IMG/VR virus record: IMGVR_UViG_3300021399_000157
Span: 3,032-67,031 of that record
Direction: 5' to 3' (one strand)
DNA: 64,000 nt
Origin: a virus
Lineage: Duplodnaviria; Caudoviricetes
Shown: positions 1-64,000 of the stretch, piece after piece
Position numbering within the stretch: the first letter of the stretch is position 1
Layout of the letters: every line of letters begins with the position of its first letter
Position numbers and translations under genes: made by a program
The notes under the pieces: model-generated
What the model was told of the DNA's origin: nothing
The model's input: the letters and a program-made list of their open reading frames with translations, nothing else
The model's database searches: none

Positions 1-33
1 AATCCAAATCCTCATAATTAAATTCTCTTTTCA

Positions 34-765
34 TTATTTACCACCTAATTTCTTTTTAACTATTGCTATTGCTTCTTTCATTTGTTCTATTGATAATTTT
101 TTTGTGTCATAGTAGTCATATAAATCTTCTCTGCTCCATTGTTCATCTTTTTGTTCTAGTTCTGTCATCAATTTTAATAGTTCAATTTGTAAATCAGTAT
201 ATTGTTTTTGTTCTTCTTCAGTTAATGGTCTTTTTCCTGTTATTAGTTCTATACATTTTAGCAAGTATTCATCATCACTTTTTCCTATTAACCAATCTAT
301 GTATTCATCAGGTAATTCTCTTATTGTCTTACCATTATGTTTTCCAAATGTTAGTTTATATTCTTCTGCTTCTGTTTGTGTAGGTTCTTGATTATTTATT
401 GCATTTTGTACTTCTTCTGCACTTGATACTGATACATCTATTCCAAATCCACACATTCCTAATGCTCTACCTACTGCAGAAGTTTCACAATTCTCTATGT
501 AAGATGTTTTATTTATAAATGTACTATTTTCTTTTTCATATGCAGTTCCTGTTGCTAATAATACTCCATCTTCTGTTGTTACATTTGCTCTAAATACACA
601 TACACCATTCTCATTGCTTACCATATGTGTTTGAATACATCCTTGTGGATATATCATTCTAAATGCTTTTATTCTTTGATTTACTTCTGCATAATCTTTT
701 CCTCTAATGTCTGTTGGTTTGATTGTTTCATTTGCTTTTTGTATATCTTCATATTTAATTTCCAT
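34..765 (-). CDS. Single-strand annealing recombinase (Sak/Rad52-like) with C-terminal LTFGKH-type domain
   Basis: ENCETSAVGRALG motif typical of phage Rad52-like SSAPs; early region; C-terminal YKLTFGKHNGKTIRELPDEYIDWL. Confidence 0.65.
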   Translation of the reverse strand: MEIKYEDIQKANETIKPTDIRGKDYAEVNQRIKAFRMIYPQGCIQTHMVSNENGVCVFRANVTTEDGVLLATGTAYEKENSTFINKTSYIENCETSAVGRALGMCGFGIDVSVSSAEEVQNAINNQEPTQTEAEEYKLTFGKHNGKTIRELPDEYIDWLIGKSDDEYLLKCIELITGKRPLTEEEQKQYTDLQIELLKLMTELEQKDEQWSREDLYDYYDTKKLSIEQMKEAIAIVKKKLGGK

Positions 766-1018
766 TTTTATCTTCTCCTATCTTTTCTAATTTACTTAAT
801 GGTACTTCATAACATCTAGGTATTCTTCTTGCTTGTGTAGTATCTTCAGGTCTAATATGACACTTTTTAACCTCTTCCCCACTTATTCTATATGTTCCTT
901 TTAAACTAGGTGTTTTTGAAAATGTTATGATGTTTTCATCTGCAACTTTATATGTTGCTAATAACACCATTCTATCCTTCCATCTAGGTTGCCATATGTC
1001 AAAATAACTTTTTCCCAC
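755..1018 (-). CDS. Hypothetical protein
   Basis: 87 aa ORF overlapping neighbours in the early operon. Confidence 0.6.
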   Translation of the reverse strand: MGKSYFDIWQPRWKDRMVLLATYKVADENIITFSKTPSLKGTYRISGEEVKKCHIRPEDTTQARRIPRCYEVPLSKLEKIGEDKNGN

Positions 1019-1020
1019 TT

Positions 1021-1263
1021 TTACTTACCTCCTTTTAAGTCTTTGACTTTTTTTCTTAATCTTGTATTTTCTTTTTTTAATCTTTCTACTTCATCTTGAT
1101 TTTCTAAAGTTCTCATTAATGTTTCTGTTATTCTAGATTTTATTATATATTCTAGTTCTACTTTTTCTATCTCTAGAGTATTTATTCTTCGTTGCATCTT
1201 CATTTTGTTTTTTAGAGGTGCAATTATTATATTTAATATTTTCTTAATGAAATTCATTTTCAC
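1021..1263 (-). CDS. Hypothetical coiled-coil protein (homolog of 32538-32768)
   Basis: Shares INTLE..K.ELE and EVERL..EN..LR with the phage B ORF. Confidence 0.65.
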   Translation of the reverse strand: MKMNFIKKILNIIIAPLKNKMKMQRRINTLEIEKVELEYIIKSRITETLMRTLENQDEVERLKKENTRLRKKVKDLKGGK

Positions 1264-1471
1264 TCACCCCATACATTTTATAAGGACTTATTGGTTCATA
1301 GTTGTCTTTTATCATTTGCTTGTAATCTTCGTATTCTTCTTTTACTCTATCTACTTCATTATCTAAATCTTCTATTACTCTTATTAAGTCATCTACACTT
1401 ACTAAATCTTCTTTAAAATGCTTTTGTGTCCATTCATTTAGTTCTTCTTTTTTTATAAATATATTATCCAT
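1244..1471 (-). CDS. Hypothetical acidic phage protein
   Basis: 75 aa ORF with RBS, overlapping operon arrangement. Confidence 0.65.
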   Translation of the reverse strand: MDNIFIKKEELNEWTQKHFKEDLVSVDDLIRVIEDLDNEVDRVKEEYEDYKQMIKDNYEPISPYKMYGVSENEFH

Positions 1472-1670
1472 TTCTTATCATTCTCCTTAACTTATCCCTA
1501 AATTCATTCTTTTTTTCATCTTCTTCATAAAGATATACCATCTTACCACAATTTCTGCATATATCTCTTTTGTATTTATTGGTTAGTCTTACTCTATGTC
1601 CACAATTTTTACAAGTTCCTGTAAAGTTTTGCAACTCCTCTATCATTTTTGTATCTTCTTTCCAACTCAT
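1464..1670 (-). CDS. Small zinc-ribbon protein
   Basis: CKNC...CRNC cysteine pairs. Confidence 0.65.
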   Translation of the reverse strand: MSWKEDTKMIEELQNFTGTCKNCGHRVRLTNKYKRDICRNCGKMVYLYEEDEKKNEFRDKLRRMIRNG

Positions 1671-2560
1671 TAAAAATCCTCCAATAAAGCATCCATCTCT
1701 TCCTGTTCTTGTTTTGATAAAGGTTTTACTATTTGTTCTTCATTAAACCAATTTGGTAAATAAGAGTTATTATTTGCATTTTTTTCCCAAGTTCTTACTG
1801 ATGCTTTCCAATCCTTCATCTTATTCTTACCAACATACCAATTTTTACTTTCATAAAAATCATAAAACTTATTAGGATTTACATCATTATGTCTTTCTTC
1901 ACAATATGCTTTTATTTCTTCAATAGATGGTTTTTTAAATATCATTTCTCCATTTGGTATTATTCCTCTACTATGTTGATTACAATAATATTTACCATTT
2001 ATTAAATATGATGCTTTTCTTGTACATTTTTCATTATTTGATTTTGTAATACATTCACAAATTTTATTTTCCTTAAAAACATTTTTAATTGTTATTGTAT
2101 CATCACATATATTATTATCTTTATCTATCTCTATATCTTTCTCTTTCTCTATCTCTATGTTGCATTTTGTTGCATTGGTGTTGCATTGCAACATTTTTTT
2201 CTTTTCTCTAGACTTTCTTGACCTTATTGTAGAAGCAGTTTCACTCCCTATGCATTGTCTAGTTTCAATAAGTTCATACTCATCAACTTCCTTTTGTTCT
2301 AATAATCCATTCCTCATTAAGAAGTTGATAGTAACTTTAACATCCTCAACATTTTCATCTATTTCTAGTGCTATTTCTTCTTCAAATGTATCTTCAACAT
2401 TATCAAAATATAAATATCCATCATCCTTAAGTGATAGTAATTGCATTTTTAAATAAATGATTGTGTAGGTATCACCCCCTGCTATTGTTCTTAACTTTTT
2501 TATCCTTTTATCTGTAAAAAAGTCATTCTTAAGTTTTAACCAATAGTATTTTTTGTTCAT
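1670..2560 (-). CDS. Phage replication initiator (replisome organizer N-terminal type)
   Basis: KYYWLKLKNDFF..KRIKKLRTIAGGDTYTIIYLKM N-terminus; internal iterons; C-terminal KMKDWKASVRTWE helix. Confidence 0.85.
   Translation of the reverse strand: MNKKYYWLKLKNDFFTDKRIKKLRTIAGGDTYTIIYLKMQLLSLKDDGYLYFDNVEDTFEEEIALEIDENVEDVKVTINFLMRNGLLEQKEVDEYELIETRQCIGSETASTIRSRKSREKKKMLQCNTNATKCNIEIEKEKDIEIDKDNNICDDTITIKNVFKENKICECITKSNNEKCTRKASYLINGKYYCNQHSRGIIPNGEMIFKKPSIEEIKAYCEERHNDVNPNKFYDFYESKNWYVGKNKMKDWKASVRTWEKNANNNSYLPNWFNEEQIVKPLSKQEQEEMDALLEDF
2158..2193. repeat. Iteron-like TGTTGCATT repeats inside the replication gene (putative phage A origin)
   Basis: Three direct TGTTGCATT copies plus an inverted TGCAACA, next to a TCT(A/T)TC-rich tract. 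Confidence 0.6.
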
Positions 2561-2563
2561 TGT

Positions 2564-2782
2564 TTACTCCTTTACATTTTTGAATTCATTAATTAAATTA
2601 TCTACTGACTTAAGACTTACTAACATCATAAAGCAATATAATGCAAAATACATATATCCAAATGTTTTTGTTGTTGTTACAATTATGTATGTTGTCCATA
2701 ATACTGCAGGTGTACTAATTAAAAATATAACTAGGTTTAAAACTGAATTCCATTTTACTTTCATATCCTTATCTCCTTTCAT
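2564..2782 (-). CDS. Small two-TM membrane protein (likely start 2764)
   Basis: Two hydrophobic stretches; first gene after the early promoter. Confidence 0.6.
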   Translation of the reverse strand: MKGDKDMKVKWNSVLNLVIFLISTPAVLWTTYIIVTTTKTFGYMYFALYCFMMLVSLKSVDNLINEFKNVKE

Positions 2783-2793
2783 CTTATAATTCC

Positions 2794-2822
2794 ATTTTAT
2801 ATGATGTCTTTGTACAAGTCAA
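2794..2822 (-). promoter_or_regulatory. Sigma70-type promoter for the phage A early operon
   Basis: TTGACT-17 bp-TAAAAT on the minus strand. Confidence 0.65.
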
Positions 2823-2846
2823 TATAATATTATGGTAAATTTTAAA

Positions 2847-2875
2847 TTGTACACTTTAATGTCAAATGATATAAT
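2847..2875 (+). promoter_or_regulatory. Divergent sigma70-type promoter for the HNH-like gene
   Basis: TTGTAC-17 bp-TATAAT. Confidence 0.6.
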
Positions 2876-2890
2876 AAAGATGGTGATTAA

Positions 2891-3178
2891 ATGAATATAA
2901 AGACTTTAGAAAAAAATAGATATTCAATTTTAATTAATGACTTATCTAGATGTTATTTTTGTGGTAAACCTAAAAATCACTTACACGAGATATACTTTGG
3001 TAAGAATAGAATTAACTCTATGAAATATGGTTGTGTAGTTCCTTTATGTGCCTCTTGTCATTCAAAAGTACACTCCAATGTAGAATTAGACCTAAAACTA
3101 AAAAAACTCTGTCAAAAAAGATTTATTGAAGTCTATGATGATGATTTCTTATCTATCTTTAGAAAAAATTACATATAA
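2891..3178 (+). CDS. Small zinc-binding HNH-fold nuclease-like protein
   Basis: CYFC...HLHEIYFG...PLCASCHSKVH. Confidence 0.7.
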   Translation: MNIKTLEKNRYSILINDLSRCYFCGKPKNHLHEIYFGKNRINSMKYGCVVPLCASCHSKVHSNVELDLKLKKLCQKRFIEVYDDDFLSIFRKNYI

Positions 3179-3205
3179 AAAACAGGATTATATGTCCTGT
3201 TTTTA
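3176..3205. terminator. Bidirectional intrinsic terminator
   Basis: AAAAAACAGGA-ttatatg-TCCTGTTTTT between convergent genes. Confidence 0.75.
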
Positions 3206-3321
3206 TTTTGCTTTAATAAATGCCTTTATTTTGCATTTTATGTTTTAAATGAATAATTATACTATCTTTATCTTAATCGTTAAATTTGACCTGTTTCTGT
3301 TAGTCTAGAGGTATAATTTAA

Positions 3322-4122
3322 TTATATCTTTATTAATTTACCTTTTTTTAGTAAATCTAGCATCTTTTTATTTTGACTAGGTAAACCTACATAAGCAGTT
3401 ATTCCATTCTTTTTTGCTATCTTCTTTCTATAACTAAATGAACTATCTACCCCTATTGCTTTTAATCCATCTACTATACTTACTGATTTACCTGTATATT
3501 TTTTGTAATAAGATACACTAGGTTTAGTTTCTTTTTTTAATGGTGGTAAATATTGAAATTTTATATTTCTTGTTTTTAATACTTTTGTGAAGTTTTTATC
3601 TATATAAAATATATCTTCAGGTTTTCTACAATCTCCTTTAGTTACATATTTTCCTCTAGAATTTTTTACTGATTTATTAGCACTTCCTATTCCACAAGTA
3701 AAATGTAAATGATTAGCAGTTGCAGTTTCTTTACCTTCCAAGCATATAGGTTCTCCTGCTTTAAACACTTTTCCTTTTTTTATTCCAAATTTCTTTACAT
3801 CACTATCTTCAAAATGTACTGCAGTCATAAATATTTGATGATAACCTATTGGTGTATGTACTTTTTTTGTTGATACTAAAAATACTTTGTTAGATACTTT
3901 ACCATTACCTATTCCTTGTACATTTGTTACTTTCATATCTATAGGACTAAAAAGATAATCTCTCCCACCATCTTCTCCTCCCAAATCAGTAGGAAAATCT
4001 TTTGGTGTAGCACCATACCAATGTGCTTTGTGATTTCCTTCATTGTATGATTGAGTAATTTTCATATAATGCATAGGAAATTTAGCATAATCTTCATATC
4101 CTTTTGTAAAATGAAATGCCAT
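3322..4122 (-). CDS. Endolysin, M23-type metallopeptidase with C-terminal cell-wall binding domain
   Basis: H...D and NHLHF zinc motifs; Lys-rich C-terminal domain; follows holin; RBS GAGGAG favours start 4122. Confidence 0.75.
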   Translation of the reverse strand: MAFHFTKGYEDYAKFPMHYMKITQSYNEGNHKAHWYGATPKDFPTDLGGEDGGRDYLFSPIDMKVTNVQGIGNGKVSNKVFLVSTKKVHTPIGYHQIFMTAVHFEDSDVKKFGIKKGKVFKAGEPICLEGKETATANHLHFTCGIGSANKSVKNSRGKYVTKGDCRKPEDIFYIDKNFTKVLKTRNIKFQYLPPLKKETKPSVSYYKKYTGKSVSIVDGLKAIGVDSSFSYRKKIAKKNGITAYVGLPSQNKKMLDLLKKGKLIKI

Positions 4123-4124
4123 AC

Positions 4125-4355
4125 TTACCACTCCTCTTCATCAAAATCAAAATCTTCATTAAATTCTTCATCTTCAGTTGAGAATATTTTACCTGTTGTT
4201 AAGTATGCACTTATTACACCTGCTATTACTATAATTGTTGCACTTACTTTATCTATATTCCAATTCCATACATTTGCTAATCCTAATAATAGCATATTAA
4301 TCATATTTAGTATGTTTACTACATACTTTGATATTTTCTTTATTTTTTCTTTCAT
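4125..4355 (-). CDS. Holin
   Basis: 76 aa, two TM segments, acidic tail, directly upstream of lysin. Confidence 0.7.
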   Translation of the reverse strand: MKEKIKKISKYVVNILNMINMLLLGLANVWNWNIDKVSATIIVIAGVISAYLTTGKIFSTEDEEFNEDFDFDEEEW

Positions 4356-4365
4356 ATTTATCCTC

Positions 4366-6834
4366 CTAATCTATTACTTCAACTTTCATATAAGTTTGTA
4401 ACATATCATTTGATAATGTTTGTCTTGCAGTATCTCCACTACCACCATACACATACATTCCAATTAAATCTCCTTCAGTTACATTACATATAATTTCACT
4501 TGCAACTAATTGACTTACACCTGTATTTGGTTCCCTTCTTAATTGCATTGTTATTGTAGTTCCATCTAAATTGCTTGCATTATAATTTTTTGTTATTCTC
4601 ATATACTTATCACCAGCAGCACCTTTACTAAATGCAAATGTACCACTTACCTTTATTCTTCTTACACCACTACCTATTAATACCTGTCCTGAACTTTCTG
4701 CTAATCTAGTACCACTAGAAATATAAGTTGTTAAATTTAATTTTGCATATGAATTACTAAAACTTTGACTTGATGGTAAGTGCATAACAATATAATTATT
4801 TTCTTCTGTCTTTGCTACTGCACCACTTCCACCTATTCCATAAATACCTATAACTGCTATGGTTGCACCTGATGTTGCATTACCCCCAGCAGTTACTGCA
4901 CTTGTTGATAAATCTCTGTGTTGCACTCTTGAACTTTCCCAACTAGCACTTTTTTCATATATATCTATTGTTGCATTTCTTATTTGTTGCCTTGAACTAG
5001 TATAACCATATACTAGACTTAAATTTACATTATTCATACCTGCTTTGTTATTAGGTACATCTACAAATTGAGAAGCATTGTTTCCCCAATTGTCTAGTTT
5101 ATATACAATTCTTAATGTATCAAAATCATATTTAGATTGTGACCAACTTATTGAACTTGTACTTGCTGCACTAAATGTACCTTCCCAAAGGGTAGTTACT
5201 TTAGCACCACTACCATTTTTGATTTCTGTCATTATATCTGTTGCTTCCCATTTTGTGCTATCAAATGTTCCTGTTGTTGTTCCTGTACATTTTTGTAATG
5301 AACCATTATATACACAATAATCTCCTGTTTCATATGTTGATGTACTATCATATCTAGGTGTTCCTGTTAATCCAAATACTTCTACATTGTTTTCTCCATC
5401 TTCATCTGCTAGATTTAATTCTCCATTAATTTGTAAATCACTTTCACCTAAACTCATTGATGGTACTGCTTTATTTATTGTATATGTATAAACTAATGGT
5501 GTACTTATATTTGCATCAGTTACTTGTAATTCTATTGTGTATGATTTGTTATATACTGCAGTTAATACTAGATTTTCATCTATATACCATTTTGTTCTAT
5601 TTGTATTATCATCATAGGTTACATTAAAGTCATATAGATTACTCCAATCTCCATCACTTTCTTTATACCTATATGATGCATATATTCCATTACCTGTTAC
5701 TCCATTGATGTTATCAGGTTGCATTGTACCTTCAAATGTTGCTCTTGTAGTACCACTTAAATCTGTTCTTTCTACTAATTGCCTTGTTAGAGTTATTGGT
5801 GTATATGTTTCATAACTATCATATTCATCATTAAATTGCATTGAATAATCTCTACTATCAGTTATTGTTATAGTTACTATATTAGATGTCATTGCATTTT
5901 GAAAAGTATAATCAAAATTATATGATGTACCACTTAAATTTATTGTATTTGTTAAATCTCCACATTTAAGTGTTATCTTTGATAATGTTGCTCCATCGTG
6001 ACTTTCTAATGTCATTTGGTATCTAGGTTTACTTAATCCTAATATTGCTTTAGTCATACTTGAACCAATAGCATTTATTACATTTGTATCAGTTTCTTCT
6101 TTAGTGAAATTTGAATATGTAGGACTACTTGTTGCAGGTACACTTAATGTAAATGATGTTGTTTTTGACCCTATATTGGTACTTCCTGAATATGTTATAC
6201 AAGTTATGGTACAAGTCTTACTACTTTCTGTTGAACTAAATTCATTTATTAAACTACTAGGTGGTGTCCAATCTACTGATGCTCCTACACCTGTTGCTAT
6301 CGTTCCTGTTGAATTCCCAAAACTATATGTCAATGTATGAGTAAAACTATTACTTGCTCTATTGGTATAAATTGTTTGTGTCATACCTAATTCAAAACCT
6401 GTATATAATACACTAGGTTGACTTGCTCTAGGTATTGTTGGTAATGAAAAGTTTACTGAACCTGAACCACTTACTGAACCTGATGAACTTATTTTATATG
6501 TGATTGTATCACTATATGTTCCTGTTGTACTATGTTTTACTGAATAAGTATATGTTGCTATTGTCTTTTCACTACCTTTTGAATAACTTGTTGAACCTAG
6601 ATTTGTAGAATAACTTGTAGTACCACTTGTATGATTATAAATACCACTTATTCCACAAGAACCACTACTGAATGAACCATAACTACCATTACCATATAAT
6701 CTTAACTGAATACTTATATTAGATGTATTCCCACTTGTACTTTGTGAGTTGTATTTACCATATATCCTTAATTGAGAATATGTAGATGTACTTATCGTTC
6801 CTAATTTTTGATATGAAGTTGTTAATGTTGCCAT
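4366..6834 (-). CDS. Tail fiber / receptor-binding protein (DUF859-like N-terminus)
   Basis: Ser/Thr-rich beta protein; LPTIPRASQP..TNRASNSFTHTLTY; CBM-like YDSTSTYETGDYCVY segment; last tail gene. Confidence 0.75.
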   Translation of the reverse strand: MATLTTSYQKLGTISTSTYSQLRIYGKYNSQSTSGNTSNISIQLRLYGNGSYGSFSSGSCGISGIYNHTSGTTSYSTNLGSTSYSKGSEKTIATYTYSVKHSTTGTYSDTITYKISSSGSVSGSGSVNFSLPTIPRASQPSVLYTGFELGMTQTIYTNRASNSFTHTLTYSFGNSTGTIATGVGASVDWTPPSSLINEFSSTESSKTCTITCITYSGSTNIGSKTTSFTLSVPATSSPTYSNFTKEETDTNVINAIGSSMTKAILGLSKPRYQMTLESHDGATLSKITLKCGDLTNTINLSGTSYNFDYTFQNAMTSNIVTITITDSRDYSMQFNDEYDSYETYTPITLTRQLVERTDLSGTTRATFEGTMQPDNINGVTGNGIYASYRYKESDGDWSNLYDFNVTYDDNTNRTKWYIDENLVLTAVYNKSYTIELQVTDANISTPLVYTYTINKAVPSMSLGESDLQINGELNLADEDGENNVEVFGLTGTPRYDSTSTYETGDYCVYNGSLQKCTGTTTGTFDSTKWEATDIMTEIKNGSGAKVTTLWEGTFSAASTSSISWSQSKYDFDTLRIVYKLDNWGNNASQFVDVPNNKAGMNNVNLSLVYGYTSSRQQIRNATIDIYEKSASWESSRVQHRDLSTSAVTAGGNATSGATIAVIGIYGIGGSGAVAKTEENNYIVMHLPSSQSFSNSYAKLNLTTYISSGTRLAESSGQVLIGSGVRRIKVSGTFAFSKGAAGDKYMRITKNYNASNLDGTTITMQLRREPNTGVSQLVASEIICNVTEGDLIGMYVYGGSGDTARQTLSNDMLQTYMKVEVID

Positions 6835-6835
6835 A

Positions 6836-8542
6836 CTAACCTCCTATATAGAACCATCCTGTTCTATTTTGTCCTTCCATTTTTTCTACTCTATGATAAC
6901 CTGCAATAAAATAATGTTCTACTTCTAGATTATCCAAGTATGCTCCATCATTATTGAATACTGCTAATTCTCCTGTTGTATCTAATATTTTAAATGCATC
7001 ATTTGTCATTTGTGTCTTTATTTGACTTGTATTAGTTTGTACTAAAATACCATCACTATCTATTTGCACTAATGAGTTTTTAACACTTGTTATGTTGCCA
7101 TTATCATCCAATACTTCATCTAGTTTACTTACTGATATTTGTACATTTTCTTCTGCTTGAGTTACTCTTGTTCCTAGACTTGTTATTGCATTACCATTTG
7201 CATCTATTTGCTCTTGTAAGTTTGATATATCTGTTTGACTTGCTACTTCTCCTACGATTTGTCCTAATTGCTTATTTACAATTAGTGTAGTTTGTAATGC
7301 CATCTTATCTGTTGTACTTGATGTTGTATAGTCAGTTTTTGTTCCTGTTAATTCATCACAATGTATATTTTCTTCTAATCCTTGAGTGATATTAATTTCA
7401 TCTGCTAACATTAAACAATTATATGTTGTACCATCTATTGTTATGTCATATTTATCTAATGGTTCTAGATATGTTATTCCTGTACTTGAAAAATCAGTTA
7501 TGTAATATTCTGTTCCTTTTACTTTATTGAATATTGCATCTATCCATTCTTCTCTATCATTTTGACTTAATAATTGGTTATCACTAAATGATAATTCTGT
7601 TTCACCATTTGCTTCAATAGATGTTTCATCACTCCTATAGATTACATCACTATCTGCACTTCTCGTTAAACTTAATTTATTTATTTCACCATATTTCTTT
7701 CCAAAATTAACATTGATATTTTTGCAACTTTCTTCATCAAATACTTCATTTGTTGTTGTAGGTTCTATCAATTTTAAAGCAGTTCCATCAGTTATAATAG
7801 TTGTTCCTGTTGCTTCTGCTATATCATCTAATACATCTCTAAATGTATATCCTATACTTGCACCTTCATTATCAACATATAAATCTTGTGTTAATACTTT
7901 ATCATAGTTAGCAAATGTATCACTTTCATTATAAAATGTTAATCCTATATGTGATGCTATTCTACTTATATAATCTCTTAATGTTATTGATATACTTTCT
8001 ATTACATAAATAGTTCCTGTTATAGCATCTCCTACTTCATAATCAGTTCCTTCTTCTAGTAATTTATATTCACCATCTACTAATTGATAATACTCTATAC
8101 CATCTTGATATGTTGCATCTAATGTTTGTACAAATTGTCTTAAATCTACTCCATCATAGGGTATCATTGAATTTAACATATAATCATAGCAAGTATAACT
8201 ATAACTTAATGTATCTTCTTTCTTTTGACCTTCTTTTATTAAGAATTCTCCAAAATCCACATATTCATAATTATCTCTATAATCATTTACATCATCATCT
8301 GCTACTTTTATTCCAAATTGACAAATGATAATAGCATTACTAGGTATTTCTTGATTTACATCTAATACTAATTGTTTCATTATGGATTTAAACAATTCTC
8401 CATTATAACTAAATGATACTGAGTTAATATCTTCTGTATCTAATAATGTACTTACTCCATTGACTTCATATGATAGTTTTACATCTATTTCTCTACCAAC
8501 AGACTTTATATTATTTTTAAATGTTTGACTTACTACCTTCAT
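6836..8542 (-). CDS. Baseplate hub / Tal-like tail protein
   Basis: Position after Dit-like gene; coiled-coil C-terminal region. Confidence 0.6.
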   Translation of the reverse strand: MKVVSQTFKNNIKSVGREIDVKLSYEVNGVSTLLDTEDINSVSFSYNGELFKSIMKQLVLDVNQEIPSNAIIICQFGIKVADDDVNDYRDNYEYVDFGEFLIKEGQKKEDTLSYSYTCYDYMLNSMIPYDGVDLRQFVQTLDATYQDGIEYYQLVDGEYKLLEEGTDYEVGDAITGTIYVIESISITLRDYISRIASHIGLTFYNESDTFANYDKVLTQDLYVDNEGASIGYTFRDVLDDIAEATGTTIITDGTALKLIEPTTTNEVFDEESCKNINVNFGKKYGEINKLSLTRSADSDVIYRSDETSIEANGETELSFSDNQLLSQNDREEWIDAIFNKVKGTEYYITDFSSTGITYLEPLDKYDITIDGTTYNCLMLADEINITQGLEENIHCDELTGTKTDYTTSSTTDKMALQTTLIVNKQLGQIVGEVASQTDISNLQEQIDANGNAITSLGTRVTQAEENVQISVSKLDEVLDDNGNITSVKNSLVQIDSDGILVQTNTSQIKTQMTNDAFKILDTTGELAVFNNDGAYLDNLEVEHYFIAGYHRVEKMEGQNRTGWFYIGG

Positions 8543-8544
8543 AA

Positions 8545-8928
8545 TTAAGACCTCTTATTTGTTGCTATAAATGATATATTAAATCCATCATTCTTGTTTG
8601 AGTTATTTATTAGATGTTTATTTGATACACTCCAATCTCCTGTATATGTAGTTATTGTTGTATATGCTTTCTTTTTAGGGTCATAATATCTAAAACTTTG
8701 AGTTACACTATCTAATATAGGTGCTATTGTTTCTAATTCTGTTTTTGTTAGTTTTCTAAAGTGTAATACAAATTTTGGGAATATTCCCACGAGTGTAGCA
8801 GACCACGACCCTTTTAAATTTCTGCCACTGTCATTTCCCCATAATTTATTGTATTGATATTCTACTTCTACTAAATATTGACCAAAGTTAGTTCCATTTA
8901 TTTGTATGCTATTTTTATCAATAAACAT
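8545..8928 (-). CDS. Distal tail (Dit-like) protein
   Basis: SGRNLKG..ATLVG motif; directly after tape measure. Confidence 0.55.
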   Translation of the reverse strand: MFIDKNSIQINGTNFGQYLVEVEYQYNKLWGNDSGRNLKGSWSATLVGIFPKFVLHFRKLTKTELETIAPILDSVTQSFRYYDPKKKAYTTITTYTGDWSVSNKHLINNSNKNDGFNISFIATNKRS

Positions 8929-8932
8929 TTAA

Positions 8933-10909
8933 TCACCACCTATTACTTCCAAATGCTTCTTCATTTTGGATTTTTTGTAATTCTCTTGATAACACTCTAC
9001 CATTCATTGTGTTAGTTATATTTGCATTTATTGTGATGTATTTACCTATTGCTTCTCCTAACAATGCCATTTGTTGAGTATCAGTTAATGGTATAACACC
9101 TTCCATACCTCTTTCTCCTGCTATTGCATTTCCTAAAGGTACTCCTCTGGATGGTAAATTAACAATTCCACCTTTTGCCATTTTAATAGTAGGTATAGTA
9201 GGTATAGGTATAGGATTTTCCTTCCATAATCCTTTAAATGGTTTTTGTTTTAATATTGTTGTATTTCTTAAACCATTCAATGTCTTATTTAATTCTTTAA
9301 ATGGTTTATTAATTACACTATTTATTCCTTTTATTAGGTTATTTACTATTGTCTTAAAAGTATTTACAATTCCATCTTTTAATCCATTAAATATCTTTCC
9401 ACCTTTACTAAATAGTGAAGATACATTACTCCATATTGATGCTACTTTATTTTTTGCATTTGTAAATGCAGTCTTAAATAAATTTGGTATTTTTGATAGT
9501 GCAGAACCTATTTTGCTAGGTAATGATGTAATAAAACTAATTATACTATTTATGCCATTTCTAGCAAGATTTACCATACCATTAAATGCAGTTGCTCCAA
9601 GTGTTTGTAATAATTTGAAGAAATTACCTATTCCTGTAACTATACTTGATATAAATGATACTAACTCATTCCAAGAGTTTTTTATTTCTCCCACTATAGC
9701 ATTTATTATTGGTGATATAAATGATACTAATTCATCCCAAGATTTCTTTATTTCTTCACCTATAGCACTTATTACAGGTGATATTAAATCCCATATTGTT
9801 TTTAATACTCCTATTACCATTCCTATCATTGTTTCAACTATACCTGCAACTACACCAACTAATCCTTGAAGTACTAATATTATTCCATCTACTATCTTCT
9901 TTATTCCATCCAAAATTACTCCGGGGTCTAATGTAAATATTCCAATTAATACTTCTCCAACACCTATTAATATTTCTTGAAAACCAACAAATTGTCTTAC
10001 AACACTATTTAATACTCTTGTAATTCCATCTCCCATAACTTCAAAATTAGTTCCTTTTAAAAAGTTAGTAAAAGGGTCTAAAAATTGTTTAGGATTTGTT
10101 AAAAATTCCATCATATCTGTTAACCATTGAGGTATTTTAATATTATTTACATCTAATGCATCACTTAATTTAAAATCTACTTCTGCTAAATCACCAACAC
10201 CACCAAGATTTCCAAGATTTGTACTACCTGCTCCACCACCTGTAGATGATGTGTCATTAAGAACATTCATTTCATCAAATCCTGCAAGTTGTTTTCTTGC
10301 TTCTTTTAGGTTTTTAGCAATACCACCTGTGTTTTTCTTAATACTTCCTGCATTTTTATCTGCTTTTTTCAATGATTGTTGAAATTTATCAATTCCTGCA
10401 TTTTTAAATATATTAATTCCTGTTAAGAATTTAACAATATATCCTATATATGCAATTATCTTAATAACACCATCTAAAACAAAATTGAGTACTTTTGCTA
10501 TAAAATTTGCTACACCCTCAATTGCAGGTGCTAGTGCTTGATTAATTACAAATGCTATATATTGTACTTTTTGTGCAATTTCTGTATGTTCTTTCTTAAC
10601 TTTATCTATTGCTTGACTAACCACATAAACTGCTCCAATTATTAATGTTATAAATGGTGCTATTGTAAGGATTGACCCTGCTATTTTTAATATTAATCCT
10701 AATAATAAATTTAATATCCCACCTAGACTTTTAAATGCATTTGCTAATACTCCACCTATAGACTTAAGTTTATTTTTTACTTTTTCAAATTTACCACTAA
10801 ATTTGTCTGTGAAGTCTTTTCCTTCAACTTTTGCTTCAATCTCTGTTAGACCTTCATCTACTCCTGATGTATCTACTTTAGTTCCTATAGTGATTATTCC
10901 ATCATTCAT
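8933..10909 (-). CDS. Tape measure protein
   Basis: 658 aa amphipathic helical repeats; C-terminal MAKGGIV...AGERGMEGVIPL. Confidence 0.85.
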   Translation of the reverse strand: MNDGIITIGTKVDTSGVDEGLTEIEAKVEGKDFTDKFSGKFEKVKNKLKSIGGVLANAFKSLGGILNLLLGLILKIAGSILTIAPFITLIIGAVYVVSQAIDKVKKEHTEIAQKVQYIAFVINQALAPAIEGVANFIAKVLNFVLDGVIKIIAYIGYIVKFLTGINIFKNAGIDKFQQSLKKADKNAGSIKKNTGGIAKNLKEARKQLAGFDEMNVLNDTSSTGGGAGSTNLGNLGGVGDLAEVDFKLSDALDVNNIKIPQWLTDMMEFLTNPKQFLDPFTNFLKGTNFEVMGDGITRVLNSVVRQFVGFQEILIGVGEVLIGIFTLDPGVILDGIKKIVDGIILVLQGLVGVVAGIVETMIGMVIGVLKTIWDLISPVISAIGEEIKKSWDELVSFISPIINAIVGEIKNSWNELVSFISSIVTGIGNFFKLLQTLGATAFNGMVNLARNGINSIISFITSLPSKIGSALSKIPNLFKTAFTNAKNKVASIWSNVSSLFSKGGKIFNGLKDGIVNTFKTIVNNLIKGINSVINKPFKELNKTLNGLRNTTILKQKPFKGLWKENPIPIPTIPTIKMAKGGIVNLPSRGVPLGNAIAGERGMEGVIPLTDTQQMALLGEAIGKYITINANITNTMNGRVLSRELQKIQNEEAFGSNRW

Positions 10910-10920
10910 ACTTTCACCTC

Positions 10921-11493
10921 CTATAATCCTAATGCCTTATTCAATTCTTGAATACTTTTTAGTTGTGCATCTGTTAATTTTGGTTCTTTTTTCTTTAATG
11001 CAAAATGTTTTTTTGCATCCATTATTCTTTTTCTTTCTTTTGCATCTTTAATGTCTTTTAAATCCATTGTTCTTAAGTTTCTTATTCTATTTAATATACA
11101 ACAATTACCCATATCACTATTAGATAATCCATTTATTAAATTATAAAACTTCCACCAATGCATTTGTGTAGTTGATAAATCTATATGATAATCACTCATA
11201 AAACTTGCTTCTATATAATCCATATCTTGGTCAAAATCCATATCAGGTTCTTCGTTACTTTCTTTTGGTTCTTGCCCACATAATAGGTATTTTGTTGCCA
11301 ATTCTACTAATTCTGCTAAATTACCACTCTTCATAGCATCTTTACCAAATAACATTCTTATTATTGCTAATGTTCTTTCTAAATCTCCTATAGTTTCATC
11401 TTGTACTATTTTGTTGCACTTTAATGCTATTCTAAAGTCTGTATTTATCTTGTACCTTGTACCCTTTACTTCTATGTATTCAGGATAGTTCAT
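10921..11493 (-). CDS. Gp15-like tail assembly protein (A118 type)
   Basis: INTDFR..LK and DFDQDMDYIEASFMSDYHIDL...MHWWKFY..INGL. Confidence 0.75.
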   Translation of the reverse strand: MNYPEYIEVKGTRYKINTDFRIALKCNKIVQDETIGDLERTLAIIRMLFGKDAMKSGNLAELVELATKYLLCGQEPKESNEEPDMDFDQDMDYIEASFMSDYHIDLSTTQMHWWKFYNLINGLSNSDMGNCCILNRIRNLRTMDLKDIKDAKERKRIMDAKKHFALKKKEPKLTDAQLKSIQELNKALGL

Positions 11494-11975
11494 TGTAATA
11501 CACTACCATCTTCTACTTGACCATATAGTTTTTCAATCTTGTCATATGTGTATTCTACATTCTTTTCTAGTTTAGGCATTATTTGTTTGTCTATAATATT
11601 GTCTATTTCAGTTAATGATGTCCATCCTAGTTTTCTACCATTTAGTAGTTTACTTACTCCATTTTCCCCTAGTAACACATTATAAATTTCTTCTTCTTTT
11701 TTATAAAACTCTTCTAGTGCTTTAAATTTATCTTCTGTGTTTTTGCTTAATGCTTTTTTACCTTTTACATCTTTTCTTTGGTCTATCATCTTTAATTTGT
11801 TTTGAAGTTCTACTCTGTTCTTTTTAGACCTTTCCATTGCATCTTGGTATTTTAGTGGTAATTCAATATCTTCTAAATCAAATTCTAGATATTCACCTGT
11901 TTCTTTTCCTTCACTATCTACTATTGTTAATCTTAATACATCATTTTTTCCTAATTGAATAAAATTGTCTGTCAT
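11490..11975 (-). CDS. Tail assembly chaperone
   Basis: Position between major tail and Gp15-like genes. Confidence 0.6.
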   Translation of the reverse strand: MTDNFIQLGKNDVLRLTIVDSEGKETGEYLEFDLEDIELPLKYQDAMERSKKNRVELQNKLKMIDQRKDVKGKKALSKNTEDKFKALEEFYKKEEEIYNVLLGENGVSKLLNGRKLGWTSLTEIDNIIDKQIMPKLEKNVEYTYDKIEKLYGQVEDGSVLQ

Positions 11976-11995
11976 TTTATTTCCTCCTTATATTT

Positions 11996-12036
11996 AAAAA
12001 AAGAGGATAGGGAATAATCCCTAACCCCTATTTGGT
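11996..12036 (-). terminator. Intrinsic terminator after major tail gene
   Basis: GC-rich hairpin (GGATAGGGA...TCCCTAACCC on plus) followed by a T-run on minus. Confidence 0.5.
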
Positions 12037-12039
12037 TTA

Positions 12040-12528
12040 TTATAAACTAGTAGTTGGTGTAAATGTAGGTACTCCATCTGCTATAGTAACAGAACCTTCA
12101 GTTACATCTCCATCATAATATATATCGTATTCAATTTCACTATTTTCTCCTAAAATAGATGTGATAACAATTTTTCCTTCACTTAATTTAGCAGGATAAC
12201 TATTACCTGTTCCATTCCATCTATCAATGTCTAGGATTTTTGTCTTATAGTTTAATTTATCTCTACCATCTGCAACAAACTCAAACAATTCATCACCTTT
12301 GTAAGTCTTTTGAGTTACACTTCCTTGTTTTTCATTTGCAGAATGGTCGCTTCTTGCATTATCTTCTATTATCCACTTTTCTGTATCAACTTGTGGATTG
12401 TAATCAACAGAATAATCAGTAATACCAATTCCTAATATTTTCCAAGTTCTAGTTGTACCATTTGGTGTAATATCAAGATATGTTAACCATTGACTTCTGT
12501 TAATTTTTTGAATATCATCAGGTATCAT
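12040..12528 (-). CDS. Major tail protein
   Basis: WKILGIGITDYSVDYNPQVDTEKWI typical of A118-like tail tube proteins. Confidence 0.7.
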   Translation of the reverse strand: MIPDDIQKINRSQWLTYLDITPNGTTRTWKILGIGITDYSVDYNPQVDTEKWIIEDNARSDHSANEKQGSVTQKTYKGDELFEFVADGRDKLNYKTKILDIDRWNGTGNSYPAKLSEGKIVITSILGENSEIEYDIYYDGDVTEGSVTIADGVPTFTPTTSL

Positions 12529-12710
12529 AAATTTTCTCCCTTCTCTAATTGTCTTTCAATTAAAACTAAATCTTCATATGTAAGAGGTTCAATGTACCCT
12601 TTTTCATTTAAAATTTTAATTTGTTTAATAGTAAAGTTTTCAAGAATATCACCTTTGATGTAATTTTTACCATTTGCTATAAAATCTTTTTTAACTACTA
12701 CTTGTTTCAT
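12525..12710 (-). CDS. Hypothetical small structural-region protein
   Basis: 61 aa, overlapping start/stop with neighbours. Confidence 0.55.
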   Translation of the reverse strand: MKQVVVKKDFIANGKNYIKGDILENFTIKQIKILNEKGYIEPLTYEDLVLIERQLEKGENL

Positions 12711-13133
12711 TTAATCCTCCCTATATGTGATTTGTATTTGTAAATCAAATTCTGCAGTTTTAGTTTCTGCATTATTCATTGATGCAGGACTTAAGCATTT
12801 AATACTTTCAATCCCATCTATATCAGGCAATATGCCTTCCTCATTATTAGAGTTAATAGTTTTTTCAAATTGTTCAAAAAAACCTATGTTTTCAAGATTG
12901 TTTATAGTATCTTGTGAGTATGCTTTTCTACTTCTAAAAGAAAACACATCTCTTCTAACTCCTCCACCTATAATCCAATTTTCAACCTCTTTATTAGTTG
13001 GTATTTTATCTAGTGAATAATCATTAATATCTTTAGATAACATATTTGCATTTATTTGGTATCTAGTGCTATTCATCATTGCATCTAATACACTAAATAA
13101 ATACTCTCTTAATTTTGCTATTCTATAATCCAT
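12711..13133 (-). CDS. Tail terminator-like (minor capsid 3 type) protein
   Basis: Synteny; ...FDLQIQITY C-terminus. Confidence 0.6.
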   Translation of the reverse strand: MDYRIAKLREYLFSVLDAMMNSTRYQINANMLSKDINDYSLDKIPTNKEVENWIIGGGVRRDVFSFRSRKAYSQDTINNLENIGFFEQFEKTINSNNEEGILPDIDGIESIKCLSPASMNNAETKTAEFDLQIQITYRED

Positions 13134-13559
13134 CTATATACCTCTTTTCATATAATCTTCTACTTCTTTTGCAATGGTATCTGCTTCTGCATCTACCATC
13201 CTTCTATCCCAATAAGAACCTGTACCTGCAGTATGATAAACCAAATCAATGTTAGTTAGATGTTTCTTTTTTCCTTTATCACTCCAAAAACCATATGTAG
13301 GTGAGTAATATGCACCTTTACCATTATCCATTACCATTAATTTACCATAATATTGGTATCTAGCATATGGACTTTCATAAATGATTTTATCATCTTCAAT
13401 TGATACATTTTTTCTTAAATTACCTTCATCATATGGTACATATTTATCCATATGTTTATAACAAGTATCAGTAAAAAACTTTTGGACTTTTCCACCTTCT
13501 TCAAGATTATGTCTTAATATAATCTCTTGTGGTTTTCTCATCTCTATTTTTAAACTCAT
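13134..13559 (-). CDS. Tail completion / minor capsid 2 type protein
   Basis: KYVPYDEGNLR...YESPYARYQYYG...HTAGTGSYWD. Confidence 0.7.
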   Translation of the reverse strand: MSLKIEMRKPQEIILRHNLEEGGKVQKFFTDTCYKHMDKYVPYDEGNLRKNVSIEDDKIIYESPYARYQYYGKLMVMDNGKGAYYSPTYGFWSDKGKKKHLTNIDLVYHTAGTGSYWDRRMVDAEADTIAKEVEDYMKRGI

Positions 13560-13906
13560 TATTTACCACTTATATGAATGTGAGGTTGACTACCAAATTG
13601 ATTATCAGTTTTGCTTGTAATAGCATATATAACACCATCTAAATCTTGTTGTGTAGTTATTTCTTGTGTTAGAGTTCCTTGTACAATAATATCTCCTATA
13701 TCAAAGTTCCTAAAATCTAAATTAGGATTTTTTTCATAAGGTATTCTTATTTGTACATCATTTGCATTTTCATATCCTTTATTAGTAGATGCACCTTGTC
13801 CACCAAAGAACCATACATCACTATAATTAAATCTAATCCACTTTTCTAGTCTTGTATCATCATCTAAACCTTTATGATAGATTGTTAAAGTTGAATTAGT
13901 TATCAT
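13559..13906 (-). CDS. Head closure protein
   Basis: Synteny; GDIIVQG...PHIHISGK. Confidence 0.6.
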   Translation of the reverse strand: MITNSTLTIYHKGLDDDTRLEKWIRFNYSDVWFFGGQGASTNKGYENANDVQIRIPYEKNPNLDFRNFDIGDIIVQGTLTQEITTQQDLDGVIYAITSKTDNQFGSQPHIHISGK

Positions 13907-14295
13907 TTAGCACCACAATACATATAAGGTGTACCATCTTCTAACTTACAATCTACTAGATATTCTTTTACAATACCTTTTATTTCACTTTCTTGTGCCT
14001 CTGTAATGTTAGTTGATGGTGTTGCATATGAAATACTATATCCATCTATATTTTCACTTGCAATGCCCTTATTTGCTCCTTTAAAAGCATCATATGAATT
14101 GATTGTGTTAATTAGTTCATTAATACATAACTTTACTTCTTGGATTTGACTATCTAAATCTTTCAATCTGCCAAATGTATATTTATCTACATTTTGTCTT
14201 GCTCTAAACTCTAATAGGTTAAAAGGCATTTGGTCTAAAGTGCCACCTAATGCCAAATATTCATTATATGTTAGGTATTGTTCACTAAAATCCAT
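13903..14295 (-). CDS. Head-tail adaptor (SPP1 gp15-like)
   Basis: YLTYNEY...IDKYTFGR...SENIDGYSISY. Confidence 0.7.
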   Translation of the reverse strand: MDFSEQYLTYNEYLALGGTLDQMPFNLLEFRARQNVDKYTFGRLKDLDSQIQEVKLCINELINTINSYDAFKGANKGIASENIDGYSISYATPSTNITEAQESEIKGIVKEYLVDCKLEDGTPYMYCGAK

Positions 14296-14324
14296 AATGC
14301 CCTCCTTCTTTCAATTATTTTTTA

Positions 14325-15182
14325 TTATAGACTTGCGCTTGGTGTTCCATTATAGATAATTAAATCATCCATAACTGCTTTTGTTCCTTTATATGCAAAT
14401 AGTCCAAATGCAGTTGCATCACTTAAATCTACTTTAGTTGGATTGTAAATAGAAGTCATAACAGGTTGCGCTACTGCACCACGAACCATAACTATATAAT
14501 TTACTCCTGCAGGTAAGAATACACTAGAGTAAACATTTACATTGTTGAATGTTCCTTGTTCATAGTTTCTTACTTGTCCTAAATCATTTGAATTAGAAAT
14601 AGAGTTAATCTTGTTTCTTAATTTTCCATAATATGCAGGTGACATAACTATTTCAATCATATTTCTAGGTACACCATTTACATATTGATTTTTAGTAGTT
14701 TCTACTTTTTGGATTGCTTCCTCAATTTCATCTTCAATTGATGCTCCTGAAGTTGCAGTAAATTGAGTTCCTTCTGCTACTGCTTCTGCAAAAAACTTTG
14801 TATCAAGTTCTACTGCTAGTGCATCTTGATGATTTCTAGTTCTACGAGAAATTAGTCCATCTACACCATAAGTTCTTAAGTCTTTTTCTTCAACTTCTTC
14901 TAAATATTCAGTATTATCATTAATTGATATTACTACAGGATTTGCTTTTACATATTGTCCTTTTCCACCTGTTCTTGCAGTACCATAAGTTTGTCCTATA
15001 ATATTAGCAAATCTTTTTGCTTCAATAGTTCCTGTACTAGGGTCACCACTTAAATCTTGATTTTTTAATCTAGAAGCAAGTGTAATGTGTTGTAAGTTTT
15101 CAATTACTTTACCATATGCTTCTGCTAATTTGTCTTTTCCACTTGTTGTTAATTCAATGCTTAATGCATCTAATCTTGCCAT
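14325..15182 (-). CDS. Major capsid protein
   Basis: 285 aa after scaffold; HK97-fold-like ending AFGLFAYKGTKAVMDDLI. Confidence 0.75.
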   Translation of the reverse strand: MARLDALSIELTTSGKDKLAEAYGKVIENLQHITLASRLKNQDLSGDPSTGTIEAKRFANIIGQTYGTARTGGKGQYVKANPVVISINDNTEYLEEVEEKDLRTYGVDGLISRRTRNHQDALAVELDTKFFAEAVAEGTQFTATSGASIEDEIEEAIQKVETTKNQYVNGVPRNMIEIVMSPAYYGKLRNKINSISNSNDLGQVRNYEQGTFNNVNVYSSVFLPAGVNYIVMVRGAVAQPVMTSIYNPTKVDLSDATAFGLFAYKGTKAVMDDLIIYNGTPSASL

Positions 15183-15203
15183 TGTTATTCATTCCTTTCT
15201 TTT

Positions 15204-15734
15204 TTACCATAATTCAGGTATTTCTTTTGTATTATTTGTTTGTTCACTATCTCCCATACTTTCCATATCTTTTAATTGATTAGGATTTACAAATATATCA
15301 GTTTTGTCTTTTGTTAATTCATCAAACAAATCTTGAATACCTTTACCTTTATTTTCAGGTTTATTTAATCCTTCTTTAATATCATTTAAAAGACCTGTTC
15401 TAGCATATTCACTAGTGAATGTTTTGCCTTCAAAAAGGTTATTGATATTTTCTGTTAATATCTTTTCCTCTTCTTCTGCTTTTTGTTTTGCTTCTTGTTC
15501 CTTAATAGAGGTTTGCAACTCCTCATATTTAGTTTTCCAATCTGCATTGTCTTTAGCACTTTCATTAAACTCATTGATTTTAGTTTCATAAGTAGATATT
15601 TTGTTTTCTAACTCTTCTTTTTGATTTGTTAAGTTTTCAATCTCCTTATCTTTCTTTGTCATTGCTTTACCATATAATGACATTACCTTATCAACTTGTT
15701 CTTCATCTAAAAAGTCTAAATTTTCTCTTTTCAT
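15204..15734 (-). CDS. Capsid scaffolding protein
   Basis: EEQVDKVMSLYGK N-terminus, coiled coil, directly upstream of capsid gene. Confidence 0.75.
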   Translation of the reverse strand: MKRENLDFLDEEQVDKVMSLYGKAMTKKDKEIENLTNQKEELENKISTYETKINEFNESAKDNADWKTKYEELQTSIKEQEAKQKAEEEEKILTENINNLFEGKTFTSEYARTGLLNDIKEGLNKPENKGKGIQDLFDELTKDKTDIFVNPNQLKDMESMGDSEQTNNTKEIPELW

Positions 15735-15875
15735 AATCTTCTCCTATCGTTTTTTTATCGTGCCACGAACACGAGTGATTGATTAAGTTTTATACCTATC
15801 GTGGTATTTACGAATGGTCATTTTCATAACCTACATTAATTATATATCATAATAAAAAAAAGTGCAAATTGCACT

Positions 15876-16166
15876 CTATTTCTTTTTAGGTTTCTTTTTT
15901 AATGATACTTTTTTAGGTTCTTCTTTTTGTTCTACTACTTCAGGTATTTCTATTTCTTTAACAGGTTCTTCTTTTACTTCTATTGCTTTTACAAATGCTC
16001 TATTTAACTTGTTTGTTTCAGTTAAATACTTAAACATTTCTTCATCACAATCAAAAGTATCTCCAATAAATAGTTTACCTTCTTCTGCTTTTCCTTTTCT
16101 TTCAATATTTTTTAGTTTAGCAAAATCCTTTAAATTAAATTCTGCTATTGCTTCTGCTCTTATCAT
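15876..16166 (-). CDS. Hypothetical protein
   Basis: 96 aa with Lys/Glu-rich tail, RBS GGAGGA. Confidence 0.6.
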   Translation of the reverse strand: MIRAEAIAEFNLKDFAKLKNIERKGKAEEGKLFIGDTFDCDEEMFKYLTETNKLNRAFVKAIEVKEEPVKEIEIPEVVEQKEEPKKVSLKKKPKKK

Positions 16167-16179
16167 AACTTTCCTCCTC

Positions 16180-16998
16180 CTAATATTGTTGATAAGTTCC
16201 TTTATCTATTTTTTCTCTGCACTTTTCTGCTCTTGCTTTTATTACAGGTCGCATATATTTATGTTTCATACTATCTAACATTTGTAATTGGTGTCCTATA
16301 TGACAAAATGCACTTGCATCCCAAAAACTACTTCTAACTAAAGATACACTATTATCATAGTTCATTCTATTCCATACATAACATATCTTTTTTAAATTAG
16401 TTACATTTTCATATTCAAGACCATCTGCAAGTTTATATGCCCATACTCTATCTTCCATTAAAGTATCTTCACAGAACCATACAATCTTATCCTTCCTGAT
16501 TACCTTTGACCAAGCAGTACACCATACATTGTTATTTAAAGACCATAAATCCTCATAACATTTTGCTTCATTAGTTGTTTGAAAATCTATACCATTCTTA
16601 CCTAGCATTTCACATCCAATAGTCATTAGTTCCTGATTATCTAGGTTGTTATCAATTGTTTCAAGAACATCATTATCCTTCCACCAATCATCACTATCTA
16701 AAAAACAAAAATAATCAAAATCTAAATTATCCATTGCATATTCCATTGCTACATTCCTAGAACCACCATTATATCTTTTTCTTCTGTTCTGTATAAGATG
16801 TATTCTTTTATCTTTATAACTTTTAATAGTTTCAACTGATGTATCAAAACTCATATCATCAACTATTACTAGATTAAAATCCTTGTATGTTTGATTTAAA
16901 ATACTTTCTATACAATTCCTTAAGTATGTTTTACCTTCATACTTACCTCTATCATTGTTGCAATTTGGTACTATAATAGCATATTTATATTTTGACAT
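16180..16998 (-). CDS. Glycosyltransferase family 2 (GT-A fold)
   Basis: IIVPNCN, CIESILNQTY, IVDDMSFDTS, GGSRNVA, FLDSDD (DxD), MED. Confidence 0.9.
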   Translation of the reverse strand: MSKYKYAIIVPNCNNDRGKYEGKTYLRNCIESILNQTYKDFNLVIVDDMSFDTSVETIKSYKDKRIHLIQNRRKRYNGGSRNVAMEYAMDNLDFDYFCFLDSDDWWKDNDVLETIDNNLDNQELMTIGCEMLGKNGIDFQTTNEAKCYEDLWSLNNNVWCTAWSKVIRKDKIVWFCEDTLMEDRVWAYKLADGLEYENVTNLKKICYVWNRMNYDNSVSLVRSSFWDASAFCHIGHQLQMLDSMKHKYMRPVIKARAEKCREKIDKGTYQQY

Positions 16999-17043
16999 AC
17001 TATCACCATTTTCATTATAACATAATTAAAAGAGGGTGTAAAA

Positions 17044-17397
17044 TTACATCCTCCAAACACATCTAATTATTCTATTTAATGGATTAAAAGTATCATAAAC
17101 CACTCCATCAATTACTGCAGTTATATGACCATCCATAGTTACTGCATACTTGCCTTTTGGATGTTCTTCAACAAACTCTTTTAATGTTTTTGAATAATGA
17201 CACTCTCTAGGGTATCTCTTATCCAAATAATCTTCAACAAAAGGTACATTTTCAAACATATATCCTACATCACTTGCTAAATCACTTAACTCTTCAAAAA
17301 CATCCTCCCAATCTCTACCTGTTAGGATGCTTATGCTTCTTATAACACAATCATCTATATGCCTGTTATAAGGATTTGCATTGTAATATTTATACAT
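17044..17397 (-). CDS. Papain-like (C39-related) peptidase-fold protein
   Basis: DDCVIRSIS (Cys), GHITAVIDG (His), YDT (Asp). Confidence 0.55.
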   Translation of the reverse strand: MYKYYNANPYNRHIDDCVIRSISILTGRDWEDVFEELSDLASDVGYMFENVPFVEDYLDKRYPRECHYSKTLKEFVEEHPKGKYAVTMDGHITAVIDGVVYDTFNPLNRIIRCVWRM

Positions 17398-17873
17398 TAC
17401 ATTTGTGCTATCTTTTGTGAGTATTTTCTTATTAGATTTATTTCTTCTTGTGAGTTAGCATCATTCTTTAACATCTCAAAAAAGTTTACTGCACTTTCAA
17501 GCATATATTCTAAAGATTTTAATGTATCATCTTTAGCACCATAGTTGCCTCTATTGTATTCTTCTCTACCTGCTTCATATCTACCATATTCACTATATAA
17601 TCTATCTAAATGATTATGACCTCTATATTTTGTATCATATCCTCTTCTGTTATAGTTCCCATAATCTCCATAGTTATCTCTTCCATATGCATCATATCCT
17701 GCTCTTCTTCCATATTCTCCATAATTCATATTACTATCCTCCTTTGCCATATGTTTTATTTTTGCTAGTTTATAAACTATATCTAAATTGTTAGTTGTTA
17801 AACCACTTTCCAATTGTTTTTTAATTGATTGTTCTGTTTTTTCAATAATCTCTTTGTCTATATTTTCTTCCAT
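17397..17873 (-). CDS. Tyr/Gly/Arg-repeat protein of the low-complexity cassette
   Basis: YGEYGRRAGYDAYGRDNYGDYGNY repeats between helical ends. Confidence 0.65.
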   Translation of the reverse strand: MEENIDKEIIEKTEQSIKKQLESGLTTNNLDIVYKLAKIKHMAKEDSNMNYGEYGRRAGYDAYGRDNYGDYGNYNRRGYDTKYRGHNHLDRLYSEYGRYEAGREEYNRGNYGAKDDTLKSLEYMLESAVNFFEMLKNDANSQEEINLIRKYSQKIAQM

Positions 17874-17876
17874 AGT

Positions 17877-18050
17877 CTATCCTCCCTTCTTTAGTAAACT
17901 TAATATCTCATCATTCTGCTCTATAATCTTTTGCAAATAATTGCTATCTTGGTTTTGTAATTCTTGCATTAAATCACTATTGTTATAATCCCTAAATAGT
18001 ATTTCTAGACTTAATGCTTGTAAAACTAGACTTAAATTATCTACTTTCAT
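17877..18050 (-). CDS. Small protein not in the ORF track (57 aa, MKVDNLSLVLQALSLEILF...)
   Basis: ATG overlaps the upstream TGA; ends at the RBS of the next gene. Confidence 0.65.
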   Translation of the reverse strand: MKVDNLSLVLQALSLEILFRDYNNSDLMQELQNQDSNYLQKIIEQNDEILSLLKKGG

Positions 18051-18496
18051 CCTATTTTTTCAATGATTAAATTAGCATCTTTGATAGTAGGTATTTGAGT
18101 TACTACTGCAGGTGTTACACTTCCTATAGCAGGTATAGACCCTATTGCAAGTGTTGTATTTACTCTTGGACACAATCTTATGATTTTAGTAAATGATATA
18201 TTGGTATAAACATCAGGTGTAGTTGTTTCTGCATCCATTTCAGTTCCTTCAACATCTGTTCCTGTTGCACTCTTTAGTGCTAGTGCTACTTGACCTGCAG
18301 TTGCACTTGTAACATTTGCATTAAAACTAATCTTAAATGTTCCACCACCTATTATTGTAAAATCACTACCTCCATTCATATATTGTAACCATCCACAACA
18401 ATTAGCAGTTCTGCTTCTTAAATCAACTATGTCAAAATTAATGTTATCTGTATTAGATGTAAGTATTTCAGGTGTTATTTGTAATGCTTGTATCAT
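18047..18496 (-). CDS. BclA C-terminal-like beta-sandwich protein
   Basis: GGGTFKISFNANV...GTEMD...YTNIS pattern; CCGW motif. Confidence 0.5.
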   Translation of the reverse strand: MIQALQITPEILTSNTDNINFDIVDLRSRTANCCGWLQYMNGGSDFTIIGGGTFKISFNANVTSATAGQVALALKSATGTDVEGTEMDAETTTPDVYTNISFTKIIRLCPRVNTTLAIGSIPAIGSVTPAVVTQIPTIKDANLIIEKIG

Positions 18497-18588
18497 TTTA
18501 TCTCTCCTTCCTATATAAAAAGAGATAGAAACTTATCTATCTCCTATTAGCAAGTTCCTGTATTCAGGTTTGTCTATTGACCTTTTGC

Positions 18589-19344
18589 TTAAATTACATT
18601 TGTACCATAACCATAAAAGTTACCACATCCACATCCATTTCCTAAAGTAGGATTTAATAAAGATTGATATGGACTAGACACTAAATAACTAGGTGTAGGT
18701 GTTGGTTGAAGTTTAGATAATAGGTTTGCAGTTTGCTCTCTATCACTTATGATATCTTTTGCTTCTGCAAGTCTATCTCTTAAATCTTGGATAGTGTTTT
18801 GAGTGATTAATGCTCTTGTTTGTTCACCATCTTCTCTAATTGCTTGTTTAATGTCACAACAACAATTGTCTAATCTTGCTAATCCTTGTAAACTAGTCAT
18901 TCCTAATTGGTTTTCTAATTGAGTTGTTTGAAGTAATATATCTCTTTGAGTATTTGCATTTCCCATTAGAATATCACTTCTTAAGTTACACAAGTTAGTT
19001 GCAGTATTATAGAACCCATTAGAAATATTAGAATTAATATCACTGCAACAATTACACAATTGAGTTGATAAGTTACCAAATCCTGTTGTAGTAGTATTAG
19101 ATAATTGACTAATATCTCTTTGAGTAAACTCACTAGATACAAAATCTGTTGTTGCAACATTATTCCATCCATTGTTACCAAATCCACCCCATCCACCATT
19201 ATTAAATAATAGTGCTAGAAGTACAATTGCCCATATTCCATCTCCACCAAATATTCCATTGTTGTTACCATACATAACAGGATATGGATATTGGTTATTT
19301 GTTGCTAGGTCAATTGTTGGTACTATTCCATTTTGTCCATTCAT
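18589..19344 (-). CDS. Gly/Asn-rich spore-coat-like protein
   Basis: GGDGIWAIVLLALLF-NNGGWGGFGNNG, QLCNCC, LDNCCCD, EDGEQTRALI, GCGCG tail. Confidence 0.6.
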   Translation of the reverse strand: MNGQNGIVPTIDLATNNQYPYPVMYGNNNGIFGGDGIWAIVLLALLFNNGGWGGFGNNGWNNVATTDFVSSEFTQRDISQLSNTTTTGFGNLSTQLCNCCSDINSNISNGFYNTATNLCNLRSDILMGNANTQRDILLQTTQLENQLGMTSLQGLARLDNCCCDIKQAIREDGEQTRALITQNTIQDLRDRLAEAKDIISDREQTANLLSKLQPTPTPSYLVSSPYQSLLNPTLGNGCGCGNFYGYGTNVI

Positions 19345-19378
19345 AAGATACTCTCCTTTCTAAATATTTATATCAATG

Positions 19379-19615
19379 TTATTTAACATTAATACCTTTA
19401 ATCATTGCATCCCATTGCTCTCTTTGTTGCTCATTAAATCCTCCTGTTATCTTATTTAGGTATTCATTAGGATTTACATTATCTTGTTTTGCTTTTTGAT
19501 ACTCTTGGTATGCTTGTGGATTTATTCTCTTTAGTTGTTGTTCTAGTTGGTTTGTCATCTTCTGTGTAGTTCCCATCATCATTTGTTTCATCATCATTTG
19601 CAACATATTGTTCAT
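19379..19615 (-). CDS. Met/Gln-rich small protein
   Basis: MNNMLQMMMKQMMM N-terminus, NPNEYL motif; overlaps upstream gene. Confidence 0.6.
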   Translation of the reverse strand: MNNMLQMMMKQMMMGTTQKMTNQLEQQLKRINPQAYQEYQKAKQDNVNPNEYLNKITGGFNEQQREQWDAMIKGINVK

Positions 19616-19985
19616 TGTTTATCTTCTCCTTTAGTTCCTCTATTTGACCCATCAAAAACTCTATTTGAAGGTCTTTTTCATCTTTAGGTACTATTTCATT
19701 AAGTTCATATGTTTTGATTAATCCTGAAGTGTTTTTGACCCATACAATGCTCATATCTTTACTAAAGTATGGTGTATCACCTATTACCATATCCTTTTGT
19801 ACCTCTTCTATTGATGATGCATACTTAATTGCATCTCTATTTGTTGGTGCTATTTGAAAATTTTGTGTAAGACTAGTTGGTGGATTAATAGGTTGTTGTA
19901 TTTGACTTTTCATCTTTTCTAGTTCTGCTATTTGGTTATTAATCCTATCTAGACTTACCTGTGGATTGTATATTTGGTTATACAT
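19479..19985 (-). CDS. Gln/Asn/Pro-rich protein, first gene of the cassette
   Basis: RBS GGAGG; TPYFSKDMSIVWVKNTSG..KTYEL domain. Confidence 0.65.
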   Translation of the reverse strand: MYNQIYNPQVSLDRINNQIAELEKMKSQIQQPINPPTSLTQNFQIAPTNRDAIKYASSIEEVQKDMVIGDTPYFSKDMSIVWVKNTSGLIKTYELNEIVPKDEKDLQIEFLMGQIEELKEKINNEQYVANDDETNDDGNYTEDDKPTRTTTKENKSTSIPRVSKSKTR

Positions 19986-20112
19986 ATTTACCTCCTAATT
20001 GAAAAAAGAGATACTATCCACTGCTTTTTAAACAATCTCTAGTTCCCTCCTTCCAAGTAAATTATTGCATAAAAAAAGAACCTGATTTCACCAAGTTCCT
20101 GTCTATATTACA

Positions 20113-20307
20113 TCAAATTACCTTCATTATCTTTTTCTTTAGTTTTCTTATTCTTCTATCTATTGTGCTTGTACTAGTGTGTAGTTCTAATGCCATTTTA
20201 GTAATTGAATATCCTTTTATCTTCATCTCTAGTATCTTTGATAGTTCTTCATTTAACATTGCTCTTTCTTTAATTAGTTCATACTCTTCTTTTGTAAAAT
20301 CAAACAT
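20113..20307 (-). CDS. Small HTH regulator (LuxR/sigma region 4-like)
   Basis: GYSITKMALELHTSTSTIDRRIRKLKKKI. Confidence 0.75.
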   Translation of the reverse strand: MFDFTKEEYELIKERAMLNEELSKILEMKIKGYSITKMALELHTSTSTIDRRIRKLKKKIMKVI

Positions 20308-20388
20308 TACATATACCTACCACAAGATTTGCATCTTCTTTTGCCATTCTTACCTTTGGTAGTTTTTGACTTTCTATATTTAACTCTT

Positions 20389-20703
20389 TTAGTTACCTTG
20401 ATATGTGCCATTGTTATCTCCACCTATATAGTTATTACTTCCTTCTGCATCCATATCTACTGATGTTTCTTCAATTCCCATATCATTTAGAGTATAAACT
20501 AAATATCCAAATGTAACTGCTAATAATAATATTGCCATTACTGATATGATAAACAATCTTTTGTTTTGTTTCTTATAATCCTTTAACATATCCATTGCTA
20601 TGCTCTCTTGCTTTATTCCATCTAACTCTTGTTGTAAGTAATATACATCATCTTTTAATCTCATCTTATTCCCCTTCTCTATGATAAATCTTAATATGTT
20701 CAT
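20389..20703 (-). CDS. Single-TM membrane protein
   Basis: LFIISVMAILLLAVTFGYLVY segment; true start probably slightly downstream. Confidence 0.55.
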   Translation of the reverse strand: MNILRFIIEKGNKMRLKDDVYYLQQELDGIKQESIAMDMLKDYKKQNKRLFIISVMAILLLAVTFGYLVYTLNDMGIEETSVDMDAEGSNNYIGGDNNGTYQGN

Positions 20704-20944
20704 TCATTGCTTTTGATACTCTTTCATCTATCTCTTTATCATAATTATCTAATATATCTAATATCTTATCTAATTTCTTTTCTACTTGAGTTAGTCTATA
20801 GTCTATCAATTGTTGATTTGCACTCTCTTTATCCTTTTCTTTTACATCTGTAATGTTTTCTTTCTTTCTTGCATAATAAAAATTAAATACATTCAATGCT
20901 ATTCCTAATATACTTATTGCTAGTGCTAGTGTTATTGTTTCCAT
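20666..20944 (-). CDS. N-terminal TM plus coiled-coil protein (holin/XhlA-like architecture)
   Basis: ITLALAISILGIALNVF then RLTQVEKKLDKI. Confidence 0.55.
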   Translation of the reverse strand: METITLALAISILGIALNVFNFYYARKKENITDVKEKDKESANQQLIDYRLTQVEKKLDKILDILDNYDKEIDERVSKAMNEHIKIYHREGE

Positions 20945-21013
20945 ATGTCATTACCTCTCTTTAAGTATATCACAATTGTGTAGTTGTGTAAAATTGCAGA
21001 AGAAAAGGTGATG

Positions 21014-21214
21014 TTACTCACCTAATCCTTTGATGGTATGATAATGTTGGTCTGTACTATGTGGTTCAAATCCTTGTTCCCTGATGTATTCTATAAAGTT
21101 ATGATACTCTTCAACTGATACATCCTTCCAAACATCTAGTGTTAAATCCTTAAATGTAAAACTCATAATCACTTTACCATCATCATCTAACCATTGATAA
21201 CCTTTTAAACTCAT
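21014..21214 (-). CDS. Hypothetical protein (moron, second gene)
   Basis: 66 aa with RBS AGGAGA. Confidence 0.55.
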   Translation of the reverse strand: MSLKGYQWLDDDGKVIMSFTFKDLTLDVWKDVSVEEYHNFIEYIREQGFEPHSTDQHYHTIKGLGE

Positions 21215-21227
21215 ATTCCATTCTCCT

Positions 21228-21635
21228 TTACATTAATCTTCTTCTTGCACCTGTAAGAGTTAGTTCATTCCTACTAGGTAAATTGCTTCCATTGTGTCTA
21301 ATCCCTCTTGCTAGTTCCATATCAATATACCTTTGATATCTATCTAGGATGCTTTGTGGTACTTCTATACCATACTCTTTACATCTGTCTAATGCCCATT
21401 GTGTAGCATAATACTCTTGCTCACATCTTCTCATCTTTGAATTGTTATTCTCACAATGACCAATCTCGTGTAACAACTCAAATGTTGCTAGGACACTATT
21501 CTTTGGATGCCACTTACATATCCTTCTTTCTCTTGGATGAATATGCATCCTACTTCTGCAAGTTGAATGTTCATCAATAGTAACTTTGTACTTACTGATA
21601 ATCTCATCTTGCAATTGCTTATGTGTTTTACTCAT
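21228..21635 (-). CDS. Zincin (HExxH) metallopeptidase-like protein
   Basis: LLHEIGH...EQEYYA motif. Confidence 0.7.
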   Translation of the reverse strand: MSKTHKQLQDEIISKYKVTIDEHSTCRSRMHIHPRERRICKWHPKNSVLATFELLHEIGHCENNNSKMRRCEQEYYATQWALDRCKEYGIEVPQSILDRYQRYIDMELARGIRHNGSNLPSRNELTLTGARRRLM

Positions 21636-21709
21636 AATCCTTGCCTCCTTATTAAATTTTCAAACAACACCATAAGACTAGGGCATTATATCCCTCATCT
21701 TATACTACC

Positions 21710-21738
21710 ATTATATTATAATATTATATATAAATCAA
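21710..21738 (-). promoter_or_regulatory. Sigma70-type promoter of the zincin moron
   Basis: TTGATT-17 bp-TATAAT. Confidence 0.7.
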
Positions 21739-21794
21739 GAAAAATTAATTATTGGTACTAATAAATGTTATTATAATACACTTTTGTTTCAATC

Positions 21795-21819
21795 AAAAAA
21801 GACCCTCATCAGGTCTTTT
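21795..21819 (-). terminator. Intrinsic terminator after minor capsid gene
   Basis: AAAAAAGACC-ctcatca-GGTCTTTT on plus. Confidence 0.65.
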
Positions 21820-21916
21820 GCAAGGATAAGGTTTCCTTGTACATAAGTAAAAATGGAATATTGCTAATATCTTAATTAGCAACTTAAGTATATCATAATA
21901 TGTAGATTGGTGCAAA

Positions 21917-23119
21917 TCACCTTAATCTATCGTATTTCATCTTAAGTCCACTAACTCTAGATAAGTCTTGATACTTCTTGTTAAGTTGTTTTAACTTGAT
22001 GTTACTCTTTATTACTTGTTCTTCATTATCACTTGCTTTTGCTATTGCTAGAGTGTCTTTAGTCTTTCTTATCTCTGTTTCTATTCTTCTTTGTAATTGT
22101 GTACCTTGATAATTAGTATAATGTACTCCATCAAACTCAAATCCTTTTTGATTTTGTTCAATGATGTCTTTTAGTTCTTCTTTAGAATAGTTAGGTTTAC
22201 TAACACCTAATACTATAGCAAATGTGTAATGATAGCAGTTATATTCTCCTATTGGTCTATGTGATAGACTACTTTTACCACTTGCTAGTTCTAAATGCAT
22301 ATCTATCTCTTCTCCATCATATGATTTAGCAACACCTGTTTCTTGCAACTTCTCATACTCTTCGTTAGAAAATTGTTTACCTTGTGCTTCTTGATGGTCA
22401 GGTGCAGGATTAAAATGTACACTTATTTCAACACCATCTGCATCAAACTCTTTACCTAATTGGTTTTGCATCTCTTCGTGCATATGTGTTAATCCACCTT
22501 TTAGGTTCATTCTTACTGCACTATCCATCCTTATGCTTCTACCACTATCATAATCTACACTTCTTATACCACTATCTCCTAGTTCTTTAATGGTCTTTCT
22601 CATAGCACTATCAAAATTTTGTTTACCTTGTCCAACATTTATTATTGCTTCATCTATTACATCTTGATAGGTTTCTGCTAGTGATGTGTATTCAATCTTA
22701 CCATTTACTACTCTTGCAAATGCTCTAGTTTTAGAAATATTTATATATTCTTTAGCAGTTATCTCTGCAAGTGCCTTTATTTGCCTCTTAAGTGCCTCAT
22801 TTTGCTCAAAAGGGATGTACTTAATAGATTTATACTCATAGAATTGTTTTGCAAATCTATAGTCGTTTTTTGCCACCTCTTCAAATATCTTATAAATATC
22901 CTTAACATTTAGTTCTGTTATTTCTGCTAATCTTTTAGCAATCTTATCATATCTACCACCATATTTTAGGATTTGTGCTAGTTCTTGTGCTTGTGATGGT
23001 GTTATTTCACCAAACTCTTTAATAGTTGCACCTATCTCTTCTAGTACATATTCATTACCTTTTTCTATTCTTCTAACTAATCTTTCTACTACTTTATCAA
23101 TTAGTTCTTCACTTAACAT
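21917..23119 (-). CDS. Minor capsid protein (MuF/A118 gp4-like)
   Basis: DSAVRMNL, EISVHFNPAPDHQEAQGK, YNCYH, QRRIETEIRKTK. Confidence 0.85.
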   Translation of the reverse strand: MLSEELIDKVVERLVRRIEKGNEYVLEEIGATIKEFGEITPSQAQELAQILKYGGRYDKIAKRLAEITELNVKDIYKIFEEVAKNDYRFAKQFYEYKSIKYIPFEQNEALKRQIKALAEITAKEYINISKTRAFARVVNGKIEYTSLAETYQDVIDEAIINVGQGKQNFDSAMRKTIKELGDSGIRSVDYDSGRSIRMDSAVRMNLKGGLTHMHEEMQNQLGKEFDADGVEISVHFNPAPDHQEAQGKQFSNEEYEKLQETGVAKSYDGEEIDMHLELASGKSSLSHRPIGEYNCYHYTFAIVLGVSKPNYSKEELKDIIEQNQKGFEFDGVHYTNYQGTQLQRRIETEIRKTKDTLAIAKASDNEEQVIKSNIKLKQLNKKYQDLSRVSGLKMKYDRLR

Positions 23120-23132
23120 AGGATTTTACCTC

Positions 23133-24500
23133 CTATTCTTGCTCTTCTTCCTCTTCAGGTTGTTCTTCTCTTGCTACATTATTAGGTTCATTAGTTCCTA
23201 ATAAATCATCTATATCAGGATTTGCTTCTTTAATCTCTTTAACCTTCTCTTCACTTTCTTCCATTGTTTCATCAGGTTTTATCCAATTTCTTAATTCTGC
23301 ATCACTTATTACTTGTTGTGCATATCCTTGTAATAGATGTGCAAACTCTTCATTTGTATCTTCTAGTAATGTATAACTCCAATCAAATGATACTTCATAA
23401 TCACCTTGTGGTGATAGATTATATGCATTTGCTAGTACATTACAAGCATAAAAGAAATCATCTAATCCTTTTTCTATACTACTTCTCATATCATCTACTA
23501 TTGTAAATGTATCATACATTGCTCTTCTTATTTCAGTTGCAGTTGCATTTTGTGTATTTATTTCACTTATTATTCCTGCACTAGTTCCTATCTCGTGTTC
23601 TAATCTTCTATATAGTTCTTGTAATCTCATTGTATAATCTCTAAATTGAGGGTCAAATACTTCAAAGAAACTATCTATACCACTATCTATCTTTTTAAAT
23701 AATCCATTTTGTGGTAATGCATCTTTACCATTAAACATTGTTACATCTGCACCAACAAATGCCTCTTTTAGTTCATACTCTCTTAATAGTTGTTTCATTG
23801 TTTCTTTAACTTCTAGGATTGTTGCATCACATCCATAAGTTATAGGTACTCCATATTTATCGTTTGTTCTTCTGTTATTGATAGGTGATTTAATATATCC
23901 AAATAAACATCTATCACAATTTGTTATTGTTCTTACTTCTTGAATATTTTGCCAAAAATCAGGTGTAGGTATCTTATTACCATTATCATCTGTATATTGT
24001 TGTGTCATTACCATATCACCATTATCTTGTAATTGGTAATTAGTCCATCTTAAATATACTTTTTTAGATATTGTACCTTGTATTACTTTTCTTTCTGCTA
24101 ATATAGTTGCACCTGTTATTAGTTCTCCATCCATATTATCTATAGTCATTCTATTTTGTGGTACTAGATTATAGTATATCTTACCACCTTTTACATATGG
24201 TACTATTACAAGTCCACCATATCCAAATGCCATTGATGTAAACTTTTTTGCTTTCTTCCACATTGATTGACCTGTTTGATTAAGTAGTTCTACTCTTTTG
24301 TTTTCACCTAATACATTCATTACACTATCATTAACAACATAATTTGCTAACTTATTACTAAAGATAGCATTAAAGTTTATATCATCTATCTTTTCATACT
24401 CTAATGCATATTTAGAGTTATCATCTATTTCTTTTTCAGTTGTTTGAGTTGTGATTTTAAACACATTCGTTAAAATCCATATCCATATATTTTTAAACAT
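23133..24500 (-). CDS. Portal protein (A118/SPP1-like)
   Basis: 455 aa between terminase and minor capsid; ATATEI motif. Confidence 0.8.
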   Translation of the reverse strand: MFKNIWIWILTNVFKITTQTTEKEIDDNSKYALEYEKIDDINFNAIFSNKLANYVVNDSVMNVLGENKRVELLNQTGQSMWKKAKKFTSMAFGYGGLVIVPYVKGGKIYYNLVPQNRMTIDNMDGELITGATILAERKVIQGTISKKVYLRWTNYQLQDNGDMVMTQQYTDDNGNKIPTPDFWQNIQEVRTITNCDRCLFGYIKSPINNRRTNDKYGVPITYGCDATILEVKETMKQLLREYELKEAFVGADVTMFNGKDALPQNGLFKKIDSGIDSFFEVFDPQFRDYTMRLQELYRRLEHEIGTSAGIISEINTQNATATEIRRAMYDTFTIVDDMRSSIEKGLDDFFYACNVLANAYNLSPQGDYEVSFDWSYTLLEDTNEEFAHLLQGYAQQVISDAELRNWIKPDETMEESEEKVKEIKEANPDIDDLLGTNEPNNVAREEQPEEEEEQE

Positions 24501-24501
24501 C

Positions 24502-26040
24502 CTATTGTCCTCTCTTCTTCCATATATTATTTAATGCATAGCGTGTGGCATCTATGCAATGGTTGTTTGCATCCACATATCCACTTATGTAATTGTCATC
24601 TTTATCCTTTTCATATTCATATGTACTAAACTCTTCAGTTGCTTCAGGGCATCTTTTAGGGTCTATAACTATTTTTGCTAATGCACTTAACCACTTCATA
24701 GAATATTCAACACTTCCTGCACCTTTTTCTGCACCTCTCATAGAAGCACCATAACTTCTAAAATCTCCTATTGATTTAGGTTCTGCACTATCACTTATAA
24801 TCATATCATTCTCTGTAACTCCCTTTAGGTTCTTTAAATCCTCCCATACATCTGCATTACTTTTCTTATTTACCACATACTCATCAAATATATATAAAGT
24901 CCTAGTTGATGGATTAAACGAACACTTTATCCAAGCAAGAGGGTCAGGAAACCATCCAAAGTCCATTCCCATATAAATATAATCAAAGTTCTCTATCTCT
25001 TTATCAGTTATTTCTCTTAACTCTATATTTTCAAATACTTGACCACCTACACCTGTCATTAATCCTAGATATTCATTCTCATATAACTTCTCATTGATGC
25101 TCTTTAGAAATTCTGCTTCATCTATAAATGCTTGACCTAACCACTTTTTAGGTACTGCTCTATAATCACTTAAGTGTACTAGTCTAGTATCTTTTGGTAT
25201 TAACTTCTCTATATTTACAAAGTGTTGTGTACTTGCAGGTGTATTATATGAATAGAATTGAATAAAATCATCTCCACCTCTTATTAAGGATTGATTTATT
25301 TTTCTTGTTTCATTCATTCCTGCAAATTGGTCAAACTCTTCATACCAAGTTATACCAACATACATATCTTTTGGTGTCTTTAATGATTTAATCTTTCCAT
25401 AATCATCTGCACCTCTAAAGTATATCTTTTGACCTGTACTTAATTTAGTTATCTCTAAAGGTGATTTAGTAAACTTATAATCCTCTTTAATATGTGGATA
25501 TGTTTCTCCTAGTGTATCTACTGCCCATTCTAATTGACTAAATACACTATCCTTTAATGTATCTTTAACTTTTCTTAATACAACACAACACATTTTAGGA
25601 TTTTGTTCTAGTAGTTCAATTATCTTTTCACTTATAAAAGATGATTTGGTACTACCTCTTCCACCTTCTAGATAAAACTCTCTATAATCTCTATCATCTA
25701 TTGCTCTATTTACATCTGCAAAACTAGATGCTATATCTTTAGCAGGTAATACAACATATACTTCTTGCTTCTGTTCATCGTGGTCTTTCTTATCCATTAA
25801 ATCTTGTATTATTTGATAGTTCTTACTACTACCACTTACTGCACCTTTTATTAATCCTAAAGTTGCTAACTCTTGATATGTCTTACCACTTTTTTGCTCT
25901 GTTTGATTTAATAGCATCTCTAGGTCTTGTATCATAGTTCTTTTTCTTCTTCTTGCTTCTCCTGATGCTATTCCACCTTTCTTCGCTTCCTCTTCAGTTA
26001 ATTTGTGTCCTTGAGGTATTAGGTTTTGTTCGTTTGCCAT
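24502..26040 (-). CDS. terL: Terminase large subunit (PBSX-like) with N-terminal TerS-like KGG extension
   Basis: Walker A GGRGSTKS, Walker B WYEE, nuclease GMDFG and NHCIDATRYA; N-terminal MANEQNLIP...AKKGGIASGEARRRKR. Confidence 0.92.
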   Translation of the reverse strand: MANEQNLIPQGHKLTEEEAKKGGIASGEARRRKRTMIQDLEMLLNQTEQKSGKTYQELATLGLIKGAVSGSSKNYQIIQDLMDKKDHDEQKQEVYVVLPAKDIASSFADVNRAIDDRDYREFYLEGGRGSTKSSFISEKIIELLEQNPKMCCVVLRKVKDTLKDSVFSQLEWAVDTLGETYPHIKEDYKFTKSPLEITKLSTGQKIYFRGADDYGKIKSLKTPKDMYVGITWYEEFDQFAGMNETRKINQSLIRGGDDFIQFYSYNTPASTQHFVNIEKLIPKDTRLVHLSDYRAVPKKWLGQAFIDEAEFLKSINEKLYENEYLGLMTGVGGQVFENIELREITDKEIENFDYIYMGMDFGWFPDPLAWIKCSFNPSTRTLYIFDEYVVNKKSNADVWEDLKNLKGVTENDMIISDSAEPKSIGDFRSYGASMRGAEKGAGSVEYSMKWLSALAKIVIDPKRCPEATEEFSTYEYEKDKDDNYISGYVDANNHCIDATRYALNNIWKKRGQ

Positions 26041-26053
26041 TCCATCACCTCCT

Positions 26054-26153
26054 TACTTTATTATAAGTACTATAGAATAGATATACATCAAAATCCAATT
26101 GCGAATATGCTCTTAATTTATATATCTACTCTATGCTACCTATAATGTAGCAT
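26054..26153 (-). ncRNA. Structured non-coding element, family copy 1
   Basis: TAGAATAGATATA / TATATCTACTCTA arms, GTAC and GCTAC flanks, flanking mini-hairpins. Confidence 0.55.
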
Positions 26154-26186
26154 TTCCATTAAAACTTTTTATTCCATAAGTGTCTC

Positions 26187-26486
26187 TTATTTTCTTTTCT
26201 TATTTTCTTTTTCCCATTCACTATATGTAAAACTATCCCATTTTGAATGTGTTGCACCTGATTTACTTACAGGTGGTTTTTTATATTTTTCTTCAAATCT
26301 ATCTACTAGATTATCCACATTATCTTGCCACCAACTACCATAGTCTGCTACATTTTCATTATCATAGTAACTTTCTTCTTCAGGTTCTTTTGCTTTTGCT
26401 ACTGCTTTCTTGCTTGTTTTTTGTATCTTACCTTTGCTACTTGATGCACCTCTTCCACCAAATAATTGTATATTTAACTCTAACAT
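26187..26486 (-). CDS. FGGRG-leader protein 5 (unknown function)
   Basis: Starts MLELNIQLFGGRGASSS. Confidence 0.75.
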   Translation of the reverse strand: MLELNIQLFGGRGASSSKGKIQKTSKKAVAKAKEPEEESYYDNENVADYGSWWQDNVDNLVDRFEEKYKKPPVSKSGATHSKWDSFTYSEWEKENKKRK

Positions 26487-27148
26487 TATTTTAACCTCAC
26501 TTTCACATATATATTACCATTCTTACTCCCTACACTCTCAACTTTATACTTTTGATTTCTTGCAAGTAATACCTCTTTTTGTGGGTCTCTTGCTTCTACC
26601 TCTCTTATCCTTTTAGTAGGTTTCTTCATTATATCCAATCCTCTAGTCTTTTTATTTGTATGTATTTCCATAATGATTGGTTTTGTACTACCAAAAAAGT
26701 ATTTGTTATTTTCTGCTATTCCTAAACTCTTTGTTGTACTCATAAATCCTTTTTCTGTATGGTCTTTATTAATGGCATTGTTTATCCTGTTATTTACTTG
26801 TTTTGCTATACCTTGTGAATATGCACCATTTCCTTTTGAATAAACTCCATATACTAGTTCTTCTACCATATTTGCATATTCACCATCTGTCATATTTCCA
26901 AATATTGCACTTGCATCTGTGGTTCTATATAATATTTCATCCTTTATTTTGTCATTAGTAAGTATATCTAGTTCTTTTAAATATACTTTATCATCATCAG
27001 TAAAGTCTATCTCATCATCTAATCCTCTTAAGTAGTTATTTATCCACATTCCTTGACCACTTACATAATATTCTAAAGACATATCATAGTTGCCTGTTGA
27101 TGATGTAGCACCTCTGCCTCCAAATAGTTGTATATTAAGTTTTAGCAT
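26486..27148 (-). CDS. FGGRG-leader protein 4: R-S-E clade (VIP2/C3-like) ADP-ribosyltransferase
   Basis: MLKLNIQLFGGRGATSS; INNYLRG, LYRTT, GFMSTT, QKEVLLARN. Confidence 0.85.
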   Translation of the reverse strand: MLKLNIQLFGGRGATSSTGNYDMSLEYYVSGQGMWINNYLRGLDDEIDFTDDDKVYLKELDILTNDKIKDEILYRTTDASAIFGNMTDGEYANMVEELVYGVYSKGNGAYSQGIAKQVNNRINNAINKDHTEKGFMSTTKSLGIAENNKYFFGSTKPIIMEIHTNKKTRGLDIMKKPTKRIREVEARDPQKEVLLARNQKYKVESVGSKNGNIYVKVRLK

Positions 27149-27157
27149 ATATACCTC

Positions 27158-27706
27158 CTAAATCATCTTAACTCTTTTGTTATCAAACACTATATATTCT
27201 CTTTCTTTACCTTGTACATTTAATTTTGCTATTACTACATCATACTTTTTACTTTTAGCAATTTTCTTCAAATCTATATTACCCTTCATTAATTGGTGGT
27301 TCCCTATTTGTTGCCATCTTTTCATATTTTGTATAAATGCTTCTTCTCCATCTAACTTACCTATAGGACTTGCATATTTATATAACTCTTTAAAATCTTT
27401 TACTTTTGCAAAATCCAATGGTTTATTTACATTTATTTTAGCATTATAAACTCTACCTTTTGCACCTTTTTTATCAAAAAACATACTATCTGTTTCTATT
27501 CTTTCATAACTAAAATCATCTGCAAATTGTTTGCTATCTGTAAAATAAATACCATATTCACCTGATGATGTATTTAATCCTGATAAAGATATATCAAAAC
27601 TTTCTATGTTAGCATTTGGACTTCCGTGATATAATGTTCTTTTTATTATGCTATTACTAAAACTTGCACCCCTACCTCCAAATCTTTGGATATCTAAATC
27701 TAACAT
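27158..27706 (-). CDS. FGGRG-leader protein 3: H-Y-E clade ADP-ribosyltransferase-like (ART-PolyVal-like)
   Basis: MLDLDIQRFGGRGASFS; LYHGS, GIYFT, EYIVFD. Confidence 0.7.
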   Translation of the reverse strand: MLDLDIQRFGGRGASFSNSIIKRTLYHGSPNANIESFDISLSGLNTSSGEYGIYFTDSKQFADDFSYERIETDSMFFDKKGAKGRVYNAKINVNKPLDFAKVKDFKELYKYASPIGKLDGEEAFIQNMKRWQQIGNHQLMKGNIDLKKIAKSKKYDVVIAKLNVQGKEREYIVFDNKRVKMI

Positions 27707-27708
27707 AT

Positions 27709-28095
27709 CTATCTACCTATTGCTTTCAATATTTGTTTTTTTCTTTCATCTATTATGTTTTTAGCATTTGCTATTGCTTCTTTTCTAGTTGAACCTGTTG
27801 TTATCATTGCCCCATTTGTTTCATTATTTGTTCTTACTACTGCTACATATTTACTACTACCTGCCCTACCTAAATATGGTCTGTTTTTTGCATATGCTTC
27901 TTGTTCACTATTGAATACACCAACATCTATTGTTTTATATCTAAAAGTAACACCCTTTACTTCTATATCTTCTCTTCTACCATCCTCATCCATATTTCTT
28001 GTTGCAGTTGTAAAAGTTGCACTTTTAGGTTCTGTATCTGCATTGCTACTACTAGAACCTCTGCCTCCAAACATTTGAATGTCTAGTTTAATCAT
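27709..28095 (-). CDS. FGGRG-leader protein 2 (unknown function)
   Basis: Starts MIKLDIQMFGGRGSSSS. Confidence 0.75.
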   Translation of the reverse strand: MIKLDIQMFGGRGSSSSNADTEPKSATFTTATRNMDEDGRREDIEVKGVTFRYKTIDVGVFNSEQEAYAKNRPYLGRAGSSKYVAVVRTNNETNGAMITTGSTRKEAIANAKNIIDERKKQILKAIGR

Positions 28096-29119
28096 TCTTC
28101 TTCATCCTCTCTGTTACTTTATTTTCATAATATATTACCTCTATGTCTCCATAGTTATATTCTAATTTACCACCATACACTAGTATTTTAGATGGTTTTA
28201 TCTTTTTAATCATTGCATCCATTCCATCTTTCCATATCTTTAGTGCATCTGTATTTCTTTTTACTCCAATTGTACTTATTGATACTATGCTTCCTTCAGG
28301 TATTCCATCAAAACAAAAATCAAATGTTTCTTCTTCTGCCCAACTTATTGTAGGTATTACCTTTATTCCACATCTTTGATAATATTGTCCAATTAGTCTG
28401 CTTCTATATATATTCCATATCTTCATTGCTATAGGCATATCCATATATAAACTAAAATCAGGACTTAATATGCAATCATAATCTCCTAATACTTCAACAT
28501 ACTCTTGTGGATTATTCCATATTCTTTCAAATTGATAATCATCTAGATAAAAATGTATTCCTACATTCTTGTTTTCACTTGTTTTAGCATAATTAAATCC
28601 CATCAAATCTTTAGGTACATAATTATCATTCTCTATAATAGGCATTTGGTATTTACCATCACAGGCATCTGCATCAAATAGTTCTAGGTTATATGCTTCA
28701 TTGGTTCTTTCTCTTTCATTGATTTTTATTTCAGGTACTTCTATTTCAGGTACTTCTATATCAAATCCATACTTTTCCATATCTATATCTAGGATTTTGT
28801 TTATCTCATCCTGTACCATATCTAAATCCCAAGCAGTATTCATTGTTAATTGATTATGTACTAATAAATATGCTCTTCTTTGCTCATCTGTTAGATAATC
28901 TAACTTAATTACAGGTACTTCTTTTAATCCTAAATCTTTACAAGCAAGGTATCTACCATTACCTTCTACTATCTCATTATTCCATATTGCTATAGGGTCA
29001 TTCATACCAAACTCTTCAATAGATGCTTTTATTTGGTCTATTTGACTTTGTGGATGTAACTTTGCATTTTTATCATATAATCTTAAAGTATCTATGTTTA
29101 CATATTCTATTTGTAACAT
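28088..29119 (-). CDS. ParB/Srx N-terminal domain fused to DUF4417-like domain
   Basis: N-terminal QIKASIEEFGMNDPI..GNGRYLA; C-terminal HFYLDDYQFERIW, PDFSLY.DMP, VIPTISW, FCFDG. Confidence 0.8.
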   Translation of the reverse strand: MLQIEYVNIDTLRLYDKNAKLHPQSQIDQIKASIEEFGMNDPIAIWNNEIVEGNGRYLACKDLGLKEVPVIKLDYLTDEQRRAYLLVHNQLTMNTAWDLDMVQDEINKILDIDMEKYGFDIEVPEIEVPEIKINERERTNEAYNLELFDADACDGKYQMPIIENDNYVPKDLMGFNYAKTSENKNVGIHFYLDDYQFERIWNNPQEYVEVLGDYDCILSPDFSLYMDMPIAMKIWNIYRSRLIGQYYQRCGIKVIPTISWAEEETFDFCFDGIPEGSIVSISTIGVKRNTDALKIWKDGMDAMIKKIKPSKILVYGGKLEYNYGDIEVIYYENKVTERMKKND

Positions 29120-29121
29120 AT

Positions 29122-29523
29122 TTATCTCCTAAAATTATATTCTTTCCCTGTTTTTCTATCTCTTATATATATTGTTCCCTTATATTGATTATATGAAACA
29201 TAAGGGTCTTTAATTCCACCATCTAATGCATCTTGATATATTCCACCTAGTTCTTTTAAATATGACATTGTATATCCACCTGTATTGCTCATAATATATT
29301 TATTGTTTACATATAATGCATTATCAAATGATGTAATATCTAATCTATTTGATAATTCTTTTCTTATTTCTACATTATCACTTAATCTATATCCTGTTGG
29401 ATTATTGTATTCATCTCTTGCTTTTTTTGTCCATTGTTTTGTTCTATTTGTTATTTTTACATTTATATTGCTACTAGAAGAAGCACCTCTGCCTCCAAAC
29501 ATTTGTATATCTAGTTTTATCAT
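29122..29523 (-). CDS. FGGRG-leader protein 1 (unknown function)
   Basis: Starts MIKLDIQMFGGRGASSSS. Confidence 0.75.
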   Translation of the reverse strand: MIKLDIQMFGGRGASSSSNINVKITNRTKQWTKKARDEYNNPTGYRLSDNVEIRKELSNRLDITSFDNALYVNNKYIMSNTGGYTMSYLKELGGIYQDALDGGIKDPYVSYNQYKGTIYIRDRKTGKEYNFRR

Positions 29524-29553
29524 ATTATCACCTTTTTAATTATAACATTATAT

Positions 29554-29976
29554 TTAAAATCTTTCAAATCTACCATTGATGTAATTATCTTTTATCAAAA
29601 CTCTACCTTTAGATGTATGTAATCCTTCAAATCTTCTTTCAAAGTCTAATAGCATCTTTTTAATTTCTAATAGGTTCTCTACATCCAAATGTCCTTTCAT
29701 CTTTTGAAATATCATCTGCATTGTAATATCTTCAAACATTTCCCTGTCATACTGCTCAATTAGATGTAAATATTCGTGAGATGTATCCTGTACTAGTATT
29801 ACACCATTCCAATATTTATATCCATCTCCTAATCCCTGTTTCCTACATTCTCTTTTAGGTACTATTAAGTGATGAAAAGATAAACTACTATTTCTGTTTA
29901 CATTATATCCCATAAAGTCATATCCAAGTTTTCTTATGTTAAAATCCCTTATCATTAACTTTGATACTTCTTGCAT
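29554..29976 (-). CDS. HNH-like protein (homolog of 63313-63696)
   Basis: LSFHHLIV...NGVIL...SHEYLHLIE. Confidence 0.6.
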   Translation of the reverse strand: MQEVSKLMIRDFNIRKLGYDFMGYNVNRNSSLSFHHLIVPKRECRKQGLGDGYKYWNGVILVQDTSHEYLHLIEQYDREMFEDITMQMIFQKMKGHLDVENLLEIKKMLLDFERRFEGLHTSKGRVLIKDNYINGRFERF

Positions 29977-30187
29977 ATATTAATATTAACTCCTCTATCT
30001 CTATATCTCCATTTAGATACTCCCATATCCTGTCTTTCTTCCATTCTTCAAGTTCTAACTGATATAATAAGTTCCTCCAAAATCTTATCTCTTTTTCATT
30101 AAAAAAAGGGCATAAGAGTTCCTGATACATTCCTCTTAATGTCCTTCCATTGTCAATCACAACTTTTAAAATATTATTTCTATCCAT
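29939..30187 (-). CDS. Hypothetical protein
   Basis: ATG at 30187 with AAAGGA RBS (ORF track extends to a GTG at 30217). Confidence 0.5.
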   Translation of the reverse strand: MDRNNILKVVIDNGRTLRGMYQELLCPFFNEKEIRFWRNLLYQLELEEWKKDRIWEYLNGDIEIEELILIYARSIKVNDKGF

Positions 30188-30217
30188 ACTCTTTATCCTT
30201 TGACTACATTTTAACAC

Positions 30218-30246
30218 AAAATAAAGAAGTAATCAATATTACTTCT
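30218..30246 (-). terminator. Intrinsic terminator closing the ncRNA unit
   Basis: AGAAGTAAT-caat-ATTACTTCT 9 bp stem followed by TTATTTT on minus. Confidence 0.7.
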
Positions 30247-30270
30247 CTAACAGGATAAATGATAATTATC

Positions 30271-30371
30271 GTGCCATTAATAAGCACCATAGAATAGATA
30301 TAATCCTGAACTTGTAGAAACTGCCATTTTCATATCTACTCTATGCTACTTACATTTTTCCTATAAAGCAT
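30271..30371 (-). ncRNA. Structured non-coding element, family copy 2
   Basis: CATAGAATAGATAT / ATATCTACTCTATG arms; GTGC..GCAC flank hairpin. Confidence 0.6.
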
Positions 30372-30410
30372 TTTTTACTAATTTTGAAAAATATAAATAT
30401 AGATAGTTTA

Positions 30411-30535
30411 GGTACTCTTTATAAGTACCATTGAATAGATATATTTGCTAGACTAGACTTCACTTTCCTAATACCTTAAAAGTGTAATTATAGGTTAATA
30501 TATATCTACTCAATGCTACCTACTAGAGATAGCAT
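30411..30535 (-). ncRNA. Structured non-coding element, family copy 3
   Basis: CATTGAATAGATATAT / ATATATCTACTCAATG arms (compensatory change versus copy 2). Confidence 0.6.
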
Positions 30536-30545
30536 CTACCAAAAT

Positions 30546-30660
30546 CACTTATTTTTATAAGCACCACCTAGATAATAAGTATCTAAAGGGTAACAACTCC
30601 TAAAAGACTAAATGAGTTGTATTCATAACTTACTATCTAGGTGCTACCTACAAAGGTAGC
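30546..30660 (-). ncRNA. Structured non-coding element, family copy 4
   Basis: CACCTAGATA / TATCTAGGTG arms; inner ACAACTC / GAGTTGT hairpin. Confidence 0.6.
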
Positions 30661-30700
30661 GTAAGAATAAAAAGGGGCAAGGTATTTTCATACCAACTTA

Positions 30701-30729
30701 ATATTACCACATTTTATATTTTATTGCAA
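30701..30729 (-). promoter_or_regulatory. Sigma70-type promoter (extended -10) driving the ncRNA unit
   Basis: TTGCAA-17 bp-TAATAT preceded by TGn. Confidence 0.65.
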
Positions 30730-30730
30730 A

Positions 30731-30874
30731 TTACTTTTTCTTTTCCTTCTTTAATTGTTTTGCTTTTACTCCTGTATAATCAGGATATTTTAATAAATAT
30801 TTTGTTAAGTCTTGCAGACTTTCTAAATTAAATCTTATATTTCCTTTTGGTGTTTCAATTGTTATTTCATACAT
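30731..30874 (-). CDS. Small protein not in the ORF track (47 aa, MYEITIETPKGNIRFNLESL...)
   Basis: Ortholog at 63778-63915 conserved at protein level with mostly synonymous or conservative DNA changes. Confidence 0.75.
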   Translation of the reverse strand: MYEITIETPKGNIRFNLESLQDLTKYLLKYPDYTGVKAKQLKKEKKK

Positions 30875-30959
30875 TAATTATTTTCCTTTTCGTTAGTAAA
30901 TCTTGGTTTTCCCATTAAAATACTTACTAATCTATTGTAATCAACTAAAAGATATCCAT
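30835..30959 (+). repeat. Direct repeat, left copy (identical to 63876-64000)
   Basis: 125 bp exact match read by eye; the match runs to the window end. Confidence 0.9.
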
Positions 30960-31128
30960 ATTGACTTCTAGTTGAAAAATCTTCAATTTTTAAATTATCC
31001 ATATATTCTATTGCTTTATCTATGATATTATTTAGTCTTTCTATTTCTTCATCTTGTTCTAAAACTCGTAACATTAAATTAGCAATGTATTTCATTTGTT
31101 CTTCACTCACTATTTGCTCAACTCCCAT
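30874..31128 (-). CDS. Hypothetical protein (EIERLNNII family)
   Basis: Shares ERLNNII with 31600-31794. Confidence 0.6.
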   Translation of the reverse strand: MGVEQIVSEEQMKYIANLMLRVLEQDEEIERLNNIIDKAIEYMDNLKIEDFSTRSQYGYLLVDYNRLVSILMGKPRFTNEKENN

Positions 31129-31607
31129 CTATATCCATAAGCAGTAGGTTTATTTCCATTACAACACATACTTATAAAACTTTGCTTATATCCTAATTCA
31201 TTTTGTATATCAGTTTGTGAGTTCCACTCTTTTATAAAGTTGCCTTTTAAATCATATTGCTTTACTTTTTTTACTGGTCTATAAAACCTATTATCTCTTA
31301 CACATTGTTGCATATTTTCACTTTGTGTCCCACATTTCAAATTATCTAAATTGTTATTGGCAGGGTTATTGTCTAAGTGCATAACTAAACATTCTTCTGT
31401 ATAATCTTCTAAAAATGTTTTTGCTACTAATCTATGAACTCTAGAATTATGAGTTTTACCATCATAATATAAACCAACATATTTATATTTTCTGTGTGTA
31501 TATTGTTTTAATATCTTTTTATTTTTTTTTACTCTTACATTTCCTAAATTAGAAATTTCATATTTATTCCCATATCCAACTAAATCTTTCCATATCTCAT
31601 TATTCAT
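31110..31607 (-). CDS. Free-standing NUMOD4-HNH-NUMOD1 homing endonuclease
   Basis: EIWKDLVGY..KYEISNLGNVR; VHRLVA...MHLDNNPANNNLDNL; VKQYDLKGNFIKEWNS. Confidence 0.9.
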   Translation of the reverse strand: MNNEIWKDLVGYGNKYEISNLGNVRVKKNKKILKQYTHRKYKYVGLYYDGKTHNSRVHRLVAKTFLEDYTEECLVMHLDNNPANNNLDNLKCGTQSENMQQCVRDNRFYRPVKKVKQYDLKGNFIKEWNSQTDIQNELGYKQSFISMCCNGNKPTAYGYRWELSK

Positions 31608-31794
31608 TATTGTTTTTTCCTTTTAGTTCTTTTAAAATCTCTTGCTTAATATCTTCATAAATATCACAACCTCTACCACTACTACTTAAACTTTCTACAT
31701 ATTTGGTAGTTCTATTTATGATATTATTTAGTCTTTCATTTTCTTCTAATAATCTATCTATCTCTCTTGGCATTTCTTCTATTGATATATTCAT
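31600..31794 (-). CDS. Hypothetical protein (ENERLNNII family)
   Basis: 64 aa, paralogous motif with 30874-31128. Confidence 0.6.
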   Translation of the reverse strand: MNISIEEMPREIDRLLEENERLNNIINRTTKYVESLSSSGRGCDIYEDIKQEILKELKGKNNNE

Positions 31795-31796
31795 AT

Positions 31797-32234
31797 TTAC
31801 TCCTCCGTTTTTATATCATTTATTCTTTTCTTTATTTTTTTTAGTATGTTAAATACTGATGCTCTACTATAACTAGATATCCTAGCTGTTTTTTCTATTG
31901 TTAGTCTATCTATGTATCTGCATCTGTATATCTTGTCGTAAGGGTTATTACTTAATCTTAATTCTTGCTCTTTTAATTTAACTAGTTTTTCTCTATCGTC
32001 TAATATAGATTTTACTTCTTTTAGTCTTTGATCTATATTTTTCTTTTCTTTCTGGATCAAGTATTCGTCGAATGCATTTACTCTTTTTCCTCCTGTTGTC
32101 TTTTCTCCAGTTATTCTAGTTGCTTTCGGCTGTGTCTTTGAGAATAAATCTTCTTTTTCGGTTAATATCTCGTTATATTTCCTTTGTACTTCATAGTGCT
32201 TATTTTTATATATTTCGTATTCTTCAAATAACAA
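31797..32234 (-). CDS. ArpU/RinA-like late transcriptional activator
   Basis: C-terminal YRCRYIDRLTIEKTARISSYSRASVFNI sigma4-like HTH; end of the early region. Confidence 0.7.
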   Translation of the reverse strand: MLFEEYEIYKNKHYEVQRKYNEILTEKEDLFSKTQPKATRITGEKTTGGKRVNAFDEYLIQKEKKNIDQRLKEVKSILDDREKLVKLKEQELRLSNNPYDKIYRCRYIDRLTIEKTARISSYSRASVFNILKKIKKRINDIKTEE

Positions 32235-32337
32235 TTTACCACTCCCTTTTATTTACTTTTGATTAACAAATACATTATCAGTATAAATAGTATTAGTATC
32301 GTTAATATATCTATTTTTTTTATTCTTTTAAAATGTT

Positions 32338-32529
32338 TCATTTATCTGCGTCTACTATGATATTATCTATAGTCATTCTTTTTCTTATGTTAGTCTTTAG
32401 TCTTACGAAGTCTTTTACTGGTATCTTTTTATTGATTATCATAGTGCCTTCTGTAATTTCTACGTCGTATTTGGCTATTAGTTCTTCTACTGTTGTTTCT
32501 CTTAGTAAGTTTTTAATTTCCTCTATCAT
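32338..32529 (-). CDS. Hypothetical protein
   Basis: RBS AGGAG, operon context. Confidence 0.55.
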   Translation of the reverse strand: MIEEIKNLLRETTVEELIAKYDVEITEGTMIINKKIPVKDFVRLKTNIRKRMTIDNIIVDADK

Positions 32530-32537
32530 AACTCCTC

Positions 32538-32768
32538 CTATTTTATTCTATTTTTTAATTCTTTGTTTTTTTGTCTTAATTTTTTGTTTTCTTCTCTTAA
32601 TCTTTGTACTTCTTCTTCGTTTTCTATATTATTCATAAATAGATAGTATAAACCTTCTTTTATGCTCCATTGTAAATACTCGTTTTTATTCTCTAGGGTA
32701 TTTACTTTCATTCTTAGTCTTACTGGATCTAGTAGCAACCCTAATTTATTTTTTATTTTATCTTTCAT
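32538..32768 (-). CDS. Hypothetical coiled-coil protein (homolog of 1021-1263)
   Basis: VNTLE.K.E and EVQRLREENKKLR. Confidence 0.65.
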   Translation of the reverse strand: MKDKIKNKLGLLLDPVRLRMKVNTLENKNEYLQWSIKEGLYYLFMNNIENEEEVQRLREENKKLRQKNKELKNRIK

Positions 32769-32943
32769 TATTTTTCTCCATTGATTTTATTATATTATCG
32801 TAGAACTTATACTTCTTATATATTTCGTCTTGTTTATCTCTTAGTTCTTTTCCTTTTTCGTATTTTTGCATCGTGCTTAATTCTCTTAGATTTTTTGATT
32901 TTATCAGAAGCTCGTATCTTTTTTTTCTTATATCTTTATTCAT
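32758..32943 (-). CDS. Hypothetical protein
   Basis: 61 aa overlapping neighbour. Confidence 0.55.
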   Translation of the reverse strand: MNKDIRKKRYELLIKSKNLRELSTMQKYEKGKELRDKQDEIYKKYKFYDNIIKSMEKNNER

Positions 32944-33159
32944 ATTAACGTTTCTCGCTTATGTCCTTTATTTTAGTTTTTGTATACAATAGCTTCTTGT
33001 ATATCCTTCTTCCGTACAGTTTGTTATCTCGTTTTCTGTTTCCTCCATTAGATGCCATTGTATAGCTGACAATATTATAATTAGTATGATAACTACTACA
33101 ACCTTAACCCACGCTCTTAACTTTCTTCTTTTCATTTTTTATTCTCCTTTTATAATTTA

Positions 33160-33211
33160 ATTATATGAAAGCGTTTACTTAAAGTCAATTATAAATTGTT
33201 ATATTTTGGTA
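33160..33211 (-). promoter_or_regulatory. Sigma70 promoter with operator-like box
   Basis: TTGACT-17 bp-TATAAT; spacer contains GAAAGCGTTT; 17-mer ATTGTTATATTTTGGTA (33195-33211) repeated exactly at 40319-40335. Confidence 0.6.
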
Positions 33212-33240
33212 TTTTTTTATAATATAAGTGTCAAGTGTAA

Positions 33241-33270
33241 AGAAAAAAGACTAGATTATCTCTAGTCTTA
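33241..33270 (-). terminator. Intrinsic terminator, AGACTAG family
   Basis: AAAAAAAGACTAGA-ttatc-TCTAGTCTT overlapping the stop codon. Confidence 0.7.
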
Positions 33271-33726
33271 TACCATTTCGTTATTTACTACTTCTTTTAC
33301 TTTGATCTGCGTATCCTTAATTGCTTCTGGTCCTATTACAAATAGGTCTATTCTTCCTGTAGTCATACAAATACCGCAACTATCTAGTACTATTGCTTCG
33401 TATTCTACTCCGTCTATTTCTAGGATCAATACGTCGTAGTAGTTATATAGTCTTACTCCGTTTGAATATCTCCAACCGTAATTAAGTAGATAGTTTGTAG
33501 CTGTTGCTACTACTAACTTACCTTTATAGGTATACCAGCCGTACTCGTTTACTCCGAAGTCTTCTATACCTAGTCCGCACCCAGTCGGGCTTACTGGTTT
33601 CTTTGGATAGTAGGAAGTTAGCCTAGTTTCGTATTCGTATGTTACTGTATATCTGTTTTCCTCCGCTCTAACTTCCTTCACTCCTGACATTAATAATAAA
33701 GCTATTAAAAATAGTTTTTTCTTCAT
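33268..33726 (-). CDS. Secreted 3D-domain (MltA-like) cell-wall protein
   Basis: Signal peptide; RLTSYYP, IVLDSCG, RIDLFV. Confidence 0.7.
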   Translation of the reverse strand: MKKKLFLIALLLMSGVKEVRAEENRYTVTYEYETRLTSYYPKKPVSPTGCGLGIEDFGVNEYGWYTYKGKLVVATATNYLLNYGWRYSNGVRLYNYYDVLILEIDGVEYEAIVLDSCGICMTTGRIDLFVIGPEAIKDTQIKVKEVVNNEMV

Positions 33727-33929
33727 GCCTTTATTTCTTCTTTCTGATTATTATTTTATCTCCTTCTACATATACTTCCAGATCGTCGCTCTCTTTGATG
33801 CCTGCTTTTTCTATGTGCTTCTTTGATATTGTTATTTTATAACAATTTACTTTAGCTTCTCCTGATGCTGTAAAATATTTTTGTTGTACTAATTTCAAGT
33901 TATCACCTCTTTTCTATTTGAAACCTTTT

Positions 33930-34217
33930 TTACATTTCTAATTCTTTAAGATCTTCGTCAATATACATTTGTATATTTTCGAAACCTTCTACTTCTTCAA
34001 TGTCTCCATTATAGGCTATTAAAATATTCATGGTTTCGTCTTTCTGAATCTCCCAGTAAAAAGTATTCTTGATTATGTTATATAATTCAATAGCCTTTAA
34101 TTCTTTGTCTAAATGATAATATCTTTTTAAAATTCTTTTGTATTCTTCATACCAGCTATAGTTATTCATTAATTGTAATTCAAACTCGTTTATAGCGTGT
34201 TCTAATTGTTCCTTCAT
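33930..34217 (-). CDS. Hypothetical protein
   Basis: 95 aa, RBS AGAGGTG. Confidence 0.55.
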   Translation of the reverse strand: MKEQLEHAINEFELQLMNNYSWYEEYKRILKRYYHLDKELKAIELYNIIKNTFYWEIQKDETMNILIAYNGDIEEVEGFENIQMYIDEDLKELEM

Positions 34218-34230
34218 ATTTTCACCTCTT

Positions 34231-34452
34231 TTATTCCTCTGTGTCTTCTTCGTCTTCTTCTGGATCTTCTTCGTCTCTGATGCATTCCCAGTCTAACCTA
34301 CCGTAAGTATATCCGTTATCGTTGCTGAAATATACTGGAGTGTCTTCGTCGAAGTCCATTAACATTCCGATTAGTTCTCCTGCTGTTAATGTGTGTCCTA
34401 CTTGATCTGTGCTATAACCACTTCTATTAGTTTCTAATAATATTTTTTTCAT
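34231..34452 (-). CDS. Hypothetical acidic protein
   Basis: 73 aa; FSNDNGYTYG motif. Confidence 0.6.
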   Translation of the reverse strand: MKKILLETNRSGYSTDQVGHTLTAGELIGMLMDFDEDTPVYFSNDNGYTYGRLDWECIRDEEDPEEDEEDTEE

Positions 34453-34554
34453 ATCCTTTTCTTTCCTTTCATGATTTAATTATTCCATATTTTGTCAACA
34501 TTGTCAATAAAAAAAAGAAAACGTTTTCATAAAATATTTTTCTTTACGTCAATT

Positions 34555-34582
34555 AAAAAAAGACTAGAGAAAAGCTCTAGTC
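34555..34582 (-). terminator. Intrinsic terminator, AGACTAG family
   Basis: AAAAAAAGACTAGAG-aaaag-CTCTAGTCTT. Confidence 0.7.
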
Positions 34583-34786
34583 TTCGTCTGGCTCTACTGC
34601 TATAGCATAACTTGTAAAGCATGGTCGTTCTGATCCGTATAAGTTGATTTCATAAACTCGGTGCTTATAATGTAAGTCGTATTCTAGCATGAAGTCGTCT
34701 GTTACCGTATAAAAGATAAATACGTTCCCGTCTTCGTCTAATTTCACCGCTTCTAATGTTTCCAGTCCGTCAATTAAATTAATCAA
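34577..34786 (-). CDS. Hypothetical protein
   Basis: TTG start with AGAGGTG RBS. Confidence 0.5.
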   Translation of the reverse strand: MINLIDGLETLEAVKLDEDGNVFIFYTVTDDFMLEYDLHYKHRVYEINLYGSERPCFTSYAIAVEPDED

Positions 34787-34976
34787 AATAAACCACCTCT
34801 AAACTGATAAAAAAGGTCTCTAAAAGGAAAAAAGGAAAAATGAATAATGAATGAATACAGATGCCTTCTTAAATTGATGTTTGATTAAACAGATGCTTTT
34901 TATCACCTCCTCACAATACAATATATGCTGGTTATTTCCGAATAGTACTTATTTTTGGCTTTTCTTTTCTTTTTGA

Positions 34977-35006
34977 AAATAAAAAGACTAGAATAATCTA
35001 GTCTTA
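34977..35006 (-). terminator. Intrinsic terminator, AGACTAG family
   Basis: AAAAAGACTAGA-ataa-TCTAGTCTT overlapping the stop codon. Confidence 0.7.
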
Positions 35007-35441
35007 ATAGTTCTCTGGAGTTGCTAAATATTCGTTTCTTGCAAGTTCTAAACCTAACTTTAATCTTGGATCTTCCATGACTTCATTTATTGTTAAGTCT
35101 AACGCTTCTAGTGTGTCTCTTAAATCATAAGTGATACAATACTCGTGATTTGCAAGCTCGTATAAAAACATATCTTTTATGAAGCCTTCTCCTGTTTCGT
35201 CTTCTGCTATTGCTTCCTTCATTCTTTTTTCTTTTCCGTTGATTAGTTCGTCTAATGCTTTTTCGTCTGTCTTTCTGATAAAGCCTCCTGCTCCTATACT
35301 GATTAATTCGCTGTTGTCTTTAACTCCTAATTCTTGCTTCATTTTTTCGAACTGTTCGTTACTGAATGCAAAGCCGAACGGAAACTCGTCAAACTCCTTT
35401 TGTAATTTGTTTTTTAATTCTGCATATTTATTCATAAACAA
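35004..35441 (-). CDS. Conserved-looking phage hypothetical protein
   Basis: FAFSNEQF, GAGGF, FLYELANHEYCIT. Confidence 0.65.
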   Translation of the reverse strand: MFMNKYAELKNKLQKEFDEFPFGFAFSNEQFEKMKQELGVKDNSELISIGAGGFIRKTDEKALDELINGKEKRMKEAIAEDETGEGFIKDMFLYELANHEYCITYDLRDTLEALDLTINEVMEDPRLKLGLELARNEYLATPENY

Positions 35442-35613
35442 TATCTCCTATCTTATATTTTTCTGCTCTTTCTTTTGTTAGTCCGCCTTCTATTATTTGT
35501 TGGCTTTCATACCAGTACATTTTAATTCTGACTGGGTTATATAAATTGTTTTTTTTCATATATTCTTCTGATACTTCGTAAATGTCGATTATTTTAAACT
35601 TTTTCTTTTTCAT
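35428..35613 (-). CDS. Hypothetical protein
   Basis: RBS GGAGGA. Confidence 0.55.
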   Translation of the reverse strand: MKKKKFKIIDIYEVSEEYMKKNNLYNPVRIKMYWYESQQIIEGGLTKERAEKYKIGDIVYE

Positions 35614-35756
35614 ATTTCCTCCTTTTTTTCTTTTTGTAACCTCTTACATTTTTAATTTTAACTTAAAAGTTCCTAAAATGCAATAACTTTTTTTACAATT
35701 ACAATAACTTTTCTTTTTTATATTAACTATTTGAAAATAAAAAGCTAGAATGATAT

Positions 35757-36197
35757 CTAGCTTAATAATTTATTTGTTTTGTTTTCTAACTGGCTGTGGC
35801 GCATCTTGTTATAATAATATTTTAAATCTTCTTGTAGCCAGTCTGGAATAATTCCTCTTTCTATGAATGTTTTTACTTTTAAATAGTTTCTAGTAGCGTG
35901 TTCTTCGTCTAACTTATGCTCTGGTCTATATGATAAGTAAAAATATCCGCATTCTTTCATATAATCTATTACTTCTACTCTTTTTGCTTCTTTTTGCTTC
36001 TCGCAGGCTTCTATAAGATCCGCTATCTTTGGTAAGAACTTCGAAGTCCTTATAATGTCCTTAGTCGCTCTGATAAATGTCTCGTAGTCATACTCCTTTA
36101 TGAACTCGTAAACTTGCTGAGCTTCTAGCTGGCTGTATTCTTTTCCGTATGCTAGTCCTAAAAAGTTTAGTCCTTTTATTGCTTCTTCTATTTTCAT
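35757..36197 (-). CDS. Helicase loader/inhibitor (G39P-like) protein
   Basis: KFLPKIADL motif; directly after the replication initiator. Confidence 0.65.
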   Translation of the reverse strand: MKIEEAIKGLNFLGLAYGKEYSQLEAQQVYEFIKEYDYETFIRATKDIIRTSKFLPKIADLIEACEKQKEAKRVEVIDYMKECGYFYLSYRPEHKLDEEHATRNYLKVKTFIERGIIPDWLQEDLKYYYNKMRHSQLENKTNKLLS

Positions 36198-36226
36198 ATT
36201 CTTTCTCCTTTTCTTTTTGAAACTTT

Positions 36227-36991
36227 TTACTCCGTATAAAAGTCGCTAAAGTCTGTGTATGGTGTAAGATCTTTGGTAGTTAATTCTTTTACTGGCTGAT
36301 TTAAATATCCTTCGAACTTTGTACCGAATAAGGTCTCTGGTCTTATATATCCCTTCATTTTATTATCGTTGATCCATTCTCTGACTTTTTTATCTATGAC
36401 TAATTGAAAGTCCTGTAATGTATATCCTTCGTTTATTCTGGCTCTGATTAGTTCTCTAGTCTTTTTACTAGATGCTCTGTAGTTTGTTCCAGCCATGCTA
36501 TTTAAATGGCTTACAATTTCCTGATACGGAATATTCTCTTTAATAATTAATTCATTAGTTGTTAATTCATTAGTATTTAATTCTTTAGTTATATTATTAT
36601 ATTGTCGTTGATTTTCTAGCGGTTGATTTTCAAGCGGTTGATTTTCTAGCTCTTGTTTTTCTGTCTCTTGTTTTTCTGCTTCTTGTATTGGGTATGGTTT
36701 TTCGTAAATATCGTATAAGTATTCTATTCTTCCTGTCTTTGTTTCGTTCGGCATGAGTTTAGTCACTTTTAAATATCCGAACTTTTTCAACTCATTCAAA
36801 GTACTTTTAATTGAGCTTTCGTTCTCTTTATTGATCGCTACCAGTCCAGCTATGGAATAGTCCCAGCTGTCAGGAAGTGATAGCATCTGACTTAAAAGTC
36901 CTTTGGCTTTTAGTGTCATTTCCTTTTCTTTAAAGTGATAATTACTCATAACGGTATAATCTTTTGTTTTGTTTACTCTTAATACAGCCAT
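36227..36991 (-). CDS. Replication initiator (HTH N-terminus, conserved phage C-terminal domain)
   Basis: LKAKGLL..MLSLPDSWD; YIRPETLFGTKFEGYLNQ. Confidence 0.85.
   Translation of the reverse strand: MAVLRVNKTKDYTVMSNYHFKEKEMTLKAKGLLSQMLSLPDSWDYSIAGLVAINKENESSIKSTLNELKKFGYLKVTKLMPNETKTGRIEYLYDIYEKPYPIQEAEKQETEKQELENQPLENQPLENQRQYNNITKELNTNELTTNELIIKENIPYQEIVSHLNSMAGTNYRASSKKTRELIRARINEGYTLQDFQLVIDKKVREWINDNKMKGYIRPETLFGTKFEGYLNQPVKELTTKDLTPYTDFSDFYTE
36607..36690. repeat. 15-bp iterons in the replication gene (putative phage B origin)
   Basis: GTTGATTTTC(T/A)AGCG x3 followed by TCTTGTTTTTCTG x2. Confidence 0.7.
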
Positions 36992-37060
36992 GCTTCTTCT
37001 CCTTCTCTATTTTAAGTCTAGAAACATTATAGCATTTTTTTATACCATGTCAGTAATTTT

Positions 37061-37318
37061 TTATAATTTATTTTCTTTTTGTAACTTTTCGTCGATCATT
37101 TTAATTAACTCTGGCATATATTTTTTTTTGTTTGTATGTACTAAATCATGATGCCTTTTACATAATGGTATAACGTTTCCTAGGTATGTTTTTCTCCCTC
37201 CCTGAAGTCCTCCATATCTGATATGGTGTAAATGGATATTTGTATTTCTACATATAGCACATTGTCCGTTATATAGTTCTATGGTCTTTTCGTATACTTC
37301 TTTTTCTTCTTTAGTCAT
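37061..37318 (-). CDS. HNH endonuclease
   Basis: CAIC...HLHH...GNVIPLCKRHH. Confidence 0.8.
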   Translation of the reverse strand: MTKEEKEVYEKTIELYNGQCAICRNTNIHLHHIRYGGLQGGRKTYLGNVIPLCKRHHDLVHTNKKKYMPELIKMIDEKLQKENKL

Positions 37319-37375
37319 TTATAAAGTCCTCTATAGTCCTTCATTTTTCCTCCTATCTTTTCTATTTGAAACCTT

Positions 37376-37726
37376 TTACTCCTGATCTATAAACTTTTTA
37401 AAGTTTGAGCTTCTACTATCGTCTATAGCGTATCTGATATAGTCGGCTTCTTTATTTATTCTTGCATCTTGTACTTTCTTTTCTGGTTTTAGATATTCGT
37501 ATTCTTGTTGTAGTTTTCTTCTAGCTCTTGATACGCTTTCGAATACTGGAATATCGTACTCTTTTCTAAAGTTCTTGCTATAAAATAGCTGTACGAATGC
37601 TTTACTATTTAGTACTCCGTATTTAGTACAGTAAATATAGTATAGGTACATATCGTCTTTTCTAGCTAGTGGCTCTTTCTCTAGGATCTTCTTTACTTCG
37701 TTTTCTATTGTTTCTAGTCTTTTCAT
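37376..37726 (-). CDS. Hypothetical protein
   Basis: PVFESVSRARRKLQ motif; operon context. Confidence 0.6.
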   Translation of the reverse strand: MKRLETIENEVKKILEKEPLARKDDMYLYYIYCTKYGVLNSKAFVQLFYSKNFRKEYDIPVFESVSRARRKLQQEYEYLKPEKKVQDARINKEADYIRYAIDDSRSSNFKKFIDQE

Positions 37727-37728
37727 AT

Positions 37729-38061
37729 TTATATCTCCTCTATTTCAATTTTATATTTATACTCGAATAGTTTCTTTTTAAGCCTGTAAACGTCCGTTCT
37801 GTAGCCTTTTACGTCTATTACGTGCATTTTATTGTCTTCGGTTGTTTTGTACGTGAAATCGGCTCTATACGTGATTTTTCGGCTTGTTTTATTATTTAGT
37901 TTATAGCTTGGCTGGAGTTCATACTCTTTTTGTAGCTCCAGTTCTTTTATTTTTCCTGCTTTCTCTAATAGTTTTAGTTTTATATAGTAATTCTTTTCTC
38001 TGATGCTATCGAAGGTATAACCGTCATATTTAGCTTTTTTATTGTGATACTTGGCTACCAT
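37729..38061 (-). CDS. DUF1064-like PD-(D/E)xK nuclease
   Basis: KYHNKK..DGYTFDSIRE; YRADF.Y; VIDVKG. Confidence 0.85.
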   Translation of the reverse strand: MVAKYHNKKAKYDGYTFDSIREKNYYIKLKLLEKAGKIKELELQKEYELQPSYKLNNKTSRKITYRADFTYKTTEDNKMHVIDVKGYRTDVYRLKKKLFEYKYKIEIEEI

Positions 38062-38374
38062 ACTCTCTTTGTATTTGGCTTTCTAGTAGTCTTAGTTGTA
38101 GTTTGATGCTATTTATCGCTTCTAGATTTGCTTTATAAATAGTCTCCGCTACGTCTCTTTTAAATCTAGCCTCGGCTACTGACGGTATTCCGTAGCAAGT
38201 TAGAGTTATTACTCCTATTGCTTGTCCTTCGTCTCTTAGTTTTAACACTTCTTTTCTTAATAGTATTTTATAGTCTCTTTCTGCTTCTGCGTAGTTATTT
38301 CCTGTCTTACGTAGTGATCTGATGCTTATCTCTAACTCTTGTATTTTATTTTCTAATTCGTTATATAGGTCCAT
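38039..38374 (-). CDS. Hypothetical coiled-coil protein
   Basis: 111 aa helical; operon context. Confidence 0.6.
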   Translation of the reverse strand: MDLYNELENKIQELEISIRSLRKTGNNYAEAERDYKILLRKEVLKLRDEGQAIGVITLTCYGIPSVAEARFKRDVAETIYKANLEAINSIKLQLRLLESQIQREYGSQVSQ

Positions 38375-38384
38375 ATAGTACCTC

Positions 38385-38792
38385 CTAGAATGGAAGTTCG
38401 CTATCTTCTATTTCTATTTCTTTTCCGAACTCTTTAAATGGATCGTAGCTATCTTTCTTTTCTTTTTCGTTATTATCTTTTTTTCTTTCTAGGTACTCTA
38501 ATTCTTCTACTAGTACATAGTTAATATATTTAGTATTTCCTTCTTTATCTTGATAAGCATCTACCTGAGTTCTACCTATTACTGCTATTAGGCTTCCTTT
38601 AGTTTGATACTTTACTAGGTTTTCGGCTAGTTTATTCCATACTCTACAGTTTATAAAGTCCGCTACTCTTTCTCCGTCTCTAGTTACTGGTCTATTAGTA
38701 GCTAGTCTGAACTCGCATATACTTTTACCTGTGCTAGTTGATCTTAGCTCTAAATCGTTAGCTATTCTTCCTGTTATGATGCACTTATTCAT
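38385..38792 (-). CDS. ssb: Single-stranded DNA-binding protein
   Basis: ADFINCRVWNKLAENL..KGSLI; acidic ELPF tail. Confidence 0.95.
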   Translation of the reverse strand: MNKCIITGRIANDLELRSTSTGKSICEFRLATNRPVTRDGERVADFINCRVWNKLAENLVKYQTKGSLIAVIGRTQVDAYQDKEGNTKYINYVLVEELEYLERKKDNNEKEKKDSYDPFKEFGKEIEIEDSELPF

Positions 38793-39008
38793 TTACTTTC
38801 TCCTTCCTATTAATGTAATTGCTATTAGTGTTATACAAATTATTAATGTAATTGTTACTGCTGTATTCATTATTTTAATTCCTCCAATGCTTTTAGTATT
38901 CTTCTGATATCTTCTTTAGTTACTAGTTTTACGTAGTCGTCGTTTTCTTCTATAAGGTCTTTTAGATAGTTTACTAGTATTTTATATTTTTCTTCCATAT
39001 AGTACCTC

Positions 39009-39209
39009 CTATATATCAAAGTCTAAGTCGTCTAGGTCCTGTTGGTAGTCGCTTAGATTTTCGTACATATCTTCTTTTATGTCCGCTAGATCCCAGTCTT
39101 CTGGTATTTCCATTTCGAACTTATATTCTAAATACATTCTACCTTTGATAGTTTTAATCTTTTCTTCTGGCGGATCTGGATAGTCGTATACGTTCCAGCT
39201 TGTCTCCAT
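39009..39209 (-). CDS. Hypothetical acidic protein
   Basis: 66 aa, RBS GAGGA. Confidence 0.55.
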   Translation of the reverse strand: METSWNVYDYPDPPEEKIKTIKGRMYLEYKFEMEIPEDWDLADIKEDMYENLSDYQQDLDDLDFDI

Positions 39210-39212
39210 ATT

Positions 39213-39920
39213 TTATCCTCCTACCTTTTGTTTTAGTTTTTCTATTGCATCTACTAGTTGCTCTTTATTTAAGTCTTTAGTTTGATAGTATTCGTAGATT
39301 TGTTCTCTATTGAAAGTTTCGTCTTCTTTTTCTGCTTTACTTACTAGTTTTAGAAATACTGTAAGTAAATCGTATATTTCTTTTTGTTCTTCTTCTGATA
39401 ATACTTTTCTTCCTGTAGCTAGTTCTATTAGTTTTATCATATATTCGTCTTTAGCGTTTCCTAGTAGCCAGTCTATATAGTCTGGTTTTTTTTCTGATAC
39501 TTCTTTTAGTGTCATTCCTTTAAACTTACCGAATGTTAGCTTATAGTTATCTGCTTCTTCTTGCGTAGGCTCTTTTTTTTCGCTTAGGCTTTGAGCGTCG
39601 TCGTCTTCTGTAGCTAGTCCGAAAGCCATTAGTAAACTATATCTTCTGGCGTATGTTAATGCACTTCCCTGTTGTTGTGCTGGGTTATTTACTCCTATTA
39701 GTGTAGCGTCTACTACTCTAGCTCCTCTTAGTGCTGGTTGTTCTTCTCCGTTTATGATCTTTACCGTCATTATATAGTCGTCTCCGTCTATCCTATCTAT
39801 ATATTGATAGTAGCTCATATTATTAGCTTCTAAGTATTCGTGTATTTGTGCTATGTCTACGTATTGGTAGCTATATTTACCTACGCTAGCTGTCTGATTT
39901 TTTGTAACTTTTGTTTTCAT
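39213..39920 (-). CDS. erf: ERF-family single-strand annealing recombinase with C-terminal LTFGK domain
   Basis: AQQQGSALTYARRYSL..AFGLATEDDDA. Confidence 0.88.
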   Translation of the reverse strand: MKTKVTKNQTASVGKYSYQYVDIAQIHEYLEANNMSYYQYIDRIDGDDYIMTVKIINGEEQPALRGARVVDATLIGVNNPAQQQGSALTYARRYSLLMAFGLATEDDDAQSLSEKKEPTQEEADNYKLTFGKFKGMTLKEVSEKKPDYIDWLLGNAKDEYMIKLIELATGRKVLSEEEQKEIYDLLTVFLKLVSKAEKEDETFNREQIYEYYQTKDLNKEQLVDAIEKLKQKVGG

Positions 39921-40053
39921 TAAATATCCTCTTTTCTATAACTTTCTAATTCTTTTATTTCTCTTTGTAATGCTTCTATTTCTTTTTCTTTATCTTTTTT
40001 ACTTAATAATTCGCTTAGTAGTACCAGTGCATCTTGATATTTTTTCTCCATAT

Positions 40054-40260
40054 TTAAACTCCTTTTTTTAATAGTTCGAATATATCTTCGTATTTATCGT
40101 GGAAGTTAGTATATATTGCTTCTGCTACTCTAAAGGACGGATCAGCATTTCCTAGTTCTATCGCTACGTAATAGCTTTTAGATATTCCTAGTTTTTGAGC
40201 CATTTCTAGCTGATTTAGTTCTTGTTTCTCTCGGAAACTTTTTAGATTAAATCTTTTCAT
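40054..40260 (-). CDS. Cro-like XRE HTH regulator
   Basis: QLEMAQKLGISKSYYVAIELG; divergent from repressor. Confidence 0.85.
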   Translation of the reverse strand: MKRFNLKSFREKQELNQLEMAQKLGISKSYYVAIELGNADPSFRVAEAIYTNFHDKYEDIFELLKKGV

Positions 40261-40283
40261 TCTCGTTACTCCTTTCTATTTTC

Positions 40284-40335
40284 ATTATAGAAAGCGGTTT
40301 CTATAATGTCAATAAATTATTGTTATATTTTGGTA
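40284..40335. promoter_or_regulatory. Lysis-lysogeny switch region with palindromic operator
   Basis: TAGAAAGCGGTTTCTA palindrome, a TTGACA -35 on minus, and the shared 17-mer. Confidence 0.55.
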
Positions 40336-40422
40336 ATTATTTTCTTATATTTACACTTTTTTATTTTCTTAATGTAACTTTTTTGATATTATTGTTACAT
40401 AATAAGATAGGAGGTTTTTTAT

Positions 40423-40761
40423 ATGATAAATCATAAACGTATAGGTAGACAAATTAGAGAACTTCGTATTCTTCGTGGCTGGAAGCAGTACGAACTTGCG
40501 GATAAGGTAGGTTTATCTCGTCCTGCTATTTGCAATATTGAGGCTGGTAAGCGTAGTCTTACGCTTAATACTTTAAAGCGTTTCTGTGAAGTCTTCGAAA
40601 TAGATATCTCGTACTTCGGTATAGAGACTAGTAATTTTGACGACGCAGTAGACGTTATCTCTCGTATTGATGCTCTTTTTAATAGTGATCTTCCTACTGA
40701 GAAAAAAGAAGAACTCTATCGTAAAATTATGAAAATATATCTAGATAGTATAGATAATTAG
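40423..40761 (+). CDS. CI-like XRE HTH repressor
   Basis: QYELADKVGLSRPAICNIEAGKR; upstream of integrase. Confidence 0.85.
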   Translation: MINHKRIGRQIRELRILRGWKQYELADKVGLSRPAICNIEAGKRSLTLNTLKRFCEVFEIDISYFGIETSNFDDAVDVISRIDALFNSDLPTEKKEELYRKIMKIYLDSIDN

Positions 40762-40868
40762 CTATTTGAAACTTTATCGTTATTTTTTAAAAGTTGGTAT
40801 TCTATTTTTACTTGCTCCTGTTCTGCTATTAGCTCGAATAGGATCTTAAAGAACTTATCTACGTCCAT
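40758..40868 (-). CDS. 36 aa ORF not in the track (MDVDKFFKILFELIAEQEQVKIEY...), candidate recombination directionality factor
   Basis: AGGAG RBS; divergent from the integrase. Confidence 0.45.
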   Translation of the reverse strand: MDVDKFFKILFELIAEQEQVKIEYQLLKNNDKVSNS

Positions 40869-40944
40869 ATTATTACTCCTTTCTAAATTGTTAGTAATAT
40901 TATGTACTTTATTTTCTATTTGTAAACATTAGGGGGTTTTCTTT

Positions 40945-42288
40945 TTGAAAAAAGTTATACGTGTCGGCGGATATGCTAGGGTATCTACTGAGGAACAAAA
41001 AAAATACGGATATTCTATAGACGCTCAGGTAGATAAAATAAAAAAGTATTGTGAATTAAAAAATTATCAACTTGTAGATATGTTTATAGACGAAGGCTTT
41101 ACTGCTTCTAATATGAAACGTCCTAGACTTCTGGATCTTCTTAATAGTTTAGATAAAATAGATGCTATAGTATTTACTCGTCTAGATAGATTTTCTCGTA
41201 ATGTATTAGAAGCTAATAAAATGCTAGCTACGTTACAAAAAAATAGCGTTAGTATGATAGCTATAGAAGAAGAAGATATAAATACTACGGACGCTGACGG
41301 TCTCTTTATGTTTCAATTAAAGGTATCGTTAGCTGAGCGTGAAATAAAAAAAACGTCGGAACGTATCCGCTCTGTATTTGAGTATAAAATCAAAGAAGGA
41401 CAGGTTATATCTGGAGTTACTGCTCTAGGTTATAAGATAGCTACTGTAGACGGAATAAAACGTATGGTTAAAGACGAAGACGAAGCTCCAATAGTTATGG
41501 ATATTTTTAATTACTTTCTAAAATACCAGTCTATACGTGTTGTTACTGATCTTATAAATAAAAAATATGATATAAAAAAGAGTTATCAAGTATACAACCA
41601 CTTATTAAAAAACGAAATATATATAGGTAAGTATCGTAATAATGATAATTTTGTAGATCCGTATATTGATAAAGATACTTTTGATAAAATACAGAAACTT
41701 ATAACTAAAAATATCCGTACTGGAGATAAAAAGTTTACTTATATATTTAGCGGTCTTATTCGTTGTCCTGAGTGTAAAAAGCTACTTACTGGTACTAGAA
41801 CTCTATATAGAGGTCGTTACTACTATTATTATCGTTGTAATAGGCACTACATTTCTAAATGGTGTAGTATGAATAAAAGCTGTAGTGAAAACTTGATAGA
41901 AAAATATCTACTAGAAAATATAGAAACTTTAGTATCTGATCGTATAGCTTATATTAAATCTGTTGAGCCTGCGGATAATGTAAATATTGAAAAAGAAATA
42001 AAGTCTTTACGTGCTGAGCTTGATAACTTAAATTATATCTTTATGAAAAAGCGTATTTCTGTAGCTGAGTATGATCGTCTTTATGAAAAAACCGAAAGTA
42101 AAATAAAAAAGTTGGAGTTATCTCCTTCTAAAAGTGCCGATACTTCTCATTTAACGGCGTTTTTATCTAGTGGCTGGAGAAACGGCTACGATATTATGAA
42201 TAGAGAAAATAAGCGTACTTTATGGCGTAATTTAATTAAAGAAATACACTGTGATAGAGACTATAATATAGAAATTATTTTTTACTAA
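40945..42288 (+). CDS. Large serine recombinase (integrase)
   Basis: YARVST catalytic Ser, RLDRFSRN, recombinase domain, CPEC..C..C zinc ribbon, coiled coil; TTG start. Confidence 0.95.
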   Translation: MKKVIRVGGYARVSTEEQKKYGYSIDAQVDKIKKYCELKNYQLVDMFIDEGFTASNMKRPRLLDLLNSLDKIDAIVFTRLDRFSRNVLEANKMLATLQKNSVSMIAIEEEDINTTDADGLFMFQLKVSLAEREIKKTSERIRSVFEYKIKEGQVISGVTALGYKIATVDGIKRMVKDEDEAPIVMDIFNYFLKYQSIRVVTDLINKKYDIKKSYQVYNHLLKNEIYIGKYRNNDNFVDPYIDKDTFDKIQKLITKNIRTGDKKFTYIFSGLIRCPECKKLLTGTRTLYRGRYYYYYRCNRHYISKWCSMNKSCSENLIEKYLLENIETLVSDRIAYIKSVEPADNVNIEKEIKSLRAELDNLNYIFMKKRISVAEYDRLYEKTESKIKKLELSPSKSADTSHLTAFLSSGWRNGYDIMNRENKRTLWRNLIKEIHCDRDYNIEIIFY

Positions 42289-42328
42289 CTTATGTTAGCC
42301 TGTAGGCTATAGTATATTAGTAAAAATA
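42277..42328. other. attP-like imperfect palindrome at the integrase 3' end
   Basis: TTTTTACTAA...TAGCCT-GT-AGGCTA...TTAGTAAAAA symmetric about a GT core at 42302-42303. Confidence 0.7.
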
Positions 42329-42356
42329 AAAAAGGCTAGGATAATTCCTAGCCTGT
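42327..42356. terminator. Terminator after the integrase
   Basis: AGGCTAGGA-taat-TCCTAGCCT. Confidence 0.6.
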
Positions 42357-42443
42357 TCGTATTATTTATTTCTGATTAGTTCATACTATTATTGCGTACG
42401 CACCTCTCATTATAAAATACTCTTTCTTTAATGACTTCCTGAC

Positions 42444-42476
42444 AAAGACTAGGCTCACCACCTAGTCTTTTTTATT
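42444..42476. terminator. Terminator between convergent transcripts
   Basis: AAAGACTAGG-ctcacca-CCTAGTCTTTTTT. Confidence 0.65.
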
Positions 42477-42674
42477 TTCCTCCAAAATAGTTACTCTATT
42501 TTCTATTTTATACATTCGGTCTATTAAGTTATTATGTTCGTGTACTTTCTGATCTAGTTCGTTTATTCTAAATAAAACTAGATCGTTATTTCTTTTGTTA
42601 GCTGATACAGTGGCTATTACGCTAGGTACTGCTACGCATAGTCCTGATATTACAGCTGTTATTACTGCTTCCAT
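42462..42674 (-). CDS. Small TM plus coiled-coil protein (holin/XhlA-like)
   Basis: N-terminal TM, RINELDQKVHEHNNLIDRMY. Confidence 0.65.
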   Translation of the reverse strand: MEAVITAVISGLCVAVPSVIATVSANKRNNDLVLFRINELDQKVHEHNNLIDRMYKIENRVTILEENKKD

Positions 42675-42717
42675 TTATCCTCCCTTCTTTTATCTTTAAT
42701 TTTTTCACTCTCCTTTT

Positions 42718-45405
42718 TTATGCTGTTCTTTCCCATATATTTACAGCTAAATAAGGAGATAATGTAGCGTGGTATTCATTATTACCAATATCCATTTGAA
42801 TTTTTGAATATTCTCTTGAATTAGAACTTGTACCTGTGTAATTGTCTGTTCCACCGCTAACTTCTTTAAACACACCATTAGCGTAAGTATTTGCGTTTGC
42901 CCAGTGTGCATTCCAGAATTGGCCTGTTAATTTAGGTAATTCATTATTAGTTAATTTATGATAATATTCTCCTCCAGTTTCTCCAAGTGGAAACCAGTTA
43001 CTATTACCTATATCACTATCCCTTAATGTTTGAACTCCATTATTATTTTGTTCTTCAGCACTTCCACCAGCACCTAATAAGTATCTACCTTTAATTTGTT
43101 TCCAAGTGCCACCAAATAAAGTAGCTGGGCTTGTTGAATTTGTACTAATGTATATTGATCCTACTGGATATATCAAATCAACTATACTACTTGTTGTAGG
43201 TACTTCGCTCATAGTTGCTATTTTATTTGTACTTGCATTATAGTTACCTTCTACTGATAAATTAGCTACGTCGTTACTTATTATTGAATTACTATTGATC
43301 TGAACGTCTATAGCTGTTCCTCCGCCACCTGATATATGTATATTTCCACTACCTAGTAGGCTTTGATTATTTATTGTCTTGATATTTGTACCGCTTACTA
43401 ACGCATCTTGTTTAGTGCTGTCGTGGTATGAGTTGTCTATAAAACCACTATCGTTAGTTAAATCACTAGTATTAGTAGGAATATTACCGTTTACTTCGTT
43501 TAATGCACTAACTAGGTTAGTTTTGCTTATAGTTGATAAGTTATTTAAATCTCCTGTTGTAGTATTATCTACAAAGTTACTATCGTTTGTTAAATCACTT
43601 GTTTTTGAAGGTATAGAAATACCTAGATCACTTGCTGATTTATTTCCGTTTAATTCTACTCCGTTAATTTTTGGCTTATTTACTAAGGCTGTATAGTCAG
43701 AAGTACCGCCTCCGCCTCCACCTGCTATTGTAGTCCACGTATTCCAAGTACCGTTATTTTGTATTCTTGTATATATTTCTGAGTTATTTAGAAAAGAGTA
43801 AGCTATTTGTCTTTGATATTTGTCATTGTGTACTATATGTATTACCCACCACCAGTTAGAAACTGTGCTACCGCTTGGGCTGTGTGTTAGTCCGTTTCCC
43901 ATATAAATACCTGATGCGTCTCCGCAGGCTGTATCCCAGTCTCCTGTTACTTGGTTTGCTATCTGTCCGTATCCTGCTATTCTTTTTAGAATGTTTTCGT
44001 CTGATACTTCTAGGCTTCCGTTATCTGCTGGGAAGCAATTTATCCCTACGCTTCTCTTTAGTCTATCGAAGAAAGTTATCGGAATACCTCTATCTAATAC
44101 TAGGTTATATGTAGTACTTCCTATTTTATCTTCTAGTAATACTTGTACGTTCCAAGCGAAATTATTATCTAGCGTTAATTGTGTTGTTACTTCGTCTTGT
44201 AGCGTTGTATAACTTCCGTATGTGCTTTCGTCTACTTCTTTATATCTTACTTTGATACTTATCGTGTTTTTATTGTCTAAGCTGGAGTATTCCGCATTTA
44301 CGTTTATATTAGTTTCTGAATAGAAGTTGTTTTCCCTTTGTAAACTTATAATCGCTGTCGGTAGTACCCAGTCTAGCACTGTAATATTTAGATTTTGGCT
44401 TGTAGAAATACCTCTACTATCTGTTACTGTTACTACTGCTGTTGTATTTGATGCTATATTTAATGTACCTATATTAAAAGTAGCACTAGTACCGCTAATA
44501 GTAGCGTTATAGGTAGCACCGTTTATTAAACAAGTTGCAGTACTTAGTGTAGCGTAGTTTTTAGCTTTTGCATTTGTTATATTTACTCGTAATATACTAT
44601 TATTCCTAATTATTTGTTGATTATTACCTGTAATAGCTGTAGTAGTTGAGTTTGTATCTAGATATGCTGTATTAAATGTCGGGTTTGAGTTCGTTACGTT
44701 AGCATAAAATAGTACGTTTTTGCTTCCTATCTGAGTTGATCCGTTATAAGTTACTGCTGTTACGTTTCCTACTCCTACACTTGCATTCGGTATTTGTTGA
44801 TACATTTCGTCCGCTATAATAGAAGTATCAAATGTTATAGTATCTGTTACTCCTGTTCCTATCTGATACGAATAGTTTCCAAAGTATAGCGTTATTGTAT
44901 GAGTAAATGCTGTACTTTTTCTATTTGTGTTGATAGTGATAGTATCTCCAATATTAAAAGTACTAGGTGTTACTGTTGGCTGACTAGCTCTAGCTATTGT
45001 AGTTAATGCGGTATTATTGGTACTTACTGAACCACTTTTTGGAGTATAGTTATTTGTATCTCCTTTAGTAAATACTGCTTTAGCATATCCTGATAGTGTA
45101 CCGTCGTCTTTATGCGTTACTGTTATTGTAGCTGATGCTGACTTTGATCCACCCTGTGTTATTGTTTTTAAGTTTATACTTGCTACTTTTCTATCATAGT
45201 TTTGTTTGTTGTCGTGCCAGTAAATAACTAGCGTCGAATTAGCACTTGAACTCCAGTAGGCGTTAGTAGATTTTAAAGTAGCAGTACACGTAATACTTGA
45301 AGTATTATTTGATACACTAGTACTGTTTTCTTTAAAACTTGCGGTTAATGTATAAGCGTTACCTCTAGCGTTATATAGTGTTGTACTTTTTGATGCACTA
45401 GCCAT
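42718..45405 (-). CDS. Tail fiber / receptor-binding protein (DUF859-like N-terminus, tail-collar-like C-terminus)
   Basis: TIARASQP; repeated TSDLTNDS; IYPVGSIYISTNSTSPATLFGGTW. Confidence 0.8.
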   Translation of the reverse strand: MASASKSTTLYNARGNAYTLTASFKENSTSVSNNTSSITCTATLKSTNAYWSSSANSTLVIYWHDNKQNYDRKVASINLKTITQGGSKSASATITVTHKDDGTLSGYAKAVFTKGDTNNYTPKSGSVSTNNTALTTIARASQPTVTPSTFNIGDTITINTNRKSTAFTHTITLYFGNYSYQIGTGVTDTITFDTSIIADEMYQQIPNASVGVGNVTAVTYNGSTQIGSKNVLFYANVTNSNPTFNTAYLDTNSTTTAITGNNQQIIRNNSILRVNITNAKAKNYATLSTATCLINGATYNATISGTSATFNIGTLNIASNTTAVVTVTDSRGISTSQNLNITVLDWVLPTAIISLQRENNFYSETNINVNAEYSSLDNKNTISIKVRYKEVDESTYGSYTTLQDEVTTQLTLDNNFAWNVQVLLEDKIGSTTYNLVLDRGIPITFFDRLKRSVGINCFPADNGSLEVSDENILKRIAGYGQIANQVTGDWDTACGDASGIYMGNGLTHSPSGSTVSNWWWVIHIVHNDKYQRQIAYSFLNNSEIYTRIQNNGTWNTWTTIAGGGGGGTSDYTALVNKPKINGVELNGNKSASDLGISIPSKTSDLTNDSNFVDNTTTGDLNNLSTISKTNLVSALNEVNGNIPTNTSDLTNDSGFIDNSYHDSTKQDALVSGTNIKTINNQSLLGSGNIHISGGGGTAIDVQINSNSIISNDVANLSVEGNYNASTNKIATMSEVPTTSSIVDLIYPVGSIYISTNSTSPATLFGGTWKQIKGRYLLGAGGSAEEQNNNGVQTLRDSDIGNSNWFPLGETGGEYYHKLTNNELPKLTGQFWNAHWANANTYANGVFKEVSGGTDNYTGTSSNSREYSKIQMDIGNNEYHATLSPYLAVNIWERTA

Positions 45406-47117
45406 TAACTATCACCTCCTGATACTGATACTAGTCCTATTCCGTCATTTACTAGGTTATTATTGCTATCGTAGATTTCTATAGGTATAAATCTCATTTT
45501 ATTACATAGTGTAATTTCTTCTTCTATTACTGATTTTTTCATGTGGAACTCGTCTTTACTAACCCAGTATATTTGATTTCCTAGTCTATCGTATCCTGAA
45601 AACCCTACGGTGTTATTCATTAGTATATATGATCCGTCTACTCCGTACATTTTTAGTCCGTTTTTATTTAGTTCTGCTATTAAAGAGTTTGCTTCGTCGT
45701 ATACTTCTATTTGTCCGTTTTGGTTTAGGTTACTTCCTAGTTTTAATGTACCACCTTTTATTAAATCTGCTGTTAAGTTTATTACGTTTATTTGCTCCAT
45801 ATTTAATACGTTATCTATGGTCCACGCACTATTAAACGGTCCGTTTATTCCTGAGTTAGAGAAACCTATACCTCCGTTATTTATCATTATTACGTTTGTA
45901 GCTGTTTCTTTTGGTAAGCTATCTACTACTAGTATCTTATCTCCTTCGTAGATAACGTAACTAGATCCTAAAGCGTTCCATATTTTATCCTGTGCTTCTT
46001 GTAGTTCTTGTCCTAGTGTTATTTGTAATGTAGCTGTGCTTTCGTCTACTATTTGTTGCGTTTGATTTGCTATAGAACTTACTAGTCCTGATAGTGTCGG
46101 TATGAAGTTTCCGAACTCCAATTGAGTATATTTATCTAGTACGCAGTCGTACTCGTATTTAATTATATTTGTTTCTAGTTCTATACCTAGCTTTTGATCT
46201 ATAACTTGTATAGTATCTCCTATATCTGATACTTTCTCTACATTTGCTGATAATGTGTAGTTTACTACTGGTACTGAGTTAGTATCTAAGTAAGTTTGTC
46301 CCTGTTCTGCTAGGTCGTTTACTAGTGCTTGTATATAAGCGTCTTCGTCTACTTCTCCTGTATCTTCGTCTTTATAGTCTTCTTCTACTATTTCGCTTTG
46401 GTCGAAGGTTACAGTTTTAGTATATGGTATGTCGTACTGTGTTTCGCTTTCTAGATATACGTCAGCTGTCGGATCATTAGCGTTTAGTAATATTCCGTCT
46501 TTTCCTACTGGCATTAGTTTTGTAACTACGTTATCCCAGTTATAAGTAGCTTTTATATCTTTTAAGTTTTTTCCGTATTGGATAGTAACTCCGTTATCTT
46601 GTCCTATACTGTCTCTAATTCCTATAGTCCAGTTATCCCTTACTAAATGTCCTCCGTATCTTTCTAGTAATACTTGTATAGCTTCGTATAGTGATTTTCT
46701 TACGCATCTATAACTAGCTATTTTAGTTATATCTGATATCGTAGTAAAAGGGCTTGTAGTATCTGTAGAACTGTTTAAGTGATCTAGTGCGTCGTTACAG
46801 TTTTTATCTACTACGTAACTATCCTGTATTAGATAGTTTTCACTATCATAGAATACGTGGTAGGCTTTTACTTTTATTTTAGTTCTTGTATTTTCTACGT
46901 TTGTTATCCTGAACGCTTGGTCTCCCTGTGGTGTATTGGCTACTATGATATTATTAGGAACTAGATAGTCTATATAAGATAGTGGAGCTTCTATACTTAT
47001 ATAGAAGTCTCCGTTATCTTCTTTATGTACTTTAGCCTTTGTAGTTTGTAGTACTATTTCTCCGTTGTTTGTATATTCTTTATCTGATGCTTCAAATATT
47101 TTTATCATTATAGCCAC
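45405..47117 (-). CDS. Tal / prophage tail endopeptidase-like hub
   Basis: GGHLVRDN, YGKNL..I, VVTKLMPVGKDG. Confidence 0.8.
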   Translation of the reverse strand: MAIMIKIFEASDKEYTNNGEIVLQTTKAKVHKEDNGDFYISIEAPLSYIDYLVPNNIIVANTPQGDQAFRITNVENTRTKIKVKAYHVFYDSENYLIQDSYVVDKNCNDALDHLNSSTDTTSPFTTISDITKIASYRCVRKSLYEAIQVLLERYGGHLVRDNWTIGIRDSIGQDNGVTIQYGKNLKDIKATYNWDNVVTKLMPVGKDGILLNANDPTADVYLESETQYDIPYTKTVTFDQSEIVEEDYKDEDTGEVDEDAYIQALVNDLAEQGQTYLDTNSVPVVNYTLSANVEKVSDIGDTIQVIDQKLGIELETNIIKYEYDCVLDKYTQLEFGNFIPTLSGLVSSIANQTQQIVDESTATLQITLGQELQEAQDKIWNALGSSYVIYEGDKILVVDSLPKETATNVIMINNGGIGFSNSGINGPFNSAWTIDNVLNMEQINVINLTADLIKGGTLKLGSNLNQNGQIEVYDEANSLIAELNKNGLKMYGVDGSYILMNNTVGFSGYDRLGNQIYWVSKDEFHMKKSVIEEEITLCNKMRFIPIEIYDSNNNLVNDGIGLVSVSGGDS

Positions 47118-47809
47118 CTCGTATAGTTAGATATAGTAGCACTCGTTACGCTTCCTGTTATTTCTACTGTATTAGCTCCAGTTTCTATTTTAAAAAGGCT
47201 ATAGTCTCCTGTTACGTGTCTATTCATTAAAGCTGTAGTGTCTGGGTTGTATGCTTGCATTTCTGTAGTATCTATAGTTATTTCTGTATCGTTTTCTCCT
47301 AAGTCTATACTAAATATTTGTATTCCGTTTAGTTCTACTTCTATAGTCCCTGATCCTGATATATTTAGAACTGGTTTAGCGTATATATTTCCTGCGTTTG
47401 TTACTGTAGTTTCTCCTGATATAGTTATAGTTTCTTCATGTACTGGATATTTGAAAGGTTGTACGTGCATTCTTACTTTAGCTGTTTTAAATCTGATTAG
47501 TCTTTCAAAGTCTATTTGTCCTAGTATTTGATAGTTATAGTATTTATCGCTTTCATTAGAAAAAACTACAGTACCTTCGCTATTAAAGTATTCTATTACT
47601 TGATCTATATCAAAGTCTCCATATAAGCCTATTTCTATTTCTTTGTCGTATGCTGAGTAGCCTAGCGTAGTTACTATATCTCCGTCTCGTCCGTCTATTT
47701 CTTCTGTTTGAGTTCTTATTTTAGGTTTTGTGATAGGTGGTAGCTCTGATATTAGTAGTCCTGTTATTGTATTAGAGTTTACTCCGTTTAGAATTATATA
47801 ATTTCTCAT
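47108..47809 (-). CDS. Distal tail protein (Dit)
   Basis: EEIDGRDGD, FSNESDKYY, VQPFKY. Confidence 0.85.
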   Translation of the reverse strand: MRNYIILNGVNSNTITGLLISELPPITKPKIRTQTEEIDGRDGDIVTTLGYSAYDKEIEIGLYGDFDIDQVIEYFNSEGTVVFSNESDKYYNYQILGQIDFERLIRFKTAKVRMHVQPFKYPVHEETITISGETTVTNAGNIYAKPVLNISGSGTIEVELNGIQIFSIDLGENDTEITIDTTEMQAYNPDTTALMNRHVTGDYSLFKIETGANTVEITGSVTSATISNYTRWL

Positions 47810-47823
47810 TTTACCACCTCCTA

Positions 47824-50250
47824 TTAATTATATATTGCGTTCGTTACGGTTGTTTCTACGAAGCGTCCTACTGTTTCGTCGTCTAGTTCTATCTTCATTT
47901 CTGATAGTGCTTCTTTAAATGCTTCTACCATATTAAAATAGCTACCTGTTTCTGATGCTATATTGCTTCCTACGTTTAGATCCGTATCAAAGTTAGTAGG
48001 TATAGCGTTTTGCATTTCGTTTGTTACATTAGACATTTCGTCTGTGAAACCTTCTCCTATACCTAGTGCTAGATTTTTTCCTACTTCGTCTCTAAATACT
48101 GTACTAGGTGAATGTATTCCGAATATTTTCTTTATTCCTTTTAGTACTGATTTACCGAAGCCTTTTATTTTATCTAGTATCCAGTCTGTAGCATTGTTAA
48201 TACCTTCCCATAGTCCTTTTACTATATTTTTACCTACGTCTCCTAGTTTTCCTATTCCGTTTGTTATTCCTTCTTTTACTTTGTTTAGTAAATCTTTTCC
48301 TATGTTTATCATATTTTTAAAGTTTTGCTTAATTCCGTTTATTAGTGAAGTTATAATTTGAGGTATTTTTGCTACTAGTTGCGGTATAGCTTTTATTAGT
48401 CCTTCTGCTAATTTAATTGTTAAAGTAATACCCATTTGAATTATTTTAGGTAGATTATTTACTATAGCATTTACTAGTTTATCTATAATAACTGGTATTT
48501 TATCTATTAGCTGTGGTAGTGCGTTTATTAAACCGTCTGCTAGTCCTATAATTAGTTGTATTCCTGCGTCTATTAGTAGGTCTATATTATCTAGTAACGT
48601 ATCTACCATAGTTAGTACTGCTTCTATCATTTGCGGTATTAGTGTAGGTAGTTGCTGAGCTATTCCCTGAACTAGTGATACTATTAGTTGTATACCCATT
48701 TGTAGTATCTTAGGTAGATTTTGAATAATAGTAGTTAGTAAAGTATTTAGGATCTGCATAGTAGCATTCATTATAGCTGGCATATTTTGTTGTATCCCGT
48801 TTATTAGTCCGTTTATAATATTTACTCCAGCGTCTAGGAATTGTGGTAGTATAGCTATTATTCCGTTTAGTATTTGCGGTAGTGCGTTCATAATTCCTTT
48901 AGATATATTCTCTACTGCTGGCATTACGTTTCCTAGTAGTCCTAGATTACTTTCTGATCCGTCTCCTGCTATTGTTAGCATTAAATTACGTACTAAGTCT
49001 TCTATATTGGCGTTGTCGTCTGCTATTCCCGTTAGTAAGTTACTCCACGCTGATTTCATAGCGTTAAATGATCCCTGAATAGTAGTCCCAGCTTCTTTTG
49101 CAGTAGTTCCTGTAATTCCTAGTTCTCCCTGTATTACGTGGATAGCTTGATATACGTCATTTAGGTTATTTATATCGTATTTTATTCCTGTTATTTTTTC
49201 TGCATCTGCTAGTAATCGCTCCATTTCACCTTTAGTACCACCATATCCTAGTTTTAGGTTATCTAGCATTGTATAGTTTTGTTTAGCGAAGCCTTGATAG
49301 GCGTTTTGGATCATTTCCATACTTGTACCCATTTTATTTGCGTTATCAGCCATATCTGTTACCGCCATATCGCTGACTTCTGCTACTTTTTCTGTATCTC
49401 CGCCTAGACTTTGTAATAATGATGCTGAGAAACTAGTAACTGTACTCATATACTCGTTAGCGCTTAGCCCTGCTGTCCTGTAAGCATTATTTGCATAGTC
49501 TAGAACTATATCAGAACTATCTTTGAATAGTGTCTCTACTCCACCTACTAACTGCTCGTATTCTCCGTAGCTTGCTAGGGCTTGCTTACCTACGTTTACG
49601 AATGCACTTCCTAGACTTTTTAGTCCATTTATAGCTGAGTTTATAGCTTGCGTACCTAGATTAGCTAGAATATTTTTAAATACTGTATATCCTTCTCCTG
49701 ATTTCTCGGCTTTTTTTCCGCTTTCTTCGGTTTCATTACCTAGCTCGTCTATTTCTTTAGTAGTTTTATTTACGGTAGCTTCTGCTTGGTTTAATTGTGT
49801 CTTCATTTTGCTTAGTGCTATCTCGTTTTCGTTCATATTTTGAGAACTTTTAGCTACTGCAGTTGCTAGATCGTTTACTTTTGCTTGTTGATCTTGATAA
49901 GCTTGGCTATTTTCTCCTGATGCTTTACGGACGTTTTCTAGTTCTTGCTTTTCTTTCTCGTATTCTTGAACTAATTTATCGTGTGCTTGGGCTTGTTGGC
50001 TTACTTTTGCACTAAAAGTATCGTATGAGCCTTTTAAACTGTTGTAGGCTTGTACTTGTTTAGCTAGTACTCCGTTTAAATCGGTAGTTTTTGCTTTTAA
50101 AGTGGATAAAGAACTATCATTTTTATCGTATCTACTTGCTACTGCTGTTAGTTCTGATCCTGTTTCTCGTAAGCTTTGTGTTATTTGCTTTAATGCGTTT
50201 TTATACTCGTCTGCTCCTGTTAATTTTATTGATCCTCCAAAGCTAGCCAT
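47824..50250 (-). CDS. Tape measure protein
   Basis: 808 aa; YTMLDNLKLGYGGTKGEMERL; FGIHSPSTVFRDEVG. Confidence 0.92.
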   Translation of the reverse strand: MASFGGSIKLTGADEYKNALKQITQSLRETGSELTAVASRYDKNDSSLSTLKAKTTDLNGVLAKQVQAYNSLKGSYDTFSAKVSQQAQAHDKLVQEYEKEKQELENVRKASGENSQAYQDQQAKVNDLATAVAKSSQNMNENEIALSKMKTQLNQAEATVNKTTKEIDELGNETEESGKKAEKSGEGYTVFKNILANLGTQAINSAINGLKSLGSAFVNVGKQALASYGEYEQLVGGVETLFKDSSDIVLDYANNAYRTAGLSANEYMSTVTSFSASLLQSLGGDTEKVAEVSDMAVTDMADNANKMGTSMEMIQNAYQGFAKQNYTMLDNLKLGYGGTKGEMERLLADAEKITGIKYDINNLNDVYQAIHVIQGELGITGTTAKEAGTTIQGSFNAMKSAWSNLLTGIADDNANIEDLVRNLMLTIAGDGSESNLGLLGNVMPAVENISKGIMNALPQILNGIIAILPQFLDAGVNIINGLINGIQQNMPAIMNATMQILNTLLTTIIQNLPKILQMGIQLIVSLVQGIAQQLPTLIPQMIEAVLTMVDTLLDNIDLLIDAGIQLIIGLADGLINALPQLIDKIPVIIDKLVNAIVNNLPKIIQMGITLTIKLAEGLIKAIPQLVAKIPQIITSLINGIKQNFKNMINIGKDLLNKVKEGITNGIGKLGDVGKNIVKGLWEGINNATDWILDKIKGFGKSVLKGIKKIFGIHSPSTVFRDEVGKNLALGIGEGFTDEMSNVTNEMQNAIPTNFDTDLNVGSNIASETGSYFNMVEAFKEALSEMKIELDDETVGRFVETTVTNAIYN

Positions 50251-50313
50251 ATTTCACCGTCCTTTCTATGTTTCACGTGAAACATTTTTTATTTTTATTT
50301 TCTTTTTGAAAAG

Positions 50314-50562
50314 TTATAGCCATTCTTCTTCCTGTTGTTGTCTACTATATAGCTGGCTATATGTTACGTTTTTAGCCTTCATTTGTAGTTCTAGGTCGAA
50401 GTCGTTCTTGTAATGCTGATATAGTTTATTAAATAGTCTATACGTTAGCCTTCCTGTCTCTTTAAATGATAGATTTAGTTTTGTTTTCCCGACGAAATAA
50501 AAGAAAGTAAAATCTATAGGTTTACTTTCTTCGTCTATAACGTCAGGAATTATGCGTTTTTT
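50314..50562 (-). CDS. Tail chaperone GT extension reached by -1 frameshift
   Basis: A AAA AAC slippery site at 50556-50562; the -1 frame stays open to TAA at 50314 (..IDFTFFYFVGKTKL..EEEWL). Confidence 0.7.
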   Translation of the reverse strand, partial: KKRIIPDVIDEESKPIDFTFFYFVGKTKLNLSFKETGRLTYRLFNKLYQHYKNDFDLELQMKAKNVTYSQLYSRQQQEEEWL

Positions 50563-50900
50563 CCTTCGTCTGTCTTAGTGCTTTCTATTACGGTATCTTG
50601 TAAACTTTTAGTCATATTTTCTAGTCCGATATCTGTAAGCATTCTACCTACGAAAGCTGGAGTAACTGGTTTATATTCTGTACCGTTTTCTTCTGCTTCT
50701 ATAGATAGTCCTTCGTTTAGCATTTCAGTATATCCGAACTTTAACGCTTTTACGTTTACTTCTTGATCTAATCCAGAAGTTAGCTCGGTCCATTTCTCTA
50801 GTGTTCCGTATTCTTCTTGGATAGCTTCCATTACATTTAGATTAAATACTATTTTATATTCTTTTTCTTTATATGTTATTTTTCCTGCATTATCTTTCAT
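50550..50900 (-). CDS. Tail assembly chaperone G
   Basis: VFNLNVMEAIQEEYG; between major tail and tape measure. Confidence 0.8.
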   Translation of the reverse strand: MKDNAGKITYKEKEYKIVFNLNVMEAIQEEYGTLEKWTELTSGLDQEVNVKALKFGYTEMLNEGLSIEAEENGTEYKPVTPAFVGRMLTDIGLENMTKSLQDTVIESTKTDEGKNA

Positions 50901-50920
50901 TTCATTATTCCTCCTATATT

Positions 50921-50952
50921 AAAAAAAGGGGTAGGCTTATCTACCTACCCTG
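50921..50952 (-). terminator. Terminator after the major tail gene
   Basis: AAAAAAAGGGGTAGG...CCTACCC. Confidence 0.6.
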
Positions 50953-50955
50953 TTA

Positions 50956-51516
50956 TTATTCTCCTGAAGCTTCTCCGAATAAACCTGATAGATAAGTTCT
51001 GGCTTCTTCCATTGTATCGAATGTTTGAGTTTTACTCCAGTTTCCGTTAGCTAGTGTAGATACTATACCTTCGAATGTAGTAGTACCGAACTCTACACTT
51101 TCTCCTTTTGTTGTATTTTCTTGGCTAGGCTCTGAGAATTTAACTTTACTTAAGAATTCTACTTTGTATTTATATACTCCGCCTACCATTTTAGTTACGA
51201 TACGTCCTAAACCTACGTAAGGGGCTACGTCGTTAGCGTTACGTATCATTTCGTCTCCTGTTACAGTATGTCCTAGTAATTCTGCTTGTGTACTTATATC
51301 TGCGTTATCTAGTTCTATTGATACTGTTCCACTTTGGAAGCTTGTATCACTTTCTGCTAGTCCGTCGTCTGCGTATAATTTAGCATCATTACTAGATATA
51401 CTTACACTACAACTTACAGCTTTACCAGGCTTTTTACCTGCTCCGTATGTAGCTGTTCCGTCTGTAGCTTCTGTAAGTATTCCATATAAAAAGTTTTGTA
51501 CTCCTATTTTAGCCAT
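50956..51516 (-). CDS. Major tail protein (phi13-like)
   Basis: AKLYADD..AESD; APYVGLG; TKGESVEFGT. Confidence 0.9.
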   Translation of the reverse strand: MAKIGVQNFLYGILTEATDGTATYGAGKKPGKAVSCSVSISSNDAKLYADDGLAESDTSFQSGTVSIELDNADISTQAELLGHTVTGDEMIRNANDVAPYVGLGRIVTKMVGGVYKYKVEFLSKVKFSEPSQENTTKGESVEFGTTTFEGIVSTLANGNWSKTQTFDTMEEARTYLSGLFGEASGE

Positions 51517-51865
51517 TGTTCTCCTCCTTTATTTTTGCAAAGCATAGCGTCTTATGATAGTATCCTGTATCGTCCTCGTATAGATCCTGAGACGTCATAC
51601 TAGGTTGCCATTCCCAGCCGTTAGCTTTTAATATTTCTTTTACACTTTCTATTATTGTTAGATAATTACCTTTACTATATATATCAAAGTCATAGTAGGT
51701 TACGTAGGCTTGTAATTCGTCGTCTGCACTAAAAGAAGTATCGTCCTGTATTTCTTGATATGTTATATAGGTAGTTGCTTTACCTGTATATTTTAGAAAC
51801 GCTACAGGAATAATTACTCCTGATACTGCAAAATTAGTAAATATTGTTTGTAGTTCGTTATTCAT
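51509..51865 (-). CDS. Tail terminator protein
   Basis: YDFDIYSKGNY, DLYEDDTGYYH. Confidence 0.75.
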   Translation of the reverse strand: MNNELQTIFTNFAVSGVIIPVAFLKYTGKATTYITYQEIQDDTSFSADDELQAYVTYYDFDIYSKGNYLTIIESVKEILKANGWEWQPSMTSQDLYEDDTGYYHKTLCFAKIKEENNG

Positions 51866-52280
51866 TTAATAGTCCTTTACTAAATTTTCTTTGAGCTTCT
51901 AGCATAGCTTTTTCTATTTGTGCCTTTTTGAATGATCTTCTAAAAAAGGGTTGCTTCGTAAACTTACTTGATCCGTATTCGAATACGTTAGCTACTAGCG
52001 GTGCTGGAGTTTTTACTCCGTCTTTATTTGTGAAATATCCGAAGAAGCCTACTTTCGTATTAATTCCGTTATCTGTTGGAGTTTTATATACTTTAGTTAC
52101 TTTTAAGCAATTCATTATATTACTACTTGCGAAACTCTTAGGTATATTACTCTTTACGTTCTTAATAGTTACGTCTGCTCCTGCTTTAGTCATTTCTCCA
52201 AATATTTTATCGCTATTTCCGTTAATGTACTCTATATCTTTTAAGATCTCTGTAGGTAGTTGCATTACGAATTTAGCCAT
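51858..52280 (-). CDS. HK97 gp10-like tail completion protein
   Basis: ANVFEYGSSKF.KQPFFR. Confidence 0.8.
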   Translation of the reverse strand: MAKFVMQLPTEILKDIEYINGNSDKIFGEMTKAGADVTIKNVKSNIPKSFASSNIMNCLKVTKVYKTPTDNGINTKVGFFGYFTNKDGVKTPAPLVANVFEYGSSKFTKQPFFRRSFKKAQIEKAMLEAQRKFSKGLLNE

Positions 52281-52642
52281 TAATGAGTTACCTCCTTAGC
52301 TTGTAATTCTAACTCTACGTTAGCGTAGTCTATATTGTTTAGATATTCTATCTTATAGTCTTTATCTCTGAACTTTATTAAAATATCTCTATTAGAGTTT
52401 TCGCTATTGTAATATGCGTTTTCTACCGTTTGCGAATATCTTATAGTAAAGTTTACGTATGCTTTCTCAAAGTCGCTATTATTAGTAATTAGGGTATAGC
52501 CACGTAGTGTCTTTACCTCTGCGTATGTAGTTAGGATATCCTGTTCTACGTTTGCTGGGAAGCCTGCGTCGTCTATACCCTCTACTATTTTATATATAAC
52601 TATTTTACGATTATACTTACCTGCGTTTACTGTTTTAGTCAT
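52280..52642 (-). CDS. Head closure (head-tail joining) protein
   Basis: NAGKYNRKI...FTIRY...YKIEYLNNID. Confidence 0.8.
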   Translation of the reverse strand: MTKTVNAGKYNRKIVIYKIVEGIDDAGFPANVEQDILTTYAEVKTLRGYTLITNNSDFEKAYVNFTIRYSQTVENAYYNSENSNRDILIKFRDKDYKIEYLNNIDYANVELELQAKEVTH

Positions 52643-52935
52643 AGTAAGTTTATACTATGCATTCCTAGAATTGTCTCTACTGGATAAGATAGAGACGCTT
52701 TATCTACATATAGCGTCCTGTTATCCCACATATCCTGACAAAGTATCAATACTACTATTACGAAGTCTTGATAGTTATCTAGGTCTGCTTGTCCTGTATA
52801 ATTTGATATAAAAGTCTTAGCAATTTCTAATAAGTTAGATAGTGTCTTTTCGTCGTCTTCTGATACTTCTACTAGTCTGATATATTCGGCTATATCGTTA
52901 GTAGTTATATCGCTTACTTTTGAAATACTATTCAT
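52639..52935 (-). CDS. Head-tail connector (gp6-like)
   Basis: EYIRL..DDEKTL..AKTFISNYTG; DMWDNR. Confidence 0.85.
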   Translation of the reverse strand: MNSISKVSDITTNDIAEYIRLVEVSEDDEKTLSNLLEIAKTFISNYTGQADLDNYQDFVIVVLILCQDMWDNRTLYVDKASLSYPVETILGMHSINLL

Positions 52936-52983
52936 TTTCTACCTCCTTCTGTTTGGAGTTACCTAAGCAACAAATAATATTTT

Positions 52984-53151
52984 TTAGTCTTCTAATTCTT
53001 CTTGTACTTTTTTTTCTTTTTTTGCTGGTTTTACTTCTTCAATGTATCCAGCGTTTAGTAAATCTTTTACGATTTCCTTATCGTTAATTTCTTTTACTTC
53101 ATCTTTTCTCATTGAAACTGCTCCAGCAAATGATTTTAACGCTTTATACAT
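52984..53151 (-). CDS. Small protein not in the ORF track (55 aa, MYKALKSFAGAVSMRK...)
   Basis: RBS AAAGGA; typical short gene after HK97 capsid genes. Confidence 0.65.
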   Translation of the reverse strand: MYKALKSFAGAVSMRKDEVKEINDKEIVKDLLNAGYIEEVKPAKKEKKVQEELED

Positions 53152-53168
53152 TATTTAGTTCCTTTCTA

Positions 53169-54314
53169 TTAGCTAGCCATTTTTACTGCTACGATTTTTT
53201 GAGCGTTTTCTACTTTACTATCGAACTCGATCCAACCTACTACTCCTACTGCGTGCATAGTAGCGTATTTTTCTCTTAATACTTGGATATTTAAGTCTTC
53301 TGAGAATTTAGTAGCTAGTCCTGACATATCTCCGTAGTAAATAACTGTCTTTCCTGCTTCCATATCTGGCATATTATCTGATACATATACAGGTTTTCCT
53401 AGTAAGCTCTTTCCAAATGGTAAGCTGATATCGTCTTGTAATAAATATCTTCCCATTTTGTCTTGTAATGAACGAATAGCATCTCTTGTAGCTGGAGACA
53501 TAATCCAGATAGCGTTATCTTGATAAACGTCTTTTACTTGTCCTTGAGCTAAGATTAATTCGTCTGCATCAATAGCTGTAGCACTAGCTGTAGTTTTTAC
53601 ATTAGATAAATCTGATAAACCTGTTACTGATCCTTTTCCGTTTAATAGTACGTCTTCTATAAATCTAGAAATATCGTAAGCCATTACGTCTACTACGAAA
53701 GCTACGATATCGAATTGAGCGTTATTGATTAAAGATCTAGATACTAAAGATAATGCTCCTGCTAAGTATCCTTCTAATGTGATGCTATCTAATTTTCCGA
53801 TATTGCTTTCTAAGTCTGTGAACTCGTCAGCAAATGCTACTTTAATAGATTGTGTACTTTCGTCATAGAATGGTAATTCTAATTTTCCTTTTACGTTATA
53901 TTTAGTTGATCTTTCTAAGATAGGTGAAATATCATATACTTTTTTGATAATACGGTTAGCTATTGTTGTAGGAATAACTGCTCCGTTATCTGTTAAAGTC
54001 ATATTAGTAGCTCTTTCGTTAGTTACTACTCCTCTGATATAATCAGCGAATGCTTTTTCTTCGTTTAATGCTCTTTCTTCCTTTTCTACTTCTACTTCTG
54101 TTTCTTTTTCTTCCACTGGTTTTCCTCCTTCCATTTTATCAAAGTCTTCTTTAATTCCTAGTGTTTTAATAATGCGTCTTACATTATCTCTGATTTCTGC
54201 TAATTCTTCTGCTTCTGCTTCTGTTAGCTCTCTTTTTTCTTCTTTAGCCTTATTTAGAACTTCTTCGGCTCTAGTAATAAGATCATTCTTTTTTTCGTTT
54301 AATTCTTTTTCCAT
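53169..54314 (-). CDS. Major capsid protein, HK97 family
   Basis: N-terminal coiled-coil delta domain; GAVIPTTI; LLGKPVYVSDNMP. Confidence 0.95.
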   Translation of the reverse strand: MEKELNEKKNDLITRAEEVLNKAKEEKRELTEAEAEELAEIRDNVRRIIKTLGIKEDFDKMEGGKPVEEKETEVEVEKEERALNEEKAFADYIRGVVTNERATNMTLTDNGAVIPTTIANRIIKKVYDISPILERSTKYNVKGKLELPFYDESTQSIKVAFADEFTDLESNIGKLDSITLEGYLAGALSLVSRSLINNAQFDIVAFVVDVMAYDISRFIEDVLLNGKGSVTGLSDLSNVKTTASATAIDADELILAQGQVKDVYQDNAIWIMSPATRDAIRSLQDKMGRYLLQDDISLPFGKSLLGKPVYVSDNMPDMEAGKTVIYYGDMSGLATKFSEDLNIQVLREKYATMHAVGVVGWIEFDSKVENAQKIVAVKMAS

Positions 54315-54316
54315 AG

Positions 54317-55033
54317 TTATTTTTCCTCCTTCATTTCTTTTATGATTTCTTCATATTTTGAATAATCTATGTTTTTATCAACAATTTCTTGTTGCTTAGG
54401 CTCTGCCTCTGTTGATACTTCTTCTCGTACCTCTGCATCTTGTGTAGATGCTTCCTCAGTTTGAATTACTTCTGTTCCTTCTTGGTTTACTGGTAATTCT
54501 TCCTGAGCTTCTTCTTTTACGTCCACTTCGTCTATGAAGTCTTCACCTCTAAAATGCATTATATCGTCTTCTGATCTTGCACTTATTAGAGTACCTTCAT
54601 AAGCTGGGCTTTTTCTTTTATCTAGAATTGATACTTCGGCTAGGTCTAGGTCTTTTACTGCTCTATGTGGTATTCCGTCTCTTATAGAGTTTACTACGTC
54701 TCTATCTGAGAAACCGAAACTCCAGCCTACTAGTTCTCCTGCTCTAGCTTTTTTAATTACTTCTGGATCAGTTATAGTAGCTCTAGCTTTTAGTCCTATA
54801 TTATCTTCTTCTAATTGTAGGTTTCCTGCTTTAGTGCTTCCTAAGTCTCTGTTCCAGTCGTGATTTAGTAAGATATGTACGTCGTCATTTCTTTTTAATG
54901 CTTTTTTAAATGCTCCTTTACATATCCTTTCTATAAATTGTCCTACTCTACTCCATAGCGGTTTACTATCACGCTCTATAGCGTTTACGTATCCCTCTAT
55001 TTCTACTTTATCAGCTCTGATATTTACTTTCAC
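54317..55033 (-). CDS. Prohead protease, HK97 family
   Basis: LLNHD, GWSFGF, EVSI. Confidence 0.92.
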   Translation of the reverse strand: MKVNIRADKVEIEGYVNAIERDSKPLWSRVGQFIERICKGAFKKALKRNDDVHILLNHDWNRDLGSTKAGNLQLEEDNIGLKARATITDPEVIKKARAGELVGWSFGFSDRDVVNSIRDGIPHRAVKDLDLAEVSILDKRKSPAYEGTLISARSEDDIMHFRGEDFIDEVDVKEEAQEELPVNQEGTEVIQTEEASTQDAEVREEVSTEAEPKQQEIVDKNIDYSKYEEIIKEMKEEK

Positions 55034-55047
55034 TTTATCACCTCCTT

Positions 55048-56352
55048 CTATACATCTGAACTATTTCCGCTTTGCTCGAACTCTGTATCTAGTTCTTTAT
55101 CTAGTAATAACTTTTGTATTTCTGCTTCTGCGTTTTCGTCTATTGCACTTTCTGGCTGGTCTGTTATATTAGCTGTTGTATCTGTATTAGGTGTATAAAA
55201 TTGATGCGTATTTGTATCGTATAGTACTGCTCCTAGTCCTACGTTGATTACGTCTAGTCCTTCTATATAATTCATATTTTCTTGTCTTCTGATTTCGTTT
55301 AGAGTTATCCACCCAGTTTCTTTAGCTGTTTTATATGCTTCGTATCTTTCTTTTACGTTTGCTTTTAGGATCTCTTTAACGTCAAACTCGAAGAACATTT
55401 TATTCTTTTCTTTTTCTAGTAATAGGTCTTTATTTAATGCTGTTGTAAAAGCCCTAACTATTGGATATATTGCTTCTTTAAATGTTAGATAGAAGTCGTC
55501 AGGGTGTATGTGAAATATATTATTTATTTCGTCCTGTAATGTCTTCTTACTTTCGTTTAATTGCATCTCCACTGAGCTATTACTAGCTTCTTGGAACTCT
55601 AACCCGTTATTTAATACTACTACGTTATCTGTACTATTAGCGTATAGGTTGTTCCACGCTTGCTTTAATACGTTTATTTCTTCTTGTCCTAACTTTCTTT
55701 GTGATTTTAGAAAGCCTTTTTTATTTCCTCCTGATTTAACTATATTTAGTTGATATAGTAACGTATTGAAGGCTGTCTCTAGTGCTGTTCCTACTTCTTC
55801 TGTTAGTCCTATTCCTGTAGCTCCGTCTTTTGTATTACGTAGCAATTTTAAAAACTCGTATTTTTGATAATTTTGTCCTTCTACTATCAAATAGAAGTCT
55901 TTATATATTGGTTTGAAGTTAGGTATAGCACTTACGTATATATCTTTTACGTAGAATAGTCCTGTTACGTCATTTCTATTTCTTCTGATATATGCGTATC
56001 CACCTTTTCCTAGTAGATAGTCTTCTACCATTGCTTTTTTCATTTGAAAAGCGTCTAGTGTGTCTCCTGTATCTCCGTTTAGTAAAGTTACTCTCGGATC
56101 GTCGTCCTTACTTTCTACTTTACCGTCTTTATACTTATATAGTTTTACTGGCATAGATGCTATGATGCCACTAATATAGTCTACTGCTCCTGATACTGCG
56201 GGTAGTGTTAAGGCTTGCTCTCTTGTTATTGGTTGGCTATTAAATAAAGCCTGCAATAAAATATCGTTAGCTGTTTTTTCTTCTGGTGTAGTTGTTGTAG
56301 ATGCTTCGTCTACTGTATTGTCTCTCTTTCTAAATCTATCGAATACTCCCAT
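55048..56352 (-). CDS. Portal protein, HK97 family
   Basis: IASMPVKLY, LLGKGGYAYI, TLNEIRRQEN. Confidence 0.92.
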   Translation of the reverse strand: MGVFDRFRKRDNTVDEASTTTTPEEKTANDILLQALFNSQPITREQALTLPAVSGAVDYISGIIASMPVKLYKYKDGKVESKDDDPRVTLLNGDTGDTLDAFQMKKAMVEDYLLGKGGYAYIRRNRNDVTGLFYVKDIYVSAIPNFKPIYKDFYLIVEGQNYQKYEFLKLLRNTKDGATGIGLTEEVGTALETAFNTLLYQLNIVKSGGNKKGFLKSQRKLGQEEINVLKQAWNNLYANSTDNVVVLNNGLEFQEASNSSVEMQLNESKKTLQDEINNIFHIHPDDFYLTFKEAIYPIVRAFTTALNKDLLLEKEKNKMFFEFDVKEILKANVKERYEAYKTAKETGWITLNEIRRQENMNYIEGLDVINVGLGAVLYDTNTHQFYTPNTDTTANITDQPESAIDENAEAEIQKLLLDKELDTEFEQSGNSSDV

Positions 56353-56367
56353 TTTCTCACCTCCTTA

Positions 56368-58056
56368 CTATATAACTTGGATAGCGAAGTCCATTTGATT
56401 TAGGAATACGTCTTGTTGTAGTAGATATATAGCGTTTAGCATTGAAACTACCATATCTACTTTTCCTGTTGATTTCTTCTTATGTACGTACATATTTTTA
56501 TTTGTGTCATACGTACAGCGTGCATTCTGGAAGTTAATCTCCAGAAGTGTATTATTTTCATATTGGAACTCTTTCGCTAGTATCTTTTCTTTTAGTAACT
56601 TTGTAGGTGGGTGTAATACGCTAGAATGCTGTCTGATTTCAACGCAGTTATATCCTGCTCTTTCTAGTTTCTGAGCTGTACTAAGTGCGTTCCACCTATC
56701 GTATCCTATAGCTTGGATCTGTACTCCGTATTTATCCTCTAGATTTAATATAAAGTCCTCTACTACTGCGTAGTCTATTACTTTATCTCCGCAGGCTATT
56801 ACTTTTCCTGATCTGATTAATTCTCTATAGTTTACCTTCTCTGTTACTGTCTTTTCTTCTATTCTTCCTTCTGGAATAAATGCGAAGCTGTCGGCTAATA
56901 CGTTGTTATCGTCGTCTACTGTTACCATACTTACGCTGGTATTATCGTTACTTTCTGATAAGTCAAGCCCTACATAAACTATTCTGCCTTTCCAGTCTAT
57001 TTTAGCTTGTTTGCATTCCTGCAAGTCTTTTACGTCTATATATGTTTCTGTTCCTGTTCCCTGATATATGATATTACAATGTTTTGTTACGAAGTTTTCT
57101 CTAGCACTTTCTACAGCTATTGCATAGGCTCTTTTCTTTACTAGGTCGTCCCAGATCTCTGGTATTTCTAGTGCTACTGGGTTGCTTTGTTTTAGGATCA
57201 TATCGTCCGTTTCCCAGTCCTTCGCCTTATCTGGCTCGTATAATAAGCTAAAGCGTGTTTCGTCCTTCTCTAGCCCGTCTAATACTTTTTTTGAGTACTT
57301 TACTTCGTCTTCAAACGGGTTATCTATTGTCGGGTATTTTGTGCTGATTATAAAGCCTAATTTATTTAGTATATTTAATTGTCCTGACTTCATACTCTCG
57401 ATAGCGTAACTTGTTGGTAAAGCTCCTGCTTCGTCTACTATGAAGGCGTTCGGTAATCTTCCGTCTAGTCTACTGGTAGAATAACTTAACGGAATGTACG
57501 TTACCTGAGTTGGCTTGAAAAGAATATAATCTCTCAGGATCTTAAATCTTTTCGTATCTTTGTATTCGTATATTAACGGTGAACTCCTGATTATTTCGCT
57601 TATTGCTTCTCTGACTTCTCTAGATAAGGCACCGTCTGGAGCTACACTAAAGAACTTACTAAACTTCGGCTCTGTTAAAAATAGAAGTATAAAAATAGTT
57701 GCTATTGTGAATGTTTTAAAGTTCTTTCTACATATCTCTAAAAGCCCTATTTCATATCTTCTTTTCTTTTCATTGTCTCGATACACAGTACAAAGAATAG
57801 CAATATAAAAAAGCCATTGATAACCTGCGGTACATTCGTATAGCGTCTGTCCTGCTTTTAGTCCCTTCGGCATTATTAACAGCTTTAAAATGTTATTCAC
57901 TTGTTTTAATTTCTGCTCGCTAATTTTATATTTGCTGTCTTTATCTTCGCAAATGTTTACGAAGTCCTGCATCTGCAATTTAACATATTTAGGAGTAGTC
58001 TTTTTGCTTATTGATAACTTGCAATATTCTAACGCTTTATTATGCATAGTCGTCAC
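56368..58056 (-). CDS. terL: Terminase large subunit (cos/HK97 type)
   Basis: ICRKNFKT, IVDEA, GLDLS, YDRWNA, GKVDMVVSM. Confidence 0.93.
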   Translation of the reverse strand: MTTMHNKALEYCKLSISKKTTPKYVKLQMQDFVNICEDKDSKYKISEQKLKQVNNILKLLIMPKGLKAGQTLYECTAGYQWLFYIAILCTVYRDNEKKRRYEIGLLEICRKNFKTFTIATIFILLFLTEPKFSKFFSVAPDGALSREVREAISEIIRSSPLIYEYKDTKRFKILRDYILFKPTQVTYIPLSYSTSRLDGRLPNAFIVDEAGALPTSYAIESMKSGQLNILNKLGFIISTKYPTIDNPFEDEVKYSKKVLDGLEKDETRFSLLYEPDKAKDWETDDMILKQSNPVALEIPEIWDDLVKKRAYAIAVESARENFVTKHCNIIYQGTGTETYIDVKDLQECKQAKIDWKGRIVYVGLDLSESNDNTSVSMVTVDDDNNVLADSFAFIPEGRIEEKTVTEKVNYRELIRSGKVIACGDKVIDYAVVEDFILNLEDKYGVQIQAIGYDRWNALSTAQKLERAGYNCVEIRQHSSVLHPPTKLLKEKILAKEFQYENNTLLEINFQNARCTYDTNKNMYVHKKKSTGKVDMVVSMLNAIYLLQQDVFLNQMDFAIQVI

Positions 58057-58408
58057 TACCGTTTATAGCTTTTAGTAGTGGATCTTCTTCTACTTCTGTA
58101 TCCTCCTCGTCTACATTATAGTTCTTGATAATTTTCATTAATGTAGATACAGTTCGGTTAGCACTATCTGTAGTTGTATTGTATTCTCTTAATGCTGGGT
58201 TAGAATATAAGTTTTTTCTTCCTTTTACATATTCCTTCGTGACTAGCATACCGTCGTCCTTCATTCTTTTTTCTAATTCTGTTAGCATATTTAACTGAAC
58301 TTGATACCTCTTGAATGTAGTAATAAAAAAGAAATTGCTTTGTACTCCGCTTTCTTCTGCTATTCTAATTATCTCTTGTGCCTGCTCGCTTAAACTCATT
58401 TTTGCCAT
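58040..58408 (-). CDS. terS: Terminase small subunit (P27-like)
   Basis: DGMLVTKEYVKGR..NPAL; directly upstream of terL. Confidence 0.8.
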   Translation of the reverse strand: MAKMSLSEQAQEIIRIAEESGVQSNFFFITTFKRYQVQLNMLTELEKRMKDDGMLVTKEYVKGRKNLYSNPALREYNTTTDSANRTVSTLMKIIKNYNVDEEDTEVEEDPLLKAINGSDDYA

Positions 58409-58452
58409 GCTTCTACCTCATTTCCTTTTATCTCATTTTTTCTAATGGTCTT

Positions 58453-59247
58453 TTAAAATAAGCCGTACTCTGCGAACTTCTCGAAACCTCCAATATTATT
58501 TATATATTCTCTGGCTTCTTCCACTATTTCGCTATATGGCTTACCGTCTATTTGATTATCTCCGATAGCGCAGGTTAATTCTATTGTTTCTCCTGTCTCC
58601 TGAGCTTTTTTAAATGCGTAAATATTTACTGATACGTCAGCTTTGGATAAGTCTTTTCCATGAAGTCCACCGCCTGTAACACTCTGAGCCATATCACTTC
58701 CTAACTTTCTATTAGTAGCTCCTGTGTCTACGTCAGTTCCTCCCGTCCATTCTCCTAACGGGTTGATTATTACTTCTGGTCTCATTCCTTTTAAACGTTC
58801 TTTTAGTTCTTCGCTGTCTGCGTTACTTTGGCATACTATCAGTTTATCGTCTGTTAGAATGTATTTTCCGTCAGATTTATATTTATTATATAGTTCTCTG
58901 GCTAATACGCTAATCTGTTTTTCGTTTGCTGTTAATGGAACTCCTTTGAATATTCCATTATCTCCGCATCTGATCTCTTTACTCTGGTTTTCTGCTAAGT
59001 GTTCGTCCTGTGGCACTTCTAAATAGTCTAGTAATACCGCTCCTGCTATTCTTCTTACAGCTTTTAGTACTTCCTCTTTTTCTAAATGTACGCTTGTTTC
59101 ATTTATTACATGACAAATATCATGTCCTATCAGAACTTCCACCGCTACTCTCGGATCTTTTTCCTTCTGATAAGATAAATCTACTATAGCTCCTGCTATT
59201 CGATCCGCTATCTTGTCTGGGTGGCTAGGGTTTACCTTTTCTATCAT
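58453..59247 (-). CDS. metK: Compact phage-type S-adenosylmethionine synthetase
   Basis: HPDKIADRIA, CGDNG, INPLG..DTGATNRK, GGLHGKDLSKAD; 264 aa. Confidence 0.85.
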   Translation of the reverse strand: MIEKVNPSHPDKIADRIAGAIVDLSYQKEKDPRVAVEVLIGHDICHVINETSVHLEKEEVLKAVRRIAGAVLLDYLEVPQDEHLAENQSKEIRCGDNGIFKGVPLTANEKQISVLARELYNKYKSDGKYILTDDKLIVCQSNADSEELKERLKGMRPEVIINPLGEWTGGTDVDTGATNRKLGSDMAQSVTGGGLHGKDLSKADVSVNIYAFKKAQETGETIELTCAIGDNQIDGKPYSEIVEEAREYINNIGGFEKFAEYGLF

Positions 59248-59258
59248 TTCATTTCCTC

Positions 59259-60281
59259 CTACTTCTTTATACCCATAATTTTATCTACTGAGTTTTTATG
59301 TTCTTTGTAATATTGTAGCATTGTATAGTAAAAACTTTGTTTCCTGATCTTTGATAAAGACGCTGTATTTGACATTAAAGTTAAAAAACATAATGACGTT
59401 CCAGTCTCTAACATTTTCATATTTTTTTCTGGTACTGCTTTGTCTCCATTCAAAATATGATTTAGATTATATCGGTTAGGCTTGAAACCTTCCAAGCCGT
59501 CAATACCGCAACACGTTAAACTATCGCCATGCTTTCGGATCCTGTTTTCACCTGCATATATTTTTAAACCTAATCTGTGGGCTTCTTCTTTTAGCTTTAA
59601 GAAGTCACTTAGAATAGTTTCGTATTCGTAGGAATAATCTCCGCCTATTCTTACAAGTCCTTTTACTTTTTTCGGGAACTTCATACCTTCTATAATTACT
59701 CCGTAAGCTCCTGCTTCTTTGAACTTTTTCAAGTTATCAAAGACTAGGTTATACTTTTCGCTCATGTAAGGCTGTATTCTTACGATTACTCTTTTTACTC
59801 TCGGTGATATTTTTTTAATTATTTCTAATCTTTCTTCAAATGTAGGACAGCCAGCTTCTAAGCTGTCATAGTCACTACATACTAAACTAATCTGAACTAC
59901 GCAGTTACATTCTTCTAGCAAGCTAAGATATTCTTCTTCGGCTACTAGTTTTCCCTTCGTGCTAATGATAAATGGATACTGCGTTTCTTTCAATATCTTT
60001 AAACATTCGTAAGTAACTCTGTATTTTCTCTCGCATGGTTGAAAAGGATCACTCATACCGCCTATATGTAGTGGTATATCCCAGTCGCACCAGCTAGTAT
60101 CTGGAGTTCTTTTTCCATTGATAAAGTCTTTTAGCTTCTTTGGAGTTTCGTCTATTTTTATTTTTGAAATATCTTCGAACTTTTTAGCAAAGCAATATTT
60201 ACAGCCATGAGAACAGCCTACATACATATCAAAGCGAATAGGCACGTCACATAAATAGCATTGACTACCGCACTTAGGCAT
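59259..60281 (-). CDS. Radical SAM enzyme (spore photoproduct lyase-like superfamily)
   Basis: YVGCSHGCKYC CxxxCxxC, GGMSDPFQ, STK, RIQP. Confidence 0.85.
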   Translation of the reverse strand: MPKCGSQCYLCDVPIRFDMYVGCSHGCKYCFAKKFEDISKIKIDETPKKLKDFINGKRTPDTSWCDWDIPLHIGGMSDPFQPCERKYRVTYECLKILKETQYPFIISTKGKLVAEEEYLSLLEECNCVVQISLVCSDYDSLEAGCPTFEERLEIIKKISPRVKRVIVRIQPYMSEKYNLVFDNLKKFKEAGAYGVIIEGMKFPKKVKGLVRIGGDYSYEYETILSDFLKLKEEAHRLGLKIYAGENRIRKHGDSLTCCGIDGLEGFKPNRYNLNHILNGDKAVPEKNMKMLETGTSLCFLTLMSNTASLSKIRKQSFYYTMLQYYKEHKNSVDKIMGIKK

Positions 60282-60282
60282 A

Positions 60283-60831
60283 TCAATTCTCCTCCAGAAT
60301 GTCTAGCACGCTTTGTACTATCATTTCTTTTCCGTATTTATTTATTGCTTCCTTAACTTGATCTTCGTACTTCTTCTCGAATGTTATTTGTAAACTCCAA
60401 AGTTCTTTATCGTTTCCTTCTCCAGCTATTCCGCTGTCTATCATTTCGTCGATAAAGTCTAGTGTATTTTCTTCAAAGCCATATTTACTCATGTCTAAAG
60501 ATATTTTATCTAATTCTTCTTCTAATGTCTGATAGTCCCACTCTGCGTAATCATGGGTTTTATTATCAATAATTCTAAAAGCGTTTTGTTGTTGTTCTGA
60601 TAAGTCGTCTGCAAAGATTACAGGCACGTTCTTTAAGCCTAGCTTCTTTGATGCCTCATATCTTGTATGTCCGTTGATTATGACATAATCTGAATTAACA
60701 ACTAAAGGCACTTTAAAGCCGAACTCTTTTATACTTTCTGCTACTTTATCCACAGCATTTATATTTACTCGTGGGTTATTCTCATAAGGCTTTATCAATT
60801 TTATATCAATATTCTTAATCTCCATTGTCAC
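60283..60831 (-). CDS. ParB/Srx N-terminal domain protein
   Basis: PYENNPR..VAESIKEFGF...GHTRYEA...FRIIDNK. Confidence 0.85.
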   Translation of the reverse strand: MTMEIKNIDIKLIKPYENNPRVNINAVDKVAESIKEFGFKVPLVVNSDYVIINGHTRYEASKKLGLKNVPVIFADDLSEQQQNAFRIIDNKTHDYAEWDYQTLEEELDKISLDMSKYGFEENTLDFIDEMIDSGIAGEGNDKELWSLQITFEKKYEDQVKEAINKYGKEMIVQSVLDILEEN

Positions 60832-61417
60832 TCATTCCCTTTATTACATTCAAAAAAATAAAGTTTAAATCTTCCTTCGAATGTGTCTTTAAATAATTTT
60901 CAAAATAAGGCTTTAACTCATGTTTAAGACTAAATGTGATAATAAAGCTGTCTTTTTCTATATTTTCATTTTCATTCTTTGATAAGCCTGTTTCGTCCAA
61001 AACTTCATAGACGCTATAATTATCGAAGCCAAAAAAGTTTAAGTCTACGTTAAAGTCGTCTATGTGATCCACTTTAAAATTATTGATCTTGTCTATTTCT
61101 ACTTTCAACTTTTCATAGTCCCATAATGAAAAGTCTGTTACTTTGTTATCAACTATCCTAAAAGCCTTTATCTGCTCCTCTGTCAGATCGTCCGCTACGA
61201 TTACTGGCACTTCTTTTAGTCCTAATTGCTTTGATGCTTTTAGTCTCGTATGCCCTGCTACTATGACATTGTTCTTATCTATGATAATTGGAACTTTAAA
61301 ACCGAATTGTTTAATACTTTCGGCTACATACTTGACAGCATCATTATTTAGTCTCGGGTTTTTGTCATATGGTATTAATTCCTCGACTTTTCGGTATTCT
61401 ATCTTCGTTTCTTTCAT
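60815..61417 (-). CDS. ParB/Srx N-terminal domain protein
   Basis: PYDKNPR..VAESIKQFGF...GHTRLKA...FRIVDNK. Confidence 0.85.
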   Translation of the reverse strand: MKETKIEYRKVEELIPYDKNPRLNNDAVKYVAESIKQFGFKVPIIIDKNNVIVAGHTRLKASKQLGLKEVPVIVADDLTEEQIKAFRIVDNKVTDFSLWDYEKLKVEIDKINNFKVDHIDDFNVDLNFFGFDNYSVYEVLDETGLSKNENENIEKDSFIITFSLKHELKPYFENYLKTHSKEDLNFIFLNVIKGMSDNGD

Positions 61418-61539
61418 TTCATTATATCTCCTATACCTCTTTAAATGCTATTTTTAGGCTTCTGGAGGGGTTTTAACAGTTTTCCTAGATAATTTATACG
61501 TTTTTACCTGTTTTAACTCCATTTGAGCCGTTTTTATAT

Positions 61540-61643
61540 GTTTTTTCCAAAAAAACTTTGTATTTTTTTTATTTTTTGTGTAGAAAGGTGGCGGGTGGGT
61601 TTTGAAAAAAGTTTTTTTATTCCTTCCTAAATGTCGGGGGGTG
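61540..61643. other. Putative cos/packaging region
   Basis: C-rich blocks (ACCCCCCG, ACCCACCCGCCACC on minus) and A-tracts directly after the terminase-associated HNH gene. Confidence 0.35.
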
Positions 61644-62003
61644 TTAATTGTCTTCTCGTTCTGATGCAAGTCTATATAGATAGTCTCTATCTATCTTACC
61701 TATCTCTGCTTGTTTGTGGTGTTCCTGACATAAACATATTAGGTTATAGCTATCTAGTAGTCTGTCTTTGTTTTCTTTTACTGGTGTTATATGATGCACC
61801 TCTAGTCCTTCGTAGGTGTATCTACCTTCTGCTCTACATACGCTACATAGATAGTTACTAGCTTTTCTTATCTGATTAGCTTTCTTATGCCACGCATTCT
61901 TATTCCTTAGCCTTCTTGCTTCTGTATCCTTTTTATCTCTATTATGGTTACATTTATAGGCTATATCGTGTACTTTACCGCATCTACTACAGCTTTTATA
62001 CAT
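61644..62003 (-). CDS. Terminase-associated HNH endonuclease
   Basis: LCSVC...EVHHITPV...NLICLCQEHH; cos-phage context. Confidence 0.88.
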   Translation of the reverse strand: MYKSCSRCGKVHDIAYKCNHNRDKKDTEARRLRNKNAWHKKANQIRKASNYLCSVCRAEGRYTYEGLEVHHITPVKENKDRLLDSYNLICLCQEHHKQAEIGKIDRDYLYRLASEREDN

Positions 62004-62770
62004 TATCCTTTAAACCCGTACTCTTTTAGCTTAGCTAGTGTCTTAGGTCCTACTGATCCGTCAGCTTTTAGTCCTGTTCTCTTTTGGAACTCTGTTATAC
62101 TTCCTTTTAGATATGGTCCGTAGTAGTTTCCTAGTGCTTTCTTGCTTGTATATGCTGGAAATGTCTTATACATAAAGTCTGCTATCTTACCTATATTAGC
62201 GTTTGTATCTCCTGAACTAAAGTATCCCTTTTTACCAAAGAAAGAAGTATCTGATTTAGTTTCTTTAGTAGTAGTTTTAACTGCTGGGTTTACTAGACAA
62301 CCTAGATATTTATAGTTATTAGCATTTACGCTCCAGTTTCCGTTAGTTCCTTTTTTTCTGGTATAGTTAGCAAATGCAAAGTGATTATATCCGCTTTCTG
62401 AGGTTAATACTTCTGTACTGCTTATAACCTTTTCTACAACTGCTACGTGTCCTGCTAGTGATCCTTTACCTTCCCATACCATTATTCCACCAGCTACGGG
62501 TTTAGTGGATACTGATAGTCCTATAGATTTACCTCTTTTTATAAAGTCTTCGGCGTTACAGTTTAATTGCCAGTATTTCATTCCTTTATATCCTGATAAT
62601 TGGCTGTATATCTCGTTAAATCTACCGCAAGCCCACCCTACACAGTTACATAGTACGTTTAGTCCTGCTTTTGTAGGTTTTCCTTTGATACAGTGGCTGT
62701 ATCCGTTATTACTTGTTGTATTATAGAACTTATTATTCTTCTTCGGTAGTGTCTTCTGTACTGTAAACAT
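62003..62770 (-). CDS. Endolysin: CHAP domain plus peptidoglycan-binding domain
   Basis: NCVGWA, GHVAVVE, SESGY; QKRTGLKADGSVGPKT. Confidence 0.88.
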   Translation of the reverse strand: MFTVQKTLPKKNNKFYNTTSNNGYSHCIKGKPTKAGLNVLCNCVGWACGRFNEIYSQLSGYKGMKYWQLNCNAEDFIKRGKSIGLSVSTKPVAGGIMVWEGKGSLAGHVAVVEKVISSTEVLTSESGYNHFAFANYTRKKGTNGNWSVNANNYKYLGCLVNPAVKTTTKETKSDTSFFGKKGYFSSGDTNANIGKIADFMYKTFPAYTSKKALGNYYGPYLKGSITEFQKRTGLKADGSVGPKTLAKLKEYGFKG

Positions 62771-62854
62771 TTTCTACGCTACCTCCTTCGTTTAATTCTT
62801 CTACGCTGTTGTCTTCTACTGTTGTTTGTGCTTCGTATTTTTCTTCCATACTAT

Positions 62855-63058
62855 TTACTCCTTTTCTTTATTATAGTTATAGTTTGATACTCCTAGTAAT
62901 GCTCCTAAAAAGGTTGCTACTAGTGATATAGTTCCTACTATTAAAGTTGGATCGAAGTTATATAGTTCTCCTAGTCCTGTTATTAGTGCTATAGTTGGAG
63001 CAACCGAAGTAGCTAGTATCCACTTTAGTACTGTAAATACTTTATTATTTAGTATCAT
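62855..63058 (-). CDS. Holin
   Basis: 67 aa, two TM segments, ATFLGALLGVS; upstream of the lysin. Confidence 0.8.
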   Translation of the reverse strand: MILNNKVFTVLKWILATSVAPTIALITGLGELYNFDPTLIVGTISLVATFLGALLGVSNYNYNKEKE

Positions 63059-63077
63059 TCTTTTCCTCCTTTACATA

Positions 63078-63103
63078 ACAAAAAAAAGACTATCGCTAGT
63101 CTT
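63078..63103 (-). terminator. Terminator closing the phage B ncRNA pair
   Basis: AAAAAAAGACTA-tcgc-TAGTCTT. Confidence 0.65.
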
Positions 63104-63172
63104 CTGATAAGCTCTCTAGAAGGTATACAGGATATGAAAAAAGTTATACCCTCTAGACAGCTCGTCGCTGTC
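63104..63172 (-). ncRNA. Structured non-coding element, family copy 6
   Basis: TCTAGAAGGTATA / TATACCCTCTAGA arms; GACAGC/GCTGTC flank hairpin. Confidence 0.5.
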
Positions 63173-63209
63173 TTCCACCGTTCGTGTCTTAGGGGTTGGT
63201 GCTTTATAT

Positions 63210-63320
63210 GGTACTAATACGTACCTTACTAGATAATAAGCATTCTGATAGTAACAACTCCTAAAAGACTAAATGAGTTGTATTCTTTACCTACTATCTA
63301 GTAAGCTACTTACTAGTATC
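63210..63320 (-). ncRNA. Structured non-coding element, family copy 5 (ortholog of copy 4)
   Basis: CTTACTAGATA / TATCTAGTAAG arms; 35 nt core identical to 30590-30624. Confidence 0.65.
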
Positions 63321-63696
63321 TTTGTAAGTATTTTCTTTTTATAAGTAGCTTACCTTTACTTCCTTTATCCCATTTATGCTCGCTTTCGAACTGTTGGAGT
63401 AAATATTCTATAATTTGTCTTTGATCTTCTGTAGGCTCGGCTCTTTGTTGGTTTATGTATTCAAATATTTTATTTATTGCTATATATGTATCTATATCTT
63501 TATATTCTATCAGGTGTAAATATTGGTGTCCTATTGGCATTAGTAAAGCTCCGTTGCTTATTTCTTGCTTACCTCCGTCACATCTTTTAACTATATGGTG
63601 GAATGTTAAATCTTTTTTTACTAATTTATAGTTAAGCCAGTCTAGATTAGAGTATGGCTTGTAGATTTTTAACATTTCTTTCGTTATATTCTTCAT
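63313..63696 (-). CDS. HNH-like protein (homolog of 29554-29976)
   Basis: LTFHHIVKR.DGG..EISNGALL...HQYLHLIE. Confidence 0.65.
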   Translation of the reverse strand: MKNITKEMLKIYKPYSNLDWLNYKLVKKDLTFHHIVKRCDGGKQEISNGALLMPIGHQYLHLIEYKDIDTYIAINKIFEYINQQRAEPTEDQRQIIEYLLQQFESEHKWDKGSKGKLLIKRKYLQRY

Positions 63697-63777
63697 ATTT
63701 CCTTCGTTTTATATTATCCCTCAATAATATTATTTCATATAAATAGTCTAATTTAGTCTAATGTTACAATTTCTCGT

Positions 63778-63915
63778 CTATTTTTTCTTTTTTAGTTGTT
63801 TCGCTCTTACTCCTGTATACTCTGGATATTTTAATAGATATTTTTCTAATTCTTTTAGACTTTCTAGATTAAACTTTATATTTCCTTTTGGTGTTTCAAT
63901 TGTTATTTCATACAT
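63778..63915 (-). CDS. Small protein not in the ORF track (45 aa, MYEITIETPKGNIKFNLESL...)
   Basis: Ortholog of 30731-30874. Confidence 0.75.
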   Translation of the reverse strand: MYEITIETPKGNIKFNLESLKELEKYLLKYPEYTGVRAKQLKKKK

Positions 63916-64000
63916 TAATTATTTTCCTTTTCGTTAGTAAATCTTGGTTTTCCCATTAAAATACTTACTAATCTATTGTAATCAACTAAAAGATATCCAT
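63876..64000 (+). repeat. Direct repeat, right copy (truncated by the window end)
   Basis: Identical to 30835-30959. Confidence 0.9.

What the first reader, a model, noticed from the sequence alone, without database searches (positions are those of the whole stretch)
63078..63320. Phage B carries two more members of the RNA family, with cross-phage covariation
Seen: copy 5 shares an identical 35-nt core with copy 4 (63251-63285 = 30590-30624), while the closing stem changed on both arms together (CACCTAGATA/TATCTAGGTG versus CTTACTAGATA/TATCTAGTAAG). Copy 6 has a different stem and base triplet (GCU/AGC instead of GUA/UAC) yet keeps the G-G mismatch, the UUAU tail, a G-U pair on the minus strand and the overlapping 5' hairpin. 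The pair again ends at a terminator. The neighbouring HNH-like orthologs are highly diverged, so the RNA is more conserved than the proteins. Inference: selection acts on structure, and the shared loop binds a conserved partner.
Basis: partly seen in the sequence, partly recalled or inferred. Interest (0 to 1): 0.72.

Follow-up and report, generated by a model that had tools for sequence, protein, structure and literature searches.

The report
Phage RNA stalk hairpins with swappable inserts
The two hairpins belong, one clearly and one marginally, to a large uncatalogued family of phage RNA modules in which a conserved 25-29 base-pair double-stranded stalk holds an interchangeable small RNA insert; they probably mark where phage transcripts are cut or kept apart, but that function is untested.

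Summary
Copy 5 (63212-63318, minus strand) is a clear member of a large RNA hairpin family. A covariance model built only from other phages finds it (36.8 bits, E 1e-6) and the four phage A copies. Copy 6 (63102-63170) has the same layout but scores only 19.2 bits.

The module is a 10-bp outer helix, a near-invariant G-G mismatch, a 12-17-bp inner helix and a variable insert ("cargo"). Across 92 distinct units, 95.9% of stalk cells pair (76.5% when shuffled) and 19 of 22 pairs show compensatory changes. Mismatches favour G-U over A-C, so the gene-sense strand folds.

Units are intergenic and lie in a slot that holds tRNA genes and a ROOL RNA in relatives. One relative's cargo is tRNA-like.

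The 35-nt core shared by phages A and B looks like cassette exchange: phage B's closest relative has the identical stalk and copy 6 but a diverged cargo.

The HNH-like gene is not an obligate partner: only 1 of 18 RNA-anchored loci has one.

Most likely role: a double-stranded RNA processing or insulating signal (RNase III type). This is inferred, not shown.

This scan noted the same family before on other DNA. I found no entry in Rfam, GenBank phages or the papers searched.

The parts
63212..63318 (-). Copy 5, a complete stalk-plus-insert unit. Outer helix 63307-63316 with 63214-63223. G-G mismatch 63306/63224. Inner helix 63289-63305 with 63225-63241. Type-I insert 63242-63288, containing a 7-bp hairpin (63275-63281 with 63254-63260, loop 63261-63274).
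   Evidence: Model R1, built without any window sequence, gives 36.8 bits, E 1.1e-6 over the whole window. RNAfold minimum-energy and centroid structures agree. Covariation among 12 type-I units. Coordinates.
63305..63349 (-). Competing 5' hairpin of copy 5. Arm 63342-63349 pairs with 63305-63312, which takes up the 5' strand of the stalk junction, including the mismatch G. It lies in the last codons of the HNH-like gene, whose stop codon (63313-63315) is inside the outer helix.
   Evidence: Read from the sequence. Family-wide, 64% of units have a perfect 7-nt upstream complement to their own junction, against 14% when junctions of other units are tried.
63175..63202 (-). Small hairpin between copies 5 and 6 (CACC/GGUG stem, loop containing AGACACGAAC).
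   Evidence: Conserved in L102 and L103; in L103 the stem reads CACUU/AAGUG, consistent with paired changes, but this was not counted (sequences). The RNAalifold consensus did not predict this pairing.
63102..63170 (-). Copy 6, a divergent stalk-like hairpin with a short loop and no real insert. Outer helix 63159-63166 with 63106-63113. G-G mismatch 63158/63114. Inner helix 63145-63157 with 63115-63127. Its own 5' hairpin is 63155-63173. It is the constant part of the leader in front of the holin gene.
   Evidence: R1 gives 19.2 bits, E 4e-4 in a 501-nt search with filters off, and no hit at E<=1 over the whole window. Homologs at the same place score 24.4 bits (L102) and 22.3 bits (L103). The consensus fold of the three shows only one-sided G-U/G-C/A-U changes and one broken pair. 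It is 100% identical in L095.
63080..63102 (-). Terminator-like hairpin (6-8 bp) followed by eight U, just upstream of the holin ribosome-binding site (63056-63071).
   Evidence: A terminator directly upstream of the holin gene is also seen in L095, L102, L103, L104 and L105.
63313..63696 (-). HNH-like gene P0001 (127 aa), a neighbour of the RNA slot and probably a mobile free-standing endonuclease gene.
   Evidence: Pfam HNH just below its cut-off (20.3 against 21.4 bits). About 800 relatives. HH..N..H residues invariant. AlphaFold model pLDDT 78, with only weak matches, mostly to HNH domains. Absent at the homologous place in phage A.
62855..63058 (-). Holin gene, the first gene after the leader.
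   Evidence: PHROG 881, holin, E 6.5e-22.
30552..30656 (-). Copy 4 in phage A, a type-I unit with the same insert core as copy 5.
   Evidence: R1 52.8 bits.
30275..30528 (-). Two further phage A units (30416-30528 and 30275-30356) with the commonest stalk sequence and unrelated inserts.
   Evidence: R1 56.5 and 43.6 bits.
26058..26148 (-). Solitary unit immediately upstream of the ribosome-binding site of the large terminase gene (24502-26040) in phage A.
   Evidence: R1 52.4 bits; Pfam Terminase_3.
63782..64000 (.). Segment shared with 30741-30959 (93% identical). It forms the upstream homologous flank of the HNH-like gene presence/absence difference.

Best explanation
Copy 5 is a true member, and copy 6 a divergent relative, of a widespread uncatalogued family of phage RNA modules. 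Each module is a 25-29-bp double-stranded stalk: a 10-bp outer helix, a nearly invariant G-G mismatch and a 12-17-bp inner helix. The stalk closes around an interchangeable insert ('cargo').

The modules are transcribed in the gene direction, in the RNA-gene slot at the junction of early and late genes. In related phages this slot also holds tRNA genes and a ROOL RNA.

Shown here: the structure, the strand, the family membership, the genomic context and the exchange of inserts.

Inferred: the stalk acts in cis as a double-stranded RNA signal. Most likely the host RNase III, or a similar double-strand-specific enzyme, cuts it. That would release the insert as a small RNA and separate it from neighbouring tRNAs and mRNAs. 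It would also keep each insert folding independently of its neighbours.

A 5' hairpin that competes for the 5' strand of the stalk probably holds that strand until its own 3' partner has been transcribed. This would prevent pairing with the complementary strand of a neighbouring unit.

The 35-nt core shared by phages A and B is a cargo cassette moved by recombination at the conserved stalk.

Copy 6 is the fixed, insert-less hairpin of the structured holin leader, which ends in a terminator.
For: Family membership:
- A model built from 27 units of other phages finds five window copies on the minus strand, E 7e-12 to 1e-6.
- It finds 98 hits in 593 kb of related loci and 31 in 18 contigs from metagenome-assembled genomes.
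- A simple descriptor gave 62 hits against 0 in shuffles.

Structure:
- 95.9% of cells pair against 76.5% in shuffles, and 34-51% when partners are slid.
- 19 of 22 pairs show changes on both sides; 0 of 500 shuffles reach the observed values.
- In the type-I subset, 97.7% of cells pair and 8 pairs show double changes.

Strand: with strand-neutral detection, non-Watson-Crick cells are G-U 271 against A-C 42. Hits lie almost all on the gene-sense strand.

G-G mismatch: it is the dominant mismatch even when not required, 82 of 145.

Stalk length: 25-29 bp, seen in folds and in outer-helix covariation.

Context:
- Only 1 of 98 units lies inside an ORF. Units form clusters of 1-4 spaced 20-90 nt apart.
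- tRNA genes occupy or flank the same slot.
- A ROOL RNA sits there in L089.
- A tRNA-like insert sits inside a stalk in L085 (RF00005, 37.7 bits).

Cassette exchange:
- L095 has an identical stalk and flanks but a diverged insert.
- One inner-stem sequence occurs with at least 12 insert clusters, and 11 insert clusters occur with two or more different stems.

Competing 5' hairpin: it covaries with the stalk junction.

Precedent, from general knowledge: stems of about 26 bp flanking 16S and 23S rRNA, and the T7 and SP82 intercistronic hairpins, are RNase III substrates.
Against: - No cleavage, RNA ends or even transcription of 63078-63320 were seen. The same-sample metatranscriptome holds only low-depth contigs elsewhere in phage B.
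- RNase III has no sequence signature that could be tested here.
- Arrays of up to five units with no ORF between them are more than mRNA processing needs.
- A near-invariant G-G mismatch, with conserved neighbouring bases, hints at a specific binding partner rather than a generic double-strand enzyme.
- Some units have almost no insert, so releasing cargo cannot be the only role.
- Terminators follow only 10 of 51 clusters, so the promoter-to-terminator unit seen in phage A is not general.
- Copy 6 has no compensatory double change in its main stem and only a marginal model score.
Confidence: 0.5

Rival explanations
1. The units are stable small RNAs in their own right. The stalk, with its G-G mismatch, is a handle bound by a dedicated phage or host protein. 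That protein protects, localises or presents the insert, as the Ro protein does with Y RNAs, whose bacterial forms carry a tRNA-like module.
For: The G-G mismatch and flanking bases are near-invariant while neighbouring pairs covary. One insert is tRNA-like, with its acceptor stem stacked on the stalk. Some insert types are conserved and have their own covarying hairpin. Phage A has an ORF-free array followed by a terminator-like hairpin and preceded by a candidate promoter that I read by eye and the scan did not list.
Against: No Rfam Y RNA family, or any other family, matched even at permissive thresholds. No candidate binding protein is consistently adjacent. Inserts range from almost none to over 130 nt and are mostly unrelated to each other. 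No abundant small RNA was seen, though the library was not suited to finding one.
Confidence: 0.2
2. The hairpins are regulatory leader elements that control read-through of the downstream terminator into the lysis and late genes. They would act by antitermination or attenuation, with the competing 5' hairpin acting as the switch.
For: In phage B the order is copy 5, copy 6, terminator, holin. Copy 6 plus the terminator form a conserved block in front of the holin gene in L095, L102 and L103, and a terminator precedes the holin in L104 and L105. The phage A array also ends in a terminator-like hairpin. Mutually exclusive 5' hairpins covary with the stalk.
Against: Only 10 of 51 clusters have a terminator-like site within 130 nt downstream, against 7 upstream. 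Units lie next to tRNAs, after stop codons and directly before ribosome-binding sites in many contexts. L104 and L105 have the terminator without any canonical unit at E 0.001.
Confidence: 0.12
3. The elements act as DNA. They could be conserved inverted repeats that serve as target or landing sites for the neighbouring HNH-like homing endonuclease, or as packaging or replication sites.
For: Among 69 loci anchored on the HNH-like gene, 39 have a unit and 25 have one within 60 nt of the gene, on either side. The gene is present in phage B and absent in phage A between homologous flanks. The conserved stalk DNA is where insert exchange has its boundaries.
Against: Mismatches are strand-specific, G-U far above A-C. 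Units are oriented almost always with the genes. Compensatory changes keep pairing rather than sequence. Protein-binding inverted repeats separated by 30-190 variable bases would be unusual. Only 1 of 18 RNA-anchored loci has the HNH-like gene. A DNA role for the endonuclease could coexist with an RNA role for the transcript.
Confidence: 0.07
4. One reading: the RNAs guide, or are cofactors of, the adjacent HNH-like protein.
For: Frequent adjacency. The weak profile and fold matches of P0001 include HNH domains of RNA-guided nucleases such as IscB and Cas9.
Against: P0001 has 127 residues, little beyond the nuclease core plus three helices. The matches concern the HNH fold only, with E values of 0.045 or worse. 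Rfam's HEARO (omega RNA) model does not match. Units are common without the gene, and inserts are not conserved as a guide scaffold would be.
Confidence: 0.03

Closest known systems
RNase III processing stalks: leader-trailer stems around 16S and 23S rRNA, T7 intercistronic sites R0.3-R18.5, Bacillus phage SP82 early-RNA sites, B. subtilis scRNA precursor
   Same: A double-stranded helix of about two and a half turns, formed by sequences on either side of an RNA that is to be released. It is interrupted by a small internal mismatch and lies between cistrons or RNA genes of a polycistronic phage transcript. The phage copies share sequence.
   Different: Cleavage is untested here. The stalk is a reusable module whose interior is swapped between dozens of unrelated inserts, including tRNA-like ones and nearly empty ones. 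It occurs in tandem arrays. It carries a near-invariant G-G mismatch and a covarying competitor hairpin.
Bacterial Y RNAs (YrlA)
   Same: A long stem formed by the 5' and 3' ends plus a variable module, which in one relative (L085) is tRNA-like. Phage-encoded examples next to tRNA genes are known from the literature; I recall this and did not check it.
   Different: No Rfam match. No conserved bulged Ro-binding helix. Inserts are mostly not tRNA-like. No Ro ortholog was examined.
ROOL and GOLLD RNAs
   Same: The same genomic habitat: prophages or phages of gut and rumen bacteria, next to tRNA genes and possibly co-transcribed with them (PMC5737381). A ROOL RNA sits in the same slot in L089.
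   Different: Those are RNAs of about 580-800 nt with a conserved ornate fold. These are hairpins of 57-190 nt in which only the stalk is conserved.
Integron attC sites and other cassette-exchange systems (comparison of working principle only)
   Same: Conserved imperfect inverted repeats whose structure is kept more than their sequence. They have conserved unpaired bases and bracket variable cassettes that are shuffled between elements.
   Different: attC sites act as single-stranded DNA, are recombined by an integrase and flank genes. Here the evidence points to RNA folding, no integrase is linked, and the cassette lies inside the hairpin.

Membership tests
   36.8 bits, E 1.1e-6 over the whole window, model positions 1-70 of 70.
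   19.2 bits, E 4e-4 in a 501-nt search only, with 3 of 10 outer pairs non-standard. Homologs L102 and L103 score 24.4 and 22.3 bits. The layout is right, but there are no compensatory double changes.
   Both copies lie on the minus strand between the HNH-like gene and the holin gene. G-G at 63306/63224 and at 63158/63114.
RNase III substrates | Staggered cleavage by RNase III within the helix | not testable with these tools
   Only assembled contigs of RNA runs were available, and none covers the region.
RNase III substrates | About 20 bp or more of near-continuous double-stranded RNA | tested here: met
   Copy 5 has 10 + 17 bp around one mismatch. Copy 6 has about 7 + 13 bp.
Any Rfam 15 family (including Y RNA/YrlA, HEARO/omega RNA, tRNA, ribozymes) | Score at or above the family's gathering threshold | tested here: not met
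   No match in the window at gathering thresholds. At E up to 5, only far-sub-threshold chance-level matches, mostly to microRNA precursor models. ARAGORN finds no tRNA.
Intrinsic terminator (63080-63102) | G+C-rich stem-loop followed by a run of U | tested here: inconclusive
   A 6-8-bp stem with only 2 G-C pairs and then eight U. Predicted by RNAfold and conserved in L102 and L103, but below the scan tool's criterion.
HNH endonuclease (Pfam PF01844), for the neighbouring protein P0001 | Profile score above the gathering cut-off; HH..N..H catalytic motif | tested here: inconclusive
   20.3 bits against a cut-off of 21.4. H33, H34, N48, H57 and H61 are invariant in 19 relatives. Fold matches are mostly to HNH domains, but with E of 0.25 or worse.

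The most novel reading that the evidence does not exclude
The stalk is the handle of a modular 'RNA cassette' system in phages. Diverse small RNAs, including tRNA mimics, are expressed from a common double-stranded scaffold that a dedicated factor recognises at the G-G mismatch. The cassettes are swapped between phages by recombination at the conserved stalk DNA. The HNH-like endonuclease genes that nest beside the arrays promote this exchange. In effect this would be an integron-like exchange system for non-coding RNAs.
Probability: 0.12. Interest if true: 0.85.

Novelty: new variant of a known kind. Interest (0 to 1): 0.6.

Why it matters
If the inference is right, many uncultured gut and rumen phages carry a standard "socket" for small RNAs. 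It would be a conserved double-stranded stalk into which unrelated inserts, tRNA look-alikes among them, are plugged and exchanged between phages.

That would give a handle for finding phage small RNAs that ordinary searches miss because only the stalk is conserved. It would also point to a processing or recognition step shared by hundreds of phages.

The family is not in Rfam. It was not found in GenBank phage records or in the papers searched. It would therefore be a new, well-supported RNA class whose function can be tested directly with RNase III assays and end-mapping.

For this window, it also corrects the reading of the shared 35-nt core: this is cassette exchange, not unusual conservation.

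Tried and rejected
- Rfam at gathering thresholds and at permissive thresholds on both arrays: only far-sub-threshold, chance-level matches, mostly to microRNA precursor models. ARAGORN on the window found nothing.
- Public RNA runs. The same-sample metatranscriptome X18 and two others, laid as contigs, cover only scattered parts of the terminase, HNH and endolysin genes at depth 2-7. Nothing covers 63078-63320. This says nothing either way about a small RNA.
- A metagenome scan for type-I inserts with a free closing stem gave one locus, cut at the contig end.
- blastn of both arrays against GenBank phages found no match.
- Supplementary files of the 10,006-candidate viral RNA paper (PMC10690425) are not held as text, so I could not check whether the motif is listed there. 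Two further literature searches found no description.
- A 3' companion hairpin (GGUGCUU..AAGCACU) looked plausible by eye but showed no covariation signal (5.78 self against 5.67 cross).
- Complementarity between the insert's hairpin loop and a repeated TTAGACTAAAT motif upstream of the HNH-like gene: the motif is no commoner than chance. Dropped.
- Long-range stalks enclosing tRNA clusters or the ROOL RNA: none found in 12 loci.
- A terminator after each array as a general feature: not supported, 10 of 51.
- PHROGs gave nothing for P0001, P0002 or P0003. The Foldseek search of the P0001 model gave only weak HNH-domain matches.
- The first MAFFT alignments of units with different inserts were partly out of register. 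I used the model-based alignment A5 instead, which leans towards the modelled structure.
- Retron, CRISPR-repeat, miniature transposon, packaging-site and promoter readings were considered from the sequence. I set them aside for lack of the defining partner or because of the strand-specific pairing. No scan for a reverse transcriptase gene was run.

Full report
**Setting**

The window is 64,000 bases of a single 67,031-bp contig. The contig holds two related phage genomes of about 33-34 kb laid end to end, with nearly all genes on the minus strand.

Phage B runs from about 31.6 kb to the end of the window. In transcription order, the region in question reads:
- a small gene shared with phage A at 93% identity;
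- an HNH-like gene (63313-63696);
- the two hairpins;
- a terminator-like hairpin;
- the holin gene (PHROG 881) and a CHAP endolysin gene;
- a canonical HNH gene, two ParB-like genes and others;
- the terminase genes.

**Check of the observation**

- The 35-nt identity is exact and maximal.
- The closing stems differ on both arms and still pair.
- Copy 6 has the described G-G mismatch, G-U pair, overlapping 5' hairpin and UUAU.
- A hairpin with eight U follows. Its stem has too few G-C pairs for the simple terminator scan.
- The 276-nt region folds with z = -6.6 against shuffles.

One amendment is needed. The helix does not end at the GUA/UAC triplet. It runs on for about 10 bp in all, pairing the bases upstream of GUAG with the 'UUAU(AAAG)' tail. 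The whole stalk is therefore 25-29 bp, interrupted by the G-G mismatch.

**The family**

An exact search with the insert core found five viral contigs, each with arrays of three units. A search that left the insert loop and the closing stem free added three more.

I then fetched 72 loci through the HNH-like protein. A plain descriptor (GUAG, a 12-bp stem, G, URC) gave 62 hits against none in shuffled sequence.

I built covariance model R1 from 27 units, none from the window. Its results:
- Window, minus strand: the four phage A copies at 43.6-56.5 bits and copy 5 at 36.8 bits (E 1e-6).
- Related loci: 98 hits in 593 kb, almost all on the gene strand.
- Contigs of metagenome-assembled genomes from human and ruminant guts: 31 hits in 18 contigs.
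- Copy 6: only 19.2 bits, significant only in a local search.

**Evidence for RNA structure**

On the 92 distinct aligned units:
- 95.9% of stalk cells form standard pairs, against 76.5% when 3' partners are shuffled and 34-51% when they are slid.
- 19 of 22 pairs have changes on both sides, in 323 cells against 73 expected.
- No shuffle in 500 reaches any of the observed measures.

That alignment was fitted to the model and so leans towards it. However, a MAFFT alignment of the 12 type-I units gives the same picture: 97.7% paired and 8 pairs with double changes, including one in the insert's own 7-bp hairpin.

With a detection rule blind to strand (Watson-Crick pairs only), the remaining cells are G-U 271 times and A-C 42 times. 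The gene-sense strand is therefore the one that folds, which argues for RNA.

Without being required, G-G is the dominant mismatch at the junction of the two helices, 82 of 145. It is G in 89 and 90 of the 92 units.

About two thirds of units also have an upstream hairpin whose 3' arm is the stalk junction itself, with the mismatch G paired. It covaries with the junction: 64% perfect complements against 14% for junctions of other units. This structure competes with closure of the stalk.

**Context**

- Units are intergenic; 1 of 98 lies in an ORF.
- They form clusters of one to four spaced 20-90 nt apart.
- Many start within a few bases of a stop codon, and some end just before a ribosome-binding site.
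- In relatives, the same slot holds tRNA genes on the same strand.
- In L089 the slot holds a ROOL RNA (163 bits). ROOL is a class known to sit near tRNAs in prophages (PMC5737381).
- In L085 the insert inside the stalk is itself tRNA-like (RF00005, 37.7 bits), with its acceptor stem formed by the inner end of the stalk.

Inserts are otherwise very diverse, from almost nothing to more than 130 nt. There are at least 39 sequence clusters among 91 units. The commonest inner stem occurs with at least 12 insert clusters, and 11 insert clusters occur with two or more different stems. That clustering is rough.

**The shared core of copies 4 and 5**

L095 is a near relative of phage B; its HNH-like protein is 92% identical. 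Across roughly 40 nt upstream and about 185 nt downstream of the insert, L095 is essentially identical to phage B (one base difference and a 2-nt shorter U run, both in the terminator). That stretch includes the stalk of copy 5 and all of copy 6.

The insert of copy 5, however, is replaced by a diverged type-I variant with a paired change in its hairpin. The boundaries of the difference lie inside the inner stalk.

The insert of phage B is therefore closer to that of phage A, L001, L002 and L004 than to that of its own nearest relative. This is the mark of cassette exchange at the stalk. It is not evidence that the RNA evolves more slowly than the proteins.

The hairpin loop of the insert is also not constant among type-I units.

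The 'recent DNA transfer' part is largely met. The 'stems do not covary' part is clearly not met.

**Copy 6**

Copy 6 is the fixed part of a structured holin leader of about 170 nt. It is identical in L095. It is present with small changes in L102 and L103, in front of the same terminator and holin gene. The unit upstream of it, by contrast, is type I in phage B and L095, an unrelated unit with a large insert in L102, and absent in L103.

Its changes are one-sided (G-U to G-C or A-U) and keep the pairing, apart from one broken pair. It has the family's layout, but its membership is not settled.

**The HNH-like gene**

P0001 belongs to a large and well-conserved family. The HH..N..H residues are invariant. 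The Pfam HNH score is sub-threshold. There is no PHROG match. The fold matches, though weak, are mostly to HNH domains.

In 25 of 69 loci anchored on this gene, a unit lies within 60 nt, on either side. Among 18 loci found through the RNA alone, only one has such a gene within about 4 kb.

The gene is present in phage B and absent in phage A between homologous flanks. This fits a free-standing mobile endonuclease gene that settles in or near RNA arrays, as is known for phage tRNA regions (general knowledge). It does not fit an obligate protein partner of the RNA.

**Mechanism**

What is shown is a conserved double-stranded stalk that brackets exchangeable inserts, within RNA-gene arrays and between cistrons.

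The most economical reading is a cis-acting double-stranded RNA signal of the RNase III type. It would release or delimit the inserts and separate neighbouring RNAs, with the 5' competitor hairpin guarding the 5' strand until its partner is made. That guard would be useful because adjacent units have mutually complementary strands (cross-unit pairings).

I put this at about 0.5. No cleavage or transcript data could be obtained.

The near-invariant G-G mismatch and the ORF-free arrays keep a 'stable RNA with a dedicated binding partner' reading alive (0.2). For copy 6 in particular, a role in controlling the terminator in front of the lysis genes is possible (0.12). DNA-level roles (0.07) and guide-RNA roles (0.03) are unlikely.

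**Relation to earlier notes of this scan**

Earlier follow-ups on other genomes described the same or a closely related 'conserved 25-29-bp stalk with varied cargo' in gut and rumen phages, and similar modules in other phage tRNA regions.

I tested the claims that bear on this window independently: stalk length, the tRNA-shaped insert, the competing hairpin and the position next to tRNAs. All four held.

I found no entry for this family in Rfam 15, in GenBank phage records or in the papers searched.

Noticed in passing
window 26440-29525 (ORF starts at 26486, 27148, 27706, 28095, 29523, minus strand): Five otherwise different ORFs share a 49-nt 5' coding segment. It encodes a common N-terminal leader (M.L.IQ.FGGRG-like) that resembles the cleavable N-terminal extension of ribosomal protein L27. 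The ORFs surround a ParB-DUF4417 gene (28088-29119).
   Followed up: no
window 30741-30959 = 63782-64000; contig start = window 31622-31816: The two phage genomes are joined through shared segments. In the source-sample DNA run, the long contig stops at 63905, and a 216-nt contig covering 63876-64000 has about twice the depth (180 against 96). The tandem arrangement may therefore be an assembly path through a repeat rather than a physical tandem.
   Followed up: partly
window 31110-31607 (minus strand): A NUMOD4-HNH_3-NUMOD1 homing endonuclease gene lies in the roughly 660 bp that separate two segments of phage A. The counterparts of those segments in phage B are the end and the start of the contig. 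This is a second free-standing endonuclease gene close to the RNA slot.
   Followed up: no
L089 2516-3121: A full-length ROOL RNA (163 bits) lies in a related phage. It is followed by four tRNA genes, a stalk unit (3757-3913) and the HNH-like gene.
   Followed up: partly
L085 305-463 (tRNA model hit 326-443): A stalk unit whose insert scores as a tRNA (37.7 bits). It has a 46-nt insertion at the variable arm and two non-standard pairs in the anticodon stem. The acceptor stem is the inner end of the stalk and there is no CCA.
   Followed up: partly
L002 4825-4883, L060 389-448, L061 2580-2636, L087 2284-2340 (strand opposite to the HNH-like gene): Short, nearly insert-less stalk hairpins (57-60 nt, 51-57 bits) lie on the other strand, about 1.5-3.5 kb from the HNH-like gene. 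They are presumably in an oppositely transcribed module.
   Followed up: no
window 29987-30190 (P0003); L040 4836-5096; L051 5211-5444: A small protein (68-86 aa) ending in a conserved WEYLN motif often follows the RNA array and precedes ParB-like and terminase genes. It has no Pfam or PHROG match.
   Followed up: no
window 63745-63765 (minus strand); L103 about 990-1015: A tandem TTAGACTAA-like repeat lies upstream of the HNH-like gene in phage B and upstream of the holin leader in L103. It may be an operator or promoter element.
   Followed up: partly
L098 1888-2874 (also L099, L100): A gene-free stretch of about 1 kb lies after an HNH-like gene that is 81% identical to P0001. It holds at least two stalk units (27 and 59 bits), and the rest is unexplained.
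   Followed up: no
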